64,000 nucleotides of DNA from positions 527,501 to 591,500 of the forward strand of contig CAWDDT010000009.1 in the NCBI GenBank assembly GCA_963801165.1. Reading direction: 5' to 3'. This document shows positions 1 through 64,000 of the stretch, in pieces. This DNA comes from an uncultured bacterium. GTDB lineage: Bacteria; Actinomycetota; Acidimicrobiia; Spongiisociales; UBA5794. The stretch's first letter is position 1, and the number at the start of each line of letters is the position of its first letter. The notes under the pieces were generated by a model that was not told the DNA's origin, did not search any database, and saw only the letters and a program-made list of their open reading frames with translations. The position numbers and the translations under genes were made by a program.

Positions 1-108
1 AGGACAGATCGCGGGTCCAACAGAGTCGTTTTTCCCCCCGCCCTCTGATGGGTCATGTCCCCGTTTCGCTCTTGACGCGTCCGATAGTCTGACTCGCCAG
101 ATGGGAGG

Positions 109-1359
109 ATGTCTTTGGGGACAATGACAAGCAGCGGACTGACTGCGTACTTCCTGTTGGATGTCGTTCTCATCCTGATTGCTGCCCGAATCGTCGGCTC
201 GGCGTTTACACGCATTGGCCAGCCACGTGTTGTGGGGGAAATAGTGGCCGGGATCCTGCTTGGCCCGACCTTCCTGGGTGACCGGGTGCTCGACTTGTTT
301 CCCGCTCCCTCTCAGGCGGTCCTCGCCAACCTCGGTCAGGTGGGGCTGCTGTTCCTCATCTTCCTGTCAGCTCTGGAGATCGACCTCGATCTGCTCAGGA
401 GGCACATGTTCAGTGTCGTGTCGATCGGCGTGGGTGTAGTGGCGGTTCCCTTGCTCGCCGGGTACCTGATCAGTCCCATGCTCGCCAACGACACCTTCCA
501 GGTGCCGGGTACCTCAGCAGCAGGATTCGGATTGTTTGTTGGTGCGATGCTTGCCATCACGGCTCTTCCTGTGATGGCCCGGATCTTCCAGGAAAAGCAA
601 GTCACTACATCCCGGATCGCAGCGATCAGCCTCGCGGCCGCCGCGGTGTGCACCGTTCTGATGTTCGTCGCCAGCTCCGTCGCGTCCTCCATTTCTACCC
701 ACGAGAGCACGGTGCAGATTCTCGGAGAGGTGGCTCTGGTCGCTGGCTACCTGCTGGCTATGTTCGCGGTCGTCAGGCCATTGGCGAAGCGGCTGATGAA
801 ACACCACGCCGATGAGGTCTCAACCGGGGATTTTGTGGCCGTGTTGATCGTGGCGATCGGCTCCGGGTACGTTGCCCACCTGCTCGGATTGACCGTGATC
901 GTCGGCGGCTTTGTGGCAGGGTTGATTCTTCCCAGACGTCGCATTCTCTTTCAATTGCTGGACGGCCGGCTCGGGGAGCTGACATCGGCGATTCTGCTTC
1001 CGATATTCCTCGCCGTTTCCGGTCTGGCGACTGACTTCAGGCTCCTTTCTCGTTCGGCTTTCGGTGGTTTGCTTGTGTTGCTCGTCGTCGCGGTCGCTTC
1101 GAAATGGATCGGCGGGGCCGTCTTCGCCAGGTTTGGCGGTATCAGCTGGGCGGAGGGCAATGTCGTGGGCGCTCTGATGAACTGCCGTGGGCTGTTGGTG
1201 CTCGTGGTTGCACTCGGCGGAGTCCAGGGTGGGGTCATCACCCCCGTCCTCCAACTCGGCGCCGTTCTGGTGGCTCTTGTCACCACCGCCATGACCGGGC
1301 CTCTGTTCGATCGCTTTATGCAGCGGTTGCCTGAGCCAGATCCTGTTTCGCAACCGTGA
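109..1359 (+). CDS. Cation:proton antiporter (CPA2 / Kef-type Na+/H+ exchanger family)
   Basis: 416 aa, very hydrophobic. Motifs RIGQPRVVGEIVAGILLGP, AITALPVMARI and GALMNCRGL are typical of CPA2 antiporters. Confidence 0.9.
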   Translation: MSLGTMTSSGLTAYFLLDVVLILIAARIVGSAFTRIGQPRVVGEIVAGILLGPTFLGDRVLDLFPAPSQAVLANLGQVGLLFLIFLSALEIDLDLLRRHMFSVVSIGVGVVAVPLLAGYLISPMLANDTFQVPGTSAAGFGLFVGAMLAITALPVMARIFQEKQVTTSRIAAISLAAAAVCTVLMFVASSVASSISTHESTVQILGEVALVAGYLLAMFAVVRPLAKRLMKHHADEVSTGDFVAVLIVAIGSGYVAHLLGLTVIVGGFVAGLILPRRRILFQLLDGRLGELTSAILLPIFLAVSGLATDFRLLSRSAFGGLLVLLVVAVASKWIGGAVFARFGGISWAEGNVVGALMNCRGLLVLVVALGGVQGGVITPVLQLGAVLVALVTTAMTGPLFDRFMQRLPEPDPVSQP

Positions 1360-1430
1360 TGGGGTAGCCGGAGAGCGGGCCCGGTCGGCTACAGACTCGA
1401 TCGACGGCGCCGTCGTTTAGCATCGGTAGC

Positions 1431-2255
1431 GTGAATACCACCCTTCTCCATGTGATCTGTGACTACGCGCCCGATGGCCTAGAGTTCGCTGAGATCAAGA
1501 CCCGGTTCCATGCAACGCTCGCCACCCCGGGCTCGGTGCACATTCACCATACGGCTACGCCGCCACTCGACACCATCGCGGTTGGATTTGCCACGGCTCA
1601 GCTCGGTCTTGGCCCGAAGACATCACGGATGGTGATATTCGGCAACTCAGCACCACGCCGGGACCAGGATGCAGAATCGACCGAGAACCGGGGCCGCGGT
1701 CTTCGGTACGCCAGGCTCGACAACGGCGCAGAAGTGGTCAGCGTCGCCTCGGAGTACACGTTCAGCTTCATCAAGGACCATATTGTCGAATATCGCGATA
1801 TTGATAGCCCGGCGAGCGGGTCCCAGTTCCGGTCGCGTGACTTCTTCCCGACCTACGTGTCTGCAATTATCGATGGCGACTACTCGGCGCTCACCGACGT
1901 CCTCGACCCGGCCGACATCGAAGACGTGCCGTCGCATCGGGTGGCCTGGACCGACGGGTTTGGCAACATCAAGACCACCGTGCGCAAGTCTCACCTCGCC
2001 ACCGCCGGGCTCCACACCGGTGACCGGGTACTGGTCACCCTGAACGGTGTCACACTGGCGGGTGTGATCTCCGACGGTGGCTTCACCGTTCCCCGGGGCG
2101 TACTCGCCGTGAACGCAGGCTCTTCCGGATTCGGCGACCCCTTCGTCGAACTGTTTCTCCGGGTCCATCACATGAGCGAGAAGACGGCGGCGGTCCGTTT
2201 CGACCGGCCGGCCGGCGGCACCCCGCTGGAGATAGAGCCGCTGCGGAGTCTGTAG
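1431..2255 (+). CDS. SAM-dependent chlorinase/fluorinase/hydroxide adenosyltransferase superfamily (DUF62-like), divergent
   Basis: 274 aa. N-terminal ICDY, GSQFRSRDFF (compare STFHGRD), WTDGFGNIKT (compare IDxFGN), C-terminal GSSG..FVELF. Confidence 0.75.
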   Translation: MNTTLLHVICDYAPDGLEFAEIKTRFHATLATPGSVHIHHTATPPLDTIAVGFATAQLGLGPKTSRMVIFGNSAPRRDQDAESTENRGRGLRYARLDNGAEVVSVASEYTFSFIKDHIVEYRDIDSPASGSQFRSRDFFPTYVSAIIDGDYSALTDVLDPADIEDVPSHRVAWTDGFGNIKTTVRKSHLATAGLHTGDRVLVTLNGVTLAGVISDGGFTVPRGVLAVNAGSSGFGDPFVELFLRVHHMSEKTAAVRFDRPAGGTPLEIEPLRSL

Positions 2256-2265
2256 CTCGATCGGG

Positions 2266-5127
2266 TCAGGATCTCGAGAGCTGGAAACCCGAGTCGGATA
2301 CTCTGAAATCGACGAAACGGGCCATCGCGTTAGGTGGTTCCTCCACGAGGGTCTGCTTGATCCGCACGGCCGCCTCGGCCGATTTGGCCAGGATCAGCAG
2401 GTAGCCGCCGCCACCTGCCCCGAGGAGCTTGTACCCCAAGGCATAGTCATCGATCTTCCTTGTGATGGCGCGGATGGAAGGCGGGTTGGTACCCGGGTCG
2501 AGCCGCTGGTTGAGCTCCCAGGAGTGGCGGACCCGTTCCGACAGTCCCTGGTAATCGTTGCGGAGCAGGACCTCGAACGTGTCCCGGGCGTGTTGTTTCA
2601 TCTCCGAGAATATGGCGAGGTGCTTTGCGGAGTTCAGGAACATGGACTTGACTATCTCGCCGAGGATGTCCCTGGCCACCCGGGTCACCCCCGTGTAGTA
2701 CAGCAGCATCCTGGTCCGGTCCTCGGGCCGGTCGAAGAGCTGACCGGGCAGCCACTTGATCGCAGGCTCCTGGCGGATCCCCGCTTCGGTCTCCAGTAGC
2801 TTTACCCCTTCGAAGATCCCCCCGTACTGGTCCTGCCACCCTCCTCCTGTTGTCAGCATCTGCTCCAGGATCAGGGTCCGGTAGGCGACCTGGTGCCGGT
2901 CCCAGCTCAGACCGCAGAATTCCGAGAGCGTGCCCAATACCGTCGCGGCGAGGTTCGAGCTCGTCCCCAGCCCGGAACCTTTGGGAACGGCCGCCAACAG
3001 CGACATCTCGACACCGCCGCCAAATTCGTTCAACTGTTCTTCCAGGTCTCGGAAGTGCCCACGGCTGAAAGTAGGGCCGAAGCCTGCCAGCACCAGGGCG
3101 GCCATGGGGATGGAGAAGGTCCCGCCGAGTTGCCGATAGCGCTGTAGCTCTTCGAAGCTGTTGATCTCGAGCGTCTGTCCCTGGTCGATGGATCGAAGGA
3201 CGATCTTGGGCTTCGCCAGCGGCCGGGCATAGACCTGCAGAGGCAGTTGCCCGTTGAGCTCCACAGCCAGATTCACGACTGTCCCGCCTGCCATGATGCA
3301 GTAGGGCGGGGTGTCGGTCCATCCTCCGGCGAGGTCGAGGCGCACCGGGCTCCTCCCCCAGAGGATCTGGTCGTCGAGTAAGCAGCGAGCCGGTTCCAAG
3401 GGCTCTGCAGCCAGCGTTTTGATCATCTCTTCTCGCAGGAGGGAGAACGCGCGGTCTTCGTACCGGCGGGATTCCTTCTCCTCCGATGCACAGCGAGCCC
3501 GGAACATGTGGTCGTTGATCCTCGTCAGGAAATCCTCCTCAACGGCCGGTTCCGGGGGTAGGGGAAGGGAGGCTTCCCGGAAGTCCCGGGCCGCCTTCTC
3601 CAGGTCGAGGTGGTAGAACACACTACGTGACCGGTTGGCTGCGAGTCTGGTGAGGGAACCCAGGAGAAGCCGGTGCCTCTGTTCGAGGATACGGGGAATA
3701 TCCACCGCACCCGCCAGCTCACGGCTCGAGATGCGCGGGAGTTCCAACCAGCTTTGCCCGCGCCCTTCGGCTCGGGTCATGACACGCAGGAGCCCCGGGA
3801 TCTCATCCAGGGTGCAAAGGGGGAAAAGGGGCTGGTCGTACATGGAAGCGGCTCCCTCCAGGCCCGCCTCCCCGGCCTCCAGACCCCGGTCGGCCAGCCA
3901 GACCGAGACCGGCTGCCCCAACCAGGCATCGTCCTCCCGGCTTCCCTTGAACTGGTCATCGAATCCGTAGACCTGCAAGGCAAATCGGCCATCCTTCATG
4001 GGCGCGACGTTGATGCAGACGCCCGGGTCGAGCTCGATCGACCAGTCGTTCTCGGGTACGCCGGTGAGTACATGGTGATTGCTCAGCGTCCAGGTAGCCG
4101 GGATCACGCTGTTCTCGATCCAGATGTGATGGTGGTGCTTGCCGAAACTCTGGTCGACCGTGGCATTCTGCAGGAAGACCGAGGGATGGTGATTGGTACC
4201 GGTGCCCGAATGGAGACGCTGGTCAACAACCCGATTCTGGAGCCTGAGGCAGGAATCAAGCAGGTCGCGTGTGCTCCCGAAATGGTAGAACTCGCCATGG
4301 TCGATCGGGTGTAGCTTGACCGTCAGGTCGGCGAGCGTTCCATCGGTGGCAGAAGCCTCCGCGCCGAACGATGTGAGCATGTCTCCGTACAGATCGTAGA
4401 AGCCGGGAGGTTGGTCCCCGAAGCCATCCGCCGGGTCCCACCCACTGCGCTCCATCAATACGAGCGTAGCTTTCGGGCTCAGCAGCACGATCCCGGAATC
4501 CATGAGATAGAGGTATTCCCGGGCGTATCCCTGCAACTCCTCCATGGTGGGTTTTTGCCTGACAAATGCCAGGTCGGCCGGCTGTTTGCGGGGGCTGAAG
4601 AAGACCCCGTGCCGGGTAGCCACGTCCTCCTCGACCCACACGCCGAAAAGCAGGATGTCGGCTTCGGGCAAGTCTCCAAAAGCGTCCCTGGTGATAAAGA
4701 GCGTGTCACCGCTTCCGATCAACAGGCCATAGGACGCCGGCGCCTTCTTCAGGATGCGGCGGCAGAAGGCCTCCTGGAAGTCGAGCAGATCCTGGTCGAG
4801 GTACTGGCCCTTCGCCCAGCGGAACACCGGCACGGGCAGGAGGGACTTCCCAATCGGGGCATATGATGGCAGCCGCCTGCTCTCTCCCCCGGAATGGATC
4901 ACCAACCGTTGCTGCTCGGTCAACCAGTTGCTGAAGTCCTGATCGGTACCGCTCTCCCGGAAGGCTTCCCAGAGCAGGTGCGCCGTGCCGCCACCCGACC
5001 CCAGCCCCTTGCCCGGGGGATCGGAGGTGCAGAACCAGGAGGAGCGGTCCCTGTCCCCACCCGGTGCGGCGGTCTGGAAATGGGGCACCATGGCCGGGGG
5101 CAGACTGATGAGCCGCTGTACTGACAT
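2266..5127 (-). CDS. fkp: Bifunctional L-fucokinase / L-fucose-1-phosphate guanylyltransferase
   Basis: From the ATG at 5127 (953 aa): WFCTSDPPGKGLGSGGGT, HSGGESRRLPSY, PVPVFRW, then GHMP kinase motifs RSPVRLDLAGGWTDTPPY, PKGSGLGTSS, GGGWQDQYGG and GAGGGG. Matches the Bacteroides Fkp architecture and length. Confidence 0.93.
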   Translation of the reverse strand: MSVQRLISLPPAMVPHFQTAAPGGDRDRSSWFCTSDPPGKGLGSGGGTAHLLWEAFRESGTDQDFSNWLTEQQRLVIHSGGESRRLPSYAPIGKSLLPVPVFRWAKGQYLDQDLLDFQEAFCRRILKKAPASYGLLIGSGDTLFITRDAFGDLPEADILLFGVWVEEDVATRHGVFFSPRKQPADLAFVRQKPTMEELQGYAREYLYLMDSGIVLLSPKATLVLMERSGWDPADGFGDQPPGFYDLYGDMLTSFGAEASATDGTLADLTVKLHPIDHGEFYHFGSTRDLLDSCLRLQNRVVDQRLHSGTGTNHHPSVFLQNATVDQSFGKHHHHIWIENSVIPATWTLSNHHVLTGVPENDWSIELDPGVCINVAPMKDGRFALQVYGFDDQFKGSREDDAWLGQPVSVWLADRGLEAGEAGLEGAASMYDQPLFPLCTLDEIPGLLRVMTRAEGRGQSWLELPRISSRELAGAVDIPRILEQRHRLLLGSLTRLAANRSRSVFYHLDLEKAARDFREASLPLPPEPAVEEDFLTRINDHMFRARCASEEKESRRYEDRAFSLLREEMIKTLAAEPLEPARCLLDDQILWGRSPVRLDLAGGWTDTPPYCIMAGGTVVNLAVELNGQLPLQVYARPLAKPKIVLRSIDQGQTLEINSFEELQRYRQLGGTFSIPMAALVLAGFGPTFSRGHFRDLEEQLNEFGGGVEMSLLAAVPKGSGLGTSSNLAATVLGTLSEFCGLSWDRHQVAYRTLILEQMLTTGGGWQDQYGGIFEGVKLLETEAGIRQEPAIKWLPGQLFDRPEDRTRMLLYYTGVTRVARDILGEIVKSMFLNSAKHLAIFSEMKQHARDTFEVLLRNDYQGLSERVRHSWELNQRLDPGTNPPSIRAITRKIDDYALGYKLLGAGGGGYLLILAKSAEAAVRIKQTLVEEPPNAMARFVDFRVSDSGFQLSRS

Positions 5128-5266
5128 AGCATGCGTTTTAGCCGGGCAGTCCCGCCCTGTCCAAAGCGTTTGGGCTAGACGCCTACGGCGTCGCGCGGGG
5201 CAAGTGCCTGCCCGCGTGCGCCGGGCCCGGTAGTTCCTGTCACCGCCTGCCCGTATCCTGCGCGAT

Positions 5267-8023
5267 GTGGATCCAATCACCGCTCTCGGGCGCTCCGTCG
5301 TCGTCAACCCCGGTGAACCTGCGCCTGAGCCGTGGGTCGGCTCGCCCAGGGTGGCCATCACCGATGAGCTGCTCGCGGACCGCAAGCTCACCGACGCTGT
5401 CATCGCCGAGCTCCACTCCGCCTGGCTGGAGCGTCGACCGGTCGTCATCGAGCTCGGCGTCGCCCCGGCAGTGCTGCGTGAGGGCGAGACGACAGCACTC
5501 GACCCATGGCGGCTGCGACTCGGGTTCCTGTTTCCGAAGGAGCGGCTCCAGTTCCTGGTGTGGGTCAACAGCTACGACTATCGCAGCGGCGAGTTGATTT
5601 GGTGGTGGGGGCGCAAAGCGATGGCGCTCGGGGCAAAGGCGGGCACGACGTGCGACGTGATCCTCCCCGACGGCACCGAGGCATGGGTGGACGGGGGACC
5701 GCGAGGTCCTGTGCCCGGCGCCCCGATCGTCGCCGTGGAGTCGGTGACGCTCGGTCGGCTGGAGGTTGCGCCGGATGTGACGGCATCGGCGCTGGCGGGG
5801 CTCGCCCCCGACCAGGCCGCCGCGGCGAGCCACCTCTCTGGACCGGCGCGAATCATCGCCCCGGCAGGGTCGGGGAAAACGAGAACGTTGATCGCCCGGC
5901 TGCGCCACCTGGTGGACGATCGAGGCGTCGAACCGGACATCATCTGTGCTCTCGCCTACAACAACCGGGCTGCCGCCGAGATGCGAGAGCGGCTCGGCTA
6001 TCGGCGCGGTCTCGAGGTGCGGACGATCCACTCGCTTGGCTGGGAGATACTCCGCCAGGCGCGGGGGACCCTGAGCCTGCTCGACGAACGCGAGCAGCGC
6101 CGGCGCCTCGACGGGCTGATCGAGGCGCCGCGGCGGCAGAACACCGATGTCATCGGTCCCTATCTCGAAGCGCTCGGTGAAGTGCGTATCGGGCTGCGCC
6201 CACCCGACGACGTCGAGCAGTTCCGCGACGATGTTCCCGACTTCGCCCGTGTTTACGAGAAGTACCGCCGCCTGCTGGCCGGCCGTGGTGAGGCCGATTT
6301 CGACGAGCAGGTCTACGGAGCCATCGAGGCGCTGCTGACCAACGCCGAGCTGCGCCACTACTGGCAAGATCGGTGCCGCCACATGGTCGTCGACGAGTTC
6401 CAGGACTTGACCCCCGCCTACGTTCTCCTCATCCGGCTGCTGGCCAGTCCTCGATTGGATGTGTTCGGCGTTGGCGACGACGACCAGGTCATCTACGGCT
6501 ATCTCGGGGCAGATCCCGGCTATCTCATCGACTATGCCGAGTTGTTCCCGGGCGCCGAGTCACATCCGCTAGAGGTCAACTACCGGTGCCCGCCTTCTGT
6601 GGTGCAGGCGGCGGCGACGTTGCTCAGGTATAACGATCGCAGAGTCGACAAGGTCATCCGCTCCGGCAAGAACGACGAGCAGGCAGATGCGTTGACGATC
6701 GAGCGGGTGCCGGGGCTCGAGGCGGGTCTCCGCTGTGCCGTTCAGGTGGGCAAGTGGCTCGAGAACACAGCGCCCACCGACATCGCCGTGCTCTGCCGGG
6801 TCAACTCGGCGTTGTTGCCGGTCCACGTGGCCTTCGCCGAGGCGGGGATTCCGTTCCGGTCACCGCTCGGCCGGGAGGTGCTCGAGCGGACCGTGCTCGC
6901 TGCCGCCCTCGCCTGGATACGGATCGGCCTCCGGCCCGACGACATCAGCACGTCCGACCTGATGAAGGTGGTGCGCCGGCCGTCCCGGGGCCTGACCAGG
7001 AGCACTGCCCAGCTCGTGGAGCGCCGCCGCCGGGTTTCGCTTGCAGACCTGGCGGGGCTCGGCAACCGGCTCGACGGCAAGCAGGGGACTCGGTGGGACG
7101 AGTTCCTCGACGACCTGGAGCGGGTCGCCGATGTGGCCGCGGGTGGTGATTCGCTCGCCGTGCTCGACTTCATCAACACCGAGATCGGTCTCAGCGGTGC
7201 CGCCCAGGCGCTCGATGCCGGGCGGCGCCGGGCGGACCGTTCGGCACAATCGGATGATCTGGTTGCCCTTCGTCGTGCCGCGGTGTTGCATCGTGAGCTC
7301 TCTGATTTCGAGTCGTGGCTGGGCGAGATGCTGAGCCGTCCGGATGACCGCGACGGGGTCGAGCTGAGCACGGTACACAAGGTCAAGGGCATGGAATGGG
7401 ACCGGGTGGTCGTGTTTGGAGCCGACCGTGGTCTGTTACCCCACGACCTCGCCGAGGACCCCGAGGAGGAGCGGCGCGTGTTCCATGTGGCGATAACGCG
7501 GGCCAGGAAGCAGGTAGTGGTGCTAGCCGACAGGTCCGCCCCCTCACCGTTCCTCGATGAGATGGCAGGGGCGGCTCGCAAGCCGGCGGCCCGGTCGACG
7601 ACACCGGCCGGCGTAGGTGCCGTGAGTGCCGCCGTCGGAGACCGGGTGCGCATCCCCGGCGGTTACGCCGGGGTGATCGCCGAGTTCGAGGAGAAAGGGG
7701 CGCTCGTGGCCACGGATTCCGGAGCCATGGTCCTCGTCGAATGGGGCGAGACCATTGCCACACCGGGCGGATCGGGCCCGCTGGTCCGCCCGGTCGACGC
7801 CGGCCCGGTCGACGAGGAGCTGGTGGCAGTCCTCAAGCAATGGCGGCGCGATACCGCGGCGGTCGCCTCGGTGCCGGCTTACGTCGTGATGAGCGACAAG
7901 ACACTGATGGCGATAGCCGCCAAGCGTCCCCAGAACGAGCGGGAGCTGATCATGATCCCGGGCATCGGGCCGGCGAAGCTCGAGGCATATGGGGACGAGA
8001 TACTGGCGCTCTGCGCCGGATAG
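5267..8023 (+). CDS. UvrD/Rep-family ATP-dependent DNA helicase with C-terminal HRDC domain (UvrD2-like)
   Basis: APAGSGKT, VVDEFQD, VGDDDQVIY, NYRC, STVHKVKGMEW, EERRVFHVAITRA. HRDC segment WRRDTA..VPAYVVMSDKTL..GIGPAKLEAYG. Confidence 0.92.
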   Translation: MDPITALGRSVVVNPGEPAPEPWVGSPRVAITDELLADRKLTDAVIAELHSAWLERRPVVIELGVAPAVLREGETTALDPWRLRLGFLFPKERLQFLVWVNSYDYRSGELIWWWGRKAMALGAKAGTTCDVILPDGTEAWVDGGPRGPVPGAPIVAVESVTLGRLEVAPDVTASALAGLAPDQAAAASHLSGPARIIAPAGSGKTRTLIARLRHLVDDRGVEPDIICALAYNNRAAAEMRERLGYRRGLEVRTIHSLGWEILRQARGTLSLLDEREQRRRLDGLIEAPRRQNTDVIGPYLEALGEVRIGLRPPDDVEQFRDDVPDFARVYEKYRRLLAGRGEADFDEQVYGAIEALLTNAELRHYWQDRCRHMVVDEFQDLTPAYVLLIRLLASPRLDVFGVGDDDQVIYGYLGADPGYLIDYAELFPGAESHPLEVNYRCPPSVVQAAATLLRYNDRRVDKVIRSGKNDEQADALTIERVPGLEAGLRCAVQVGKWLENTAPTDIAVLCRVNSALLPVHVAFAEAGIPFRSPLGREVLERTVLAAALAWIRIGLRPDDISTSDLMKVVRRPSRGLTRSTAQLVERRRRVSLADLAGLGNRLDGKQGTRWDEFLDDLERVADVAAGGDSLAVLDFINTEIGLSGAAQALDAGRRRADRSAQSDDLVALRRAAVLHRELSDFESWLGEMLSRPDDRDGVELSTVHKVKGMEWDRVVVFGADRGLLPHDLAEDPEEERRVFHVAITRARKQVVVLADRSAPSPFLDEMAGAARKPAARSTTPAGVGAVSAAVGDRVRIPGGYAGVIAEFEEKGALVATDSGAMVLVEWGETIATPGGSGPLVRPVDAGPVDEELVAVLKQWRRDTAAVASVPAYVVMSDKTLMAIAAKRPQNERELIMIPGIGPAKLEAYGDEILALCAG

Positions 8024-8054
8024 CCTGCGCTGGAAACCACCGCGATGATGCCGA

Positions 8055-8160
8055 CTCAGCTCTGCTGAGGCGGCCCCCCTGCCCCCGCCTGCGGCGGCGG
8101 TACTTTCCCCCCACCTTCGGTTGGGGGACTGACGGCCGGGTCGCCACCCCGGGTGGGGGA
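8055..8160. repeat. REP/RIME-like GC-rich multi-hairpin element between convergent genes, overlapping the 3' end of the mscS ORF
   Basis: Hairpins CTCAGC-tct-GCTGAG, CCGCC-tgc-GGCGG and TCCCCCCACC-ttc-GGTTGGGGGA. Layout resembles the reverse complement of 45980-46028. Confidence 0.5.
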
Positions 8161-9048
8161 CCGAAGCTCGATCGGGCCCTGGAAGTAGGTACGCACCGTC
8201 GGGTAGGCGAGTTCGACATCGGGCTCGTTATCGAGGGCGTCGAGGATGGTTTCCCAGATCGACTGCTCCGTGTTGCGTTGCCTTCTCGCGTCCACGAGGA
8301 AACGCGCCGTGAACAAGACTCCGCTGTCCTGGACGGACAGATACACGATCGGAGTCAGCGCACCGATACGGATGTGATAGGTACGTGCGGTCTCCCGGAT
8401 CAATGCCCCCGCCTCTCGCTCGACGTTTGGGGCGTGGTCCCGAACCGCACTCTCGACGATCTCGCGAGCACGGGTGCGGTCGGACTCGAAGGTGACGAGC
8501 ATGGGGATCTCCTGCCAAATGAAGTCGAATCCCTCCGTGTAGTTGGCCACCTGATGGGTGAACACGAGGCCGTTGGGGATGTGGACGAGCCGGCCGGTCG
8601 ACTGCTCGGCGTCGACCCAGTTACCGACCTCCATCAGCGAGAACCGGAAGAGGCGGACGTCGACGACGTCCCCCTTGGTGCCGGCAACCTCTATCCGGTC
8701 ACCCACCCGAAACGGTCTCCTGCTCCAGATGTAGATCCATCCGGCGAGGTTCTTCAGCACGTCGGCCAGGGCGATGGCGATACCGGCGGAGACAAGACCA
8801 AGGAAGGTCGGCAGGTCGTTGAAGGCATCGATCCAGATCCAAGCGATCCCGATAGCGCCGATGACCGTCGTCGTGTAATTGGCAACCTTGCGGGCCCGAT
8901 AGCCCACCCAGGCTTCTTCGAATCGCTTGTGGATGGTGCTCAGCACCAACCAACGACCGAGCGACAGCACCAGGATCGTAACGACGGACGCGATCAGCTT
9001 GTTCTGTATCTGGTGGTCGAGACCGAGGATCACAGCGAGTGGGAGCAT
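8056..9048 (-). CDS. Small-conductance mechanosensitive channel (MscS family)
   Basis: GLVSAGIAIAL, RPFRVGDRIEV..GDVVDVR, VHIPNG, ELAYPT. Confidence 0.9.
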   Translation of the reverse strand: MLPLAVILGLDHQIQNKLIASVVTILVLSLGRWLVLSTIHKRFEEAWVGYRARKVANYTTTVIGAIGIAWIWIDAFNDLPTFLGLVSAGIAIALADVLKNLAGWIYIWSRRPFRVGDRIEVAGTKGDVVDVRLFRFSLMEVGNWVDAEQSTGRLVHIPNGLVFTHQVANYTEGFDFIWQEIPMLVTFESDRTRAREIVESAVRDHAPNVEREAGALIRETARTYHIRIGALTPIVYLSVQDSGVLFTARFLVDARRQRNTEQSIWETILDALDNEPDVELAYPTVRTYFQGPIELRSPTRGGDPAVSPPTEGGGKVPPPQAGAGGPPQQS

Positions 9049-9612
9049 TTAGCGAATGTTACCGAGAGTGAACACTGCCCACATCTTCAGATATCGCTCG
9101 AGCGATTCGGTGGCGAGCGCTACATCGCCGCCTGCGGCGATCTCCAGCAGCAGTCCGCGGACGACGGCGACGCCCAATCTGAGCTCGGCCTCATTCGGCT
9201 CTATCCCGAGCCGTGCCGAGACATCCGAGGCGACTCTGATCCACGGTTCGGTGAGATTGGCCACGAACTCCTCGGTGCCCGGCTGACCCCGGGAGGCATA
9301 TGCCAGCACTTCGAAGAACAAACGGATGAACGGAAGCAGAGCGGGATCGGTCAATTGAGCCCATTGCATGCGCACCAGAGCCGTCGGTGAGTCGGCGACC
9401 TCTGCCAGGTCCTCGAGGGCGACCCGCTGCTGGGTCTCGATCGTGGTGACAATGGCGGCGATCAGACCCTCCCGGGACCCGAAGTGATAGATGAGCATCC
9501 GGTGGCTGGTCCCGATGCCCGAGGCCAGGGTGCGCAGGCTCGCGTCGATCATGCCATTGGCGGCGACATATGCGATGACCCGGTCGAGCAGGTCCTGGCG
9601 GGCGGAGGACAT
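9049..9612 (-). CDS. TetR/AcrR family transcriptional regulator
   Basis: N-terminal HTH SLRTLASGIGTSHRMLIYHFGSREGL. Confidence 0.9.
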   Translation of the reverse strand: MSSARQDLLDRVIAYVAANGMIDASLRTLASGIGTSHRMLIYHFGSREGLIAAIVTTIETQQRVALEDLAEVADSPTALVRMQWAQLTDPALLPFIRLFFEVLAYASRGQPGTEEFVANLTEPWIRVASDVSARLGIEPNEAELRLGVAVVRGLLLEIAAGGDVALATESLERYLKMWAVFTLGNIR

Positions 9613-9630
9613 GCACCAAGGATAGAGAAC

Positions 9631-9646
9631 TGTACCGCTTGGTACA
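9631..9646. promoter_or_regulatory. Putative TetR operator
   Basis: Inverted repeat TGTACC-gctt-GGTACA in the 55-bp gap between the divergent tetR and SRPBCC genes. Confidence 0.6.
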
Positions 9647-9667
9647 AATGCCTGGTAGGGTCATGGC

Positions 9668-10102
9668 ATGGATATCACAGACACACTCGACATAGCCGCA
9701 GCTCCTGACGACGTGTGGGCCCTAACAATGGACGTCGAGCGCTGGCCGGCGATGACGCCAACGATGACCTCGGTAGAGAAGCTCGACGACGGGCCCGTCG
9801 GTCTGGGGAGCCGTGCGCGCATAAAGCAGCCGGGAATGCGGCCGGCGGTATGGACCGTCACCGACTTCGAACCGGCAAGGCTGTTCGCCTGGGAGACCAA
9901 ACTCGGAACGGTGAGGCTCCGAGGGGAGCATCATCTCGAAGCGACGGATGGCGGGTGCCGGAACACGCTCTCGGTCGAGCTGTCGGGTCTCGGCAGCGGC
10001 ATCCTCCGCATGGTCGCCGGGAGGCGACTCCGGGACGCCATTGCCACCGAGAACAGGGGCTTCAAGCAGACGGCGGAGACCGCCGCAAGGTCAGATTCCT
10101 AG
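9668..10102 (+). CDS. SRPBCC / polyketide cyclase-like family protein
   Basis: IAAAPDDVWALTMDVERWP, GPVGLGSRARIKQP, WTVTDFEP. Confidence 0.85.
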   Translation: MDITDTLDIAAAPDDVWALTMDVERWPAMTPTMTSVEKLDDGPVGLGSRARIKQPGMRPAVWTVTDFEPARLFAWETKLGTVRLRGEHHLEATDGGCRNTLSVELSGLGSGILRMVAGRRLRDAIATENRGFKQTAETAARSDS

Positions 10103-11079
10103 GCACCCACCACCTTGGCGGCGGTCTCACCTAGCAGCGCGACCCGCTCGGGAATGTGGCCGTTCGCCGGCAGGTTGATGGTGAACCCATCGATGCCGAG
10201 TGCCAACTCCTTGCTGAGCCTCTCGCCGACGGTGTCGGGGTCGCCAAAGATGAATCGTCCCTGGAGCTGCGATTTCGCCTCGTCGTCCAGGGTCGACAAG
10301 TCGAAGCCCCGGCCTGCCAGATAGGCGCCGAGGTCGGCCTCGGCCTCCTCCATCGTGGGTGCGATGCAGGCGTTGCGTTGCCATGACACGGTGATTTCAG
10401 ACCGATCCCGGCCGAGTGTCTCGCAGTGCTCGTCGAGCGCTTCCAGCTTGCGGGGAACGTCCTGAGGGGCGCAGATGAGATTAGAGTCGTCGGCGTACTG
10501 CGCCACCATGCGCAGAGTCTTCTTCTCACCGGCGCCGCCGATCATCACCGGGATGCGCCCCACCGGGGGTGGCTGGTTGATGACATCCTTGACCTGGTAG
10601 TGCTTGCCGTCGAGGGTCGGGCGCTCGCCGCGCAACATGGGGAGCACGATATTGAGCGATTCCTCGAGCTTCTCGAACCGATCGGTGAACGTCCCGAAGG
10701 GGATCCCAAACGAGTCATGCTCGAGCTCGTACCAACCGGCGCCGATCCCGAGCTGTGCTCGTCCACCGGAGACGATGTCGAGTGCCGTCACCGTCTTGGC
10801 GAGAACGGCCGGATAGCGGTAGGTGTTGCCCGTCACCAGCGACCCGAGACGCACATTCGTGGTCTCCCGCGCCAGGCCCGCCAGCAGCGTGTAGCACTCG
10901 ATCATGTAGTCATCCGGGTTGCCCAGCATGGGAAGCTGATAGAAGTGATCCATCAACAGCACCGTGTCGAACCCGGAGGTGTCGGCTTCCTTCGCCTGGC
11001 GGGCGATGGCCTCGAACAGCCCGGAGGGACCTACATCGGGGTAGGTGAAGTTGGGAATCTGGTATCCGAGCTTGGTCAT
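10099..11079 (-). CDS. LLM-class, probably F420-dependent, oxidoreductase
   Basis: Start at MTKLGYQIPNF. Motifs MDHFYQLP, LVTGNTYRYPAVLAK, GIGAGWYELEH, IGGAGEKKTL. Confidence 0.9.
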   Translation of the reverse strand: MTKLGYQIPNFTYPDVGPSGLFEAIARQAKEADTSGFDTVLLMDHFYQLPMLGNPDDYMIECYTLLAGLARETTNVRLGSLVTGNTYRYPAVLAKTVTALDIVSGGRAQLGIGAGWYELEHDSFGIPFGTFTDRFEKLEESLNIVLPMLRGERPTLDGKHYQVKDVINQPPPVGRIPVMIGGAGEKKTLRMVAQYADDSNLICAPQDVPRKLEALDEHCETLGRDRSEITVSWQRNACIAPTMEEAEADLGAYLAGRGFDLSTLDDEAKSQLQGRFIFGDPDTVGERLSKELALGIDGFTINLPANGHIPERVALLGETAAKVVGA

Positions 11080-11210
11080 GCCTGGCTCCTTCCGTGCGGC
11101 ATTCGACACGCTGACCCTACTCAACCATGGGGGCGAGAAAGCCGTGCCGTTCGGCGTCGACTGTGCAAGACCAACCCAATCCTGAGTCCCGGGGCGAGGG
11201 AGAGAGGGTT

Positions 11211-12329
11211 CTATTCGCCCACGCTGATCTTCAGGTCTCGCGCCGTTTGCAGCCACGGGTGATCGAGTGGAACCGTCTTTCTGCGTCCTGCGACGTCCTC
11301 GAGGGGGACGGTTACGCACTCGCCGTTCTGCATCGCGACCATCACCCCGGACTTGCCGGCAGCGATGAAGTCGGCACAGGCGGCGCCGAGACGGGTTGCC
11401 AGCAGCCGGTCGCTCGGCGACGGCGTGCCGCCCCTTTGCACATGACCCAGGATCGTGACCCGGGACTCGAGACCGGTGAGCGTCTCGAGGTTCCTGGCGA
11501 GCGTTGCCGTGTGGCTCTGGCTGTCCCTGGCGATGAGCGCGAGCGTCTCTTCCGCCTTGGTGGCCACTTCCTCGTTGTCGGAGCCCTTCTCCTCGAGAGC
11601 CTTGTCCCGCACCGCGGCGACCTCGCGGGAGGTGGCGCCCTCCGAGATGACGACGATGCTGAACGTGCTTCCCTTGGCACGGCGGTCGAGGACGGCCTCG
11701 GCGATCCCCTCGATTCGGTATGGGATCTCGGGGATGAGGATCACGTCGCCACCACCGGCGAGACCGGCGCCGAGTGCGATCCACCCGGTGTTGTGACCCA
11801 TCACCTCGACAAGCACGATGCGGTGATGCGAGTGTGCCGTCGAGTGAAGCCGGTCGATCGCTTCCGTGGCAATGCCCATCGCCGTGTCGAAGCCCAGCGT
11901 CGTGTCGGTGTGGACCAGATCGTTGTCGATGGTCTTGGGCAGCGTCAGAACCGGGACCCCCTTTTCTGCGAGCCGCATCGCGTTCTTGGCGGTTCCGCCT
12001 CCACCGAGACATACCAGAGCATCGAGTTGGTGGCCCTCGATGTTCTCGATCATCAAGTCGGTCATGTCGAGGACCTTGCCGCCGACGTCCATTTTGTGCG
12101 GCTTGTCGCGGCTGGTACCGAGGAAGGTACCGCCCTTGGTGAGGATGCCCGAGAGCGCGCTGCTGTCGAGACGGATAAACCGGTTCTGCATCAAGCCACG
12201 GAACCCGTCCCGGAAGCCGATCACGGCCATGTCGTGGGTTCGGATCGCTGCCTTGCCCAACCCACGCATCGCAGCATTCAGTCCCGGGGAATCGCCGCCC
12301 GCGGTCAGGATTCCGATCTGCTTGGTCAT
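11211..12329 (-). CDS. pfkA: 6-phosphofructokinase (PfkA family, group III type)
   Basis: [47 protein letters not shown]. Confidence 0.92.
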
Positions 12330-12418
12330 GCTCCCTCTCCGAATTGCCTCTGTGCCCGATCATACGCGCATAGCGAGCACGAGGTCGGGAGCCCTGGCAA
12401 CGAACTACCGTGATGCGG

Positions 12419-12874
12419 ATGGAAGACAACGCACAGAGACGTCTCGAGGTGATCGCCGACTCGCTCGGGATCGGGGTGCTGAGCCGGCACATCCTGTTGT
12501 GCGCCGAGCAGACGACACCGCGCTGCTCCACCTATGAGGACAGCTCCCGCGTGTGGGCATACCTGAAGCGCCGGCTCAAGGAGCTTGATCTGGCATCGGC
12601 GCCGCCGGGATGGCGCGGCAACGACCTGGATGATCCGCCGGGCCCGGTGCCCGGTCCTGGTGGGTCGGTGCTGCGCACCAAGGTCGACTGCTTCCGTGTG
12701 TGCGAGCGGGGCCCGATCGCTGTCGTCTACCCCGACGGCGTCTGGTACCACTCGGTCGACGAGCAGGTGATGGAGAGGATCATCACCGAGCATCTGCTGG
12801 GGGGCCGGCCCGTCGCCGAGTACGTATTTGCCTTCGACAGGCTCGGCCTCAACCCCGGCGTGGAGGGCGGGTGA
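12419..12874 (+). CDS. Thioredoxin-like (2Fe-2S) ferredoxin
   Basis: [43 protein letters not shown]. Confidence 0.85.
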
Positions 12875-13791
12875 TGGCGAGGCCGTTCCGCTGGCTCAGC
12901 TACGGGGCGATCGGCTGGCTCGCCTGGCGGCTCTTCGGTCCCGAGCTGACACCGCGGTTCCGCGGCCCCCAGCACAATGCGCTGCCGGTTCCGGGGCGCA
13001 CCGTTGTGGTGGGTGAGCACGAGCTGTTCGTCCGCGAGACCGGTCCCGAAGATGCGCCGGTGCTCGTGCTGATACACGGCTGGAACCTCGACGGGGCAAT
13101 GACGTTTCACCGCATCATTCCCGGGCTCGCCCAGCGGTACCGGGTGATCGTTCCCGACCTGCGTAACCACGGTCGCAGCGATTGGGTACGGGGGAGGGTC
13201 GAGATCTCCGATCTGGCCGATGACGTCGCCGGCGTCCTCGATGCCCTGGGTGTCTCGCAGGCCACCGTGTTCGGGTACTCGATGGGAGGCATGGTTCTCC
13301 AGGAGCTCGCCCGCCGTCATCCCCGCCATGTCGAGTCGATGATCCTGGCTGCCACCGCCTCGTGCCCGATCCCCGACATGCGGATCGTCACCCGGGCCGC
13401 CTTCTGGCTCGCCAGGGGTGGGCTGCGCATATCCCTGCACGAGATCGCCAGAGCCACCGGCGAGGTTCTGCATCGCACCGGCGCAGTGCGTGACGACCAC
13501 CGCCGTTGGATGCACGAGGCCCTCATCAAAAGGGATCCGGATTTGTACTACGAGATAGGCGCCGCGGTATGGCGGTTCGACGCCCGTTCCTGGGTGGGCG
13601 ACCTACCCCAGCGGAAGCTGATCATCATCCCGACCGCTGATGAGATCGTGCCCCCGAAGGCGCAGTACGAGATGGCGTCACTGTTGCCGGGCGCCGACGT
13701 GCTCGAGTTGGAGGGCGGTCTTCACGAGTCGGTGCTCAACCGGCCACTCGAATACATCGAAGCGATCACGAAATTCGCGGAAGCGTCCTGA
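12874..13791 (+). CDS. Alpha/beta fold hydrolase
   Basis: HGW, PDLRNHGRS, nucleophile elbow GYSMGG. ATG overlaps the ferredoxin stop (TGATG). Confidence 0.88.
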   Translation: MARPFRWLSYGAIGWLAWRLFGPELTPRFRGPQHNALPVPGRTVVVGEHELFVRETGPEDAPVLVLIHGWNLDGAMTFHRIIPGLAQRYRVIVPDLRNHGRSDWVRGRVEISDLADDVAGVLDALGVSQATVFGYSMGGMVLQELARRHPRHVESMILAATASCPIPDMRIVTRAAFWLARGGLRISLHEIARATGEVLHRTGAVRDDHRRWMHEALIKRDPDLYYEIGAAVWRFDARSWVGDLPQRKLIIIPTADEIVPPKAQYEMASLLPGADVLELEGGLHESVLNRPLEYIEAITKFAEAS

Positions 13792-14577
13792 TTACTCAAG
13801 ACCCGCTAGAACCGTCTTGACTACGGCGGCGACTGCATCGGGTGCCTCGAGGACGAGGTTGTGTCCCACACCAGGAACGATCACAGGTCGTGCCCCCATC
13901 GCCTTCGCCATTGCCCTGGCGAAATCGGTGTACTTGTCGTCCAGCCCGCCGGCGAGGAACGTTGTCGGCATCGGTAGCGCGGGGAGCCGGTCGGTGACGT
14001 CGGCGACCGCAGCCTGGCCGAGTCCTCGTAGAGCCGCGGCGACTCCTGCCGCTGAGTTCTCCAACCGAAGCTCCCGATCGTTGTCACGAGCGTCGGGGTC
14101 GGCCCGCAAGGGGGCAACCAACGGATTTGCCAGCCACTCGTCGATGAAACGGACGAGGCCGATCCGCTCGATGCGTGACGCCAGCCCGGCGTCGGCGGCT
14201 TCCCGCAGTCGTCTCGCCCGTCCGATGAGCCCCGGGGAGGTAGAGATGAGGACAAGACTCCCGACCAGCGAGGGCTGGTTCAGTGCTACCTGGAGGGCGA
14301 TCCGGCCACCCTGTGAGTATCCGAGCAGGAGCGGCTTGTCGTAGCCGGCAAGCATCTGAGATAACGCATCGACAGCCGTCCGCATCGTGACCGGTGCGAT
14401 CGTCGTGCGGCCGTGTCCGGGGAGATCGGGGGCGGCTACCGGCTCCCCGAGGTGCCGTGCGAAACCTGCCCACATCCCACCGTGCAGGCTGAAACCGTGG
14501 AGGGCGACCACCCGCGGCTGCCCCGTGCCGTGGGTGCGCACCCAGAGACCGCCGTGTGCAGTGGCAATGTCGGTCAT
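13792..14577 (-). CDS. MenH-like alpha/beta hydrolase
   Basis: LHGF, DLPGHG, GYSQGGRIAL, STSPG..R.AD, GLDDKY, GHN. Similar to the SHCHC synthase family, but no other men genes are in the window. Confidence 0.7.
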   Translation of the reverse strand: MTDIATAHGGLWVRTHGTGQPRVVALHGFSLHGGMWAGFARHLGEPVAAPDLPGHGRTTIAPVTMRTAVDALSQMLAGYDKPLLLGYSQGGRIALQVALNQPSLVGSLVLISTSPGLIGRARRLREAADAGLASRIERIGLVRFIDEWLANPLVAPLRADPDARDNDRELRLENSAAGVAAALRGLGQAAVADVTDRLPALPMPTTFLAGGLDDKYTDFARAMAKAMGARPVIVPGVGHNLVLEAPDAVAAVVKTVLAGLE

Positions 14578-14666
14578 TGCGGCGGGGGCCTATATTCGGA
14601 GTTGAGCATCCGGTAGACGACCGTCGCCCCGATGGCCGCGATCACGATGAGGATCACCTTTTTCAC
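14574..14666 (-). CDS. Small 30-aa single-TM protein MKKVILIVIAAIGATVVYRMLNSEYRPPPQ (not in the ORF track)
   Basis: GTG start, basic N-terminus followed by a hydrophobic helix. The stop overlaps the ATG of the MenH-like gene (ATGA). Confidence 0.65.
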   Translation of the reverse strand: MKKVILIVIAAIGATVVYRMLNSEYRPPPQ

Positions 14667-14703
14667 CGCGACATCATAAGACGATGAAGCAGAGCCCGAT
14701 CTG

Positions 14704-16467
14704 GTGCGCGAGAATTGGCGTGTGGATGGTCCCTTCTTGGAAGCCAGGGCTGCTTTCGACAGGTGGCGGCAACGCTTCCCGACAAACGTGTTCAGCAGTG
14801 ACGCTCATCTCGATCTGGTGCTCGCTCGCCATATCGATGGTGATCGGTTGGCCTCCCTCCGCGAGGAAGCCGGCAGCTTCGGAGCGGTGGTTGCCGGACA
14901 GCTCGAGCCGTTGGTGGAGACCTACCGAACGCACCTCCCCGAGTTGGTGAAATACGACGGCTATGGGAACCGCATCGAGATGATCCGGTTTCACGATGCC
15001 TACCACACCGCAGGTGAGCTCGTTTGGGGCTCAGGGTTGCTGGCACACTCGGCCGCGGCCGGCGGATCGTTCGAGCAGGCCACCCTGTTCTACCTGGCGT
15101 CGCTGGAGGGGGAGATGGGTCACATGTGCGCCGCAACCTGCACCACAGGAGCGGTCCGGGTGTTGCGCCGCTACGCCGACCCGGACATGTGCAACCGCTA
15201 TCTCCCGGGCTTGACCGGAAACGACTACCGGGCCGCAATCCGGGCGTCGCAGTTTCTTACCGAAGTCCAGGGTGGCAGCGACGTCGGCGCCAACGCCTCG
15301 GTGGCGAGGAGCAGCAGCGAAGGCTACGACATAACGGGGGAGAAGTGGTTCTGCTCGGTGGCCGACGCCGATCTATTCCTGCTACTGGCCCGGCCGGAAG
15401 GTGGGCCGGGTGGGACCTCCGGGCTGGGATGTTTCGTAGTACCCAGGACCATCGATGGCTCACCGAACGGCTTTTCGATACGTCGGCTCAAGGACAAGCT
15501 GGGCACGACGGCCATGGCCTCAGGTGAGGTCGACTTCGACGGCGCCCGGGCCTATGTCGTGGGGGAGCCCGACGCCGGATTCAAGATCATGGTCACGGCC
15601 ATGCTGAACACCAGCCGGTGGCTCAACGCGGTCGGCGACGTGGGCATGATGCGTCGTGCCTATGTGGAGGCCGCCAACTACGCCGCCGAACGCACCGCGT
15701 TCGGACGCCGCATCGGTGACTTCCCGCTCGTCCGCCGTCAGCTCGGCGAGATCAAGGCCGAGTGGCTGGCGGCCCTGCACAGCACGTGGGAGTTGACCGG
15801 GCTCGACGAAGCCGTCGACATCGAGGCGATGGGCGGGTCGCCGGTATCGTCGCTGGATGAGGGGTTCCATCGCTATCTCGTGAACGCCAACAAGCTCGTG
15901 TGCTCGCTTGCAGCCACCGGGGTGGTGCGGGCGGCGATCGAGGTGCTCGGCGGTAACGGGGCGATCGAGGAGTTCAGCGTTCTGCCCCGCTTGTTGCGTG
16001 ATGCGGTCGTCTACGAGCAATGGGAGGGCACCCACAACGTGCTGACGGCGCAGGTGTTGCGAGATCTGGGCAGGTTGGGGCTCGCCGGCACGGTCGTCGA
16101 CCGCACCGCCACCATCCTCAAGGGCATTGCCGATCCGGACCTGGGCCATGTCGCCGATCGTGCCCAGACCGAGCTCGAGGAGCTGGCCGGCAGGGTGGCC
16201 GAATGCGTCCACGAGCCCGAGTACGGCGCTCTGCATTTCCGTGGGTTGCTGGAGCGGTTGGTCCGGGCACATCAGGTGGCGCTGCTGCTCCAGGGCGCCG
16301 AAGCGGCGGCCGCTGCCGGGGATGATCGCTCGGGCGAGTTGGGAGTCGAGCTGTCGGCCGCAGCCGAGATCATCCTCGGTCGGTATGTCGAGCGCGACTA
16401 CCGCTCTGAGGAAGATCCCCGCTTCGAGAGCCTGGTGGCCCGGCTGCTCGGCTCAGATCTGGGGTAG
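14704..16467 (+). CDS. Acyl-CoA dehydrogenase (AidB-like subfamily)
   Basis: QFLTEVQGGSDVG, GEKWFCS, RRLKDKLGT..MASGEV, GGNGAIEEF, WEGTHNV. The start could be the GTG at 14722. Confidence 0.88.
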   Translation: MRENWRVDGPFLEARAAFDRWRQRFPTNVFSSDAHLDLVLARHIDGDRLASLREEAGSFGAVVAGQLEPLVETYRTHLPELVKYDGYGNRIEMIRFHDAYHTAGELVWGSGLLAHSAAAGGSFEQATLFYLASLEGEMGHMCAATCTTGAVRVLRRYADPDMCNRYLPGLTGNDYRAAIRASQFLTEVQGGSDVGANASVARSSSEGYDITGEKWFCSVADADLFLLLARPEGGPGGTSGLGCFVVPRTIDGSPNGFSIRRLKDKLGTTAMASGEVDFDGARAYVVGEPDAGFKIMVTAMLNTSRWLNAVGDVGMMRRAYVEAANYAAERTAFGRRIGDFPLVRRQLGEIKAEWLAALHSTWELTGLDEAVDIEAMGGSPVSSLDEGFHRYLVNANKLVCSLAATGVVRAAIEVLGGNGAIEEFSVLPRLLRDAVVYEQWEGTHNVLTAQVLRDLGRLGLAGTVVDRTATILKGIADPDLGHVADRAQTELEELAGRVAECVHEPEYGALHFRGLLERLVRAHQVALLLQGAEAAAAAGDDRSGELGVELSAAAEIILGRYVERDYRSEEDPRFESLVARLLGSDLG

Positions 16468-17193
16468 GAGCGCGGCGAACCGGTTCATCAGCTCGTCGAA
16501 GCTGGTCGGGGTCACCGTCACGTACCCGTCGCGGTGGCTGAGCCGCCAGTATCCGGCGAAGCTCCCGTCGAGCACGGACAGGCGTGCCTCCTCGCGGTGA
16601 CGCCGGTCGCCGAGCCAGACAGACTCGACCGTCCACAGTGAGCGGCGCATGATGAGGGTGGCCAGCATGCGGTCGACCCACGGCGCGGCGATCCCGGCGG
16701 CCGTCATCTCCTGCTCGGCACGCAGCGGGTCTGTGGTGATCATCGACTCGATGCGGGTGAGCGTCGCGATCGGCAGGCGGAAGCTACCCGCGTAGGCGGG
16801 CTGCGGCCGGGGTACGAGGCGAACCGCCTGGGCGAGATGGAAGGGAAGGAGCGGTGGATCGATCTGAATCAATTCGAAACGGCCGTCGTGGTCCCGACAG
16901 CCGAGAACTGCGGTGGAGCCGTTCCGCCAGATCGTTGCCAGCTCCGGTTTCTCCGCCGGGCGGGCGTTGTCGATCTCCAGGGTGACCACGAACGTCGGGT
17001 TGGTGATGACCGAGACGAGCGAGCTCACCAGTGGGTCCAGACGGGTTGCCGCCATGATTCCGGCGGCGCGGAGCTCGGTGAGCATCGCCGCGGCCGGGAC
17101 CCTGCCCGAATGTATCGCAAGCAGCGAAGGCATGAGGCGACGTGGGATAGAGACCGAGCGCCGTCCCCGGTCGACAAGCGGTTCGCCGCTCAT
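16453..17193 (-). CDS. EspG-like ESX secretion-associated protein (putative)
   Basis: 246 aa with an EspG-like pattern: ELRAAGI..RLDP.V..LV.V..NP, WRNGSTAVL, LPFHLAQAV.L.PRP, SVLDG..GYW, VTVTPT..DEL..RFAALLP. Lies beside WXG100 and EccC genes. Confidence 0.6.
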   Translation of the reverse strand: MSGEPLVDRGRRSVSIPRRLMPSLLAIHSGRVPAAAMLTELRAAGIMAATRLDPLVSSLVSVITNPTFVVTLEIDNARPAEKPELATIWRNGSTAVLGCRDHDGRFELIQIDPPLLPFHLAQAVRLVPRPQPAYAGSFRLPIATLTRIESMITTDPLRAEQEMTAAGIAAPWVDRMLATLIMRRSLWTVESVWLGDRRHREEARLSVLDGSFAGYWRLSHRDGYVTVTPTSFDELMNRFAALLPQI

Positions 17194-18041
17194 ACGGCCG
17201 CCGGGGCGACGTCGGCGACCACCCAGACGCCGCCGGAGATGGCCATGGTCAGCACGTACTGGAGTTGGTGAGTGATGCCGTTGCTCTTGGTGGCAACGAC
17301 GCCAATCCGGATCTCGCCCGTCAGGTTGGCACCGAGAGGTCGGGCGGCGATCTCCTGGTAGGGCGCGGTATCGAAGCGGACGATGTTGCTCGGTGATGCC
17401 AGATAGCGGCTCAGCTCGTCACCGCCGGTCAGGTACTCCTGAATGAAGGCCATTGCTGCGACCGCCTGGTCGTCCGGAACCGGATCGGAGAACAGCGAGG
17501 CCGTCTGATCGACCACGGCCGCGATCGGCACCCGGGAAGGCAACCCGATTGCGGTCGGCTTGTCACCGACCGAGGTGACGAGGACGTTGAATTCCTGGAG
17601 ATCGGCCGGCTCGTAGACGGTATCCGCCAGCTCGAGCGCATCGACGGCAACCGTCACCGACCAGGTGTGATCGTCGACCGGCTCCCCGGCGATGGCGGCC
17701 GTCTGGTTGATCCAAATGCGTTGCTGGTCACCATCGGCGACGGCCGACAACTCGCGGGCTGTATAGAGCTCGGCGTAACCGGCGATCTCAGCCGGTAGTC
17801 CTGGGGTTTCCCCAACCACAGTCGAAGAGCCCGTAGTCAGGCCCGAGCCAAACCAGCCGGCCACCGCACCTACGAACAGCGCCAGGGCGACGCCGAAGGT
17901 GACCCACAGTCTGCTGCCCCTGTGCGGTGTGGAGGCCGGTGCGGGCTCGATCGGCGGTGGCACCCGGCACGAGTGTTGCGGCGGCGGCTCGGGCGACGAG
18001 GAATCGTCGACGGGGGTCCCGAGGATATCGACGAGGCTCAT
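17190..18041 (-). CDS. TcpC / VirB8-like conjugal-transfer scaffold protein (putative)
   Basis: Pro-rich N-terminus, one TM helix, then two NTF2-like halves: GYAELY..WSVTVAV..FNVLV..GLPSRVP and AFIQEYLTGGDELSRY..YVLTM..GGVWVVADV. ATGA-coupled to both neighbours. Confidence 0.68.
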   Translation of the reverse strand: MSLVDILGTPVDDSSSPEPPPQHSCRVPPPIEPAPASTPHRGSRLWVTFGVALALFVGAVAGWFGSGLTTGSSTVVGETPGLPAEIAGYAELYTARELSAVADGDQQRIWINQTAAIAGEPVDDHTWSVTVAVDALELADTVYEPADLQEFNVLVTSVGDKPTAIGLPSRVPIAAVVDQTASLFSDPVPDDQAVAAMAFIQEYLTGGDELSRYLASPSNIVRFDTAPYQEIAARPLGANLTGEIRIGVVATKSNGITHQLQYVLTMAISGGVWVVADVAPAAV

Positions 18042-18886
18042 GGCTGTAACCCGGCGATGGGTAAGAGGATCATCTCCCCGGGGTAGATGAGATTGGGGTC
18101 GCCCGACCTGAGCGTGTCCCGGTTGGCGGCGATCACCGTGCGCCAATAGTCGTCGATCTGAGCAGAGGTCGGCTTGTCACCAAGCACGGTCCGCAGACGT
18201 GCGGCGGCGATAGTCCAGAGGTTGTCTCCCCGCTCGACCGTGTAGGTGGAGTCGGTGGCGGGACCGGTGACCGCGGCGGCAACCGCCGGAAGATTTGCGA
18301 TAACGGCCGGCTGGACGGCGTCGGGCGGGGGTGCTTCGGAGGTCGGAGGAGCGACCGGCTGTTCGGGCGGGGTGTCGAGTTGCGGGGTGACCGCGGGCGT
18401 CTGCTCGGCTACGGGTGTCGGCTCGTGATTGTTCATCGCGGGACCGATGTGGGGGACGGGAATGCCGTCCGGGGAGGTCTCGAAGACGATGGGCGGTGGC
18501 GTCGGTTGCGCCGGTTCCGCCCGCAGTGATGCGACCGGCGCTGCGAGCACGGAGATCGCCAGCGACGCGGCCAGGGTGCCATCGATGAGCCGTCTGATCG
18601 GGGGCAGCGTCACCAGAGAGATCCAGTGCGGCCGGTGTTCGGCTCTGACCAGCGACAGCGCGTAGTAGAGGACGGTTGTGATGAGTACCCAGTACCCGAT
18701 CGCCAGCCCGGCGTAGCGAAATCCGGCTCCCATCACGTCGGCGGGAGCGGAGGCGTTGATCCAGGTGAGCGGGCTCTGCCAGTCGACGGCAAACCCCGGC
18801 ACGCCGCCCAACGCATGCAGTCCCACCGTGATGAGGGTTGTTGCTGCAAGCAACCCCGCGATCCCGGAAGTCCTGTACCTGTCCAT
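18038..18886 (-). CDS. Membrane protein with Pro-rich linker and C-terminal LysM peptidoglycan-binding domain
   Basis: 2-3 N-terminal hydrophobic helices and YTVERGDNLWTIA..ANR..DPNLIYPGEMILLP. Confidence 0.88.
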   Translation of the reverse strand: MDRYRTSGIAGLLAATTLITVGLHALGGVPGFAVDWQSPLTWINASAPADVMGAGFRYAGLAIGYWVLITTVLYYALSLVRAEHRPHWISLVTLPPIRRLIDGTLAASLAISVLAAPVASLRAEPAQPTPPPIVFETSPDGIPVPHIGPAMNNHEPTPVAEQTPAVTPQLDTPPEQPVAPPTSEAPPPDAVQPAVIANLPAVAAAVTGPATDSTYTVERGDNLWTIAAARLRTVLGDKPTSAQIDDYWRTVIAANRDTLRSGDPNLIYPGEMILLPIAGLQP

Positions 18887-18892
18887 AACGCA

Positions 18893-18964
18893 ACCCTACA
18901 AGCAATAGATCTATATTGTCAAGAGTTATATAGGATTGACAATCGTTAAATATCGTTATAGCGT
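18893..18964. promoter_or_regulatory. Back-to-back sigma70/SigA-type promoters in an AT-rich spacer
   Basis: Plus strand: TTGACA(18936-41)-N17-TAGCGT(18959-64). Minus strand: TTGACA(18922-17)-N18-TAGGGT(18898-93), which ends 7 nt before the LysM ATG (leaderless). The two -35 boxes form the inverted repeat ATTGTCAA-N13-TTGACAAT. Confidence 0.7.
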
Positions 18965-19012
18965 TTGAATCCATCAAGTCTGGATCAGCCAGGCAGAAAG
19001 AAAGGAAAGGCA

Positions 19013-19288
19013 ATGGCAGCAGGGATGTTTGGGGCAAACCTGGCCGATCTCGATCAGCTCCGATCGTTGTTTGACAACAAGGCGGGCGAGGTTCAGAGCC
19101 TCGAGTCGACCCTCACCAGCAAGGTTGCCCCCGGCGCAACCGCCTGGGAAGGGCCGGGCGCCGACAAGTTCCGGTCTGCTTGGGAGACCGAGTTCGCACC
19201 GGCTCTGCGCAATCTCCGCGAGGCGCTCGTTCAGGCCGGTGTAGCGGTCGCCAAGTACCGGGACAACATTGAGATGGCGACTCGCTGA
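19013..19288 (+). CDS. WXG100 family type VII secretion substrate
   Basis: 91 aa, helical, with central WEGPGADKFRSAW. Strong RBS AAAGGAAAGG. Confidence 0.9.
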   Translation: MAAGMFGANLADLDQLRSLFDNKAGEVQSLESTLTSKVAPGATAWEGPGADKFRSAWETEFAPALRNLREALVQAGVAVAKYRDNIEMATR

Positions 19289-19299
19289 GGAGCGTTGCA

Positions 19300-19656
19300 G
19301 TGACCCCCGAAGAGCTCCGTCGCAGGGCCCGCCAGAAACGATCTGACGCGGCCGATCTCGCAGCCGATGCAGATCGACTGCGTAGCCAGGCGGCGGCTCT
19401 CAGGGGGTTGCTCGATCCATTGCTGCCGATGTCCCGGCGAGTCTGGGTGGGACCGGCGGCACAAGATTTCGAGAGCGATGTCAGGCGGTATGGTGGCATG
19501 GTCGATGATCAGGCGAGCCGTCTCACCGCGATCGCAGGCGAATTCGATAGACGGGCGGCTGATGCGCGCCACACCGCAGCGACCCTCGATGCCCAGGCGA
19601 CGGCCGCAGAATTGGCCGTGGCGGGAACCGCGGTATCGGTGGGCGGGGTCGTCTGA
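19300..19656 (+). CDS. Second WXG100-like protein
   Basis: 118 aa, Ala-rich helical hairpin with central WVGPAAQDF. RBS GAGGAG. The stop overlaps the EccC start. Confidence 0.8.
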   Translation: MTPEELRRRARQKRSDAADLAADADRLRSQAAALRGLLDPLLPMSRRVWVGPAAQDFESDVRRYGGMVDDQASRLTAIAGEFDRRAADARHTAATLDAQATAAELAVAGTAVSVGGVV

Positions 19657-22600
19657 TGAACCTGGTCGTCCGCTGGCAGGGTGAGGAGTACGAGGTCTCC
19701 GTAGATATCGGTGACGAGTCGCTCCCGGTAGGCAAGATGCTCGGTGCCCTCCTAGACGTCGAGCCACCGTTGATCGCCGTTGACGGGCGGCCCCTTGATC
19801 CCACGACTCCCATTGCCGAGGCGAGCCTCGGCGACGGGACGGTGATCGACGCCTCCATAGAGGGCGATCCACGTCTGGTTGGTGTGCTTCTCGATGTTGG
19901 CGGATCCCGATCGTTTGTCGTTCGACAGCTCCGGGTGGGCACGCTCACCATCGGTGCTTTCCCCGCAGACGTTCCGGTAGACACACCAGGTAGGGTCGTC
20001 CTCCGTGCCGACTCCGGCGGCGCCGTGTTCGTCCGCAACATCGATGGTGCAGACGCCCGGCTGGGCGGGTCACCAGTCGAGCCGGCCGAGACTCGCGTCT
20101 CACCCGGCAGCGTTCTGAGCCTCGGGAGGCGGTCGTTTGCGGTTAGCGCCGAGGTTGAATGCCGGCAACGCCACGGTGTCTTCAACCGCCCACCGCGGCG
20201 AGTGGCAGGGTACCGGCCCGCACCTCTCCAGCCACCGCTGCAGCCCGCACAGCCGGCCAAGCCAATGCGCTTCGGATGGGGTGCGCTGATCGTGCCGGTG
20301 ATTCTCGGGCTCGGCATGGCGGTGCTCATCAGCCCACGAATGGCGGTCTTTGCGATCTTCTCCCCGGCGATGTTGCTCGCCAACTGGTTCGAAGATCGGC
20401 GCCGGGCACGCCGGGAGCGGCGTGAGACCGGTGAGGTCTTCAGGGACGCGCTGACGCGCTTCCGCAGCGATGTTTCGCACGCCCACCAGTTAGAGGTTCG
20501 GTACCGGCAGGACAGCGTCGCATCACCCGACGACCTGGAAATGCTGGCACGGCGCGCCGACTCCCGGCTCTGGGAGCGGCGTCACGGCCACGACGACTTC
20601 ATGGCCATTCCTCTTGGCAGCGGGTGTTTGGAGTGGCAGCCGCAATGGAGCGGTTCACCGGCGCAGGAGGCATCCGAGGTTTTCGCCGCGTTCTCCCAGC
20701 TACACGACGTGCCGGTGGTGGTCGACCTACGGGCGGGCGACGTCGTCGGGGTGGCCGGGGACCGCACCACCGCCCTCGGGGTCATGCGCCAACTGGTGCT
20801 CCAGGCTGCCGTGCACCACGGTCCCGCCGACCTGTCCATCAGTGTTTTTACCGAGAACGCCGCCGATTGGGATTGGGTCAAGTGGCTGCCACACGTCGAC
20901 GCCGGGGGGCGTCGCAGGCTGGCCGGGTCGCTCGGCGATATCGAAGACGTGCTGGAGATGCTGCCACCCGGCGAGGAGCCGGCGGACTTGCGTCACCTGT
21001 TGCTGATCGATCTCCCCGATCTGCTCACCGGGCCACAGGCACTGATCCGCGACGTTCTCAAGAATGGCAAGAAGCGGGGAGTCACGGCGGTCGCCGTCGC
21101 TCGGCGAACACTCGACCTGCCATCGCTGGCGACGACGATTGTCGCGCTCTCTCCCGGGCGTAGCCATGTGAGATTTCCCGACGGCAGCGAGGCTCCGGTG
21201 GCTCCGTGGACCATCAGCGCCAGGAGGGCGCGGCGTACCGGACGGGCTCTGGCCCGCATCGACGATCCCGAGACCGGAGGAGCCGGGGTGAACCTGCCCG
21301 CGGTGGCGCATCTCGGTGCCTTGCTCCGGCTCGGCGACGATCCCGAGGCGGTCATTGCCCGGCGCTGGCGGGCGTGCGGCAATTGCCCGGTAGCCCCCAT
21401 CGGGGTTTCGGCCGAGGGGCTGTTCAGCATCGACCCGGTCGCGGACGGTCCCCATGCACTGCTCGGCGGCACTACCGGCTCCGGCAAGTCCGAGCTGCTG
21501 CGCAGCCTGGTGGCATCGCTGGCAGCCTCGGCGAGCCCGACCGCACTCAACTTCGTGCTCGTCGACTACAAGGGTGGCAGCGCGTTCGATGCTTGTGCCG
21601 CCCTGCCGCACACCGTTGGTCTGGTGACCGACCTTGACGAGCATCTCGCCGGGCGGGCACTCGTATGTCTCGAGTCCGAGCTGAGATACCGGGAGGAGCG
21701 GCTGCGCAATGCCGGGGTTTCCGACATTTCCGATCTCGTCGCAGGCGAAACCGAGCCTCTGCCGCGACTGTTTGTGGTGATCGACGAGTTCGCCGCACTC
21801 GCCACAGAGCTCCCGGACTTCATGAATGCTCTGGTCGGCATCGCCCAGCGCGGGCGCAGCCTCGGTGTCCATTTGCTGCTCGCCACACAGCGACCGAACG
21901 GTGTCATCGACGACAAGATCAAGGCCAACACCAACCTCAGGATGGCGCTGCGAGTCCAGGACGCAGCAGACTCGGTCGACGTCATCGGAACCGCCGACGC
22001 CGCGGCAATTGCCAGAACCCAGCCAGGGAGGGCGCTGGCCCGGCTGGGCCCCGGTGACACCGTTGCGTTCCAGACTGCGCTGGTGACCGGCCACTCTATG
22101 GCACAACAGAGCGTCGCTGTGTCGGCCTGCCCGTTTGCGTTTGCGTGCGAGCCACCCACACCAGGGAACCGGGCTACGCCGGAAGACGAAGGTCCGAGCG
22201 ATCTGGAGCTGATCGTTGCCGCGGCGGATTCGGTTGCGCACAGGCTGCATCTGCCCGCCGCACGTCTCCCCTGGCCCGCCCCGCTCCCCGCCAACGTAAC
22301 CCTCGATGACATGCCGGGGATGGGTGTCGGAGGAGCGGTCTTCGCCATGGCGGACGAGCCACACCGGCAGCGACGGGTGGCTGCCGGGTGGTCGCCGGCG
22401 GCGGGCAACCTCCTGCTCTACGGTCTCCCCGGGAGTGGGACGACGACGGCGGTCGCCACGATTGCGGTGACGACCGCCCGGGCGAGCGATCCCAACCGGC
22501 TGCACATGTACGTTCTCGACTTCGATGACCAGCTGTTGCAGCCGCTGCGCGATCTACCGCAAGTCGGTGCCGTCATCGCGGGTAGCGATCGGGAACGCCA

Positions 22601-23714
22601 GCTCAGGTTGCTGCGTCGTCTCGGGGCCGAGCTCCAACACCGCAGGCAGACAATGGCGGACGGGATATCCGACCCCACGCAACATCCCACGATCGTCACT
22701 TTCCTGGACAACTTCGGAGGCTTCGCCGACAGCTACGGGGAGCCGGGGGACATGGCGGTTCACAACCTCCTCGCCCGGCTGATCGCCGATGGGCCGGGGG
22801 TGGGGATGATGACGATCATCACAGCCAAGCATCCTGGTGACGTTCCCACACGGATCGCGTCGACCGTGGGCAGCCGACTCGTGTTCCGCCTTGCCGATCG
22901 CTACGACTACAGCGGGCTCGGTGTTCCGCCCGTCGATCCGCCGAAGACACCGGGTCGGGCGTTCGAGTCCGGAAGCGGGCGCGAGGTTCAGGTGGCTCTG
23001 GCTCACCAGGACGGGCTGGGCGCGGCCATCGCTGCACATCCGCTGGCAGTGCCCGCCAACCCCCCGTGGCGTATCGACGTGCTCCCCAGCGAAGTCTCGA
23101 TCGCCACCTTCATCTCGCGGGGCCGGATTGCGTCGGACGAGTGGTATCTCCCACTCGGGATCGGGGACTCGTCGCTCGTGCCGGTCGGCCTCATGCTGAG
23201 AGACGGTGAGCATGCGCTGGTTGCCGGCCCGGCGCGCTCGGGAAAGACAACGGCGCTGGCCACGATCGCCGCCGTGGCCAAGGCCGCCGATCCGGGGCTG
23301 TATGTGGCCGCGATCACGCCCAGGCGCTCGACCCTCGGCGGCTGCCCGGCTGTTGACGCGGTCGTCGATCCGGGTGACCTTGCCACGTTTGCCAGGGCGT
23401 CGGTGCTGCTGCTTGTCGACGATGCCGAACTCGTGGACAACGGGGAGGGTCTCAGCAGGATCATCACCGAGCGCGACCCGTCAATCCGTATCGTCGCCGC
23501 CGGCAACGCCGACGCACTCCGCACCCGGTACGGTCACTGGACCCAGGAGCTGAGGCGGTCCCGCATCGGATGTGCGCTACGACCGAACCCGCTGGCCGAC
23601 GGCGATCTGTGGCAGACCCAGTTGCCCAGAGGAGATCAGCAGTCCTTCCCCGTTGGGCGCGGCTACCTGGTGTCGGACGGGCGGGTAGAGCTGGTGCAGC
23701 TCGGAAGAGATTGA
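19656..23714 (+). CDS. Type VII secretion ATPase of EccC/EssC type (ubiquitin-like + FHA-like + 2 TM + three FtsK/SpoIIIE domains)
   Basis: FNRPPR, TM pair, LWERR..DF. ATPase 1: DGPHALLGGTTGSGKSELL, VDYKGG, VIDEF, GRSLGVHLLLATQRP. ATPase 2: GLPGSGTT. ATPase 3: GPARSGKT. Confidence 0.92.
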   Translation: MNLVVRWQGEEYEVSVDIGDESLPVGKMLGALLDVEPPLIAVDGRPLDPTTPIAEASLGDGTVIDASIEGDPRLVGVLLDVGGSRSFVVRQLRVGTLTIGAFPADVPVDTPGRVVLRADSGGAVFVRNIDGADARLGGSPVEPAETRVSPGSVLSLGRRSFAVSAEVECRQRHGVFNRPPRRVAGYRPAPLQPPLQPAQPAKPMRFGWGALIVPVILGLGMAVLISPRMAVFAIFSPAMLLANWFEDRRRARRERRETGEVFRDALTRFRSDVSHAHQLEVRYRQDSVASPDDLEMLARRADSRLWERRHGHDDFMAIPLGSGCLEWQPQWSGSPAQEASEVFAAFSQLHDVPVVVDLRAGDVVGVAGDRTTALGVMRQLVLQAAVHHGPADLSISVFTENAADWDWVKWLPHVDAGGRRRLAGSLGDIEDVLEMLPPGEEPADLRHLLLIDLPDLLTGPQALIRDVLKNGKKRGVTAVAVARRTLDLPSLATTIVALSPGRSHVRFPDGSEAPVAPWTISARRARRTGRALARIDDPETGGAGVNLPAVAHLGALLRLGDDPEAVIARRWRACGNCPVAPIGVSAEGLFSIDPVADGPHALLGGTTGSGKSELLRSLVASLAASASPTALNFVLVDYKGGSAFDACAALPHTVGLVTDLDEHLAGRALVCLESELRYREERLRNAGVSDISDLVAGETEPLPRLFVVIDEFAALATELPDFMNALVGIAQRGRSLGVHLLLATQRPNGVIDDKIKANTNLRMALRVQDAADSVDVIGTADAAAIARTQPGRALARLGPGDTVAFQTALVTGHSMAQQSVAVSACPFAFACEPPTPGNRATPEDEGPSDLELIVAAADSVAHRLHLPAARLPWPAPLPANVTLDDMPGMGVGGAVFAMADEPHRQRRVAAGWSPAAGNLLLYGLPGSGTTTAVATIAVTTARASDPNRLHMYVLDFDDQLLQPLRDLPQVGAVIAGSDRERQLRLLRRLGAELQHRRQTMADGISDPTQHPTIVTFLDNFGGFADSYGEPGDMAVHNLLARLIADGPGVGMMTIITAKHPGDVPTRIASTVGSRLVFRLADRYDYSGLGVPPVDPPKTPGRAFESGSGREVQVALAHQDGLGAAIAAHPLAVPANPPWRIDVLPSEVSIATFISRGRIASDEWYLPLGIGDSSLVPVGLMLRDGEHALVAGPARSGKTTALATIAAVAKAADPGLYVAAITPRRSTLGGCPAVDAVVDPGDLATFARASVLLLVDDAELVDNGEGLSRIITERDPSIRIVAAGNADALRTRYGHWTQELRRSRIGCALRPNPLADGDLWQTQLPRGDQQSFPVGRGYLVSDGRVELVQLGRD

Positions 23715-23716
23715 TC

Positions 23717-25123
23717 GTGTCCATCACCAACGCCATCGATCCCGATGGGCTCGTTGCCCTCGCCGACATTGCCGACCGATGCGCAGAGCAGATCGCCGTA
23801 CTCAGGAGAGGCACGACCGCCGTGCTGAGGCGGCATGCCGTCGCCGATGAGAGGGCCGTCGACTACCGGCTGGCGTCCGTGGGGACGAAGCTGGCGGTAC
23901 GCACGAACGAGCTGAGATTGCGCGCCGCGGTCATGGAGCGGACCCAGCAGATCTCCTTGTGCAGCCTCGACCTGTTCACGGACCACGGCCTTGGCCGGTT
24001 CGCCGCAACCGCCGTCTTCGACCCCGAGACGTGGCGCGGCGACTATGAGAAGTGGCGTCTCGCTCAGGTCGTTGGCGACCTGGGGGTGATGGATCCCCGG
24101 CGCCGGGCCAGGGCGTTTGCCACGATGACGGTGTCTGAGATGGCCGATCTGGTTCTGTCCTACCCGGAGGAGATCGGGGCGATGGACGGCGCGCCTGCGG
24201 CCCTTCGCTATACAGCGAACTGGAGACTGATCCGCAACGAGATCGAGCAACTCGAGGTGCTGGAATCCGAGCTGGCTTCCAATCGTTCACCGATCCGGGA
24301 CATGATGCTCGATCTAGTAGAGCAGAGGCGCAGCGAGTACCGGCGCTGGCTGGTCGAGAATCGGCAGATCCTGCTTTTTGACCCCTCCGGCGATGGGCGT
24401 GTGGTCGAGGTGTTTGGGGATCTCGCCGATGCCACCAGGGTTGCCGTGGTCGTGCCGGGGATGGCCAACAGCATCGACAACTTCAGCGATGGCGACGGCG
24501 GCTTTCGGCACAACGCCGCCGATCTCTATGCGGCATCCGAAAACCCGGAGATTGCCACCATCGCGTGGCTCGGGTACGACAGCCCGGACAACGTCGGCGC
24601 TATGTCACGGTCGGCGGCCGACCAGGGCGCTCCCGCACTGCAGAGTTTTCTGCAGGGCATAGACCCGGGGGATGATCGTGCGATCACGGTGATAGCCCAC
24701 AGCTACGGCTCGGTGCTCGCGGGGACCGCTGCTCGTACCGGGCTCGAGGCCAATGACCTGGTCTTCGTCGGCAGCCCGGGCACCACGCTGGACACCGCAG
24801 GCGACGCAGTGCTGCGCTCCGATGGTCGGGTATGGGTGGGGCTGGCCGACGGCGATCCGATCACGCTCGGCATCAACCCGAGAGAGCTGCCTCCCTGGTG
24901 GCTGCCGCCTCCGCTCTGGACCACCTGGATGGCGTTTGACATGTGGCACGGCGGCCCGGAGGAGCTCTGGTATGGAACCAATCCTGCCAGCGACGAGTTT
25001 GGTGCCGTACGGTTCGCCACCGACGGGTCGAACGGGCACTCGGAGTACTTCCGGGCCGAGGCTCTGGACAACCTCGCCATGATCGTCGAGGGCCGCTACG
25101 GCGACGTGGAGCTGGGGGGATGA
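23717..25123 (+). CDS. Alpha/beta hydrolase (DUF1023/Abhydrolase_8-like lipase) with helical N-terminal domain, putative T7SS effector
   Basis: VVVPG, IAWLGYDSP, AHSYGS, FVGSPG, DGDPI, GHSEYF. No signal peptide. Directly follows eccC (start is TTG 23711 or GTG 23717). Confidence 0.8.
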   Translation: MSITNAIDPDGLVALADIADRCAEQIAVLRRGTTAVLRRHAVADERAVDYRLASVGTKLAVRTNELRLRAAVMERTQQISLCSLDLFTDHGLGRFAATAVFDPETWRGDYEKWRLAQVVGDLGVMDPRRRARAFATMTVSEMADLVLSYPEEIGAMDGAPAALRYTANWRLIRNEIEQLEVLESELASNRSPIRDMMLDLVEQRRSEYRRWLVENRQILLFDPSGDGRVVEVFGDLADATRVAVVVPGMANSIDNFSDGDGGFRHNAADLYAASENPEIATIAWLGYDSPDNVGAMSRSAADQGAPALQSFLQGIDPGDDRAITVIAHSYGSVLAGTAARTGLEANDLVFVGSPGTTLDTAGDAVLRSDGRVWVGLADGDPITLGINPRELPPWWLPPPLWTTWMAFDMWHGGPEELWYGTNPASDEFGAVRFATDGSNGHSEYFRAEALDNLAMIVEGRYGDVELGG

Positions 25124-25207
25124 GCGCCGGGCTAGCCTCACGGCGATGAACGACGAACTTCCCGTTATGGAATTCGCCGACGCCCGCGAGCGGTCTCGAC
25201 CGCGGCG

Positions 25208-25840
25208 CTAGATCAGATCGCGGTCCTGCGCCCAGCGGGTCAGCTCGCGCCGGTTCGACAGCTGGAGCTTGCGCAACACGGCCGACATGTGGTTCTCGAC
25301 GGTCTTGGCGGAGATGAAGAGCTGCTCTCCTACTTCGCGATATGTGTAGCCGCGGGCGATGTGCTGCAGTACCTCGCGCTCCCGCTTGGTCAACTTGTCG
25401 AGCTCCGGGTCGAGACCTTTGACGTCCATCGTGGCGAACGCATCGAGGACGAATCCAGCCAGTTTGGGGGAGAAGACGGCATCGCCGTCGACGACCCGAC
25501 GGATCGCTTCGGCGAGATCGGCGGGAGACACCGTCTTGGTGACATAGCCGCGGGCCCCCGCACGCACCGTGGCCACGACATCTTCCGGAGCATCGGACGC
25601 GGAGATAGCGAGAAATGGGATGTCGGGGTGAGTGGCGTGGACCCCCTCGATTACCGCCCGGCCGCCTCCGTCTGGCATGTGCACGTCGACCAGAACCAGA
25701 TCGGGGCGGCGCTCCCGAATCATCTCGACGGCAGCCTCGACGTTGGAGGCATCACCCACGATCTCCAGGTCGTCCGGTAGCTCGGCTTTGACACCGGCGC
25801 GGAACAGGTCGTGATCATCGACGACGAAGACGCGGGTCAT
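25208..25840 (-). CDS. NarL/LuxR family response regulator
   Basis: VVDDH, LVDVHMP, GYVTK, LTKREREVL, TVENH. Confidence 0.93.
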   Translation of the reverse strand: MTRVFVVDDHDLFRAGVKAELPDDLEIVGDASNVEAAVEMIRERRPDLVLVDVHMPDGGGRAVIEGVHATHPDIPFLAISASDAPEDVVATVRAGARGYVTKTVSPADLAEAIRRVVDGDAVFSPKLAGFVLDAFATMDVKGLDPELDKLTKREREVLQHIARGYTYREVGEQLFISAKTVENHMSAVLRKLQLSNRRELTRWAQDRDLI

Positions 25841-26964
25841 GGTCTCTCCACCGGTAGCCGGAGCCGGACCTCGGTGCCTTTGCCCGGGCCTGAGACTATC
25901 TCTGCTGTGCCGCCGTGACGTTCCATACGGTTGACGATAGATTCCCGGATTCCGCGACGTGACTCCGGGATCGCTGCCGGGTCGAATCCGGAGCCGCGGT
26001 CCTTGACGAACACGAGCACCTCCCCTTCGTTGGCCTCACCGTAGACGGAGATCGTGTCGACGCCTGCGTGCTTGCTTGCGTTGAGCACCGCCTCGCGGGC
26101 GGCTCGCACGATCGGGTCGAACTCACCGGTGCTGTCACCGACCACTACCACCTCCACGCTGGCATCCCCCCAATCTTCGATCTCGGAACATACTGCGGTC
26201 AGTGCGTCGCGGAAGCCGGGGCTGCCGTTTCCGTTGCCACGAGTTTCGGGGAACAGCCATCCCCGCAGCTCACGCTCCTGGTGGCGAGCCAATCCGCGGA
26301 TATCGGTGGTGGCGGCCGGGTCGCGCTGGATGAGGGCGAGTGTCTGCAGCACCGAATCGTGGAGATGCGCCGCCATCTCAGCGTGCTCTTCGGCCCGGAT
26401 GCGCTCGGTTCGTTCTTTCGCCAGAGCCGTCTCGGCGGCTGCTCGGCGCCGGTCGGCTGTGCGCAGTGCGGCTGCCACCCCCGCGGCCGCACCTACTGAG
26501 AACAGGTGGGCGATCGCGTTGGCAAAGTCCTGGGGATCCAGCCCACCGTCCCACGCCCGACCCAGCCCGGCACCCGTCAAGACCACGGCACCAACGGCGC
26601 CACCGGTCCAGCCGTAGGCGTAGATCGCCGAGAACGCCCCCACCAGCGGGTAGCCGCCGCCGAACTGGATGCTTCCCGCAAAATCACCGGCGACCACTGC
26701 CCAACACGAGATGGCGAGGTCGAGGGCTACGAACCACCACGTCGAGAGGAGTCGCGGGCGAGTCAGCCTCGCCAGGACGCTCGCAGCCGCCCACAGGAGA
26801 ACGAGTGCGATCGTGGCCATGACCACTCCGGGCCGATCGACCGGGGTCTTGGCGCTGCCGACGGTCACGCCACCGAGAATCGAGAGCCACATGGCGGCGA
26901 AGACACGGTAACCGGTGACGATCCACAGCAGCGTCTGCTCCAAAGCGGCGGGGCGTTGCTCCAT
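25837..26964 (-). CDS. Membrane sensor histidine kinase (HisKA_3 type)
   Basis: Multiple TM helices, AAHLHDSVLQTLALIQR, NASKHAG, DRGSGFD, GKGTEV. Confidence 0.9.
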   Translation of the reverse strand: MEQRPAALEQTLLWIVTGYRVFAAMWLSILGGVTVGSAKTPVDRPGVVMATIALVLLWAAASVLARLTRPRLLSTWWFVALDLAISCWAVVAGDFAGSIQFGGGYPLVGAFSAIYAYGWTGGAVGAVVLTGAGLGRAWDGGLDPQDFANAIAHLFSVGAAAGVAAALRTADRRRAAAETALAKERTERIRAEEHAEMAAHLHDSVLQTLALIQRDPAATTDIRGLARHQERELRGWLFPETRGNGNGSPGFRDALTAVCSEIEDWGDASVEVVVVGDSTGEFDPIVRAAREAVLNASKHAGVDTISVYGEANEGEVLVFVKDRGSGFDPAAIPESRRGIRESIVNRMERHGGTAEIVSGPGKGTEVRLRLPVERP

Positions 26965-27047
26965 GGGTGGAGCGTACCTCGGTCCGATGAACCCGGTTCG
27001 AACCCGGTGACAGGACACCCGTGTCTCGAGCACGTATCATTCGCCGT

Positions 27048-27875
27048 ATGACTCACCCAAGCGTGGCCATTCTGGGAGCCGGATCGATGGGGGAGATCCT
27101 CGCAGAAGGTCTCCTCAGGGCCGGTTGGGAGCTGGACAATCTGATCCTCCTGGTGCGGCGCGACGAACGCGCCCGCGAGGCGGAACGCCGCACGGGGATC
27201 CGGGCGACTCTCGACGCAGACGAGGCCGTTGCCGGTCGAGACGTCCTCGTCGTGGCCGTCAAGCCCAAGGATGTAGAAGGTCTGCTTGCTCAGATCAAGT
27301 CGAGTGTAAAACCGGGCCAGATCATCGTTTCTCTCGCCGCCGGCGTTCCCGTCGCCGTGTACGAGAACGCCATTCCGGACGTTGCCGTTGTCCGTTCCAT
27401 GCCCAACACCCCTGCCGCTGTCGACGAGGGGATGACCGCATACTGTGGCGGCACCCATGCGGGGGAGGAGGCCCTCATTCTGGCGGACATGGTGCTTGCG
27501 GCCGTGGGGGAGACCATCCGACTGTCCGAGGACCTGCTCGACGCGGTCACCGCAGTGTCGGGCACGGGTCCCGCCTATGTGTTCCTGCTGGCGGAGGCCC
27601 TGATCGAGGCTGCCATCCGCGAGGGTCTGCCGCATCATGCGGCCGAAAAGCTCGTCGTGCAGACACTGCGTGGGGCGGGAGCGCTGCTCTCGGTCTCCGA
27701 GAAGAGCGCGTTCCGGCTGCGGGCCGATGTCACGTCTCCGGGAGGGACGACGGCCGCAGCCATGCATGAGCTCGAAGACGGCGGATTCCGGGCCTTGCTG
27801 GAACGCGCGGTACAGGCGGCTGCGCAGCGGTCGCGGGAGCTCGGTGACGCCGCCCTGGAGAGATCGTCGCCGTGA
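27048..27875 (+). CDS. proC: Pyrroline-5-carboxylate reductase
   Basis: GAGSMG, AVKP, SLAAG, RSMPNTP, AVSGTGPAY, VTSPGGTT. Confidence 0.95.
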   Translation: MTHPSVAILGAGSMGEILAEGLLRAGWELDNLILLVRRDERAREAERRTGIRATLDADEAVAGRDVLVVAVKPKDVEGLLAQIKSSVKPGQIIVSLAAGVPVAVYENAIPDVAVVRSMPNTPAAVDEGMTAYCGGTHAGEEALILADMVLAAVGETIRLSEDLLDAVTAVSGTGPAYVFLLAEALIEAAIREGLPHHAAEKLVVQTLRGAGALLSVSEKSAFRLRADVTSPGGTTAAAMHELEDGGFRALLERAVQAAAQRSRELGDAALERSSP

Positions 27876-28786
27876 ACCCCGTCGGTCGTAGCCTGCTCGC
27901 AGTCACAAACACGGGTCTGGTCCGGCGCATGATCACTACAACCCGGCCCGGCCGGGCGCTGTCGACACGGTTCGTAGCCGGCGAAACGTTGCCAGACGCG
28001 GTGGCAGCGGCGAAGGCGCTGAATAGCAGGGGCGCCTCGGTGTCTCTCGATCATCTCGGCGAGCACGTCACCGACCTGGTGCAGGCCGAGCGTGCCCGTG
28101 ATGACTACCTGGCATGTCTCGATGCCATCGGCGAGCACGGCATCGACGGCAACATCTCGGTCAAGTTGTCCCAGCTCGGCATGGGGCTCGACGACGATCT
28201 GGCGACGGCATCGCTTGGCAGTCTGGCGGTTCGGGCGGCTGCAGTCGGTACCACCGTTTCGGTGGACATGGAGGAGAGCGCGGTTACAGGGCTCACCATC
28301 GACATCTATGCCGCCGTCCAGAGACAGCACGGAAACCTGGGCCTTGCCTTGCAGGCGTATCTGCGGCGGACGCCACAGGATCTAGATCGGGTCATGCCGC
28401 TCGGTGGCCATATCAGGCTGTGCAAGGGTGCCTACGCCGAGCCTGAGGATGTGGCATATCAATCTCGGGCCGAGGTGGATGCGGCCTTCGATCGGCTGGC
28501 GCACATCGTGATGGGCGACGACAAGGTGAAACCCGCAATAGCGTCGCACGACACTGCCCGGCTCGATGTGGCTGCGTCACTCGCCACGCAACGCACCGGG
28601 CTTTATGAATACCAGATGCTGTACGGCGTTCGTCCGGGTCTGCAGGACACGATGCTCGCAGCGGGTGATCCGCTCCGCATTTACGTCCCGTATGGCAAAG
28701 CCTGGTATCCCTACCTCACGAGGCGGATGGCGGAACGCCCGGCCAACATGATGTTCTTCGCCAGAGCACTGGTGTCCCGCAACTGA
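27872..28786 (+). CDS. Monofunctional proline dehydrogenase
   Basis: RFVAGE, DHLGE, SVKLSQLG, DMEE, QAYLRR, RLCKGAY, YQMLYG, YVPYG..WYPY..RRMAERPAN. Confidence 0.93.
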   Translation: MNPVGRSLLAVTNTGLVRRMITTTRPGRALSTRFVAGETLPDAVAAAKALNSRGASVSLDHLGEHVTDLVQAERARDDYLACLDAIGEHGIDGNISVKLSQLGMGLDDDLATASLGSLAVRAAAVGTTVSVDMEESAVTGLTIDIYAAVQRQHGNLGLALQAYLRRTPQDLDRVMPLGGHIRLCKGAYAEPEDVAYQSRAEVDAAFDRLAHIVMGDDKVKPAIASHDTARLDVAASLATQRTGLYEYQMLYGVRPGLQDTMLAAGDPLRIYVPYGKAWYPYLTRRMAERPANMMFFARALVSRN

Positions 28787-28834
28787 GCCGTAGGGACGAG
28801 TGACCCGGTTCGGCACCGCATGTACGATGGGCCC

Positions 28835-30118
28835 ATGAATTCGCTACGCCGTACCGGCATTATCTCGCTCGTCGCCGCGCTCGTCGTGCTTCTCGGAGCG
28901 GCGGGCGCTCTTGCCGCCTCCGCTTCCGACGTTGCAGACGAGGTGTCACAAACCGGATTCCATCTCGAGGGGAACGTGTCGATCACCGCAAGCGATGCGT
29001 CGGCGGTCGTCACCGCAGCTCGCAACAACGGATCGCGGTTCTACCTGATCGTGCTCCAGGATGCCCCGCCGGGTGGCGACACGACTTTTGCCGAGGCGGT
29101 CCTCGACGACCTGAACGTCGACGGGGGGACTGTGCTGGTTCTGTCGCAGGATGATGTCGGCTGGGTGACTGACAACGACGTGGTGACCGAAGCCGACATG
29201 GACGCCGCGTTCAGCTATGCCAACGATCAGGGTGGCAACGACGCAGACTATGCGGCCGCATTTGTCGTTGGTCTCTTCGGTGCCCAGGTGCCGGCAACGA
29301 CCGAGGCTGCTCCCGCAACCACGGCCGCCGCCTCGTCGTCGAGCGCAGGCTCCTCGGGAGGAGGATCGGGGATCATCTGGTTCCTCGTGTTCATCGTCGC
29401 CATCGGTTTGCTTCTGTTCTGGCTGGTCCGCCGCGGCAATAAGCGGAGCGCCAACGCTGCGGCAGAACAGATTGCCAAAGCGCGGGCGGCGGTACAGAAG
29501 CAGGTCGATGCGATCGCCAACGACATCCTCGACATGGAGGACGAGGTGCGCGTTGCCGACAACCAGGAGGTTCACCAGCTCTACGACCAGGCGAGCGAGA
29601 CGTACCGGACGCTCGAAGACCGGCTCCAGCAGGCGGATACGCCACAGGAGCTGGTCGATATCTCCAACGATCTCGACGTCGCCATCTGGCAACTCGACTG
29701 CGCCGAGGCGGTTCTAGACGGTAAACCAAAGCCGCCCAAGCCCGAGCAGAAGATTCTGGAACCGCCCGCACCCGCCCCCGGCGATCGGGTAACGATTCCG
29801 GCCCCACGTCCCGATTACCAGCGGCGCCCGTCGCGGCGTAGCTCCTACATGGGGCCGGGGATGATGGACATCCTCATCGGCGTTGCCGGTCAGGTGCTGG
29901 CGGGCGGGTCCATGGGTCGCCGCCGCGGCGGCGGTCTTGGCTCGATGGGTGGTTTGTTCGGCACCAGCAACAGGCGGAACTCACCCCCGCGGTCCAGCGG
30001 TGGCGGCGGTGTGATTCCCGGCCCGGGATCGCCGGTGCGTCGCAGCTCGCCTCGTAGCTCGGCCCGGCGCAGCAGCGGCGGGCGCTCCCGTGGTGGTGGG
30101 AGACGCCGGCATCGTTGA
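28835..30118 (+). CDS. Membrane protein: signal peptide, TPM-like extracellular domain, TM helix, coiled-coil and Gly/Arg-rich tail
   Basis: Signal peptide, acidic alpha/beta domain, Ser/Thr linker, TM helix IIWFLVFIVAIGLLLFWLV, helical cytoplasmic part. Lies upstream of pspA. Confidence 0.6.
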   Translation: MNSLRRTGIISLVAALVVLLGAAGALAASASDVADEVSQTGFHLEGNVSITASDASAVVTAARNNGSRFYLIVLQDAPPGGDTTFAEAVLDDLNVDGGTVLVLSQDDVGWVTDNDVVTEADMDAAFSYANDQGGNDADYAAAFVVGLFGAQVPATTEAAPATTAAASSSSAGSSGGGSGIIWFLVFIVAIGLLLFWLVRRGNKRSANAAAEQIAKARAAVQKQVDAIANDILDMEDEVRVADNQEVHQLYDQASETYRTLEDRLQQADTPQELVDISNDLDVAIWQLDCAEAVLDGKPKPPKPEQKILEPPAPAPGDRVTIPAPRPDYQRRPSRRSSYMGPGMMDILIGVAGQVLAGGSMGRRRGGGLGSMGGLFGTSNRRNSPPRSSGGGGVIPGPGSPVRRSSPRSSARRSSGGRSRGGGRRRHR

Positions 30119-30187
30119 CTTTCCGACTAATCCAAGGCCGTTGGCAAACATCTACAATTCGCAATACGGAACAACGGAAGGAAACAA

Positions 30188-30976
30188 ATGAGCTTTCTAA
30201 AGCGCCTGTGGGGATACCTCTCGACCCTGTTCAAGGGCGGCGCCGAGAAGTTGATGAAGCCCGAGGTCGAGATCGAGCAGGCGATCAACGAGGCCCAGAA
30301 GCGGGACCAGGAGCTGCGTAATCAGGCTGCCAAGGTAGTTGCCCATCGCACACAGCTCGAGTCGAAGATGGGGAACGCCGCCGACGATGTCGGCGAGGCC
30401 CGGGAGATGGCCAAGCAGGCGATCCTCAAGGCTGAGGAAGCCAAGACGGCGGGCGACGCCGCCGGCCAGGACAAGTGGACCAAGGCAGCTCAGTCGATCG
30501 CCATGAAGCTTCAGGCAGCCGAGAACAACATGGCGACGCTCAAGGAGCAGTACGCGACCGCCACCACCCAGGCGGACAAGGCCAAGAAGGCGGTCCAGCA
30601 GAACGCGATGCGCGTCTCGGAGTTGGCCGCCAAGCGCATGGAGCTGCTGGGATCGCTCGAAGCCGCCAAGATGCAGGAGTCGGTCAACCAGGCCGTCGAC
30701 GCCATGTCCAACATGAGCGACTACGAGGCGCCTTCACTCGACAAGATCGAGGAGAAGATCGAGAAGCGCAAGGCCGAGGCAATGGCCAAGGCCGAGCTGC
30801 GCGATGCGACACCTGAAGGCTCGGAGATGGAGCTCAAGGAGGCCATCAACATGGTTCAGGCCGATGCCAAGCTCGAGGAGCTGAAGGCTGAGCTGGGTCT
30901 CAGTGGGAGCGGTGGGAACACCGGGACCAGCGCTACCGGCGATATCAGCGATATCAGCGGTACCAGCGGGAGCTGA
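30188..30976 (+). CDS. pspA: PspA/IM30 family protein
   Basis: MSFLKRLWGY..PEVEIEQAI, a long coiled coil, AKMQESVN, PSLDKIEEKI. Confidence 0.9.
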   Translation: MSFLKRLWGYLSTLFKGGAEKLMKPEVEIEQAINEAQKRDQELRNQAAKVVAHRTQLESKMGNAADDVGEAREMAKQAILKAEEAKTAGDAAGQDKWTKAAQSIAMKLQAAENNMATLKEQYATATTQADKAKKAVQQNAMRVSELAAKRMELLGSLEAAKMQESVNQAVDAMSNMSDYEAPSLDKIEEKIEKRKAEAMAKAELRDATPEGSEMELKEAINMVQADAKLEELKAELGLSGSGGNTGTSATGDISDISGTSGS

Positions 30977-30998
30977 ATCCGATCTGCAACCTCTAGGA

Positions 30999-31034
30999 AA
31001 GGCCCCCGGTGACGCCCGGGGGTCTTTCCTTTTT
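30999..31034 (+). terminator. Intrinsic terminator after pspA (probably bidirectional)
   Basis: AAAGGCCCCCGG-tgacgc-CCGGGGGTCTTT followed by CCTTTTT. Confidence 0.8.
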
Positions 31035-31089
31035 GCCGATCCGGCAAGAGACTCGATCGGGTAGGAGATCCCCAAACTCTAACCGTCAA

Positions 31090-31689
31090 CTAGAGGTTCA
31101 GGGCCTTCGGGTTCAGAACCGTGATCACGGCCCCGTCCGTCCAGGCAAGAGCCGACACCCACGGTGGTGACGAGCCCGGGGGATGAGCCCACCGCAGGTC
31201 GCGGGCCGGGGTCAGCCCGGTCACCGAGCTCACCGCCAGCAACACTCGAGCCGTCGTTCCGGGTATCGCCAGCAGGGTCGTCGTCGCGTCAGGGTCGAGC
31301 GGACGGTTCTGGAGCACCGTGCCGCCGTCGTGGACCTCTGTCAGCGTCTCACGAAAGCCCGCAACCCCGAGAAGCGTGCCGCTCGAGGTCGGCACCTGAT
31401 GGATGGCGAGCCTTGCCGCCACGGTCTCGACCAACTCGATCGGGATGCCGTAGACGACGTCACCGACGGCAAACACGAGCAGGTCGACCGGCTCGACGAC
31501 TGCCGGCTCCTCTATCGCTTGTCGTTCGTCCACGACCGGGGCGGCTGCATCTTCCAGGGATGGCTGCAACATGGTGTCCACAGCATGCCGAACCAGCTGC
31601 TGGAGCGTCGCCGGTGGGACCGAGTCCTCCCCGCGCTTGCGGAGAGCCATGTAGAGATCATCGGTAAGAGAGACTGTGAAGCGACGCAT
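31090..31689 (-). CDS. Ribbon-helix-helix + CheW-like domain fusion protein
   Basis: N-terminus MRRFTVSLTDDLYMALRKR..TLQQLVRHAVDTML fits the RHH pattern. C-terminus LLVFAVGDVVYGIPIELVETV..VP..LLGVAGFR..LLAVSSV..ITVLNP fits the CheW pattern. Confidence 0.7.
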   Translation of the reverse strand: MRRFTVSLTDDLYMALRKRGEDSVPPATLQQLVRHAVDTMLQPSLEDAAAPVVDERQAIEEPAVVEPVDLLVFAVGDVVYGIPIELVETVAARLAIHQVPTSSGTLLGVAGFRETLTEVHDGGTVLQNRPLDPDATTTLLAIPGTTARVLLAVSSVTGLTPARDLRWAHPPGSSPPWVSALAWTDGAVITVLNPKALNL

Positions 31690-31754
31690 GGTGCACCTCG
31701 CATCATAGTGGTGCGGAACGCGCCAAGACATGGTGCGGCGTGCACCGCGTCGCC

Positions 31755-32444
31755 TTACGGAACGTATTGCTCTTCGATAACCGTGACCGCGCCGGCTTCG
31801 ATGGTCACCCAGACGCCGGGCGCCAGGGCGGCATCGCGGCTCTCGCGGGCGGTCAGCCAGTCGGCGTAGGTCACTCGAGTCTGGGTAGACGGGTCACCGG
31901 GATTCGGGAGCCAGGACACCTCGGCGGTCTCGGCGACGGCAATCGTGCGGAGGCGCGAGTTGTCATTGCGGATGTAGTAGTCGTTGGGTGGAGGTGACTC
32001 TGCGCCGTCTTCGGCAGCAGCCTGGGCGGCGGCATCCCCGCTGAACCAGCATGCCAGATCGAAGTCGATCTCGGTCTCGCGTGCCTCCGCGACGTATCCG
32101 TACCATATGCCATTGCCCAGCTCATCGCCGCCCGGCGTGCAGCCGGAGCCGTCGGCGAGTGTGGCGACATCGACCGTTGTCGTGGTAGCCGGTGCCGTGG
32201 TCGTGGTCGTGGTCGTGGTTGTGGTTGTGGTTGTGGTTGTGGTCTGGGCGGCGGTTGTGGTCGTGGTTCCCTCGGTCGTGGTGGGGACGCTCGCGGTCGT
32301 GGTCGAGCCTGCCGTGGTTGTCGTACTGGACACCACAGTGGTCGACGTGTCCGTTCCGGCACCATTTCCGCCACAGCCGGCGGCAAGTGCGACGACTACG
32401 AGCGTCTCGACCAGAAGCTTTCGATTGGGGAAATTGATGTTCAT
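31755..32444 (-). CDS. Lipoprotein with Thr-rich linker, unknown function
   Basis: Lipobox LAAGC, poly-Thr, and a C-terminal globular domain ending NDYYIRND..IEEQYVP. Confidence 0.75.
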   Translation of the reverse strand: MNINFPNRKLLVETLVVVALAAGCGGNGAGTDTSTTVVSSTTTTAGSTTTASVPTTTEGTTTTTAAQTTTTTTTTTTTTTTTTAPATTTTVDVATLADGSGCTPGGDELGNGIWYGYVAEARETEIDFDLACWFSGDAAAQAAAEDGAESPPPNDYYIRNDNSRLRTIAVAETAEVSWLPNPGDPSTQTRVTYADWLTARESRDAALAPGVWVTIEAGAVTVIEEQYVP

Positions 32445-32561
32445 CGCGAGGACGATATCAGGACGGCTGACCACGGGGAAGGAACTTCGACCCGGTGTAG
32501 AAGGTTGTTTCGACTCCCAGTGGGAAACCCGGCGTGGACCACACGAAGGCCGACCCGAAAC

Positions 32562-32594
32562 GTCGCCTGCGGGACTCGTAGTCCCGCAGGCGAC
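32562..32594 (-). terminator. Perfect 15-bp hairpin downstream of the ECF sigma/anti-sigma pair
   Basis: GTCGCCTGCGGGACT-cgt-AGTCCCGCAGGCGAC. Confidence 0.65.
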
Positions 32595-32607
32595 CAGGGG
32601 CGGGTTG

Positions 32608-33216
32608 TCAATTAGCGAACGCTTCGTCGAAGGCAGCCCGCAGCTCGGCGGTGCTCGGCCCGCTGTATCCGCAGTAGTTGACGTTGCCGTCGTATGCACT
32701 GATCAGGTATTGGTCGCCAACGGTGAATTGCATCCCACCGATGAGCGCCTCCATCCCCTGAGGTGCGACCAGCTCGACTGTCGCCGCCTCACCACCCCTA
32801 TACCAATGGTCTACCTGGAGCGAAACGTTCGGCCCATCGACCGCGGTCACCGTTCCCTCGAACGCAAGCGGGGCATTGGCCAGCTCCTCGACCGAGAAGC
32901 GGATGCAGCTCGCCATCAGGTCGTCTCCGGAGGCCGTCAGCGTGACGGGCGGCCCCGGCTGCTCCGCCACCGTGGTGGGGCTCGCCTGGGTGTCGCCTCC
33001 GCCGGTGATGCCGATGCCAATGGCCACCGCGGCAACGAGGACCGCGGCCGCACCGGTGATGGCAAGCCACCGGTTCCGGGTGCTTGGGGTCTGATCGGGT
33101 GTGCTCATGATTGCCTCCAACAGGTTCCGTGCCGACTCACTCGTCACGGGTGTAACGGGTTCACCGGAGCGCATCGGGTCGAGTGCGGCCAACTGTTGGC
33201 GAAGCTCGTCGTTCAT
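32608..33216 (-). CDS. Putative anti-sigma factor: single TM, extracellular Cys-pair domain (NTR/TIMP-like pattern)
   Basis: ATGA-coupled to the ECF sigma gene. LAALDP N-terminus, TM helix, SC..AFEGTV..VDHWYRGG..FTVGDQYLI..CGYS. Confidence 0.6.
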   Translation of the reverse strand: MNDELRQQLAALDPMRSGEPVTPVTSESARNLLEAIMSTPDQTPSTRNRWLAITGAAAVLVAAVAIGIGITGGGDTQASPTTVAEQPGPPVTLTASGDDLMASCIRFSVEELANAPLAFEGTVTAVDGPNVSLQVDHWYRGGEAATVELVAPQGMEALIGGMQFTVGDQYLISAYDGNVNYCGYSGPSTAELRAAFDEAFAN

Positions 33217-33761
33217 CGTTGCTCCTCGGTGCTATTACTCCCTCTGTGTCCGGAACCCGCAGCATTCTGTCGGATCACGGCATCGGCGAGCTTCTGACGC
33301 GCTCGTGAGAGACGGAGGCTCACTGCGTTCGGGGTTGATTCGAGCACCGAAGCAATCTCGCGGGGCTCGAGCTGCTCCCAGGCCCACAGGTACAAGATCT
33401 CCTGGTCGGGGGTCGGCAGGGTTGCCAGGGCGCTCACCAGCGCGGGGTCGCCGCCGAGGTCGGCGGGATCGGGCGCCAGCCACGATGGCGGTTGGCTGGC
33501 CAGGCGACCTACGAGCGCGAGGTGGCGGCGTCTGCTGCGGTGGTGGTTTGCCAGGGTGCGGCGCGCCACCCCGTAGCACCACGGGAGCGCTTGTGTGACC
33601 GGGATGTCGTCGACGCGGCGCCACAGCGTGAGCATCACGTCGGCGAAGACGTCTTCTACGTCCGACGCGGGAAGACGGCGGCGCAGATACCGCTGCAAGG
33701 GCTCGAATACCTCACCGGCGACGTCCTCGAGCCGCCGACGCCGGTCGTCCTGAGATCTCAT
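33213..33761 (-). CDS. ECF RNA polymerase sigma-70 factor
   Basis: VEDVFADV..LWRR, PWCYGVARR, ALATLP..DQEIL..AWEQL..EIA..AVSLRLSRAR. Confidence 0.92.
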   Translation of the reverse strand: MRSQDDRRRRLEDVAGEVFEPLQRYLRRRLPASDVEDVFADVMLTLWRRVDDIPVTQALPWCYGVARRTLANHHRSRRRHLALVGRLASQPPSWLAPDPADLGGDPALVSALATLPTPDQEILYLWAWEQLEPREIASVLESTPNAVSLRLSRARQKLADAVIRQNAAGSGHRGSNSTEEQR

Positions 33762-33770
33762 ATGCCGTAT

Positions 33771-33796
33771 ATGTCCGCGACTGCTCCGGATCTGTC
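33771..33796 (-). promoter_or_regulatory. Putative autoregulatory ECF promoter GACAGA-N14-GGACA (second copy at 33246-33271)
   Basis: The same bipartite motif with the same spacing occurs upstream of the sigma gene and upstream of the anti-sigma gene. Confidence 0.6.
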
Positions 33797-33838
33797 ATCG
33801 ACGACGGTCGATCCACGAGTCAAACGTAGCGGCGTCCG

Positions 33839-34948
33839 GTGGTCGCCACGACGTCCTCAGCCGGACGGGTATCGCCGAGTACCCTGGCGGACGGCAATCG
33901 CGGAAGGAGGACCCGGGTGTTACAGGCCGTCGACTCGACTACCGCCGGCATTTGTGGTGGTGCCAGCGACTACGTGTGCAATTGGGTCTTCGACTGGAGT
34001 GGTAACGAGCCGCTCGCCAAGGCGGTGGGCTGGGTGGTCGATCGGCCGCTGCGGGTTTTTCTCATCTTGCTGGTGGCCTACCTGGTGAACCGGCTGGTGT
34101 GGCGTGCGATCGAGCGAGCCGTCGCCCGAATGATCGCCGAGAGGGAGCAGCGGCTCGCCGCGTGGCTGGCGGCTCATGACATCGAGCCTGGTGGCCAGCC
34201 GACCGAGCTGCTTCAGTATCGGAGCAGGTCGCTGGCAATGGCTCAGGCGACCGAGCAGTCGAAACAGCGGGCCCAGACGCTCGGTTCGGTCATGCGCTCG
34301 ACCACAACCGCGATCATCTACACGCTTGCGTTGTTGATGGCGCTCGCCCAAATCGAGGTCAACCTCGGGCCGCTCATCGCCAGCGCCGGGATCGCCGGGA
34401 TCGCCCTGGGCTTTGGCGCTCAATCGATCGTCAAGGACTTTCTCTCCGGGTTCTTCATGCTCGTCGAGGATCAATACGGTGTCGGCGACATCATCGATGT
34501 CGGAGAAGCGGCCGGGGTCGTCGAGGCGATCAGCCTGCGCACGACGAAGATCCGCGATGTCAACGGGACCCTCTGGTTCGTTCCGCACGGTGAGATCGCC
34601 AGGGTCGCCAACAAGTCGCAGCAGTGGTCACGGGCCGTACTCGACATCGAGGTTGCCTACGACACCGACATCGACAACGCCAGGCGGGTGATCAAAGAGG
34701 TGGCCGACCAGGTGTGGAGCGAACACATTGCCACCGCAACCATCATCGAAGAGCCCGAGATCTGGGGTGTCGAGAGGTTCGGCGAGAGCGCCATCGCCAT
34801 CCGGCTCGTCGTCAAGACCGAGCCCGGCGAGCAGTGGACAACCGCCCGGGAGATTCGGGGACGGCTCATCAAGGCGTTCACCGCCGAGGGCATCGAGATT
34901 CCGTTCCCGCAACGCGTCATCTGGACCCGGAGCGACACGACTGAGTGA
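33839..34948 (+). CDS. MscS family mechanosensitive channel (YbiO-like)
   Basis: ASAGIAGIALGFGAQSIVKDFLSG, EDQYGVGD, LRTTKIRD, IEIPFPQR. Start uncertain. Confidence 0.9.
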   Translation: MVATTSSAGRVSPSTLADGNRGRRTRVLQAVDSTTAGICGGASDYVCNWVFDWSGNEPLAKAVGWVVDRPLRVFLILLVAYLVNRLVWRAIERAVARMIAEREQRLAAWLAAHDIEPGGQPTELLQYRSRSLAMAQATEQSKQRAQTLGSVMRSTTTAIIYTLALLMALAQIEVNLGPLIASAGIAGIALGFGAQSIVKDFLSGFFMLVEDQYGVGDIIDVGEAAGVVEAISLRTTKIRDVNGTLWFVPHGEIARVANKSQQWSRAVLDIEVAYDTDIDNARRVIKEVADQVWSEHIATATIIEEPEIWGVERFGESAIAIRLVVKTEPGEQWTTAREIRGRLIKAFTAEGIEIPFPQRVIWTRSDTTE

Positions 34949-34951
34949 ACG

Positions 34952-36559
34952 TCAGTCGAGCTCGATGATCACGCCCTCGCTGGGACGCAACTCCACCGTG
35001 CCGGCCACTTCCTCGCCGGTTCGGCCGGGAATGGTCGATAGCGTCACCTTGCCGGCTCTGCCGAGGTCGCACCTGCTCGGCGTTTCCGTGAAGCTGAGTG
35101 CGACGACGACCCGGCTTCCATTGTGGTTGCGCTCGTAGGCGTAGACGCCATCCGGCGTCTCGAGCCTGCGGTAGTCCCCGACTTCGAGTGCCGGTGAGCT
35201 CTTGCGATAGCCGAGCAGCGCCCGATAGAGACTAAGCAGCGACGCCGGGTCGTCGAGCTGGACCGCGACGTTGCGGTCCTGCGAGTCGGCAGTCAGCGGC
35301 AGCCAGGTAGCGGTCGTGCCCGCCGGGCTGAAGCCCGCCAGTGGCGACCGGTCCCACTGCATGGGGGTGCGGCACCCATCGCGACCCGCTCCCGGGAGGT
35401 TGCGGCCCCACGGGTCCTGTTGCTGCTCCGGCGGGATATCAGTTTGAGGGATGCCGATCTCGTCGCCGTAGTAGACCGTCGGGGTTCCGCGCAGGGTCAA
35501 CAGCAACATCGCTGCCACCCTGGCTTGTTGCTCGCCGAACCTCGTGGCGAGCCTCGTCTCGTCGTGGTTGCCCAGGACGTAGTTGGGCCAGGCGCCCGCC
35601 GGGAGCGCCGCTTCGAGCTCGTCGACCCGGGCGGCGACCTCGTCTGCCTTCCATGGTGTGTGCACCAGCGAGAAGTTGTACGGCATGTGCAGCTCGTCGA
35701 GATCCTCGCCGTAGTAGCTCGCCCAGGCATCCCACTCGGCGATGTGGATCTCACCGACGGAGTACCGCTCGGGCTGATAGCTGTCGAGCAGAGCACGGAA
35801 GTCGCGGAACACCTGGTGGATGTCGGGGTGGCCCTTGTCGTGAATGTGTAGCCATCTGTCGTACTCGCCGTGCGACTTGAATGCGTTTTGCCATCCCTCG
35901 GGTGCGGGCGGATTGTCGCGCAGCTCGGGGTCCTTCATGATGAGATGGGCTACGTCGATGCGGAAGCCATCGACACCCCGGTCGAGCCAGAAGCGGACGC
36001 CGTCGAACATCGCCTCCTGTACTTCGGGGTTGCGCCAGTTGAGATCTGGCTGTTTGGCGAGAAAGGAGTGGAGGTAGTGCTGGCCGGTGATCTCGTCGTA
36101 TTCCCACGCAGGACCGCCGAAGCTGCTCAGCCAGTTGTTTGGTAGCGACCCATCGGGCTTCGGGTCTCGCCACACGTACCAGTCTCGCTTGGGGTTGTCC
36201 CGGCTCGAGCGGGACTCGACGAACCAGGGATGCTCATCGGAACTGTGATTGGGGACCCAATCGACAATGACCTCGAGCCCGCGCCGGTGGGCAGCGACGA
36301 GGAGATCGTCGAAGTCGCTCAGCGTGCCGAACATCGGGTGGACATCTGTGTAGTCGGAGACGTCGTAACCGAAGTCGGCCATGGGCGACGGGTAGAACGG
36401 CGAGATCCAGATGGCGCCGACCCCGAGTGTGTCGGCCAGGTAGTCGAGCCGGCTGGTGATACCGGGGAGGTCGCCGATCCCATTGCCGGTCGTGTCCTGG
36501 AAACTACGCGGGTAGATCTGATAGATGACGGTGGTCTGCCACCAGGGATGGTCGGTCAT
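34952..36559 (-). CDS. GH13 alpha-glucosidase / oligo-1,6-glucosidase family
   Basis: YQIYPRSFQD, DFGYDVSDY, VPNHSSDEHPWF, QPDLNW, GFRIDV, GNHD, RDGCRTPMQW. Confidence 0.93.
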   Translation of the reverse strand: MTDHPWWQTTVIYQIYPRSFQDTTGNGIGDLPGITSRLDYLADTLGVGAIWISPFYPSPMADFGYDVSDYTDVHPMFGTLSDFDDLLVAAHRRGLEVIVDWVPNHSSDEHPWFVESRSSRDNPKRDWYVWRDPKPDGSLPNNWLSSFGGPAWEYDEITGQHYLHSFLAKQPDLNWRNPEVQEAMFDGVRFWLDRGVDGFRIDVAHLIMKDPELRDNPPAPEGWQNAFKSHGEYDRWLHIHDKGHPDIHQVFRDFRALLDSYQPERYSVGEIHIAEWDAWASYYGEDLDELHMPYNFSLVHTPWKADEVAARVDELEAALPAGAWPNYVLGNHDETRLATRFGEQQARVAAMLLLTLRGTPTVYYGDEIGIPQTDIPPEQQQDPWGRNLPGAGRDGCRTPMQWDRSPLAGFSPAGTTATWLPLTADSQDRNVAVQLDDPASLLSLYRALLGYRKSSPALEVGDYRRLETPDGVYAYERNHNGSRVVVALSFTETPSRCDLGRAGKVTLSTIPGRTGEEVAGTVELRPSEGVIIELD

Positions 36560-37017
36560 GCGCTCTGTCCTGTTTCGTAAACGAGTCGTCCTGCATCTTC
36601 GTGAGCCTGGAGGTTGAGAGCCACCTGCTTGGCGAGTTGAGCATCATGCGCATCCACAGCGAAGAGGTGAGCAGAGGAGCGCTCGACAAGCGCCCCCATC
36701 GCGAGCAGCTCCGCAACGATCTCCTCCTGTGGATGGTGTGAGTCACCAAACCAGGCTCGAAACACATAGCGTCCAGAGGGCTGGATAACACGCGCGATGA
36801 CATAGCGCCGATCCCCACTGTCTGTCTCCACGTGATCGCCGAGGGCAAGATCGTATGCGAAGAACGGTATGCAGCAGACCTCGAACGACAGCTCGTCGAT
36901 CTGCCGAGCCCATAGCTGTTCGTACTCTGCGACCTCCGAATACGAGGAGATGTCAGCCGCGATGATGAAGTCGGCACGCTCGCGCCATATGGGTTCGGCG
37001 TGTTGCGCTTCAGCCAT
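36556..37017 (-). CDS. DUF4265 domain-containing protein
   Basis: EQLWARQ..FEVCCIPFFAYDLALGDHV, SGRYVFRAWF, FAVD, YE. Confidence 0.75.
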   Translation of the reverse strand: MAEAQHAEPIWRERADFIIAADISSYSEVAEYEQLWARQIDELSFEVCCIPFFAYDLALGDHVETDSGDRRYVIARVIQPSGRYVFRAWFGDSHHPQEEIVAELLAMGALVERSSAHLFAVDAHDAQLAKQVALNLQAHEDAGRLVYETGQSA

Positions 37018-37099
37018 CGGTCGAACCACCGCCTAGTGCCCTGGCCGCTCGCATCGGAGCGCAGTCACATACACCGTGGTGGCATAACGTCGTGTTGTC

Positions 37100-37138
37100 A
37101 TAGATGACGGTGGTCTGCCACCGTGGGTGCTCGCTCAT
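37100..37138 (-). repeat. Duplicated 5' end of the GH13 glucosidase gene (remnant MSEHPRWQTTVIY)
   Basis: The 23 bp ATAGATGACGGTGGTCTGCCACC are identical at 36521-36543 and 37100-37122. Confidence 0.85.
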
Positions 37139-37220
37139 GGGACAGCAGGCTAACGCCGAGAGCATGTCGTTGGTCCCGCTCTGATTGCGTCCTTGAAGTA
37201 GGCGGACGACGTGCATCGAC

Positions 37221-37241
37221 ATATACCGATAGTCGGTATAT
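37221..37241. promoter_or_regulatory. Putative PadR operator
   Basis: Perfect inverted repeat ATATACCGA-tag-TCGGTATAT, 10 bp upstream of the padR ATG. Confidence 0.7.
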
Positions 37242-37251
37242 AGTTGACCGT

Positions 37252-37587
37252 ATGGCAAAGCGAACGATGCAGGAACCGGCCTTCCTGATCCTGACGGCTC
37301 TCTCCGACGAGCCACGCCACGGGTACGGGATCATGAAGGAAGTCGAGGCTATCTCGACCGGTCGGGTCACGTTGCGTGCCGGGACGCTCTACGCGGCGCT
37401 CGATCGGTTCGCCGGCGAGGGGCTGGTCGAGATCGATCACGAGGAGGTGGCCGACGGCCGCCACCGTCGCTTCTACAAGCTCACCGAGCGGGGTCGGTCC
37501 GAGCTGGAGGCCGAGGCCGCTCGTCTGGCGGGTAACGCCCGGGTGGCCCTGCGAAGGCTGGGCATCGCGGCGGAGACAGCACCGTGA
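37252..37587 (+). CDS. PadR family transcriptional regulator
   Basis: FLILTAL..PRHGYGI, GTLYAALDR, RRFYKLTERG. Confidence 0.92.
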   Translation: MAKRTMQEPAFLILTALSDEPRHGYGIMKEVEAISTGRVTLRAGTLYAALDRFAGEGLVEIDHEEVADGRHRRFYKLTERGRSELEAEAARLAGNARVALRRLGIAAETAP

Positions 37588-38519
37588 GCCGGAGGAGGCG
37601 TGGATTGGACGCGGTCATGAGGATCTTCCCGACCGAGTACCGCGAGACACACGAGGCGGAGATCATGACCACGATTCTCGACGCTGAGGAGGAGACCGGA
37701 CCGTCCGTCGGGATCGGCGACCTCGTCAGTCTTGCTGTGGCCGGCAGCCGGATCAGGGTGCGGTCGTACGCAACAGCGGTCTGGCGTGACGAGCTCGAAC
37801 AGGGCGTAGTCCTCGGCATCCGTTCGTATCTGTTCTTCCTGGCCGCCGGGGTGCCGATGTTTGTGGTGCTCATCTCACTGCGCGGAGTGTCGCTGTGGGG
37901 CACGTCCGGCTATGAGGCGGGCAAGCGAGTCCTCGTTGCCGCGATGCTGCTTCCCTGGCTGGCTGTGTTCGGTCTGCACTTGCTCGGGCGCTGGCGGTCG
38001 GCGTTCCTGTTGGCGATGGTCAGCGCTGCCGGTGTGGTTGCCGCCGTTGGCTACGAAGCGGTCGTTAATCCGTTCGGTCTTGGTGGCGGCATGCGAGACG
38101 CCATCTGGGTGACTCTGCTGGGTGTTCTTCTTGTCGGTCTGGGGAGGCGCAGGAATCTCGGACCAGTGCGTCAACCCATCCTCTGGATGGTGCTGTGGCT
38201 GGGAGCGACCCTCGGACTCGGGTTCTACATCAGGAACGGCTATGCGTGGGAGATATCTGGGCTGGTCATCACCGTGGGCGGCGCTCTGCTGCTGGTTGCG
38301 GTCGGGATGGCCGTGGCAGGCAAGCCCCGCGGTCTCGTTGCCTGGGCCCTGCTCCTGGTTCCCGGGTGGCTGCTGAGCGCCAATCTCATCTACACAGGAG
38401 CGTCGTCCGGTGGCTTCCTCGTCGAGATAGTTGTATGGACAACGGCTGCCATCGTCGTGGCCTTCACCTGTGTGTGGGTTGCGATCGTCGTCGCCCGGCG
38501 AAACCGCGCGTTCGACTGA
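37584..38519 (+). CDS. Multi-pass membrane protein, typical PadR partner
   Basis: N-terminal FPTEYRETHEAEI motif, about 8 TM helices, GTGA-coupled to padR. Confidence 0.75.
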   Translation: MSRRRRGLDAVMRIFPTEYRETHEAEIMTTILDAEEETGPSVGIGDLVSLAVAGSRIRVRSYATAVWRDELEQGVVLGIRSYLFFLAAGVPMFVVLISLRGVSLWGTSGYEAGKRVLVAAMLLPWLAVFGLHLLGRWRSAFLLAMVSAAGVVAAVGYEAVVNPFGLGGGMRDAIWVTLLGVLLVGLGRRRNLGPVRQPILWMVLWLGATLGLGFYIRNGYAWEISGLVITVGGALLLVAVGMAVAGKPRGLVAWALLLVPGWLLSANLIYTGASSGGFLVEIVVWTTAAIVVAFTCVWVAIVVARRNRAFD

Positions 38520-38597
38520 ACGGCTGCAGCGCCGGCCGACAACCGGGCCGCGATGTGCTCCCGTTAAGATTCAGGGACGACGGTCTGGGAGGATCGA

Positions 38598-40745
38598 TTG
38601 GCTGGGACTAGCGGTAAGAGTGATCGAAGGTTCAGCACGTTCCTGATGGTGATGGTGCCGTTCACTGTCGTCGCCGTGTTCCTTCTCTGGTGGCTGGGAA
38701 CCGTGCCGGATCATGCCGATCCGGCGGTCGGCCGTGAGGTGTTCGGCAACATCCCCGCACCCGTCGTCGCCATGTTCTATGTAACGGTCGCAGTCTTTCT
38801 CGGGCTCACCATCTATCTGTTTGCTCTACGCGCCCGGAACTGGGAACGGGGCGCGTGGGAGGATCGATCCCGTCTTCTCAAGAGGCGTATCCACCGTCTT
38901 CGTGATGGTCTGCAGATGCGAACCCTGCTCCAGGATCCGGCCGCCGGCATTCCCCACGCCGCTCTCTATTTCGGGTTCCTCATCCTGTTCCTCGGTACCG
39001 TCACGGTCGAGCTCGACCACCTGCTGCCCAACAACCTCAAGTTCCTCGAGGGCGGCTTCTACCAGGGGTTCTCCTTCGTCCTCGACCTGGCCGGCGCCGT
39101 CTATCTGATCGGTCTCATCTGGCTGGCGATCCGGCGTTACGGAGCGAGACCGTGGCGGCTGCGCAGCAAGACCAAGACCGAGGACGGTTGGATCCTGGTG
39201 ACCCTCGCCGCTATCGGAGTCACCGGTCTCGCCGTTGAGGCGGCCCGGATCGCCGAGGTGGGACGGCCCGCCTTCGAGCACTGGTCGTTCCTGGGGTACG
39301 GCCTCAGCTATCTCGTCCCTGGCGCCTATTCCGGCACCCACCAGGTGCTGTGGGTAACTCACGTCGCCAGCTTCCTCGCCTTCCTGGTTGTGCTTCCGAG
39401 CACCAAGCTCCGGCACATGGTGACCTCTCCGGTCAACATGTTCCTGTCACCCCGGCAGCGTCCGGTCGGAGCGATGCGGGAGATGCCCAACCTGATGGAG
39501 GTCGAGGACCTCGAAACTGTGGGGGCCTCCGTCATCGCCGAGTTCACCTGGAAGCAGCTGCTCGACACGGACGCCTGCACCGTCTGCGGGCGGTGCACCT
39601 CGGTGTGCCCCGCCAATACCACGGGTAAGCCTCTCGATCCCAGGGAGATCGTCCTCAAGCTCGGTGAGGTTGCCTCGGCAACGGCAGCGACCAGGCAACC
39701 GGCGACTGTGAGCATGGACGAGCGGATCGCGATCACGTCCGACAGCGTGTTCGAACGTATCACCGCCGAGGAGCTGTGGGCATGTACCACTTGCCGTGCG
39801 TGCGATGACATCTGCCCGGTGAACATCGAGATCCTCGACAAGATCCTCGACATGCGACGGTACCTGTCGCTCATGGAGTCCGAGTTCCCTTCGGACCTGG
39901 GCAAGGCATACATCTCGATGGAGAACTCGTCGAACGTGTACGGGATGGATCAGAAGACCCGGGGTGACTGGGTGAACCAGCTGGACTTCCCGGTCAAAGT
40001 GCTCGGCGAGCCGGGGGTGACGGCCGAGTACCTGTACTGGGTCGGCTGCGCCGGATCGTTCGACGACCGCAACCGCAAGGTCACCCTCTCGACGGCCAAG
40101 CTGCTCCGCGAAGCTGGTGTCGATTTCGCCATCCTCGGACCGCGTGAGATGTGCACCGGCGACCCGGCGCGACGCACCGGCAACGAGTACGTCTTCCAGG
40201 GTCTCGCTCTGCAGAACATCGAGACCCTCAACGACCTCGGTGTCACCAAGGTCATCACCCAGTGCCCGCATTGCTTCAACACGCTCAAGAACGAGTATCC
40301 GCAGTTCGGCGGCAACTACGAGGTGCTCCACCATTCCGAGTTACTGATGCGGCTCGTGAAGGACGGGAAGATCACACCCAAATCGGATGGGCAGACCATC
40401 ACCTATCACGACCCCTGCTATCTGGGTCGGCACAACGACGTCTTCGTCGCACCCCGCGACGTTGTCGATGCAGTCGGGACCCGGGTCGAGATGCCCCGCA
40501 ACGGCACCAAGTCGTTCTGCTGTGGAGCCGGCGGCGGCAAGATGTGGTACGAAGAGAAGACGGGGAAGAAAGTAAACATCGAGCGAACGGAGGAAGCACT
40601 CGATTGCGATACCGACGTCATCGCAACCGGCTGTCCCTTCTGCTACATCATGATGGACGACGGGGTCAAGGAGCTCGGTGCCGACGAGCAGGTGGTCGTC
40701 AAGGACATCGCGATGCTGCTCGCCGACCGCACCTTCGACCGGTAG
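38598..40745 (+). CDS. Membrane-bound Fe-S oxidoreductase (FadF/HdrD-like, CCG domains)
   Basis: N-terminal TM domain, CTVCGRCTSVCP, CTTCRACDDICP, WVGCAGS, YHDPCYLGR, CCGAGG, CPFC. Confidence 0.9.
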   Translation: MAGTSGKSDRRFSTFLMVMVPFTVVAVFLLWWLGTVPDHADPAVGREVFGNIPAPVVAMFYVTVAVFLGLTIYLFALRARNWERGAWEDRSRLLKRRIHRLRDGLQMRTLLQDPAAGIPHAALYFGFLILFLGTVTVELDHLLPNNLKFLEGGFYQGFSFVLDLAGAVYLIGLIWLAIRRYGARPWRLRSKTKTEDGWILVTLAAIGVTGLAVEAARIAEVGRPAFEHWSFLGYGLSYLVPGAYSGTHQVLWVTHVASFLAFLVVLPSTKLRHMVTSPVNMFLSPRQRPVGAMREMPNLMEVEDLETVGASVIAEFTWKQLLDTDACTVCGRCTSVCPANTTGKPLDPREIVLKLGEVASATAATRQPATVSMDERIAITSDSVFERITAEELWACTTCRACDDICPVNIEILDKILDMRRYLSLMESEFPSDLGKAYISMENSSNVYGMDQKTRGDWVNQLDFPVKVLGEPGVTAEYLYWVGCAGSFDDRNRKVTLSTAKLLREAGVDFAILGPREMCTGDPARRTGNEYVFQGLALQNIETLNDLGVTKVITQCPHCFNTLKNEYPQFGGNYEVLHHSELLMRLVKDGKITPKSDGQTITYHDPCYLGRHNDVFVAPRDVVDAVGTRVEMPRNGTKSFCCGAGGGKMWYEEKTGKKVNIERTEEALDCDTDVIATGCPFCYIMMDDGVKELGADEQVVVKDIAMLLADRTFDR

Positions 40746-40811
40746 CAACCACCCCGAACTTACGTGCATCGGCCGGTCTCGCGGCGCCGTCTGTCCGCAC
40801 TGAAAAGAGGG

Positions 40812-41822
40812 TCAGCGGGCGAGGGCGGGGGCCAGCCCGGCGGTTGCTCCCGCGATCAGCTCGGCTTCGAACAGCTGGGTGGTCTGCCGGTCGCCGCGCA
40901 GCTGGCCCGCCACCATCGTGGCGACCGTTTGCGCCATCCGGTCGACCGGCTGGCGGAGCGTGGTGAGCGTCGGGTTGTACATCGCCAGCAGGGGTGTTCC
41001 GTCGAACCCGATGATCGAGACGTCCGCCGGGACACCGAGACCCTGTCCCTGTGCGGACGCGACGGCGCCGAGCGCCATGATGTCGCTGATGGCAATCAGT
41101 GCGGTGGCGCCCTTGTCGAATAGCTCCTCGGCTGCGCACCTACCCCCCTCGATGGTGAACAACCCCTCGACCACGAGCTCGTCATCGAGGGTGATCGCGG
41201 CTTCCTTGAGCGCTTGCCAATAACCGGCGACCAAATCCTGAGGCGGTGCGTAGTCGAGGTCGCCGGGGATACAGCCGATGCGACGATGCCCCAGGTGGAC
41301 CAGATGCCGGATGGCCGATTGGGCCGCTCCAACCATGTCGACTGTCACCGCCGGGATCGGGCACGGCTGGGTGACACCGTTGACGAGCACCACCGCGATC
41401 CCGTCGGTCAGGAGACGCTCGTACGCTGCGTACCCGGTCGATCTGCGGGCGTAGCTGCCGTTGACGATGACGACTGCGCGCGCCCCCATCCGTAGGAAGT
41501 GGTGGATGTAGTCACGCTCGTGCGCCGTGGTCGGTGTGGCCGGGCCGATCATCGACAGGAGACCGTGGCGGGCGAGCTTCGACTCGATCGTCTGTGCGAT
41601 GAGCGGGAAGATCGGGTTGTCGAACTCGGGAGTGATGATGCCCACGGTGGTCCCGAGTTTGCGGACCCGGTCCGGCCCGAAGTTGTATCCGAGCTGGTTG
41701 AGGACATCGAGGACCCTGAGCCGGGTCGCCTCGGCCACTCCGGGGCGTTGGTTGAGGACGCGGCTGACCGTTGCTTCACTGACCTTGGCGCGTTGCGCAA
41801 CCTCGTAGAGCTTTGGTTTCAC
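40812..41822 (-). CDS. LacI family regulator (maltose regulator-like)
   Basis: VAQRAKVSEATVSRVLN, LGHRRIG, VPADVSIIGFD, PTLTTLRQP. Confidence 0.92.
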   Translation of the reverse strand: MKPKLYEVAQRAKVSEATVSRVLNQRPGVAEATRLRVLDVLNQLGYNFGPDRVRKLGTTVGIITPEFDNPIFPLIAQTIESKLARHGLLSMIGPATPTTAHERDYIHHFLRMGARAVVIVNGSYARRSTGYAAYERLLTDGIAVVLVNGVTQPCPIPAVTVDMVGAAQSAIRHLVHLGHRRIGCIPGDLDYAPPQDLVAGYWQALKEAAITLDDELVVEGLFTIEGGRCAAEELFDKGATALIAISDIMALGAVASAQGQGLGVPADVSIIGFDGTPLLAMYNPTLTTLRQPVDRMAQTVATMVAGQLRGDRQTTQLFEAELIAGATAGLAPALAR

Positions 41823-41869
41823 CGGTCCTGCATTGATAGGACTTGCATTGTTAGCAGGATCATCACCGT

Positions 41870-41885
41870 TTGCAATAGTTTGCAA
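41870..41885. promoter_or_regulatory. Putative LacI-family operator
   Basis: Palindrome TTGCAA-tagt-TTGCAA in the AT-rich gap between lacI and malE. Confidence 0.6.
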
Positions 41886-41981
41886 GATCTTGTGGAAATC
41901 TGGAAAGCGATTTGCTTTAATGCTCCTGTTGGGTGTGGGCGTCGTTCGATGTCCCACCCACGGGAAATGAGGAGGAAATCC

Positions 41982-43355
41982 ATGAGAAGGCGATTTAGCG
42001 CCTTTGCCGTCCTATTCGCCGCGTTCGCTCTGCTTGTAGCAGCGTGCGGGGGCGACTCGACGGAAGAGACCACAACAACTACCCAGGCGCCGGCGGCGAC
42101 GACAACGACCACCGCTGCTCCAGAGACAACCACAACCGAGGCGATGGAGGAGACCACCACCACCGCCATGGAGGAAGAGTCGACTACGACGACCACCGCA
42201 GCGGTTCGTGATCCCAACGCCGACCTGGTGATATGGGCCGACGACACCCGCGCTCCGATCATCCGCGATTTTGCCGACCAGTTCGCAGCAGACAACGGGC
42301 TGACGGTTGCCGTCCAGGAACTGGCCTTCGGTGACATCAGGGACCGTCTGATCGTTGCCGGGCCGGTTGGCGAAGGACCCGACATCATCATCGGCGCCCA
42401 TGACTGGCTCGGCCAGCTCGTGACCTCCGGGGTACTTGCTCCGGTCGACCTATCCGGTATCCAGGATCAGTTCAGTGACGCGTCGGTCCAGGCGTTCAAC
42501 TACGAGGGACAGATCTACGGTCTGCCATACGCGGTGGAGAACATCGCCTTGCTCCGGAACACCGATCTGGTGCCCGAGTCGCCGGCGACGTTCGAGGACC
42601 TGACCCAAACGGCGCTCGACCTGGTTGATCAGGGCAAGGCCACTGTTCCGCTTGCTCTTCAGGAGAACGGCAACGGTGATCCTTATCACAACTACCCGTT
42701 CTTCAGCGCACTCGGGGGATACGTCTTCGGGCTCAACCCCGACGGCAGCTACAACCCCGATGACGTGGGGATCGACAGTGAGGGCGGCCTGAAGGCAGCG
42801 CAGTGGTTCGCCGACCGTGCGGCCGATGGCCTCATCGACGACAACATGACATACGACATCATGATCGAGTCGTTCGGCAAGGGCAATGCGCCATTCGCCA
42901 TCACGGGCCCTTGGGCTGTTGCGCAGCCGGACAACGGCTTCGCAGCAACCGGCGTTCCGTACGTGGTCGAGCCGATCCCGACGGTCGAGGGCGGAACCCC
43001 GCACGTCTTCATCGGGGTGCAGGGCTTCATGGTCTCGGCATTCGCCGAGAACCCGCTGGCCGCCCAGACGTTCCTCACGGACTTCATGGCGACCGAGGAT
43101 GCCCAGTACGCAATGTACGAAGCAGGCGGCCGCCCACCGGCGAACCTGGCAGCATTCGATAGGGCATCGGCGGACCCCGACATCCAGGGCTTCGGCGAGT
43201 CCGGAATCAACGGCGTCCCGCAGCCATCCATTCCCGCGATGGGCTCGGTGTGGCAGGCGTGGACCGATGCCTACCAGTTGGTGCTGACGGGCAGCGACCC
43301 TGTGCAGGCGTTCAAAGATGCCGCTGAGCAGATCCGGAATCAGATCGGCGGCTGA
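41982..43355 (+). CDS. malE: Maltose/maltodextrin ABC transporter substrate-binding lipoprotein
   Basis: RBS GAGGAGG, lipobox VAAC, Thr linker, GPDIIIGAHDWLG, YGLPYAVE, ITGPW, PSIPAMGSVW. Confidence 0.88.
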   Translation: MRRRFSAFAVLFAAFALLVAACGGDSTEETTTTTQAPAATTTTTAAPETTTTEAMEETTTTAMEEESTTTTTAAVRDPNADLVIWADDTRAPIIRDFADQFAADNGLTVAVQELAFGDIRDRLIVAGPVGEGPDIIIGAHDWLGQLVTSGVLAPVDLSGIQDQFSDASVQAFNYEGQIYGLPYAVENIALLRNTDLVPESPATFEDLTQTALDLVDQGKATVPLALQENGNGDPYHNYPFFSALGGYVFGLNPDGSYNPDDVGIDSEGGLKAAQWFADRAADGLIDDNMTYDIMIESFGKGNAPFAITGPWAVAQPDNGFAATGVPYVVEPIPTVEGGTPHVFIGVQGFMVSAFAENPLAAQTFLTDFMATEDAQYAMYEAGGRPPANLAAFDRASADPDIQGFGESGINGVPQPSIPAMGSVWQAWTDAYQLVLTGSDPVQAFKDAAEQIRNQIGG

Positions 43356-44953
43356 TGACCCAACCCGGTCACACCAGCACTGCCGGCGAGACCGGAATGA
43401 AACCCGAGGGCCGGGGGAGATTCCCCCGGCCCTCGTTCACAGTCGCTCTGATCATCAAGCTGCTGTTCCTGGCGGTCGTCAACGCGCTGACGGTCTTCGC
43501 GATCGGTCCGCTCGCCGAGGCCAACCAGTGGCCCGGCCTGGTGATCGTGATCGTCGTCACGATCGGGATCGACTACGTCTATCTGTCGAAGCGGACTATG
43601 CCGCTCAAATACCTGGTACCGGGCACCATCTTCGCCCTCATGTTCCAGGTGTATCCGGTGCTCTACTCGGCGAATATCGCCATGACCAACTACGGCACCG
43701 GCCATGTGCTCACCAAGGAGCAAGCGCTCGCCCAGCTTGCCAGCCTGCCGTCGGTCGTCGAGGAGGGTGAGCGTTTCAAGATGACCGTTGTCGCCACCGA
43801 CGGTGGCAACGGAGATCTGGCGCTCTACCTGGTAGATGCCAACGGCGATGCGTTCCTCGGTACCCCGGACGGCCTCACCCCGGTCGATCCGGCGGACGTC
43901 ACCCTCGACGACAAAGGCCGGGTCGTGACACTTGGTGACTACACCTCGCTCAATCTGGGCCAAGCACAGGGCCGGCAGGATGAGTTGCAGACATTCCAGG
44001 TTCCCACCGATCGCGGCATCATCACCGTGCAATCATTGACAGCCGCTGTGATCAAGCCGTCGCGCTACCAGTACGAAGAGGCCACGGGCGAACTGACCGA
44101 TGTGGACACCGGCACCGTCTACACCCAGGAGCAGGGTACCTTCGTTGCCCCGGACGGCACCAAGGTCACCCCGGGATGGCGGGTCTACATCGGTTTCGAC
44201 AACTTTTCCGAAGTATTCACCTCGTCTGCTATCTCCGGTCCATTCGTCCGTGTGTTGATCTGGAACTTCGTGTTTGCCATCGGGTCGGTGTTCCTCACCT
44301 TCGTGCTCGGATTGGCCCTGGCGATGACCCTGAACCATCCGCGGCTCAAAGGGAGGAGGTTGTACCGAGCGTTGCTCGTGGTGCCGTATGCCCTGCCCAG
44401 CTTCATGACAGTTCTCGTGTGGCGCGGGATGTTCCAGCCGGACTACGGCGTCATCAACCAGATCTTCCACGCGAACATCAACTGGCTGCAGAGCGCCATT
44501 GTCGCCAAGGTCGCGATCCTGCTCGTCAACACATGGCTCGGTTACGCATACTTCTTCCTGGTCTCGACCGGGGCGTTGCAGGCGATCCCATCTGAATTAA
44601 CTGAGGCTGCCGAGGTTGACGGAGCGTCTCCGTGGCAGGCGTTCCGCAATGTGACGTTCCCGCTGCTGATGGTGGCGGTGGCGCCCCTCCTCATCTCGTC
44701 GTTCGCGTTCAACTTCAACAACTTCAATGTCATCTACCTGCTCACCGGGGGTGGCCCGCCGATTCCCGGCGCCCAAACACCGGCGGGTCACACCGACATC
44801 CTCATCAGCTACACGTACCGGCTGGCATTTGAGGGCGGTGGCGGCTCCGACTTCGGTCTGGCCTCTGCTATCTCGATCCTGATCTTCATAATCGTCGCCG
44901 GGATCTCGGCGATCAGCTTCACCCGTACCCGCGCCCTCGAGGAGCTTGCCTGA
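43355..44953 (+). CDS. malF: Maltose ABC transporter permease with large periplasmic-type loop
   Basis: TNYG, GFDNF, EAAEVDGA, FAFNFNNFNVIYLLTGGGP, TDILISYTY. Confidence 0.9.
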   Translation: MTQPGHTSTAGETGMKPEGRGRFPRPSFTVALIIKLLFLAVVNALTVFAIGPLAEANQWPGLVIVIVVTIGIDYVYLSKRTMPLKYLVPGTIFALMFQVYPVLYSANIAMTNYGTGHVLTKEQALAQLASLPSVVEEGERFKMTVVATDGGNGDLALYLVDANGDAFLGTPDGLTPVDPADVTLDDKGRVVTLGDYTSLNLGQAQGRQDELQTFQVPTDRGIITVQSLTAAVIKPSRYQYEEATGELTDVDTGTVYTQEQGTFVAPDGTKVTPGWRVYIGFDNFSEVFTSSAISGPFVRVLIWNFVFAIGSVFLTFVLGLALAMTLNHPRLKGRRLYRALLVVPYALPSFMTVLVWRGMFQPDYGVINQIFHANINWLQSAIVAKVAILLVNTWLGYAYFFLVSTGALQAIPSELTEAAEVDGASPWQAFRNVTFPLLMVAVAPLLISSFAFNFNNFNVIYLLTGGGPPIPGAQTPAGHTDILISYTYRLAFEGGGGSDFGLASAISILIFIIVAGISAISFTRTRALEELA

Positions 44954-45876
44954 TGGCTGTCACCGCTGAACATGGTGTCGGAGCCACCGAAAACCGCCGT
45001 GGCTTCGGTAAGTGGATGCGCACGCTGGGCTGGCGCCACCTGGTTGGGCTCATTGCGGTGGTCTTTGCCTTGTTCCCCGCCATATGGGTGGTATCGGCAT
45101 CCGTGAACCCGCTCGGCACGTTGGTGTCGCAGAAGCTGATCCCCTCCGACGCCAATCTCAACAACTATCGCGACTTGCTGCGTGGTTACACCGATTCCGG
45201 CCTTCAGGTTCCCTACAAGGCGTGGTACCTGAACACCATCCTGGTCGCCGGGGGGGCGGCGTTGGCCAACACTTTCCTGTCTGCGTTTGCCGCGTACGCC
45301 TTCAGCCGGATGCGCTTCAAGGGTCGTCGGGGTGGGCTCCTCAGCGTGCTATTGGTGCAGATGTTCCCGCAGACTCTGGCCTTCGTGGCCGTCTTCCTGA
45401 TCATGATCCAGCTTGGTGACGTGTTCCCGGCCATCGGTCTCGGTACCAGGTTCGGTCTGTTGCTTGTCTACATGGGTGGGGCGATGGGGGTCAACACCTG
45501 GCTGATGAAGGGGTTCTTCGACACGATCCCCACCGATCTCGACGAGTCGGCCCGGGTGGACGGGGCTTCGCAGCATCAGATCTTCTTCCGGATCATCCTC
45601 CCCCTGGTGACTCCGATTCTGGCGGTTGTGTTCCTGCTCTCGTTCATTTTCCTCATCAACGACGTCATCCTGGCCAGTGCCGTGCTGGGTCAAGGATCGC
45701 CCGACAACTTCACCCTGTCGGTTGGCCTCTTCCGATTCATCAACGACAACTTCAGTCTGCGCTGGGGGTTGTTCTCCGCGGGAGCCCTGATGGCCGGTAT
45801 CCCGGTGCTGGTGCTGTTCATGTTCCTGCAGCGCTACATCGTCTCCGGTCTCACCCAGGGTGCTGTCAAGGGCTGA
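44953..45876 (+). CDS. malG: Maltose ABC transporter permease
   Basis: AYAFSRMRFKGR, QMFP, KGFFDTIP, ESARVDGA, SGLTQGAVKG. Confidence 0.92.
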   Translation: MAVTAEHGVGATENRRGFGKWMRTLGWRHLVGLIAVVFALFPAIWVVSASVNPLGTLVSQKLIPSDANLNNYRDLLRGYTDSGLQVPYKAWYLNTILVAGGAALANTFLSAFAAYAFSRMRFKGRRGGLLSVLLVQMFPQTLAFVAVFLIMIQLGDVFPAIGLGTRFGLLLVYMGGAMGVNTWLMKGFFDTIPTDLDESARVDGASQHQIFFRIILPLVTPILAVVFLLSFIFLINDVILASAVLGQGSPDNFTLSVGLFRFINDNFSLRWGLFSAGALMAGIPVLVLFMFLQRYIVSGLTQGAVKG

Positions 45877-46030
45877 ATCGGCAGAGCCGATTCAGCTTGG
45901 AGTTCGGCAAGGCCGAACTCCCGGTTTCTTCACCCTGCCATTTCGGGCAGAGCCCGATTCAGCCTGGGAGCAAGCAGCAATCCCCCCATTTCGGGGGGAT
46001 CGGCCGGGCGTAGCCCGGGCGAGGGGGGAA
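45872..46030. repeat. Cluster of hairpins / REP-like elements after malG
   Basis: GCTGAATCGGC-aga-GCCGATTCAGC, GGAGTTCGGC-aag-GCCGAACTCC, TCGGGC-aga-GCCCGA, ATCCCCCC-atttc-GGGGGGAT, CCGGGC-gta-GCCCGG. Confidence 0.7.
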
Positions 46031-46142
46031 GGACACACGGCGGTCGTCGCTGGTGTTGGCCCCTTCCCGTTCCAGCCCCTCCCTGCGGTCGGGTCTGGCC
46101 CCGCATCCCCGCAACGGGAAGGCTGCCATTCGAGGCGGCTGG

Positions 46143-47999
46143 TCACTTTCGGGATATCACCGCCGACCGGCCTTTGATGTGGAGTATGCCGTTGTGGTGG
46201 TCTCCGTGGCCCCAGACGGTGCCGGTCGAGCCCCCCACGTTGAGGCTCGTGGCGCGGGTGGAACGGTTGATCCCGACGATGTACCGGGCCCGGCCCATCC
46301 GGCGCTCGTAGGCCACGGCGTTTGCGCTTGCCGCCAGCGGCGCCCACTCACCGAGACGGAGCGCCGGGCTGCTGCGTCGCAATGCCGTGAGCTCGGCGAT
46401 CGTGGAGATGAGGCTCGGCTGCCGCTCCACCTGATCCCACGGCATCGTGCCGCGACAATGCGGGTCGTCGCCACCCTCGAGCCCGATCTCATCGCCGTAA
46501 TAGATCCCGGGTGCTCCCGGGTAGGTCATCTGAAACACGGTTGCCAGTTCGCTCCGCCACAGGTCACCGCCCGCGAGGGTGCGGAAGCGGGGCGTGTCGT
46601 GGCTGCCGATGAGGTTGTGATTTGCCAGGGTCACGGCATGTGGATACTGCCCGTAGAGCCGGGTGCAGTGGTCGAGCAGCTCGGGGCCGTCCATGTCGCT
46701 GCGGGCGAAGAACCCCAGCGCCAGCGCCCGGAAGGTGTAGTTCATGGTGGCGTCGAACGAATCGCCGCAAAGCCAATGCGATGCATCGCCCACCACCTCG
46801 GCGAGAAGGTAGGCGTCTGGCTTGACCGAGCGGCAAGCCTTGCGGAACTCGGGCCAGAAGTCGTCGTCGACGTAGCGGGCGACATCCATCCGCCAGCCGT
46901 CGATATCGAACTCGCGCAGCCAGTATTGCGCCGCTTCGAGCGCATGCGCACGAGGTGCCGGGTTGTGCAGCGCCAGCCGCGGCATGGTCGGCACCCCGAA
47001 CCAGGATTCGTACGTTGTCTCGATCGCCGGTCCCGGACCGGTCACTTCCTCGAGCTGCACACCGGTCCGTTCCTCCCAGACGGGCAGCGATTCCCGCATC
47101 CAACCCTTCAGCTTGTTTCTTCGCACCTTGATGCGTGGCGGCCAATCGCGGATCACGAACCAATCGGAGTACTGCGACTTCGGCCCCTTCGCCACCACGT
47201 CGGCGAAGGCAAAGAACCGGGGATGGACGTGGTTGAACGATGCATCGAGAACCACCCTGATGTCACGGGCGTGAGCGGCGGTGACCAGCCGGCGCAGCGC
47301 GCCGTCGCCACCAAACGCGGGATCGACCGAGAAGTAGTTGGTGATGTCGTACTTGTGCGTCGACGGCGACGCGAAGATCGGGTTGAGATATAGGACATCG
47401 ACACCGAGACCGACGATGTAATCGAGCCGCTGCACGATCCCGTCGAGATCGCCGCCCTGGAAGACCCGGTTCGAAGGTTTGCTTCCCCAGGCCGCGGTGT
47501 CCGGAGGATCGTTTGAGGGATCGCCGTTCTCGAAGCGGTCCGGGAAGATCTGATAGATCACGGCGCCTCTCACCCAATCCGGAGTATCGACGGGCGGTTG
47601 GCCGGCGTCTATCGGCCAGCGATCGAGACGCTCCACCGCCACTGCGACGCCCCACCGGGTGACGTAGACAGGGCTGGCGTTCTCGGTGCTCATGAAGGCG
47701 AAGCTGAGCCCGGCGGTGCCTGGAATCGGGCCTATGGTTGCCGACCATTGCACGAACCGGCCGGCGGTCACCGGGTGCAGTGGCACGCCGACGATGCCAT
47801 CGGAAGACCGCAGCACCACCCTGCCGTCGCTGAGGCCGGGCTCGGTGTGGATTCGGACCCGGAACCGTCCATCCCCGATGGGCTCGAGATCCGCCGGGTC
47901 GGTCGCATCGAACCGGATGTCCCATACGGCGACATCGCCCGGCAGTCCGTAGATGCCGAGGTCATCCTCGTATCTCCTGACCCGTGGTGACGAGGCCAA
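46143..47999 (-). CDS. GH13 neopullulanase/cyclomaltodextrinase family with N-terminal domain
   Basis: TTG start after RBS AAAGGAG. YQIFPDRF, GGDLDG, HKYD, FNH, DGWRMDV, GSHD, YYGDE. Confidence 0.9.
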   Translation of the reverse strand: MASSPRVRRYEDDLGIYGLPGDVAVWDIRFDATDPADLEPIGDGRFRVRIHTEPGLSDGRVVLRSSDGIVGVPLHPVTAGRFVQWSATIGPIPGTAGLSFAFMSTENASPVYVTRWGVAVAVERLDRWPIDAGQPPVDTPDWVRGAVIYQIFPDRFENGDPSNDPPDTAAWGSKPSNRVFQGGDLDGIVQRLDYIVGLGVDVLYLNPIFASPSTHKYDITNYFSVDPAFGGDGALRRLVTAAHARDIRVVLDASFNHVHPRFFAFADVVAKGPKSQYSDWFVIRDWPPRIKVRRNKLKGWMRESLPVWEERTGVQLEEVTGPGPAIETTYESWFGVPTMPRLALHNPAPRAHALEAAQYWLREFDIDGWRMDVARYVDDDFWPEFRKACRSVKPDAYLLAEVVGDASHWLCGDSFDATMNYTFRALALGFFARSDMDGPELLDHCTRLYGQYPHAVTLANHNLIGSHDTPRFRTLAGGDLWRSELATVFQMTYPGAPGIYYGDEIGLEGGDDPHCRGTMPWDQVERQPSLISTIAELTALRRSSPALRLGEWAPLAASANAVAYERRMGRARYIVGINRSTRATSLNVGGSTGTVWGHGDHHNGILHIKGRSAVISRK

Positions 48000-48096
48000 C
48001 CGCGCTCCTTTCGGCGGCTGTACCCAAGCACCACGAGCACCCGGTTGCAACCCCTTGCGGAGCCAGGGGTCACTTCTTCACAAAGGGCTTTGTCGA

Positions 48097-48206
48097 TGGC
48101 TGGTGGAGCAGGGGATCAGCAAGGGCTGCAACCCGCCGGTCAACGACATGTTTTGCCCCAGCGCCCGGTCACCAGGGAACAGATGGCGGCGTTCATGCAC
48201 CGGGCA
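48097..48206 (+). pseudogene. Isolated, frameshifted SLH-repeat fragment
   Basis: Reads WLVEQGISKGCNPPVNDMFCP, then in another frame PVTREQMAAFMHRA. Homologous to the SLH repeats at 57-58.9 kb. Confidence 0.8.
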
Positions 48207-48231
48207 GCGCTGGTTCCCTGAACCGGTCGCC

Positions 48232-49683
48232 TCAGCCCACCCGCCAAACCGCCCCCGCGCGAGCCGGGACCGTGATGGTGCCGCCGATGGTGCTGGCGGT
48301 ACCCCAGAGGATCTCGAGCGATCCGGAGCCGATGGTCGCGGCCGCCGACCCGGCGCCGGCGTTGACGGCAACGAGCAACCTTTCGGTGTCATCGAATCGC
48401 TCGAAGACATAGAGGTGACCGTCGGCGGACACTTCCCGGTAGCCGGGCGCCCGCAGTGCGGGATGGGCGTGGCGAAGCGCGATGAGGCTGCGATGGGCGT
48501 CGAGCAGCGTCATTTCCCACTGCGACTCGTGCCAGGGGAAGCCACGTCGGCAGTCGGGATCCTTCGACCCGGGCAGACCCACCTCGCTGCCGTAGTAAAT
48601 GCAGGGGGCTCCGGGGAAGGTCATCGTCAGCAGCGTGGCCAGGATCAGCGAGTCGCGATCCCCGGAAGCGGTGGTCAGGAACCGCACCGTGTCGTGCGAC
48701 TCGAGGAGGTTGAGGTTGGCCTGATGGGTCTCGGGTCGGTACAGCGAGAGCAGCCGGTCGATGCGTTTGGCATACCCAATGGCGTCGATCGGCTTGACCC
48801 TTCTGTATTCCTCGTTGCGAACGAGCTCGCCCGCGTCGATTCGATCACCGGCGGCGAACGACAGGATGGCGACGGTGAGCACGTAGTTCATCGTGGCGTC
48901 GAAGCGGGTCCCGTCGTTCAGGTACTCGCCTGCGTCGTGCCATATCTCGCCGACGATGTAGGCCTCCGGGTTGACCTTGCGAACCCGTTGCCGGAACTCC
49001 TCCCAGAAGCCGTCGGCCTTTATCTCCTCCGGCACGTCGAGACGCCACCCGTCGATGCCGCGCCGCACCCAGTGCTCGGCGACCTCCATGATGTACTCCC
49101 GGACCTGAGGGTTCTCGTTGTTGAGCCGGGGGAGAGCCTTGATGTTCCACCAGGCCTCGTAGTTCGGTGGGCCGTCGCAATATGGGTTGAGCGGTAGCTT
49201 GTCGATGTTGAACCAATCCACGTACGGCGACTCCCCATCGTTCTCGAGGATGTCGTGGAACTCGTGAAAGCCACGCCCCACATGGTTGAAGACCCCGTCG
49301 AGTATCACCCGGATGCCCCGGTCGTGACACGACGCGATCAGCTCGTCGATCGCCTCGTTGCCGCCTAGAAGCGGATCGACCGTGTAGTAGTCGTCGGTGT
49401 GATAGCGATGGTTGGAGCCGCTGACAAAGACGGGGTTCAGGTAGAGGGCGTTGATACCCAGGTCGGCGAGATAGTCGAGGTGCTCGACGATCCCGAGCAG
49501 ATCACCGCCCTTGTATCCGTGTGGCGTCGGTGGCGCATCCCAGTCCTGGAGGTTGGTGGGCTTGCGCACCCGATCCGACTTGGCGAAGCGATCCGGGAAG
49601 ATCTGATAGAAGACGGGATCACCTTCTAGAACCCATTGTGGTGGCAGGTGCAGGGGGCAGCGGTCCCAGCCGTTACGGGCCAT
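48232..49683 (-). CDS. GH13 neopullulanase/cyclomaltodextrinase family
   Basis: FYQIFPDRF, GGDLLG, NHRY, DGVFNH, DGWRLDV, GEIW, SHD, DPDCRR. Start uncertain. Confidence 0.9.
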   Translation of the reverse strand: MARNGWDRCPLHLPPQWVLEGDPVFYQIFPDRFAKSDRVRKPTNLQDWDAPPTPHGYKGGDLLGIVEHLDYLADLGINALYLNPVFVSGSNHRYHTDDYYTVDPLLGGNEAIDELIASCHDRGIRVILDGVFNHVGRGFHEFHDILENDGESPYVDWFNIDKLPLNPYCDGPPNYEAWWNIKALPRLNNENPQVREYIMEVAEHWVRRGIDGWRLDVPEEIKADGFWEEFRQRVRKVNPEAYIVGEIWHDAGEYLNDGTRFDATMNYVLTVAILSFAAGDRIDAGELVRNEEYRRVKPIDAIGYAKRIDRLLSLYRPETHQANLNLLESHDTVRFLTTASGDRDSLILATLLTMTFPGAPCIYYGSEVGLPGSKDPDCRRGFPWHESQWEMTLLDAHRSLIALRHAHPALRAPGYREVSADGHLYVFERFDDTERLLVAVNAGAGSAAATIGSGSLEILWGTASTIGGTITVPARAGAVWRVG

Positions 49684-49965
49684 ATCTGAGCATCCTGGCG
49701 TTGAGCATGTTGGCATGGGGTCAGATTAGGTGCCCGCCCAGGGCATGGCCCTATGTGTTCCAGCGGCACCCTCTGTTCATCCACGATGCCTGGGAACACG
49801 CTCCCATACACCAGTGGCAGGCTCTGTGCTCACCTGTGCTTAGGAGTGATCTGAAGGGCTGTGCCTTGGAGCGGTAGCGGTGTCCCGCTGCGGTATCCCA
49901 GTTGCAGTGCTGTGTTGAAATACGCAACGCTACGGGTTGTCACTCGATTCAGAAGGGCAGGCGGG

Positions 49966-50296
49966 GTGAGCTTCACTAAGGCTGTGTCGACGTGTTTCGT
50001 CAAATACTTCGATTTCAAGGGACGGGCAAGCAGGCCGGAATACTGGTGGTTTGTCCTGCTCATCTACATGGTCCTGATTCTGAATCTCCTTGTTCAGTTG
50101 GAGACGGTGGCAGGTGTAGTCGTGCTTGCAACCTTTGTGCCACACCTGGCGGTTACGGTTCGGCGTCTTCACGACTCCAATCGATCGGGCTGGTATTTGC
50201 TGATTGCTCGTGCCGCTTGTCGGCATCATCATGGTGACTGCGTGGCTCGTCACCGAGGGTGACAGAGGCCCAAACAGCTACGGCGTGGCTGGTTGA
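49966..50296 (+). pseudogene. DUF805 family membrane protein with a frameshift near 50206
   Basis: KYFDFKGRASRPEYWWF..AVTVRRLHDSNRSGW, then LVPLVG..GDRGPNSYG continues in a different frame. Confidence 0.8.
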
Positions 50297-50341
50297 ATCC
50301 TCGAGAGAATCAGGCGTGCACCAAAAGAGCCCTTTTGCTTG

Positions 50342-50381
50342 GCGCACGCCCAAAACTCAATGCGCACGCCCAAAACCCAAT
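50342..50381. repeat. 20-bp tandem direct repeat (2 copies, 1 mismatch)
   Basis: GCGCACGCCCAAAACTCAAT / GCGCACGCCCAAAACCCAAT. Confidence 0.85.
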
Positions 50382-50600
50382 GAATGCGGGCTCCTTCCCC
50401 TCCAACCCATGCGCCCGAGTGGCCAGCGGTTTGTCGAGATTCCGGCGATCGCTCGCAGCCACTGCACGGTCTCGGTTCTCCAGCTCAGTGCGACGGACGT
50501 CGTTGGTCGAAAGGGCGGTATCCGTCGTCGCTGAATCCAAGATAATTGAGGCGGTGCGAAACCCTGGACGTTCAGAGACGTCGCACGCGGCAATCGAGGC

Positions 50601-50627
50601 TCAAGTGCGGTGACGTGCTGCCGACGG
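50601..50627 (+). promoter_or_regulatory. Sigma28 (FliA/WhiG)-like promoter
   Basis: TCAAG-N14-GCCGAC immediately upstream of the PAS kinase gene. Confidence 0.55.
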
Positions 50628-50633
50628 TGTTAA

Positions 50634-52028
50634 GTGAACGGGAGATGCGCCGTCGTGCCCTCTACGACCAAGACCGACGAACAAACCAACGACTACTCCG
50701 AGCATGCGCTCCTCACGGCGCTGCTGGAGAAGACGCCGGTTTCGATCTACTTCAAGGATCGAGAGAGCAACTTCCTGCTCGCCAGTAGGGGTCTCTATGA
50801 GCGTCTCGGCTGCACCATCTTGGAGGAGGTCGTCGGTCACAATGATCACGACTTCTTCGATGCCACCCACGCCAACGCCGCGGCCGCAGATGAGAAGCGG
50901 ATACTCGCCGGCACCGCCGACATCGTCGAGTGCGTGGAGGAGGAGGTGTGGCCCAACGGGAAGAGAGCGTGGGTCTCAACTGTGAAGCTGCCGCTCCACG
51001 ACGAGCATGGAGCGGTCGTCGGCACCTTTGGTGTGTCGATGGACATCAGCGCCCAGAAAGAGATCGAGCAGGAGCTGCGAGAGGCGCGTGATGAAGCCCA
51101 GGCAGTTGGCGAAGAGCTCGAAGCCACCCTCGAGGATCTGGTGAGCACACAGGATCGGCTGGTGCAGGCTCACAAGCTGGAGGCGATTGGGCAACTCGCT
51201 GCCGGAGTGGCCCATGAGATCAACACCCCGATTCAGTTCATCAGTGACAACATGCGCTTCATCGCCGATAGCGTTATGTTGGTGCGGGACGCATACGCTG
51301 CGGCCATGCGCGTCGTCGCAGAGGCGCGCAGGTCCGGCATTGCTGCGGGTGCCATCGACGCGCTCGATCAGATCCACCAGCCCGACGAGATCGCGATGAT
51401 GCTCGAGGAATTGCCCGAGGCCGCCGCTGAGTCTCTCGAGGGTGCGAGACGGGTCGCCGAGATCGTTGGTGCCCTGAAGGCATTTGCTCACCCCGGAGCC
51501 GACACCAGGGACAGCGTCGATCTCAATGAGGTGGTTCGCTCAACGGTAATCGTGTCCCGCAATGAGTGGAAGTACGTGGCCGAGATGAACACCGATCTGG
51601 CAAAGGGCCTTCCGCTCATCGTCGGCAATCGCGGCCGGCTCCAACAGGCCCTGTTGATCCTGATCGTCAACTCCGCACAAGCGATTGCTTCGCTGGGCAG
51701 CGAGCAGAAGGGCCAGATCACTGTTGCCACGCGCAACGTCGAAGACGCTGTCGAGGTGTCTGTACGCGATACGGGTCCCGGCGTGCCCGATGAGATTGCC
51801 GATCGGATCTTCGAGCCGTTCTTCACCACCAAGGAAGTGGGCGTTGGGTCCGGACAGGGCCTGGCATTGGCGCACGGCATAGTTGTCGAACAGCATCATG
51901 GTTGTATCCATTTCGAATCGAGGACCGGTGCCGGCACCGAGTTCGTGATCCGGCTGCCCTTGGCACGGGACGCTAGATCCCCACGAAATACATCGGGGTT
52001 GACGATGCGTTCTGGCCGCCGAGAATGA
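50634..52028 (+). CDS. Cytoplasmic PAS-domain histidine kinase (NtrB/C4-dicarboxylate-like HisKA)
   Basis: PAS/PAC (IYFKDRE..VGHNDHDFF..GTFGVSMDIS), GQLAAGVAHEINTP, DTGPG, FEPFFTTKEVG.GSGQGL. Confidence 0.92.
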   Translation: MNGRCAVVPSTTKTDEQTNDYSEHALLTALLEKTPVSIYFKDRESNFLLASRGLYERLGCTILEEVVGHNDHDFFDATHANAAAADEKRILAGTADIVECVEEEVWPNGKRAWVSTVKLPLHDEHGAVVGTFGVSMDISAQKEIEQELREARDEAQAVGEELEATLEDLVSTQDRLVQAHKLEAIGQLAAGVAHEINTPIQFISDNMRFIADSVMLVRDAYAAAMRVVAEARRSGIAAGAIDALDQIHQPDEIAMMLEELPEAAAESLEGARRVAEIVGALKAFAHPGADTRDSVDLNEVVRSTVIVSRNEWKYVAEMNTDLAKGLPLIVGNRGRLQQALLILIVNSAQAIASLGSEQKGQITVATRNVEDAVEVSVRDTGPGVPDEIADRIFEPFFTTKEVGVGSGQGLALAHGIVVEQHHGCIHFESRTGAGTEFVIRLPLARDARSPRNTSGLTMRSGRRE

Positions 52029-52032
52029 GGCC

Positions 52033-52458
52033 ATGGATGTCGAGAGTGCAGCCGCCGAGTTCGCCGAGCTGTTCGGGCTTGCCTACCGCCGGTACTATCG
52101 CAGAGTCCCGGTCGGGCAATACTTGCTGACCAGCGAATCGATCGCAGCGCTACAACACCTCACCGAGGCCGGACCGCTCACTGTGGCCGAGGCCGCCGCC
52201 CATCTCGGCCGATCGCAGTCTGCGATGAGCGAGATGCTCGACCGTCTGGAGCGGCGCGGTCTAGTGGCGAGGGTCAGCGATCAACGCGACCGGCGCCGCA
52301 CTCTGGTGTGGCTCACCGACGACGGGCGACATGCGCTCGACGAGGCGCAGCGGGTGTTGTCGGAGGTTCGGCTGCGCGACGCATTTACCGCTCTCGACTC
52401 CGCACAGCGCGACCGACTCATCGAGCTGATGCGGTCGCTCATCGACAGGCCCGGGTGA
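52033..52458 (+). CDS. MarR family regulator
   Basis: GPLTVAEAAAHL..SAMSEMLDRLERRGLV..DRRRTLVWLT. Confidence 0.9.
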   Translation: MDVESAAAEFAELFGLAYRRYYRRVPVGQYLLTSESIAALQHLTEAGPLTVAEAAAHLGRSQSAMSEMLDRLERRGLVARVSDQRDRRRTLVWLTDDGRHALDEAQRVLSEVRLRDAFTALDSAQRDRLIELMRSLIDRPG

Positions 52459-52481
52459 CAACAAGAGAGAGGGAACAACCC

Positions 52482-52733
52482 ATGACTGCTCAACACGCTT
52501 GCGAGAGCTGCGGCATGCCGATTGACGACGGCACGTACTGTGAGTACTGCTCGGATGACAACGGCAACTTGCAGCCGTTTGAGGAGCGCTTCGAACGGAT
52601 GGTTCAGTGGACGATGGGCCGGGACGATTCGAATAACCGGGACCGGGCCGAGGCGGACACGCTCGCGTACATGGCCACCATGCCGGCATGGCGAGACCAT
52701 CCACGAGTGAAGGCGGCGACCGGCAACGGGTAG
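52482..52733 (+). CDS. Putative zinc-ribbon domain protein
   Basis: CESCGMP..YCEYC..MPAW. Confidence 0.8.
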   Translation: MTAQHACESCGMPIDDGTYCEYCSDDNGNLQPFEERFERMVQWTMGRDDSNNRDRAEADTLAYMATMPAWRDHPRVKAATGNG

Positions 52734-52749
52734 TCGTCGTCGCCGGAAC

Positions 52750-53577
52750 CTACTCGTCGCGGAGGAAGTTCTCGATCTCGGCGGCCAGCTCGTCGCCGGT
52801 CGCAAGCCGACCCTCCTCGACGAGCGCCTCCAGCTTGCGCACATGGGCGAGGCTTTCCGGCCGGTTGGCGATCGCCTCGTTGATCTTGTTCGCCTGCTCG
52901 TTGCTGGCTTCGATCAGCTCGGCTAGATCCAGGTCCAGATCCAGCCGTAATGCGATCCGCTGCAACAACGCGAGGCTGCCCGCAGGGTATTCCTCGTTGA
53001 TGTAGTGCGGGATCTGGGCCCAGTAGCCGATCGTCCCCATGCCTTTTCGCACGGCGGCGTTGGCGACCACGTTCACCGCGGCCCCGGGCACATCCAGGTC
53101 GTCGTCCAGGGCGACGTCGTCGCTGCCCACCAGCTCGTCGCTGGAAGCGGTCATCATCACCGGGGGTGGATAGGTGTGCGGCACGGCGGCGGGCACCGCT
53201 CCGATAGTGACGACGAGGTCTACGCCGAACCTCTCCATCAGGTCGGCCACCGCCGATGAGAACTCCTGCCATTTGAAGTCGGGCTCGAAGCCGACCATTA
53301 CCAGCACGTCTCGCTCCGGGAGCTCGCGTCGGTAGATCGTTATCCCCGGCCATCTGATATCGGTCATCCGCCCCTGACGGAAGCTGACCGCAGGCCGGTT
53401 CGAGCGGTAGTCGAACAGAGCATCGGCGTTGAAGCGCGCCAGTTCGTCGCCGTCTTCTGCGAGGAACTCGGCGGCCCCGGTGCCGGACGAGCCGGCATCG
53501 ACCCACCCGGACAGGGCAAGTATCAACACCGGATCCCGCAGGGCCGGCTCGGCAACGATGTCGTACAGGTTGCTCAT
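52750..53577 (-). CDS. PAC2 family (proteasome assembly chaperone-like) protein
   Basis: GWVDAG, FDYRSNRP, GFEPDFKW, AVPHT.P, WAQIPHY, LAAEIENFL. Confidence 0.88.
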   Translation of the reverse strand: MSNLYDIVAEPALRDPVLILALSGWVDAGSSGTGAAEFLAEDGDELARFNADALFDYRSNRPAVSFRQGRMTDIRWPGITIYRRELPERDVLVMVGFEPDFKWQEFSSAVADLMERFGVDLVVTIGAVPAAVPHTYPPPVMMTASSDELVGSDDVALDDDLDVPGAAVNVVANAAVRKGMGTIGYWAQIPHYINEEYPAGSLALLQRIALRLDLDLDLAELIEASNEQANKINEAIANRPESLAHVRKLEALVEEGRLATGDELAAEIENFLRDE

Positions 53578-53680
53578 CGGATTCAAGGGTAGACCCGGCG
53601 AGCAGGCTTGTGCCCCGACGGGGGGTCTCTGGAGCGATCAGTGCGAACGGGGCCGGCTCGACAGCGCCCGGTTCAGGCTC

Positions 53681-55246
53681 TCAGCTAGCGGCGGCGTATT
53701 CAGCGGCAGTGTCGCTGAGCGGGAGCCGCAACTCGAATACCGACCAGGTTCCGTCGTGGTCGTACGAGATCGAGCCGCCCATCAGCTCGGCCAGGGAGCG
53801 TGAGATCGCCAGGCCGAGGCCGATAGCCGCCGGCTGTCCCCGCACGGGGCCGGTCGACTCGTACGGGTCGAAGATCCGGTCGCGCAACCGCTCGGGAATC
53901 GGCGGCCCGCTGTCACGGATTTCGATCACTGCCGCATCGGCCTCTTGCCGGGTGCACGCGACGATCCGCTCGCCGCCGTACCGGTCGGCGTTGGTGAGGA
54001 GGTTGCGGATGATCTGGCGGACACGAATGGGATCGGCGTAGGCATTGGCCGCCTCCCCGGTCTCGTAGACCGGGACAGTGCCGAGACGGCTTCCCAACGT
54101 GCCGGCAACCGAGCTCATTTCAGCAGTCAGGTCGATGCGGCGAGGCTCGGTTGCGATCGTCTCGAAACTGGATCGGGCCGCGACCAGGAGATCGTCGATG
54201 ATGGCGGCCATCTCGGCGCTCTGGCTGACCACCTCGCCGATCAGAGGTCTCAGCTCGTCATCTAGTGCCACGGCCTCCTGCACTATCTCGGCATAGCCGA
54301 GCACCGCGGCAAGTGGCGTGCGCAGCTCGTGGCTGACGGCGGCTATGAACTGGTCTTTCGACCGCACCAATTCCTCCAGACGTTCCCTGGCTCCGGCCTC
54401 GGTCGTGGTGTCGTATGCGGTGAGCAGCAGTGTCCCATCGGCACCGGGGTCGCAGGTGAGGCTCAGCACCCGGTCGCCGAGGCTGACCTCCCGTCTCACC
54501 CTCGCACCGAGCCGGGCCTCTGCGATGAGCTCGTCTATCTCGGGCGTGGCCGCGAGCTGCTCCCCGGATGGCCAGGAATCGCTGACTCCTGCCAGCGTCG
54601 TGATCGCTCCGTCCGAACCGACCGATGCCAGCAGGACCGGTGCCGAGGCAAGCACCGCTTCGAGCTGACTCTCCCGATTCTCGAGCGCCTGTCGCAGTTG
54701 ACGAGCTTGCATCCTGAAGAAGAGGAGAAGAAGGATGGCCACCGACAGCAGCAGGACGATCATGATGAGCGGGGACAGATACGAGGCGCTCTTGTCTTGA
54801 CGGTCGGCCGCCACTGCCGCAACCGTAACCTGAGGTGCGGTCCACAGCAGGCCGATACCGATGGCCAGGCGCCGAGGTGCGGCGAAGCTACTCGCAAGCG
54901 CGACGGTAATGAAGAGGCCGACGGCAAGCACGATCAAGGGCGAGGCCGTGGCGACGGCGATGGCGAGACCGGCGACCGCATGGTCGGTTTGTGCGATGAC
55001 GTACGGTGCGGATTTACGGTGGGAGATGACCCGGTGCAGCACGATGGTGAACATGATCACCCCGGTGCCGCAAATGACCGCTTTCTGGAAACCGGTTAGG
55101 TCGAGCACCAGCGCGGCGGTGACGGCTACTCCGTACGAGAAGAGGCGTTGTAGATCCTGGGCGCGCTGGATTCCCGGAGCGTTGAGGCCCGGCCTATACG
55201 GTACGGCACGCATGGTTGCGCGCAAACGGTCAGTAGTGCGTCGCAC
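53681..55246 (-). CDS. Membrane sensor histidine kinase (HisKA/HATPase)
   Basis: About 6 TM helices, a PAS-like segment, FIAAVSHELRTPL, NLLTNA, GLGLAISR. Confidence 0.9.
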   Translation of the reverse strand: MRRTTDRLRATMRAVPYRPGLNAPGIQRAQDLQRLFSYGVAVTAALVLDLTGFQKAVICGTGVIMFTIVLHRVISHRKSAPYVIAQTDHAVAGLAIAVATASPLIVLAVGLFITVALASSFAAPRRLAIGIGLLWTAPQVTVAAVAADRQDKSASYLSPLIMIVLLLSVAILLLLFFRMQARQLRQALENRESQLEAVLASAPVLLASVGSDGAITTLAGVSDSWPSGEQLAATPEIDELIAEARLGARVRREVSLGDRVLSLTCDPGADGTLLLTAYDTTTEAGARERLEELVRSKDQFIAAVSHELRTPLAAVLGYAEIVQEAVALDDELRPLIGEVVSQSAEMAAIIDDLLVAARSSFETIATEPRRIDLTAEMSSVAGTLGSRLGTVPVYETGEAANAYADPIRVRQIIRNLLTNADRYGGERIVACTRQEADAAVIEIRDSGPPIPERLRDRIFDPYESTGPVRGQPAAIGLGLAISRSLAELMGGSISYDHDGTWSVFELRLPLSDTAAEYAAAS

Positions 55247-55988
55247 TAGTCCTATGTCGGCCGATAATGCCCGCGCTTGACCGTTCCGGGGTCAGAGGCC
55301 CAGCGCCCGAGGCCGGCACGGCGTAGACGACCACGTTGCTGTCGTAGCGGCTGACCGACCGGTCGAAGTCACCCCCGCAGGTGATGAGCGTAAGTACCGG
55401 CGGGCCCTGGCGGGAGAACACCACATCGAGAGGCAGCTCGTCCTTGTGGTAGAGGCCGCTGGCTACCACCCGGAATTCGGCCGCGCTCCCGTCTTCGTAG
55501 GTAATCGAGATCAGGTCGCCTTCCACCAGGCTGGCAAGCTCGAAGAAGACCCCTGGTCCCAGCCCGGCCAGATCGACATGTGCCGCCAGCACCGCCGATC
55601 CGGGCTCCCCGGGCTTGGGCCCGAAGCGGTACCAGCCGACCTCGGTGACATTGTCCGGCACGGCCATTCTTCCGGTTCGCTCGTCGACTCCGTATGGCCC
55701 GATGGGTGCGGTGAGACCAATGGCATCGATCTTCAGCTCTACCGGCTCGGCAATCGGCTTTGCCTCCTCAGGGGGCTGGTGCGGATCCGCGACCGGTGGC
55801 AGCGTTGAGGTTGAAATCGGCGGCGCCGCGTCCGTAGATATGGTCGAGCGAGATGTGGTGTCCGGTCGCAGCGATTGCTCGACAGAGACAAGATCGCCCG
55901 ATGGCTCGGGCCCATCACCGAGCAGCAGGAATCCCGCGGTCACGAGCAGCAGACCGGCGCCGATCAGCAGCGGTGTGAGGCGTCGCAT
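55230..55988 (-). CDS. Class F sortase
   Basis: N-terminal anchor, VGWY..GPKPGEPGSAVLAAHVD, LTLITCGG.FD..YDSNVVVYA. Confidence 0.92.
   Translation of the reverse strand: MRRLTPLLIGAGLLLVTAGFLLLGDGPEPSGDLVSVEQSLRPDTTSRSTISTDAAPPISTSTLPPVADPHQPPEEAKPIAEPVELKIDAIGLTAPIGPYGVDERTGRMAVPDNVTEVGWYRFGPKPGEPGSAVLAAHVDLAGLGPGVFFELASLVEGDLISITYEDGSAAEFRVVASGLYHKDELPLDVVFSRQGPPVLTLITCGGDFDRSVSRYDSNVVVYAVPASGAGPLTPERSSAGIIGRHRTSATHY
55254..55280 (-). promoter_or_regulatory. Sigma28 (FliA/WhiG)-like promoter
   Basis: Minus strand TCAAG-N14-GCCGACAT, just upstream of the kinase start. Confidence 0.55.
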
Positions 55989-56054
55989 TGTTGGCCGATC
56001 ACGAGTCGAGGGGACCCGCCCCACCGGCGGATCCCCTCGAACGGTGTGTCGGTG

Positions 56055-56864
56055 CTAGGCGCGTTCACGCCGCGCGACAACCGTGGCACCAGCGGCCCCA
56101 GCGGTCAGCGCAGCCAGCCCGGCAGCAATCAGCAACAGCGGTAGCGTGTTGCTGGTTCCCGCAAGACCCGCCGTCCCGGTCGGGACCCCATCGGGAGCCG
56201 ACTGCAGCCCGGTGATCGTGTTGGCCACAACCTGGAACGTGTCCCCGGCGACCGAGCCGATCGCGTAAGCGATGGTGTTGGTGCCTTCAGCCAGGTTGAG
56301 GTCGGCGTCGAAGGCGACGGTGTCGGGATCTCCGGCCGCGGTGATCTTGACGTTGTAGGTGTCGGCCGGGACCGCAATATCCGCACCTACGCCGTTGACC
56401 ACGCTTTCCCATACCGCACCATCATTGGCGAGGATGTCGACCGCACCGAAGTCGGCGAGGTGCCGGGCGGTGATCCTGGCGTTGCCTGCATCGATGCTGG
56501 AGTTGTTCTCGACAAAGACGCCGAGCGTTGGGTCGCCGCCCTCCTGCAAGTAGGCGGCGATGGTGGCGTAGGCGCCACCCGGCAGATCAGCCGAGCCGGA
56601 GAGTGCCGGGTCTGTTGCACTCGGATCGGCGCCCGCAGGGTAGACCTCGAGCTCGTAGGTTCCGGCCGGGAGTGTTAGCGGCCCGGCGACCGTCCCGAAC
56701 TCGAAGTCTTCCAGGGTCAGGTCACCATTGACGTAGACATCGACCGTCAGGTCGGGAACGCCGTGGACGACGACAACCTGTCCCTCCGCCGTCTGGGCTA
56801 GTGCCGAGGTCGCCGGCGCTAGGGCCAGCAACATGGCTCCGAAGAGCACAATCATCTTTCGCAT
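56055..56864 (-). CDS. DUF4397 domain secreted protein with C-terminal sorting-like signal
   Basis: Signal peptide, VVHGVPDLTVDVYVNG, ARH..AVDI. C-terminus has PDGVPTG, a TM helix and a basic tail. Adjacent to the sortase. Confidence 0.85.
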   Translation of the reverse strand: MRKMIVLFGAMLLALAPATSALAQTAEGQVVVVHGVPDLTVDVYVNGDLTLEDFEFGTVAGPLTLPAGTYELEVYPAGADPSATDPALSGSADLPGGAYATIAAYLQEGGDPTLGVFVENNSSIDAGNARITARHLADFGAVDILANDGAVWESVVNGVGADIAVPADTYNVKITAAGDPDTVAFDADLNLAEGTNTIAYAIGSVAGDTFQVVANTITGLQSAPDGVPTGTAGLAGTSNTLPLLLIAAGLAALTAGAAGATVVARRERA

Positions 56865-56923
56865 GAGATTCTCCTTTCGCATCCCCTCTGGTAGGGGTCT
56901 CTGCGCGTGTTGTTGTGCCCGTA

Positions 56924-56950
56924 TTTCGGAGCGAGAGGAGATGTGGATGA
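56924..56950 (-). promoter_or_regulatory. SigK-like ECF promoter upstream of the DUF4397-sortase operon
   Basis: TCATCC-N15-CCGAAA, resembling the mycobacterial SigK CCATCC..CCGAA motif. Confidence 0.45.
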
Positions 56951-57002
56951 GATTTAGCACTAAAGAGTGGTCGAGGGATGTTCCCTCTCGACCTATGTGT
57001 TC

Positions 57003-58377
57003 CTACCCTCGGATTTCATGAGCTTGTAGTGCCCGGTAGAGGAATGCGGCCATTTGTCCTCTGGTTACGGGGTTGTTGGGACAGAACATGTCGTTGGTCG
57101 GCGGGTTACACCCTTTGGTGATCCCGGAGCCGGCCAGGGCGTCGATGTCAGCTTCGAATACCGAGGTGTCGTCGTCACTGAACACGTCGGGGGCACCGGC
57201 GGGGAGATCTAGTGCCCGGTTGAGGAACGCCGCCATCTGCCCACGGGTCACCGTCTGATCGGGGCAGAACATGTCGTTGCGTCGGCGGGTTGCACCCTTT
57301 GGTGATCCCGGATGCGGCCAACGCGTTGATGTCGGCCTGGAACACCGACGTGTTGTCGTCGCTGAAGACGTCGTTGCCGGACGCCGGGAGGTGGAGGGCC
57401 CGGTTCAGGAAGGCGGCCATCTGTCCTCTTGTCACCGGGTCGTTGGGGCAGAACATGTCGTTGATCGGCGGGTTACAACCCTTGGTGATCCCCCCATCCG
57501 CCAACCACTCGATCTCCGAGAAAAACGTGCTGGTGGAGGTGACATCGATGAACGTTGTTGGTGTCCCGACCTCGCTGCCGGGGAAGTCGGTGGTGACCAG
57601 GACGTTGTCGTACCAGATGTGTTGTGTCTTCAGCGAGCCCGGCATGTAGTCGACGATGGCGAACTCGTTGAGGCGGAGGTCGGTCGTGTCCCGCCAGCGG
57701 ATGCTCTGTACGTCGATTGCCAGCTCACCGTCGATCCACAGTTGCTGACTGCCGTCGTGAGCGCCCGGCGTGCCTGCGTCGACGTGGACGATCAGCTCGT
57801 GCCACTGACCGGGAACGAGTGGTATCTGCGGCTCGGGCTGTTCGAACACGTTCCCATAGCAGCAGGTCATGTCGGGGAAGTACGAGTAGAACATGAGCGG
57901 GTACAGCGTGTCGTCGCCGTAGCGATGGTTCGGATCGACCGTAGTGGTGAAGAAGTCGGACCCATTCGGGACGATCCCCGCCTTGCCGTGTGCGCTCCAT
58001 TTGTTGTCGACTCGGTTTCCCGAGACCGAGGCGAAGTGCATCCCGTTGCCGTCACCGCGCAGGTTCTGGAACCCTCCCTCGAACATCACATCGAAGCGAA
58101 CGAAGATCTCGTTGTAGCCGGGCAGGAACCATTTGTTGATCTCCCCCCATCCGTCTCCCTCCGGGATGGTTCCCTCGAGCGCATAGCTGCCCGTCTTGAC
58201 TCGCCCCGGAGCGGAAGTGATGTCGTAGCGGTCTGTGTTGACGTTGTCCCATAACGACAGGTCACCGGTCTCGAAACCGTCGGTAAAGATCACGTTGTCG
58301 GCGGCGCTCGCCGGCACCGGGGCGAGCAATAACAGTGCTGTGGCGAGCAGCGTCGCGGTGGCACTACTCCGTCTCAT
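57003..58377 (-). CDS. Secreted jelly-roll / polysaccharide-lyase-like protein with three SLH repeats, frameshifted near 57280
   Basis: Signal peptide, DGFETG..GQWH..DGSQQLWIDG..WYDNV, and SLH repeats GITKGCNPP..FCP..VTRGQMAAFL. One extra base in repeat 2, so as given the ORF stops at 57175. Confidence 0.75.
57027..57526. repeat. 500-bp direct repeat, copy 1 (SLH module)
   Basis: No differences seen by eye against 58386-58885 (offset 1359 bp). Confidence 0.92.
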
Positions 58378-60660
58378 GAGCTTGCTAGTGCCCGGTAGAG
58401 GAATGCGGCCATTTGTCCTCTGGTTACGGGGTTGTTGGGACAGAACATGTCGTTGGTCGGCGGGTTACACCCTTTGGTGATCCCGGAGCCGGCCAGGGCG
58501 TCGATGTCAGCTTCGAATACCGAGGTGTCGTCGTCACTGAACACGTCGGGGGCACCGGCGGGGAGATCTAGTGCCCGGTTGAGGAACGCCGCCATCTGCC
58601 CACGGGTCACCGTCTGATCGGGGCAGAACATGTCGTTGCGTCGGCGGGTTGCACCCTTTGGTGATCCCGGATGCGGCCAACGCGTTGATGTCGGCCTGGA
58701 ACACCGACGTGTTGTCGTCGCTGAAGACGTCGTTGCCGGACGCCGGGAGGTGGAGGGCCCGGTTCAGGAAGGCGGCCATCTGTCCTCTTGTCACCGGGTC
58801 GTTGGGGCAGAACATGTCGTTGATCGGCGGGTTACAACCCTTGGTGATCCCCCCATCCGCCAACCACTCGATCTCCGAGAAAAACAGCGCACCGGGGGGA
58901 ACGTCGACAAACCGGCTGCCGACGCCGGCAACTCTCGGGCCGTACTCGGGAAGGGCGAACCCGTATTCGAAGGCCCCCATGTCGGGCCGGTCGACGATCG
59001 TGACGCCGTCGTTGAGGTTGTCGAGCGGCACGCCTGCGTTCATGGCCGAGGCGCCGGCGGCGAGCCGCAGATCGGCGACCCCCGGTTCGACGGCGACGTC
59101 CCAGTCGTCGGGGAGAGCTGCGCCGACAAGCTCGAGCAGACTGATCTCGACGCCGTGGTCCTCGACCCCCGTTGGCAGGTCTCCGATGCGGTCGTAGCGG
59201 ACGTTCTCCCACTTGAACCAGGGCCCGCCCGGGCTGTCCTCGCCGGTTGTGCCCCAGGCGTCGTAGTCGAAGTCGCGGAAGCCCTCGTCGCGCACCGTTG
59301 TGAACTCGAATGCGTAGCGGGTACCGATGAAGAGGTTGTTGCGGAGGATGGCGTTGCGCCACATCGCCCCGTTGTCGCTGTAGCCGTCGCCAACCTTGAC
59401 CCCCGTGTTGTGAACCACGATGAATCCGGTTGTGTCGTTGTGCATCTTGATCGGCGCGCTCTCCAGGTTGAAGAACTCGTTGCGGAAGATATACGCCGGG
59501 CCGCCCGCGATGGGTTGCACGCTCACCCCCATCCGGGCGTTGGTAACACGGTTCTGCCACACCCGGGCATTGGCCTGGTTGTAGTCGATCTCGATCCCGT
59601 CGTCGACGCAGAAGGCGGTGTCGTTGCCGAAGACGTCTTGACCGTACGAGTCGGACGTCGAGGGCACCACGGAGATGCAGTCACCGAAGTAGCGGACCGT
59701 GTTGTGACACACCACGTTGCCGGTTCCGTTCAGGTCGATGCCTTCCTCGCTCGGAATGACGCCGGGCTGCGGCCATGCGGTTCGGCCTGTGATGGCGTTG
59801 TCGCAAATGGTCTGACGGGCTTCGACACCGTTGTCACGCCGGTTCACGATCCCGTTGTCGACGTTCTGGATCGTGTTGCCTGTGATGAGTATGTCCTGGG
59901 TGTTCTGGGCGTCGATGCCCCATTGCCCGTTGCTGATGACGAACCCGTCGATGATGACATGCGACGTGTTCCGGTCGTATTCGCCGATCGTCACCACACC
60001 CCGATCGGTGCCCGCACCGTCGATCACGACGTTTCCCCCGGCAACAAACGATATCGGGTGGCCGTCGCTGCCCGAGGTCAGTATCTGGAACGGGCTGTAT
60101 GTGCCGGTGGCGACCGTGAACGTGTCGCCGGGTCGGGCGGCGTCGGCGGCGGTCTGCAATCCGCGGAAAGGGTCGTCACTCGTTCCCGCGCCGCCGGCAT
60201 CGCCCGGTGCGACAAAGATGTCGCGTCCCGTGGAGTCAGCCTGGGGCCAGCTGCGGGTGGTAGCGCTGACCACCTGCGTCTGGCCTCCGCCGTCGGGGTC
60301 GGTAATGGTCAACCGGAGTTCGTACGGTGTCGCCGGTGTGAGGAAGAGCGCGCTCGCCCCCCACTGGTCGAGCCCGAGCGGTGTCCCGTCAACGATGATC
60401 GACGGGTACGCCCGCATCGCCGGAGCCGCCGGGCGCCATTCCGTTGTGCCCGCTTCCCGGAACTCCAGAGTCATCGTGCTGTCGAGATCCTGGTCGCCAT
60501 CGACCGTCCACACGACGCCGACGCTCTCGAAGCTGGCGTCGACCCGCACCGTGCCCGGGCTGATCGCCTCTCCCGGAGCGGCCGCAGCCTCGTCGGAGGG
60601 CCAGCCGAGCAGCGTCACGATGAGTGCCAGGGTGGCGAACAGGGTGAGCTGGCGGGTCAT
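58374..60660 (-). CDS. Secreted right-handed beta-helix protein with three SLH repeats, frameshifted near 58639
   Basis: Signal peptide, Fn3-like N-terminus, DDPFRGLQTAADAARPGDT..GTY, Asn-rich beta-helix rungs, PDMGAFE, then the SLH module with the same extra base as the neighbouring gene. Confidence 0.78.
58386..58885. repeat. 500-bp direct repeat, copy 2 (SLH module)
   Basis: No differences seen by eye against 57027-57526. Confidence 0.92.
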
Positions 60661-60803
60661 TTCGGTCTCCGGGCCGTCGTCTCGTGCCGAGCGTAACTGG
60701 ATCCGGGCGTAAAACCCTCGGCGATGTCGGTTCAGATTTCGTATACCCGCGCCGATGGATCAGCTGGGCCGGTTTCAGCTGCGCCGGCAATAAGGGACAG
60801 ACG

Positions 60804-62525
60804 ATGGTGCGAGACATCAAATGGGAGCCGCGCAAGTGGGTATCCCGCCTGGTACGGGTGCTCATTTTTGTTGTGCCGTTGCTAATCGGTATCGCGGCTG
60901 CAACCGTCGTCGCCCGCGTCCTCCCCGCCTACGACGGATGGGCAACCGGCGTCGTGTGGTGGGGAGCGGTGTTGGGGGCCTCGTTTGTCTCGGTGCAGCT
61001 GTCTGACCGTATTGCCCGCAAGTTCCTGCCGCTGGCGGCGTTGCTCGACATGTCACTCGTGTTTCCCGGCACGGCCCCGTCTCGGGTCAAGGTGGCTCTG
61101 CGAACCTGGACCACTGCGCAGTTGCAGCGACGCATCCACGAGGCTCGTGATCGTGGGATCGACGACGACCCCACCCGCGCCGGGGAGACGGTTCTCTTGC
61201 TGGTGGCGGCCCTCAACGCACACGATCACGTGACCCGGGGGCACGCCGAGCGAACCAGAGCGTTCACCGACCTGCTCGCCGAGGAGCTCGGTATACCTGA
61301 GGAGGAGCGGGAGAAGTTGCGTTGGGTGTCGCTGCTTCATGATGTCGGCAAGCTGAAGATCGCCGAGAACATCCTCAACAAGGAGGGCAGGCTCGATGTC
61401 TTCGAGTGGGAGGCCATCAAGATGCACCCGGCGCTCGGCGACGAGCTCGTGGCACCCATCAAGGATTTCCTCGAACCATGGGCCGACACGATCCTTCACC
61501 ATCACGAGCGCTGGGACGGTACAGGCTATCCGCAGGGTCTGTCCGGAACCCAGATCAACTATGGAGCGCGCATCGTCGCCGTCGCCGACGCCTATGACGC
61601 GATGACGGCCAAGCGGTCGTATCAGCCTGCCAGGAGCCCGCGCGAGGCGCTGCGAGAGTTGAGCCACAACGCGGGTACCCAGTTCGACCCCAAGGTGGTG
61701 CGCGCCTTTCTCGATATCTCGGCGAGTCGGTTGCGTCGGCTTGCCGGGCCGCTGGCTCTGCTGGCGCAGGTTCCGTTCGTGGCCTGGCTGCAGCGGGTGG
61801 CCGAGTGGGCGGGCACGGCGACTGCGGGTACCGCGGTGGTGGTTGCGGCCGTAGTCACGGGGGTGGTTGCGCCGCCGGCGGTGGCGCCAGTCGAAGTGCC
61901 GGTGGCGTTTGCCACTACGACAACTGGGGCTCCGAATGCCACCAGCGTGTCGTCCACCACGTCCGCGCCGGGTTCCACGATCACCACGTCCCCGAGCACC
62001 ACAACTACGGCGGGCGCAACGACCACGTCCACCACGACCACTTCAGGCCCCACATTCGTCTCCACCACATCGACCACTGCACCCGCAACGACGACCACCA
62101 CGACATCGACCACCACGACATCGACCACGACGACGACATCGACCACGACGACGACACCGACCACGACGACGACACCGACCACAACCACAACGACGACACC
62201 GACGACGACCACAACGACGACCACCACCACAGGTCCCAACGCCCCTCCCATCGCAAACGACGACGCCGTGACAGGACAGGCAACGAGCACCTTCCTGGTC
62301 AAGGTGATGGAGAACGATTCGGACCCGGACGGCGACGTGTTGACTCTCCAGTCTTGCTCGGTGAGCGCTCAGGGGGCAGTCGTGGAGGTCACCGGCGACA
62401 AATGCACTTACCGCCACCCCGACGCCGCCAACTGGACCGTTCCCGACACGTTCACCTATGTCGTCAGCGACGGCCACGGGGGCTCGGCGACCGGTACCGT
62501 TACCGTTACCGGGACCTCTCGGTAG
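60804..62525 (+). CDS. HD-GYP phosphodiesterase with N-terminal TM pair, C-terminal TM, Thr-rich stalk and Ig/cadherin-like domain
   Basis: HD..TRGHAER, LLHDVGK, HHHERWDGTGYP, VADAYDAMT, GTQFDP. Then a hydrophobic segment, about 110 aa Thr-rich, and NAPPIANDD..VMENDSDPDGDVL..DTFTYVVSDGHGG. Confidence 0.88.
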   Translation: MVRDIKWEPRKWVSRLVRVLIFVVPLLIGIAAATVVARVLPAYDGWATGVVWWGAVLGASFVSVQLSDRIARKFLPLAALLDMSLVFPGTAPSRVKVALRTWTTAQLQRRIHEARDRGIDDDPTRAGETVLLLVAALNAHDHVTRGHAERTRAFTDLLAEELGIPEEEREKLRWVSLLHDVGKLKIAENILNKEGRLDVFEWEAIKMHPALGDELVAPIKDFLEPWADTILHHHERWDGTGYPQGLSGTQINYGARIVAVADAYDAMTAKRSYQPARSPREALRELSHNAGTQFDPKVVRAFLDISASRLRRLAGPLALLAQVPFVAWLQRVAEWAGTATAGTAVVVAAVVTGVVAPPAVAPVEVPVAFATTTTGAPNATSVSSTTSAPGSTITTSPSTTTTAGATTTSTTTTSGPTFVSTTSTTAPATTTTTTSTTTTSTTTTTSTTTTTPTTTTTPTTTTTTTPTTTTTTTTTTGPNAPPIANDDAVTGQATSTFLVKVMENDSDPDGDVLTLQSCSVSAQGAVVEVTGDKCTYRHPDAANWTVPDTFTYVVSDGHGGSATGTVTVTGTSR

Positions 62526-63054
62526 CTCCCAGCACGTAGGCAATGGCCGATCGTGGCAGAGCCCACTCCAGACCCTGGCCGTCTAGCACCAGAATGTGGT
62601 CTTCGGTGGAGGCATCGATGACCCCGGCGATATCGAACGATGTGTTGCGGCCCACCAGCCGCACCGGGGCCGCCTCGACCTCGAAACGCCCGAGCAGTGC
62701 GCGAAACGAGCTCACGCTGCGTGCGCCGGATGTCCCCGGGAACGCGGATCGCCGATTGCTACGCACGAAATCCACCGCGCCCAGATTGGCTCCCAACTCG
62801 ATCGTCCTGGTCCTGAGGATGGCCAGGTCGTTGACCGTGGCCACCAGTTGACCTTCGAAATGCGTCTCGCCGAACGAGATTGTGATCTCGTCCCCTCTGC
62901 TCATCCACTCGAAGCAGACGTCGGTCAGCGAGCGGCGTCTCTTCCGGAGCAGCTCGGTGTCGCGCTCTGCCGAGGCGACTTCTTCGGTGTACTCGAGACG
63001 AGCCCGCCTGGCCAGTGACTCTAGATCGGGGTGTTCAGACCACCAGGTACCCAT
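62506..63054 (-). CDS. Conserved hypothetical protein (helical N-terminus plus two Sm-like beta repeats)
   Basis: 182 aa with normal codon bias, co-oriented 6 bp downstream of the HTH gene. Confidence 0.6.
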   Translation of the reverse strand: MGTWWSEHPDLESLARRARLEYTEEVASAERDTELLRKRRRSLTDVCFEWMSRGDEITISFGETHFEGQLVATVNDLAILRTRTIELGANLGAVDFVRSNRRSAFPGTSGARSVSSFRALLGRFEVEAAPVRLVGRNTSFDIAGVIDASTEDHILVLDGQGLEWALPRSAIAYVLGATERSR

Positions 63055-63060
63055 CAGGTG

Positions 63061-63294
63061 TCAGGCGTCTGCCGTCTCTTCGTCGTGCTCGTTGATCTCT
63101 TCGTGAACCGGGAATCCCTTCAACCAGTCGAGTACCTCGTCGCGGAAGAAACGGAAGGGCCGGCCGCCGGGGATCCGGTAGCAGGGAATCGAGCCCTCCC
63201 GGGCCATACGGCGTACCACCTGGACGTTCATGCCGAGGAGGTCCGCAACCATTGCGGTATCGAGCACCGGCGGGTAGTCGGATGTCTGGGCCAT
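63061..63294 (-). CDS. Excisionase-like / BldC-like helix-turn-helix protein (HTH_17)
   Basis: VLDTAMVADLLGMNVQVVRRMAREGSIPCYRIPGGRPFRFFRDEVLDWL. Confidence 0.85.
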   Translation of the reverse strand: MAQTSDYPPVLDTAMVADLLGMNVQVVRRMAREGSIPCYRIPGGRPFRFFRDEVLDWLKGFPVHEEINEHDEETADA

Positions 63295-63380
63295 TCTGTT
63301 CCTCTCAGGGTCCTCTACCGATTGTACTCGACTATCGACGCAAGTAAAGGGTAATTAATGATACGTCAGATATATCGGGA

Positions 63381-63968
63381 TCAGCCGTTGATGCTGATCA
63401 GCTCGATCTCAAAGGTCAGAGCTTGTCCGGCAAACCGGTTGTTGGTGTCGATCGTCACCTCGGTGTCGGCGATTGCGGTAACCCGGCCGTAGACAACTCC
63501 GTCGATCAGCACCTCGTCGCCGACGGCGACATTGTCGGGGGCTTGCTCGATAGGAACCTGAAAGATCAGCTCCTGGTCAACAGGCCCATAGGCGTCCTCC
63601 GGTGGAATCCGAACCGTCTTCTTCTCGCCCACGACCATTCCGTGCACTGCATCGTCAAATCCCTTGATCACCTGGTCGGTACCAACCTCGAACTCGAGCG
63701 GGTCGCCCTCGTAAGAGGAGTCGAACACCGTGCCGTCGTCGAGAGTCCCGATGTAGTGAACGGACACGATGTCGCCGTCTTGGGCCCCCTCTCCGGTCGT
63801 CTCTTGCGATTGCGTAGTCGTAGAGGTGGAGTCCTGGGTCGCGGTCGTCGCGGTCGTCGAGCCGTCGGCAGCGCCATCCTCGCCGTTGGCGGAGTTTCCA
63901 TTACATGCGGATAGCGCGACCACGAGCACTGTGACCAGGATCGACGTTCGCCGGGTGAGTGTGAGCAT
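63381..63968 (-). CDS. FKBP-type peptidyl-prolyl isomerase (SlyD/SlpA-like) with lipoprotein signal
   Basis: Lipobox ALSAC, Thr linker, VSVHYIGTLDDGTVFDSS, VIKGFD, PPEDAYG, IDTNNRFAGQALTFEIEL. Confidence 0.88.
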   Translation of the reverse strand: MLTLTRRTSILVTVLVVALSACNGNSANGEDGAADGSTTATTATQDSTSTTTQSQETTGEGAQDGDIVSVHYIGTLDDGTVFDSSYEGDPLEFEVGTDQVIKGFDDAVHGMVVGEKKTVRIPPEDAYGPVDQELIFQVPIEQAPDNVAVGDEVLIDGVVYGRVTAIADTEVTIDTNNRFAGQALTFEIELISING

Positions 63969-64000
63969 GTCGAGGTGCATGTTACGTGACCCGGGGCCTA

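Follow-up and report, generated by a model that had tools for sequence, protein, structure and literature searches.

The locus described here raises the question of what takes the place of the usual membrane components of type VII secretion systems (T7SSs) when an EccC-type ATPase and a pair of WXG100 proteins are encoded beside a LysM membrane protein and a TcpC/VirB8-like protein. It lies in a window of 64,000 nucleotides, the whole stretch of DNA that was analysed, from a soil/salt-marsh actinobacterium. A first-pass annotation had proposed an undescribed minimal or hybrid T7SS, whose trans-envelope part is formed by a domesticated conjugation scaffold and a peptidoglycan-binding protein. 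The reading that we favour, and to which we give a little better than an even chance, is that of a chromosomal, vertically inherited T7SS locus of an undescribed subtype, with a wall-anchored LysM/TcpC-like module beside EccC. Among the genomes sampled, this subtype is confined to one order of the class.

Two divergent operons around a shared promoter region

Open reading frame (ORF) calls and direct reading of the sequence place seven closely linked genes on either side of a 126-bp AT-rich region. The left arm, on the minus strand, runs from the LysM membrane protein through the TcpC/VirB8-like protein to EspG, and the right arm, on the plus strand, encodes two WXG100 proteins, EccC and an Abhydrolase_8 hydrolase. 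The features are as follows:

16453..17193, minus strand: chaperone-like protein of the EspG family, 246 aa, encoded at the end of the left operon (PF14011, 55.2 bits; cut-off 27)
17190..18041, minus strand: bitopic membrane protein of TcpC/VirB8-like type, 283 aa (PF12642, 22.9-23.3 bits; cut-off 27, not reached)
18038..18886, minus strand: LysM membrane protein of 282 aa (PF01476, 19.8 bits, slightly short of its 20.9 cut-off)
18887..19012, no strand: divergent promoter region (GC 0.38)
19013..19288, plus strand: WXG100 protein 1, 91 aa, WEG motif (PF06013, 34.6 bits against 27.3)
19300..19656, plus strand: WXG100-like protein 2, 118 aa, WVG motif (PF06013, 19 bits, weak and below the cut-off)
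19656..23714, plus strand: EccC/EssC-type ATPase, 1352 aa (FtsK_SpoIIIE, 157 bits; TIGR03928, 467 bits; TIGR03924, 362 bits)
23711..25123, plus strand: Abhydrolase_8 serine hydrolase, about 470 aa (PF06259, 123 bits)
25208-25840, minus strand: LuxR-type response regulator (Pfam match)
25837-27033, minus strand: histidine kinase (Pfam match)

The seven ORFs lie where the first-pass annotation had put them, except for the start of the hydrolase gene, which is not at 23570; candidate starts are a TTG at 23711 or a GTG at 23717. Its label of “lipase” also lacks support, the product being a serine hydrolase of the Abhydrolase_8 family that contains an AHSYGS motif. The claim that both arms are tightly coupled operons facing away from an AT-rich promoter region can be confirmed by direct reading: ATGA start/stop overlaps join the LysM gene to the TcpC-like gene and the latter to espG; the WXG100 genes are spaced by 11 nt with GGAG inside; and the second WXG100 gene overlaps eccC by TGATG, which in turn overlaps the hydrolase gene by TTGA. 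In other words, the cluster consists of two divergent, translationally coupled operons with a conserved promoter region common to both.

Within this region, putative rightward promoter elements (TTGACA, 18936-18941; TAGCGT, 18959-18964) are separated by a 17-nt spacer, and leftward ones on the minus strand (TTGACA, 18922-18917; TAGGGT, 18898-18893) by 18 nt. Because the leftward TAGGGT ends six nt ahead of the LysM ATG, the arrangement suggests that the transcript of the LysM operon is leaderless. The rightward pattern, written as TTG[AT]CA, 17 nt and TAnnnT, also occurs in L012, L013, L043, L044, L045, L060, L064, L065 and others, and the promoter hexamers are kept across loci with differing flanks. 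As a consensus scan of the intergenic region flagged a TTGTCA/TGACAA palindrome alone, our reading of the promoters is a comparative one; it points to conservation of both divergent promoters, which the first-pass annotation had not proposed.

GC content is even over the locus and its surroundings, with 500-bp windows around 18887-19012 at 0.60-0.71, and none of the seven genes has a second copy in the genome (phmmer, 43,412 six-frame ORFs). The flanks, described earlier as housekeeping, indeed hold metabolic genes; family matches were obtained for 10 of 17 flank ORFs, and none of these 10 is an integrase or transposase. The LuxR regulator and the histidine kinase are possible regulators by association alone; their genes adjoin the hydrolase gene in L011, L012, L013 and L042, and not in L041, L043 and L044.

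Putative motor, cargo and envelope module

The first-pass annotation had seen no ESX, Ess or type IV partners in the window, and such partners were also sought in the genome, which is 98.19% complete. Profile searches of it did not find EccB, EccD, EssB, EssA or EsaA, the best mycosin match reached 148 bits where the cut-off is 278.75, and neither VirB4/AAA_10 (nothing over cut-off) nor VirD4 was found; a phmmer search of the 43,412 ORFs with the VirB4, VirD4, VirB6 and TcpE of relatives likewise gave no match. In the search for EccE, the control itself was silent.

According to structural models, part of this “missing” machinery is a ubiquitin-like and an FHA domain that appear to be fused into EccC, a feature new relative to the first-pass annotation; in other T7SS subtypes, these domains are separate proteins or part of EccD. 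The ATPase, the genome's sole EccC, comprises a ubiquitin-like domain (1-68), an FHA domain (about 73-168), an invariant FNRPPR motif and a pair of TM segments (about 207-246), with three P-loop domains besides. Its best NCBIfam match is EssC (TIGR03928, equivalog cut-off 778), and this and the EccCa match (TIGR03924) are both under their equivalog cut-offs. In the model of the N-terminus (pLDDT 81.9), the FHA domain resembles 3gqs (Z 13.8), the EssC FHA domain 5fwh (Z 8.9) and 1wv3 (Z 8.8), with a Foldseek match to 3poa (E 5.4e-5), and the ubiquitin-like domain resembles Fubi (8bs3_B, Z 8.1, residues 1-77), SAMP2 (E 0.0029) and ISG15 (E 0.016).

For the two membrane proteins of the left arm, the earlier TcpC and LysM calls gain evidence at the level of family and fold, while both window proteins stay under the Pfam thresholds. 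The TcpC-like protein is predicted to have a single TM helix (about 44-63) between an acidic N-tail in the cytosol and two NTF2-like domains outside the membrane, in agreement with the proposed NTF2/VirB8 fold. A genome-wide PF12642 search misses even this gene, and PF12642 is matched by 99 of 137 family representatives (E<=1e-3). With an AF2 model of middling confidence (pLDDT 69.5, pTM 0.42), Foldseek ranks TcpC (3UB1) at the top (E 1.1e-6), and VIA-align gives Z 11.7 for 3ub1_A over 195 residues and 9.7 for OrfG; whole-chain superpositions reach an rmsd of 13-16 A, because the orientation of the two domains differs. The identification as TcpC, weak by Pfam for the window's protein, is thus carried by the Pfam matches of its relatives and by the predicted fold. 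A motif in the N-tail, P-[VI]-x(1,2)-[DE], is found in 11 of 14 T7- or pair-type proteins; among 8 type IV proteins with refined starts, 1 has it.

The LysM protein has hydrophobic segments at 8-26, 59-77 and 100-118, a linker rich in proline and, at its C-terminus, a LysM-like domain for which hydropathy and charge distribution predict a position outside. It matches NF008399 LysM with 25.8 bits, and its homologues in L048 (23.7 bits) and L046 (25.6 bits) exceed the PF01476 cut-off; its nearest Atlas clusters are annotated as “hypothetical protein”, and 24-46% of their members carry LysM. Since four type IV loci (L014, L051, L089, L094) have a LysM-TM homologue ahead of the TcpC gene, the LysM gene is not an independent addition, and the pair moves as a module.

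As for the putative cargo, WXG100-1 scores 44.4 bits against 44.85 for TIGR03930 and shares 61-92% identity in syntenic loci, and WXG100-2 (20.7 bits) keeps its position in all of them. The hydrolase has a conserved N-terminal domain of ~220 aa, which has no match in PDB or Pfam, and no hydrophobic segment, signal peptide or TM. EspG belongs to a T7SS-specific family. Among 13 T7-type loci, seven have both EspG and the hydrolase, one EspG only, five neither and none the hydrolase only, placing the hydrolase in 7 of 8 EspG-bearing loci. Judged by position and co-occurrence, the hydrolase is probably a candidate secreted substrate with EspG as its chaperone.

We propose that the right arm would supply the motor, a single EccC/EssC ATPase, and the cargo, comprising the WXG100 pair and the hydrolase with its leaderless N-terminal domain, the latter probably with the left arm's EspG-like protein as its chaperone. 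The left arm would add an envelope module of two proteins, derived from, or common to, actinobacterial conjugative type IV systems: the external LysM domain of the three-TM protein may grip peptidoglycan, and the NTF2-like domains of the TcpC/VirB8-like protein may oligomerise outside the membrane. Beside an EccC hexamer, the module could then act as a wall-anchored scaffold or conduit, in the role otherwise filled by EccB/D/E-MycP or EssA/B-EsaA. We infer from the sequences that the pair is part of the secretion machine, and the conserved acidic N-tail of the TcpC-like protein may be a cytosolic docking peptide. A contact between the TcpC-like protein and EccC has a precedent in pCW3, whose TcpC binds TcpA in two-hybrid assays (PMC3548508); TcpA, like EccC, is an ATPase of the FtsK/SpoIIIE family.

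Distribution in the class and competing explanations

The left arm proved syntenic with eccC in relatives as well. The full seven-gene order and orientation recurs in 6 further loci (L011, L012, L013, L041, L042, L044), L043 keeps six of the seven genes, and coordinates place a TcpC-like gene <2 kb from eccC in 11 of 97 EccC-bearing genomes, from three families of one order. Across the class, EccC occurs in 97 of 401 genomes, and EccB exceeds its cut-off in none of the 401. In 80 of the 97, a T7- or pair-type TcpC-like gene was not found, and 15 of 20 further EccC loci inspected consist of EccC and WXG100 amid housekeeping genes; therefore, EccC secretion in the class is not generally dependent on the pair, or its partners went undetected. 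The 80 genomes, together with the unlinked pairs of family f4 described below, make it impossible for the pair to be a general requirement.

More distant TcpC-like homologues sit in TcpE-VirB4-VirB6-hydrolase-VirD4 loci, which fits the idea of a domesticated conjugation scaffold; the 8 class loci with such a homologue have TcpC-TcpE-VirB4, as do the phylum-level matches (7/7). In a midpoint-rooted NJ tree of 22 sequences (L060 and L064, fragmentary or masked, were left out), the type IV-linked proteins fall together in a single clade (73% bootstrap), separate from the T7-linked group (32%). These sequences are compatible with transfer either way, the T7 gene having perhaps been taken from, or being shared with, type IV loci.

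The same distribution could be explained by an independent envelope module, such as a wall-anchored scaffold for another process, that in some lineages stands by chance beside a minimal EccC/WXG100 locus, with EccC and its fused domains as the whole membrane machine. We consider this rather unlikely, while acknowledging that most EccC loci of the class lack the pair and that six f4 genomes carry it alone, adjoining prs, WhiB, YqeY and ligase genes. In five of these (G094, G098, G106, G246, G375) eccC is on a different contig, and G114 has no clear EccC, with an EccC-like match of just 206 residues at a contig start. The stand-alone pairs, however, cluster with the T7-linked L065 (85% bootstrap), and 5 of the 6 genomes keep EccC, which fits secondary separation. 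Chance proximity is also hard to square with the bidirectional promoter region that the pair shares with esx-eccC in 11 genomes from three families with differing flanks, or with the translational coupling of the pair to the T7SS-specific EspG in the window's family.

Two further accounts start from the conjugative relatives. Considering that EccC belongs to the FtsK/SpoIIIE family, it might be the translocase of a locus for cell-to-cell DNA transfer. In mycobacterial plasmids, for comparison, conjugation needs both ESX and type IV-like genes, tcpC among the latter. The core of mycobacterial ESX plasmids unites T7SS genes with virB4 and tcpC (PMC5381665, PMC4173767). We judge this very improbable for a locus that is chromosomal, syntenic across genera and flanked by metabolic genes, in a genome in which VirB4, VirD4, VirB6 and TcpE were not found, and whose ATPase is built from three domains as in EccC/EssC and is accompanied by WXG100 proteins. 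Still less credible is a left arm that is the decaying remnant of an integrated conjugative element, as the non-T7 homologues nearest to the TcpC-like gene, which lie in conjugative type IV loci, might suggest: both ORFs are intact, with 25-64% identity across at least 17 genomes, the start-stop overlaps and promoter hexamers are kept, GC matches the surroundings, and no further element genes were found among the flank ORFs with family matches or, by the searches for VirB4, VirD4, VirB6 and TcpE, in the genome.

Relation to known secretion and conjugation systems

With the T7SSa/ESX systems of Mycobacteriales, the locus has in common a multi-domain FtsK/SpoIIIE ATPase of the EccC type, a WXG100 pair directly upstream and an EspG-family gene; it differs in that EccB, EccD and mycosin were not found in its genome, its EccC has N-terminal ubiquitin-like and FHA domains, and the LysM and TcpC-like proteins are extra. 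T7SSb/Ess of Bacillota shares the FHA fold at the ATPase N-terminus, a ubiquitin-like element and, through EssC, the best NCBIfam match. In T7SSb, that element is the separate protein EsaB/YukD and the ATPase has two FHA domains, whereas the ATPase of the locus has a single FHA domain and carries the ubiquitin-like domain in its own chain, and EssB/YukC, EssA and EsaA were not found.

T7SSd of Olsenella and Bifidobacterium is likewise from Actinomycetota, with few components and an FHA domain on the ATPase (PMC11217815). It is described as having TsdD, which is a Ser/Thr kinase, TsdH and TsdI, an Ig-like protein of 1654 aa, and as having no ubiquitin-like protein (PMC11217815), whereas the locus encodes no counterpart of TsdD, TsdH or TsdI and has the fused ubiquitin-like domain. 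EspG-like proteins are reported for several T7SSc-j subtypes (Garrett, Higginson and Palmer 2024, PMC11217815). The main text of that T7SSa-j classification contains none of the terms TcpC, VirB8, LysM, NTF2 or Acidimicrob*, and the variant described here is absent from it.

Mycobacterial conjugative ESX plasmids of the pRAW type also combine a T7SS with a tcpC-like gene, in a core of virB4 and tcpC (PMC5381665); they carry a complete ESX set (EccA-E, MycP) and VirB4, whereas the locus lies on a chromosome, with synteny across genera and with neither that set nor VirB4. The VirB8-like scaffolds of Gram-positive type IV systems, TcpC (pCW3), OrfG (ICESt3) and TraM (pIP501), have NTF2-like domains behind a TM helix at the N-terminus, as does the locus's protein, whose model gives Z 9.7 with each of 8s7l and 4ec6. 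Unlike those systems, the locus lacks VirB4, VirB6, TcpE and a coupling protein, and its gene lies in the EspG operon (predicted co-transcription), divergent from esx-eccC; the acidic N-tail motif is missing in 7 of 8 type IV-linked relatives. Finally, the FtsK/WXG100 cluster is regarded by Mortimer et al. as the earliest ESX stage (PMC5381665), and to the EccC and WXG100 of such bare clusters the locus adds EspG, the hydrolase and the LysM/TcpC-like pair.

Gene content and predicted promoters of the locus

The locus at 16453-25123 is real and conserved, and it is a T7SS (type VII secretion system) by its two universal parts, with the general features of such systems present as a membrane-bound, multi-P-loop ATPase of the EccC/EssC kind and adjoining WXG100 genes. 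ORF calling between these positions gave 7 ORFs in two divergent groups, a left arm (a LysM membrane protein and a TcpC-like protein, together "the pair", plus EspG) and a right arm (two WXG100 proteins, EccC and a hydrolase).

Features of the locus, in window coordinates
16453-17193, minus strand: EspG-family protein, 246 aa; PF14011 55.2 bits against a gathering score of 27, profile positions 38-240 of 245
17190-18041, minus strand: TcpC-like protein, 283 aa; PF12642 23 bits against a cut-off of 27
18038-18886, minus strand: LysM membrane protein, 282 aa; hydrophobic in three segments, with a LysM-like domain at the C-terminus
18898-18893, minus strand: predicted leftward -10 element (TAGGGT), from locus comparison
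18959-18964, plus strand: predicted rightward -10 element, from locus comparison
19013-19288, plus strand: WXG100-1; PF06013 34.6 bits against 27.3
19300-19656, plus strand: WXG100-2; PF06013 19 bits, under the cut-off of 27.3; WVG motif, position conserved
19656-23714, plus strand: EccC/EssC ATPase, 1352 aa; FtsK_SpoIIIE PF01580 157 bits
start at 23711 or 23717, plus strand: Abhydrolase_8 hydrolase; Pfam Abhydrolase_8, over cut-off

EspG, WXG100-1, FtsK_SpoIIIE and Abhydrolase_8 scored over their Pfam cut-offs, and TcpC, LysM and WXG100-2 under them. The first-pass annotation had described two tightly coupled divergent groups, and the ORF positions and the junctions across the locus (ATGA, ATGA, an 11-nt gap containing GGAG, TGATG and TTGA) agree with this; its hydrolase start at the upstream ATG 23570 had to be moved to 23711 or 23717, because of the TTGA junction and because EccC and the 5' portion of that longer ORF overlap. 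Among the products of the 17 flank ORFs are phosphofructokinase, MenH-like hydrolases, an acyl-CoA dehydrogenase, a two-component pair, ProC, proline dehydrogenase, an ECF sigma factor, MscS and a glycosidase; 7 of these ORFs had no family match. Sequencing runs with matching DNA were soil and salt-marsh DNA metagenomes only.

The AT-rich divergent region that had been noted between the arms is a 126-bp stretch with a GC content of 0.38, against 0.60-0.71 in the surrounding 500-bp windows. A rightward element, TTG[AT]CA followed by a 17-nt spacer and TAnnnT, comes back at the corresponding position in nine or more loci, and its spacer (ATCGTTAAATATCGTTA in the window) is conserved; a mirror TTGACA lies on the other strand, 13-23 bp away. 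A sigma-70 consensus scan of the intergenic region flagged only a palindrome and did not pick out these conserved elements, so the assignment of two divergent promoters is a prediction from comparison between loci. The leftward TAGGGT ends six nt ahead of the LysM ATG (18886), which suggests a leaderless LysM transcript. Within the rightward spacer (18943-18958) lies a direct repeat, ATCGTTA-AAT-ATCGTTA, which could be an operator, perhaps for the neighbouring LuxR-type regulator.

Proteins of the two arms

PF12642 scored 22.9-23.3 bits on the window's TcpC-like protein (gathering score 27), and a search of its own genome with this profile gave no match, missing even the window's gene, because the Pfam-level match is too weak. 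Its syntenic relatives and its type IV-linked relatives (those encoded in conjugative loci) score 27-51 bits. Close relatives were few in a word-indexed search, no more than 16, with identities of 51-64%; a profile built from these reached 451 cluster representatives at E<=1e-3, 29 of them at E<=1e-30, and Pfam TcpC matches 99 of the 137 representatives of nearly full length at E<=1e-3 (best 5.2e-16). In the AlphaFold2 model made with these 16 aligned sequences (pLDDT 69.5), a disordered cytosolic tail, a transmembrane (TM) helix spanning 44-60 and two domains of alpha+beta type are seen. Foldseek placed TcpC of pCW3 (3UB1, E 1.1e-6) and OrfG of ICESt3 at the top, and VIA-align, which is independent of Foldseek, also ranked 3ub1_A first, at Z 11.7 in an alignment of 195 residues that takes in both domains, followed by OrfG, TraM, CagV, PrgL and TraE. 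Single domains superpose at an rmsd of 2.4-2.9 A and whole chains at 13-16 A, the latter being large because the two domains are oriented differently. The NTF2/VirB8 fold proposed for the 17190-18041 protein is thus borne out by both structure searches, and the predicted protein fits the TcpC/VirB8 build, in which two NTF2-like domains come after a TM helix at the N-terminus. In T7-type loci (TcpC-like gene beside eccC) and pair-type loci (the pair standing alone), the N-terminal tail of the TcpC-like proteins is acidic and contains the motif P-[VI]-x(1,2)-[DE], which reads M-S-L-V-D-I-L-G-x-P-V-x-D in the closest 16 sequences. The motif occurs in 11 of 14 such proteins versus 1 of 8 start-refined type IV-linked ones, a count that leaves out 7 phylum-level ORFs with unrefined starts.

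The LysM membrane protein has hydrophobic segments at 8-26, 59-77 and 100-118. There are four K/R in the loop 79-101 and none in the loop 27-54, which places its proline-rich linker and LysM domain, by prediction, outside the membrane. The LysM call made at first pass is carried by the family and falls short on the window's own protein: PF01476 reaches 19.8 bits there against a cut-off of 20.9 (NF008399, 25.8 bits), but homologues pass the Pfam cut-off with 23.7 and 25.6 bits and the family alignment has a conserved signature, YTV..GDNLW..IA....N...L.SGDPNLIYPGE..LP. In the Atlas, the clusters nearest to it are actinobacterial and unnamed, and 24-46% of their members carry LysM. Separately, a 1113-aa LysM-domain protein is encoded at L046:16337-19678, near a conjugative type IV locus with Abi_C and HTH/M78 genes.

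In EccC, the PF01580 match covers two stretches, to which a third P-loop region and a TM segment are added; the protein scores 467 bits with TIGR03928 and 362 bits with TIGR03924, both under the equivalog cut-offs. A model of residues 1-215 (pLDDT 81.9) identifies residues 73-168 as an FHA domain (3gqs, Z 13.8, rmsd 2.0 over 92 residues; Foldseek 3poa, E 5.4e-5) that also matches the FHA domains of EssC (5fwh, Z 8.9; 1wv3, Z 8.8). Residues 1-68 follow a beta-beta-alpha-beta-beta-beta order and match the ubiquitin-like Fubi with Z 8.1 over 68 residues, and the PDB sequences that scored best with a profile of 16 orthologous EccC N-termini were SAMP2 (E 0.0029), ISG15 (0.016) and ubiquitin fusions; from this model match and profile we assign, with moderate confidence, a fused ubiquitin-like domain. 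Pfam returned nothing for the window's N-terminus alone, YukD included, and gave weak matches to Yop-YscD_cpl (FHA-fold) in relatives. The EccCs of L012, L013, L041 and L044 do without the FHA segment (~105 residues), keeping the first, ubiquitin-like domain and FNRPPR, an invariant motif ahead of the TM pair, and the FHA domain therefore appears dispensable within the subtype. The same N-terminus also occurs in EccCs without the pair and so does not track it. In the MAG contig of L011 (4279-5191), the last ~330 eccC codons are spread over several reading frames, through an assembly error or a broken gene. FHA-EccC fusions have been reported in Actinomycetes and tied to the Esr threat-sensing pathway (PMC13622651). 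We considered this pathway as an explanation and rejected it: as far as its description in PMC13622651 goes, it involves no left-arm proteins and is reported to be restricted to the class Actinomycetes, and the window's locus has no Esr components.

The hydrolase has an AHSYGS nucleophile motif, no hydrophobic segment and a conserved N-domain of ~220 residues, for which there was no Pfam family and no match to a PDB sequence below E 0.22. Its Atlas neighbours (Abhydrolase_8, Hydro_N_hd) all score <0.9 and are leads only, and a WXG motif in the N-domain was dropped as a candidate, the WRG tripeptide not being conserved in orthologues. Of 13 T7-type loci, 7 have both EspG and the hydrolase, 1 (L043) has EspG alone and 5 have neither; no locus has the hydrolase alone. 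Taking as models the EspG/PE-PPE and EsaE/EsaD pairs (introduction of PMC11217815), we infer that the hydrolase is a putative substrate escorted by EspG. Two T7-type loci with neither EspG nor hydrolase encode a DUF3179 protein just 3' of eccC (L045:3099-4607, L061:6295-7746), which may be an alternative cargo.

Distribution of the locus and type IV relatives of the pair

Conservation of the seven-gene neighbourhood, which the first-pass annotation had named as a check, was found in six further loci with the order and orientation kept (L011, L012, L013, L042, L044 and L041, where the contig end cuts the hydrolase), as well as in L043, which has six of the seven genes and no hydrolase; L040 has the left arm at a contig start. 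In a sample of 401 genomes of the class Acidimicrobiia, EccC (counted at E<=1e-30) was found in 97, and a profile of T7-type TcpC-like proteins matched 48 at E<=1e-3, a tally that includes the unpublished G212 (a weak match, unused). The matches in G174 and G070 are fragments at contig edges and were left unclassified. Comparison of coordinates showed the TcpC-like gene and eccC to be <=2 kb apart on one contig in 11 genomes: G000, G266, G279, G303, G306, G309 and G399 of family f1, G066, G291 and G297 of f5, and G238 of f7. G372 is broken up by contig ends. A second TcpC-like gene in G303, which also has the T7-linked copy, lies at 9596-10435 of L102 (G303:C3:3475200-3495199), with no LysM, T7SS or T4SS gene within ~9 kb, and was left out of the counts.

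We fetched 20 further EccC loci. The TcpC-like gene adjoins eccC in 4 of these (L060, L061, L064, L065) and a LysM gene is present in L060, L064, L065 and L079; the remaining 15 loci consist of EccC and WXG100 amid housekeeping genes. In L068 (4112-16597), eccC and a small WXG-like ORF lie inside a Pup-proteasome cluster with a proteasomal ATPase, two Pup-ligase family genes and two proteasome subunits. In L067 (12155-14673), a WXG100-like gene comes after eccC, then genes for a Ser/Thr kinase, an ECF sigma factor and a zf-HC2 anti-sigma factor, and an Abhydrolase_8-like ORF lies upstream on the opposite strand.

More distant TcpC-like homologues of the class belong to loci with TcpC, a small ORF, TcpE, VirB4 (AAA_10), VirB6, an M23/SLT hydrolase and VirD4 (type IV loci with a TcpC-like gene: L046, L049, L050, L053, L054, L056, L047, L101, L055). 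A LysM-TM homologue stands directly ahead of TcpC in L014 and L051, and in a sample of 381 genomes of the phylum, searched with a stricter initial screen, all 7 matches outside the class were type IV loci, two of which (L089, L094) carry a LysM-TM gene. The pair is a module that the locus shares with actinobacterial conjugative type IV loci. In a neighbor-joining tree of 22 TcpC-like proteins (Biopython, 100 bootstraps, midpoint-rooted), the type IV-linked proteins form a single clade (73% bootstrap) separate from the T7-linked ones, whose side has poor resolution; on this phylogeny, the two contexts probably split only once.

Proposed role of the pair and comparison with known systems

How T7SSs cross the cell wall beyond the cytoplasmic membrane is an unsettled question, and the accessory membrane proteins are wholly different among T7SSa, T7SSb and the newer subtypes. 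In one order of the class, that of the window, the pair has become fixed beside eccC under a common predicted promoter region; the window's family has it in one operon with EspG. A T7- or pair-type gene is present in 17 of the 26 EccC-bearing genomes of this order and in 0 of 71 from the other orders, which leaves 80 EccC genomes without the pair. We consider it somewhat probable that the pair serves the secretion machine as a scaffold on the wall side, which is the best-supported reading. TcpC is described as contacting TcpA, TcpG and TcpH in two-hybrid assays, TcpA being an FtsK/SpoIIIE homologue according to a title in the reference list of the same paper (PMC3548508). The main rival, that the LysM/TcpC-like pair is an independent envelope module, seems to us rather unlikely. 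It has to be weighed on 6 genomes of family f4, in which the pair has no T7SS or T4SS gene within ~9 kb; EccC is on a different contig from the pair in five (G094, G098, G106, G246, G375), and the sixth (G114) yielded nothing more than an EccC-like match of 206 residues where a contig starts. These stand-alone pairs group with the T7-linked L065 in the tree (85% bootstrap). The stand-alone pair of G106 (L048) and the T7-linked pair of G297 (L064) are both upstream of YqeY and an ATP-dependent DNA ligase, common neighbours that suggest a single site from which esx-eccC was excised or into which it was inserted.

We tentatively propose that a conjugation-born VirB8-type scaffold and its LysM partner may have been recruited as the envelope-spanning part of a T7SS, making an eleventh subtype. 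It would consist of EccC with fused ubiquitin-like and FHA domains, WXG100, EspG and the two type IV-derived proteins. If this is true, modules were exchanged directly between secretion systems IV and VII, accessory layers such as a VirB8-like scaffold and peptidoglycan anchor borrowed from conjugation would be interchangeable modules, and a seven-gene T7SS would be small enough for reconstitution. Such a borrowed-scaffold subtype would also tie T4SS to T7SS evolution, beside the structural homology of TraF and EssB recently reported (PMC13037476). Even if the pair is unrelated to secretion, a whole class has EccC/WXG100 loci without any known membrane partner. We found no published description of this gene arrangement, or of type VII secretion in Acidimicrobiia; in the ten-subtype scheme T7SSa-j, T7SSd is given as the only new actinobacterial subtype, and its main text contains none of the terms TcpC, VirB8, LysM, NTF2 or Acidimicrob* (PMC11217815).

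The locus belongs to neither T7SSa nor T7SSb, and it is not T7SSd as that subtype is described. That canonical partners are not seen, as first noted from the window, was borne out genome-wide by family searches for EccB, EccD, mycosin, EssB, EsaA and VirB4 in its own assembly (98.19% complete, 13 contigs), which has one EccC and one FtsK and in which each of the seven genes was found once among 43,412 six-frame ORFs. The difference from T7SSa (ESX) lies in EccB, EccD and mycosin. EccB (PF05108) had no match in the own genome, its control being detected in C. glutamicum, and was over cut-off in 0 of the 401 class genomes; EccD (TIGR03920) had no match in the own genome and a positive control was detected; and mycosin (TIGR03921) reached at best 148 bits there against a cut-off of 278.75, the matches being generic subtilases on other contigs. 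EccE (PF11203) had no match in the own genome either, yet its control was silent everywhere. Compared with conjugative type IV systems of Gram-positive bacteria, VirB4, the coupling protein, VirB6 and VirB3/TcpE were not found in the window's genome: VirB4 (AAA_10) gave nothing over cut-off, VirD4 (T4SS-DNA_transf) had no match, and custom HMMs and phmmer with the VirB4, VirD4, VirB6 and TcpE of relatives recovered no type IV component from the same six-frame ORFs. Mycobacterial ESX plasmids are described as having the full ESX set together with virB4 and tcpC (PMC5381665). From T7SSb (Ess), the locus differs in that EssB/YukC (PF10140), EssA (PF10661) and EsaA (TIGR03929) had no match in the window's genome, the controls being detected in B. 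subtilis; the likeness is FHA at the N-terminus of the ATPase together with a ubiquitin-like element, here as one FHA domain with the ubiquitin-like part fused. T7SSd, as described by Garrett et al. 2024 (PMC11217815), has the kinase TsdD, TsdH, the large Ig-like TsdI and no ubiquitin-like protein, whereas the window's locus has no kinase and no protein of the size of TsdI, and does have a ubiquitin-like domain.
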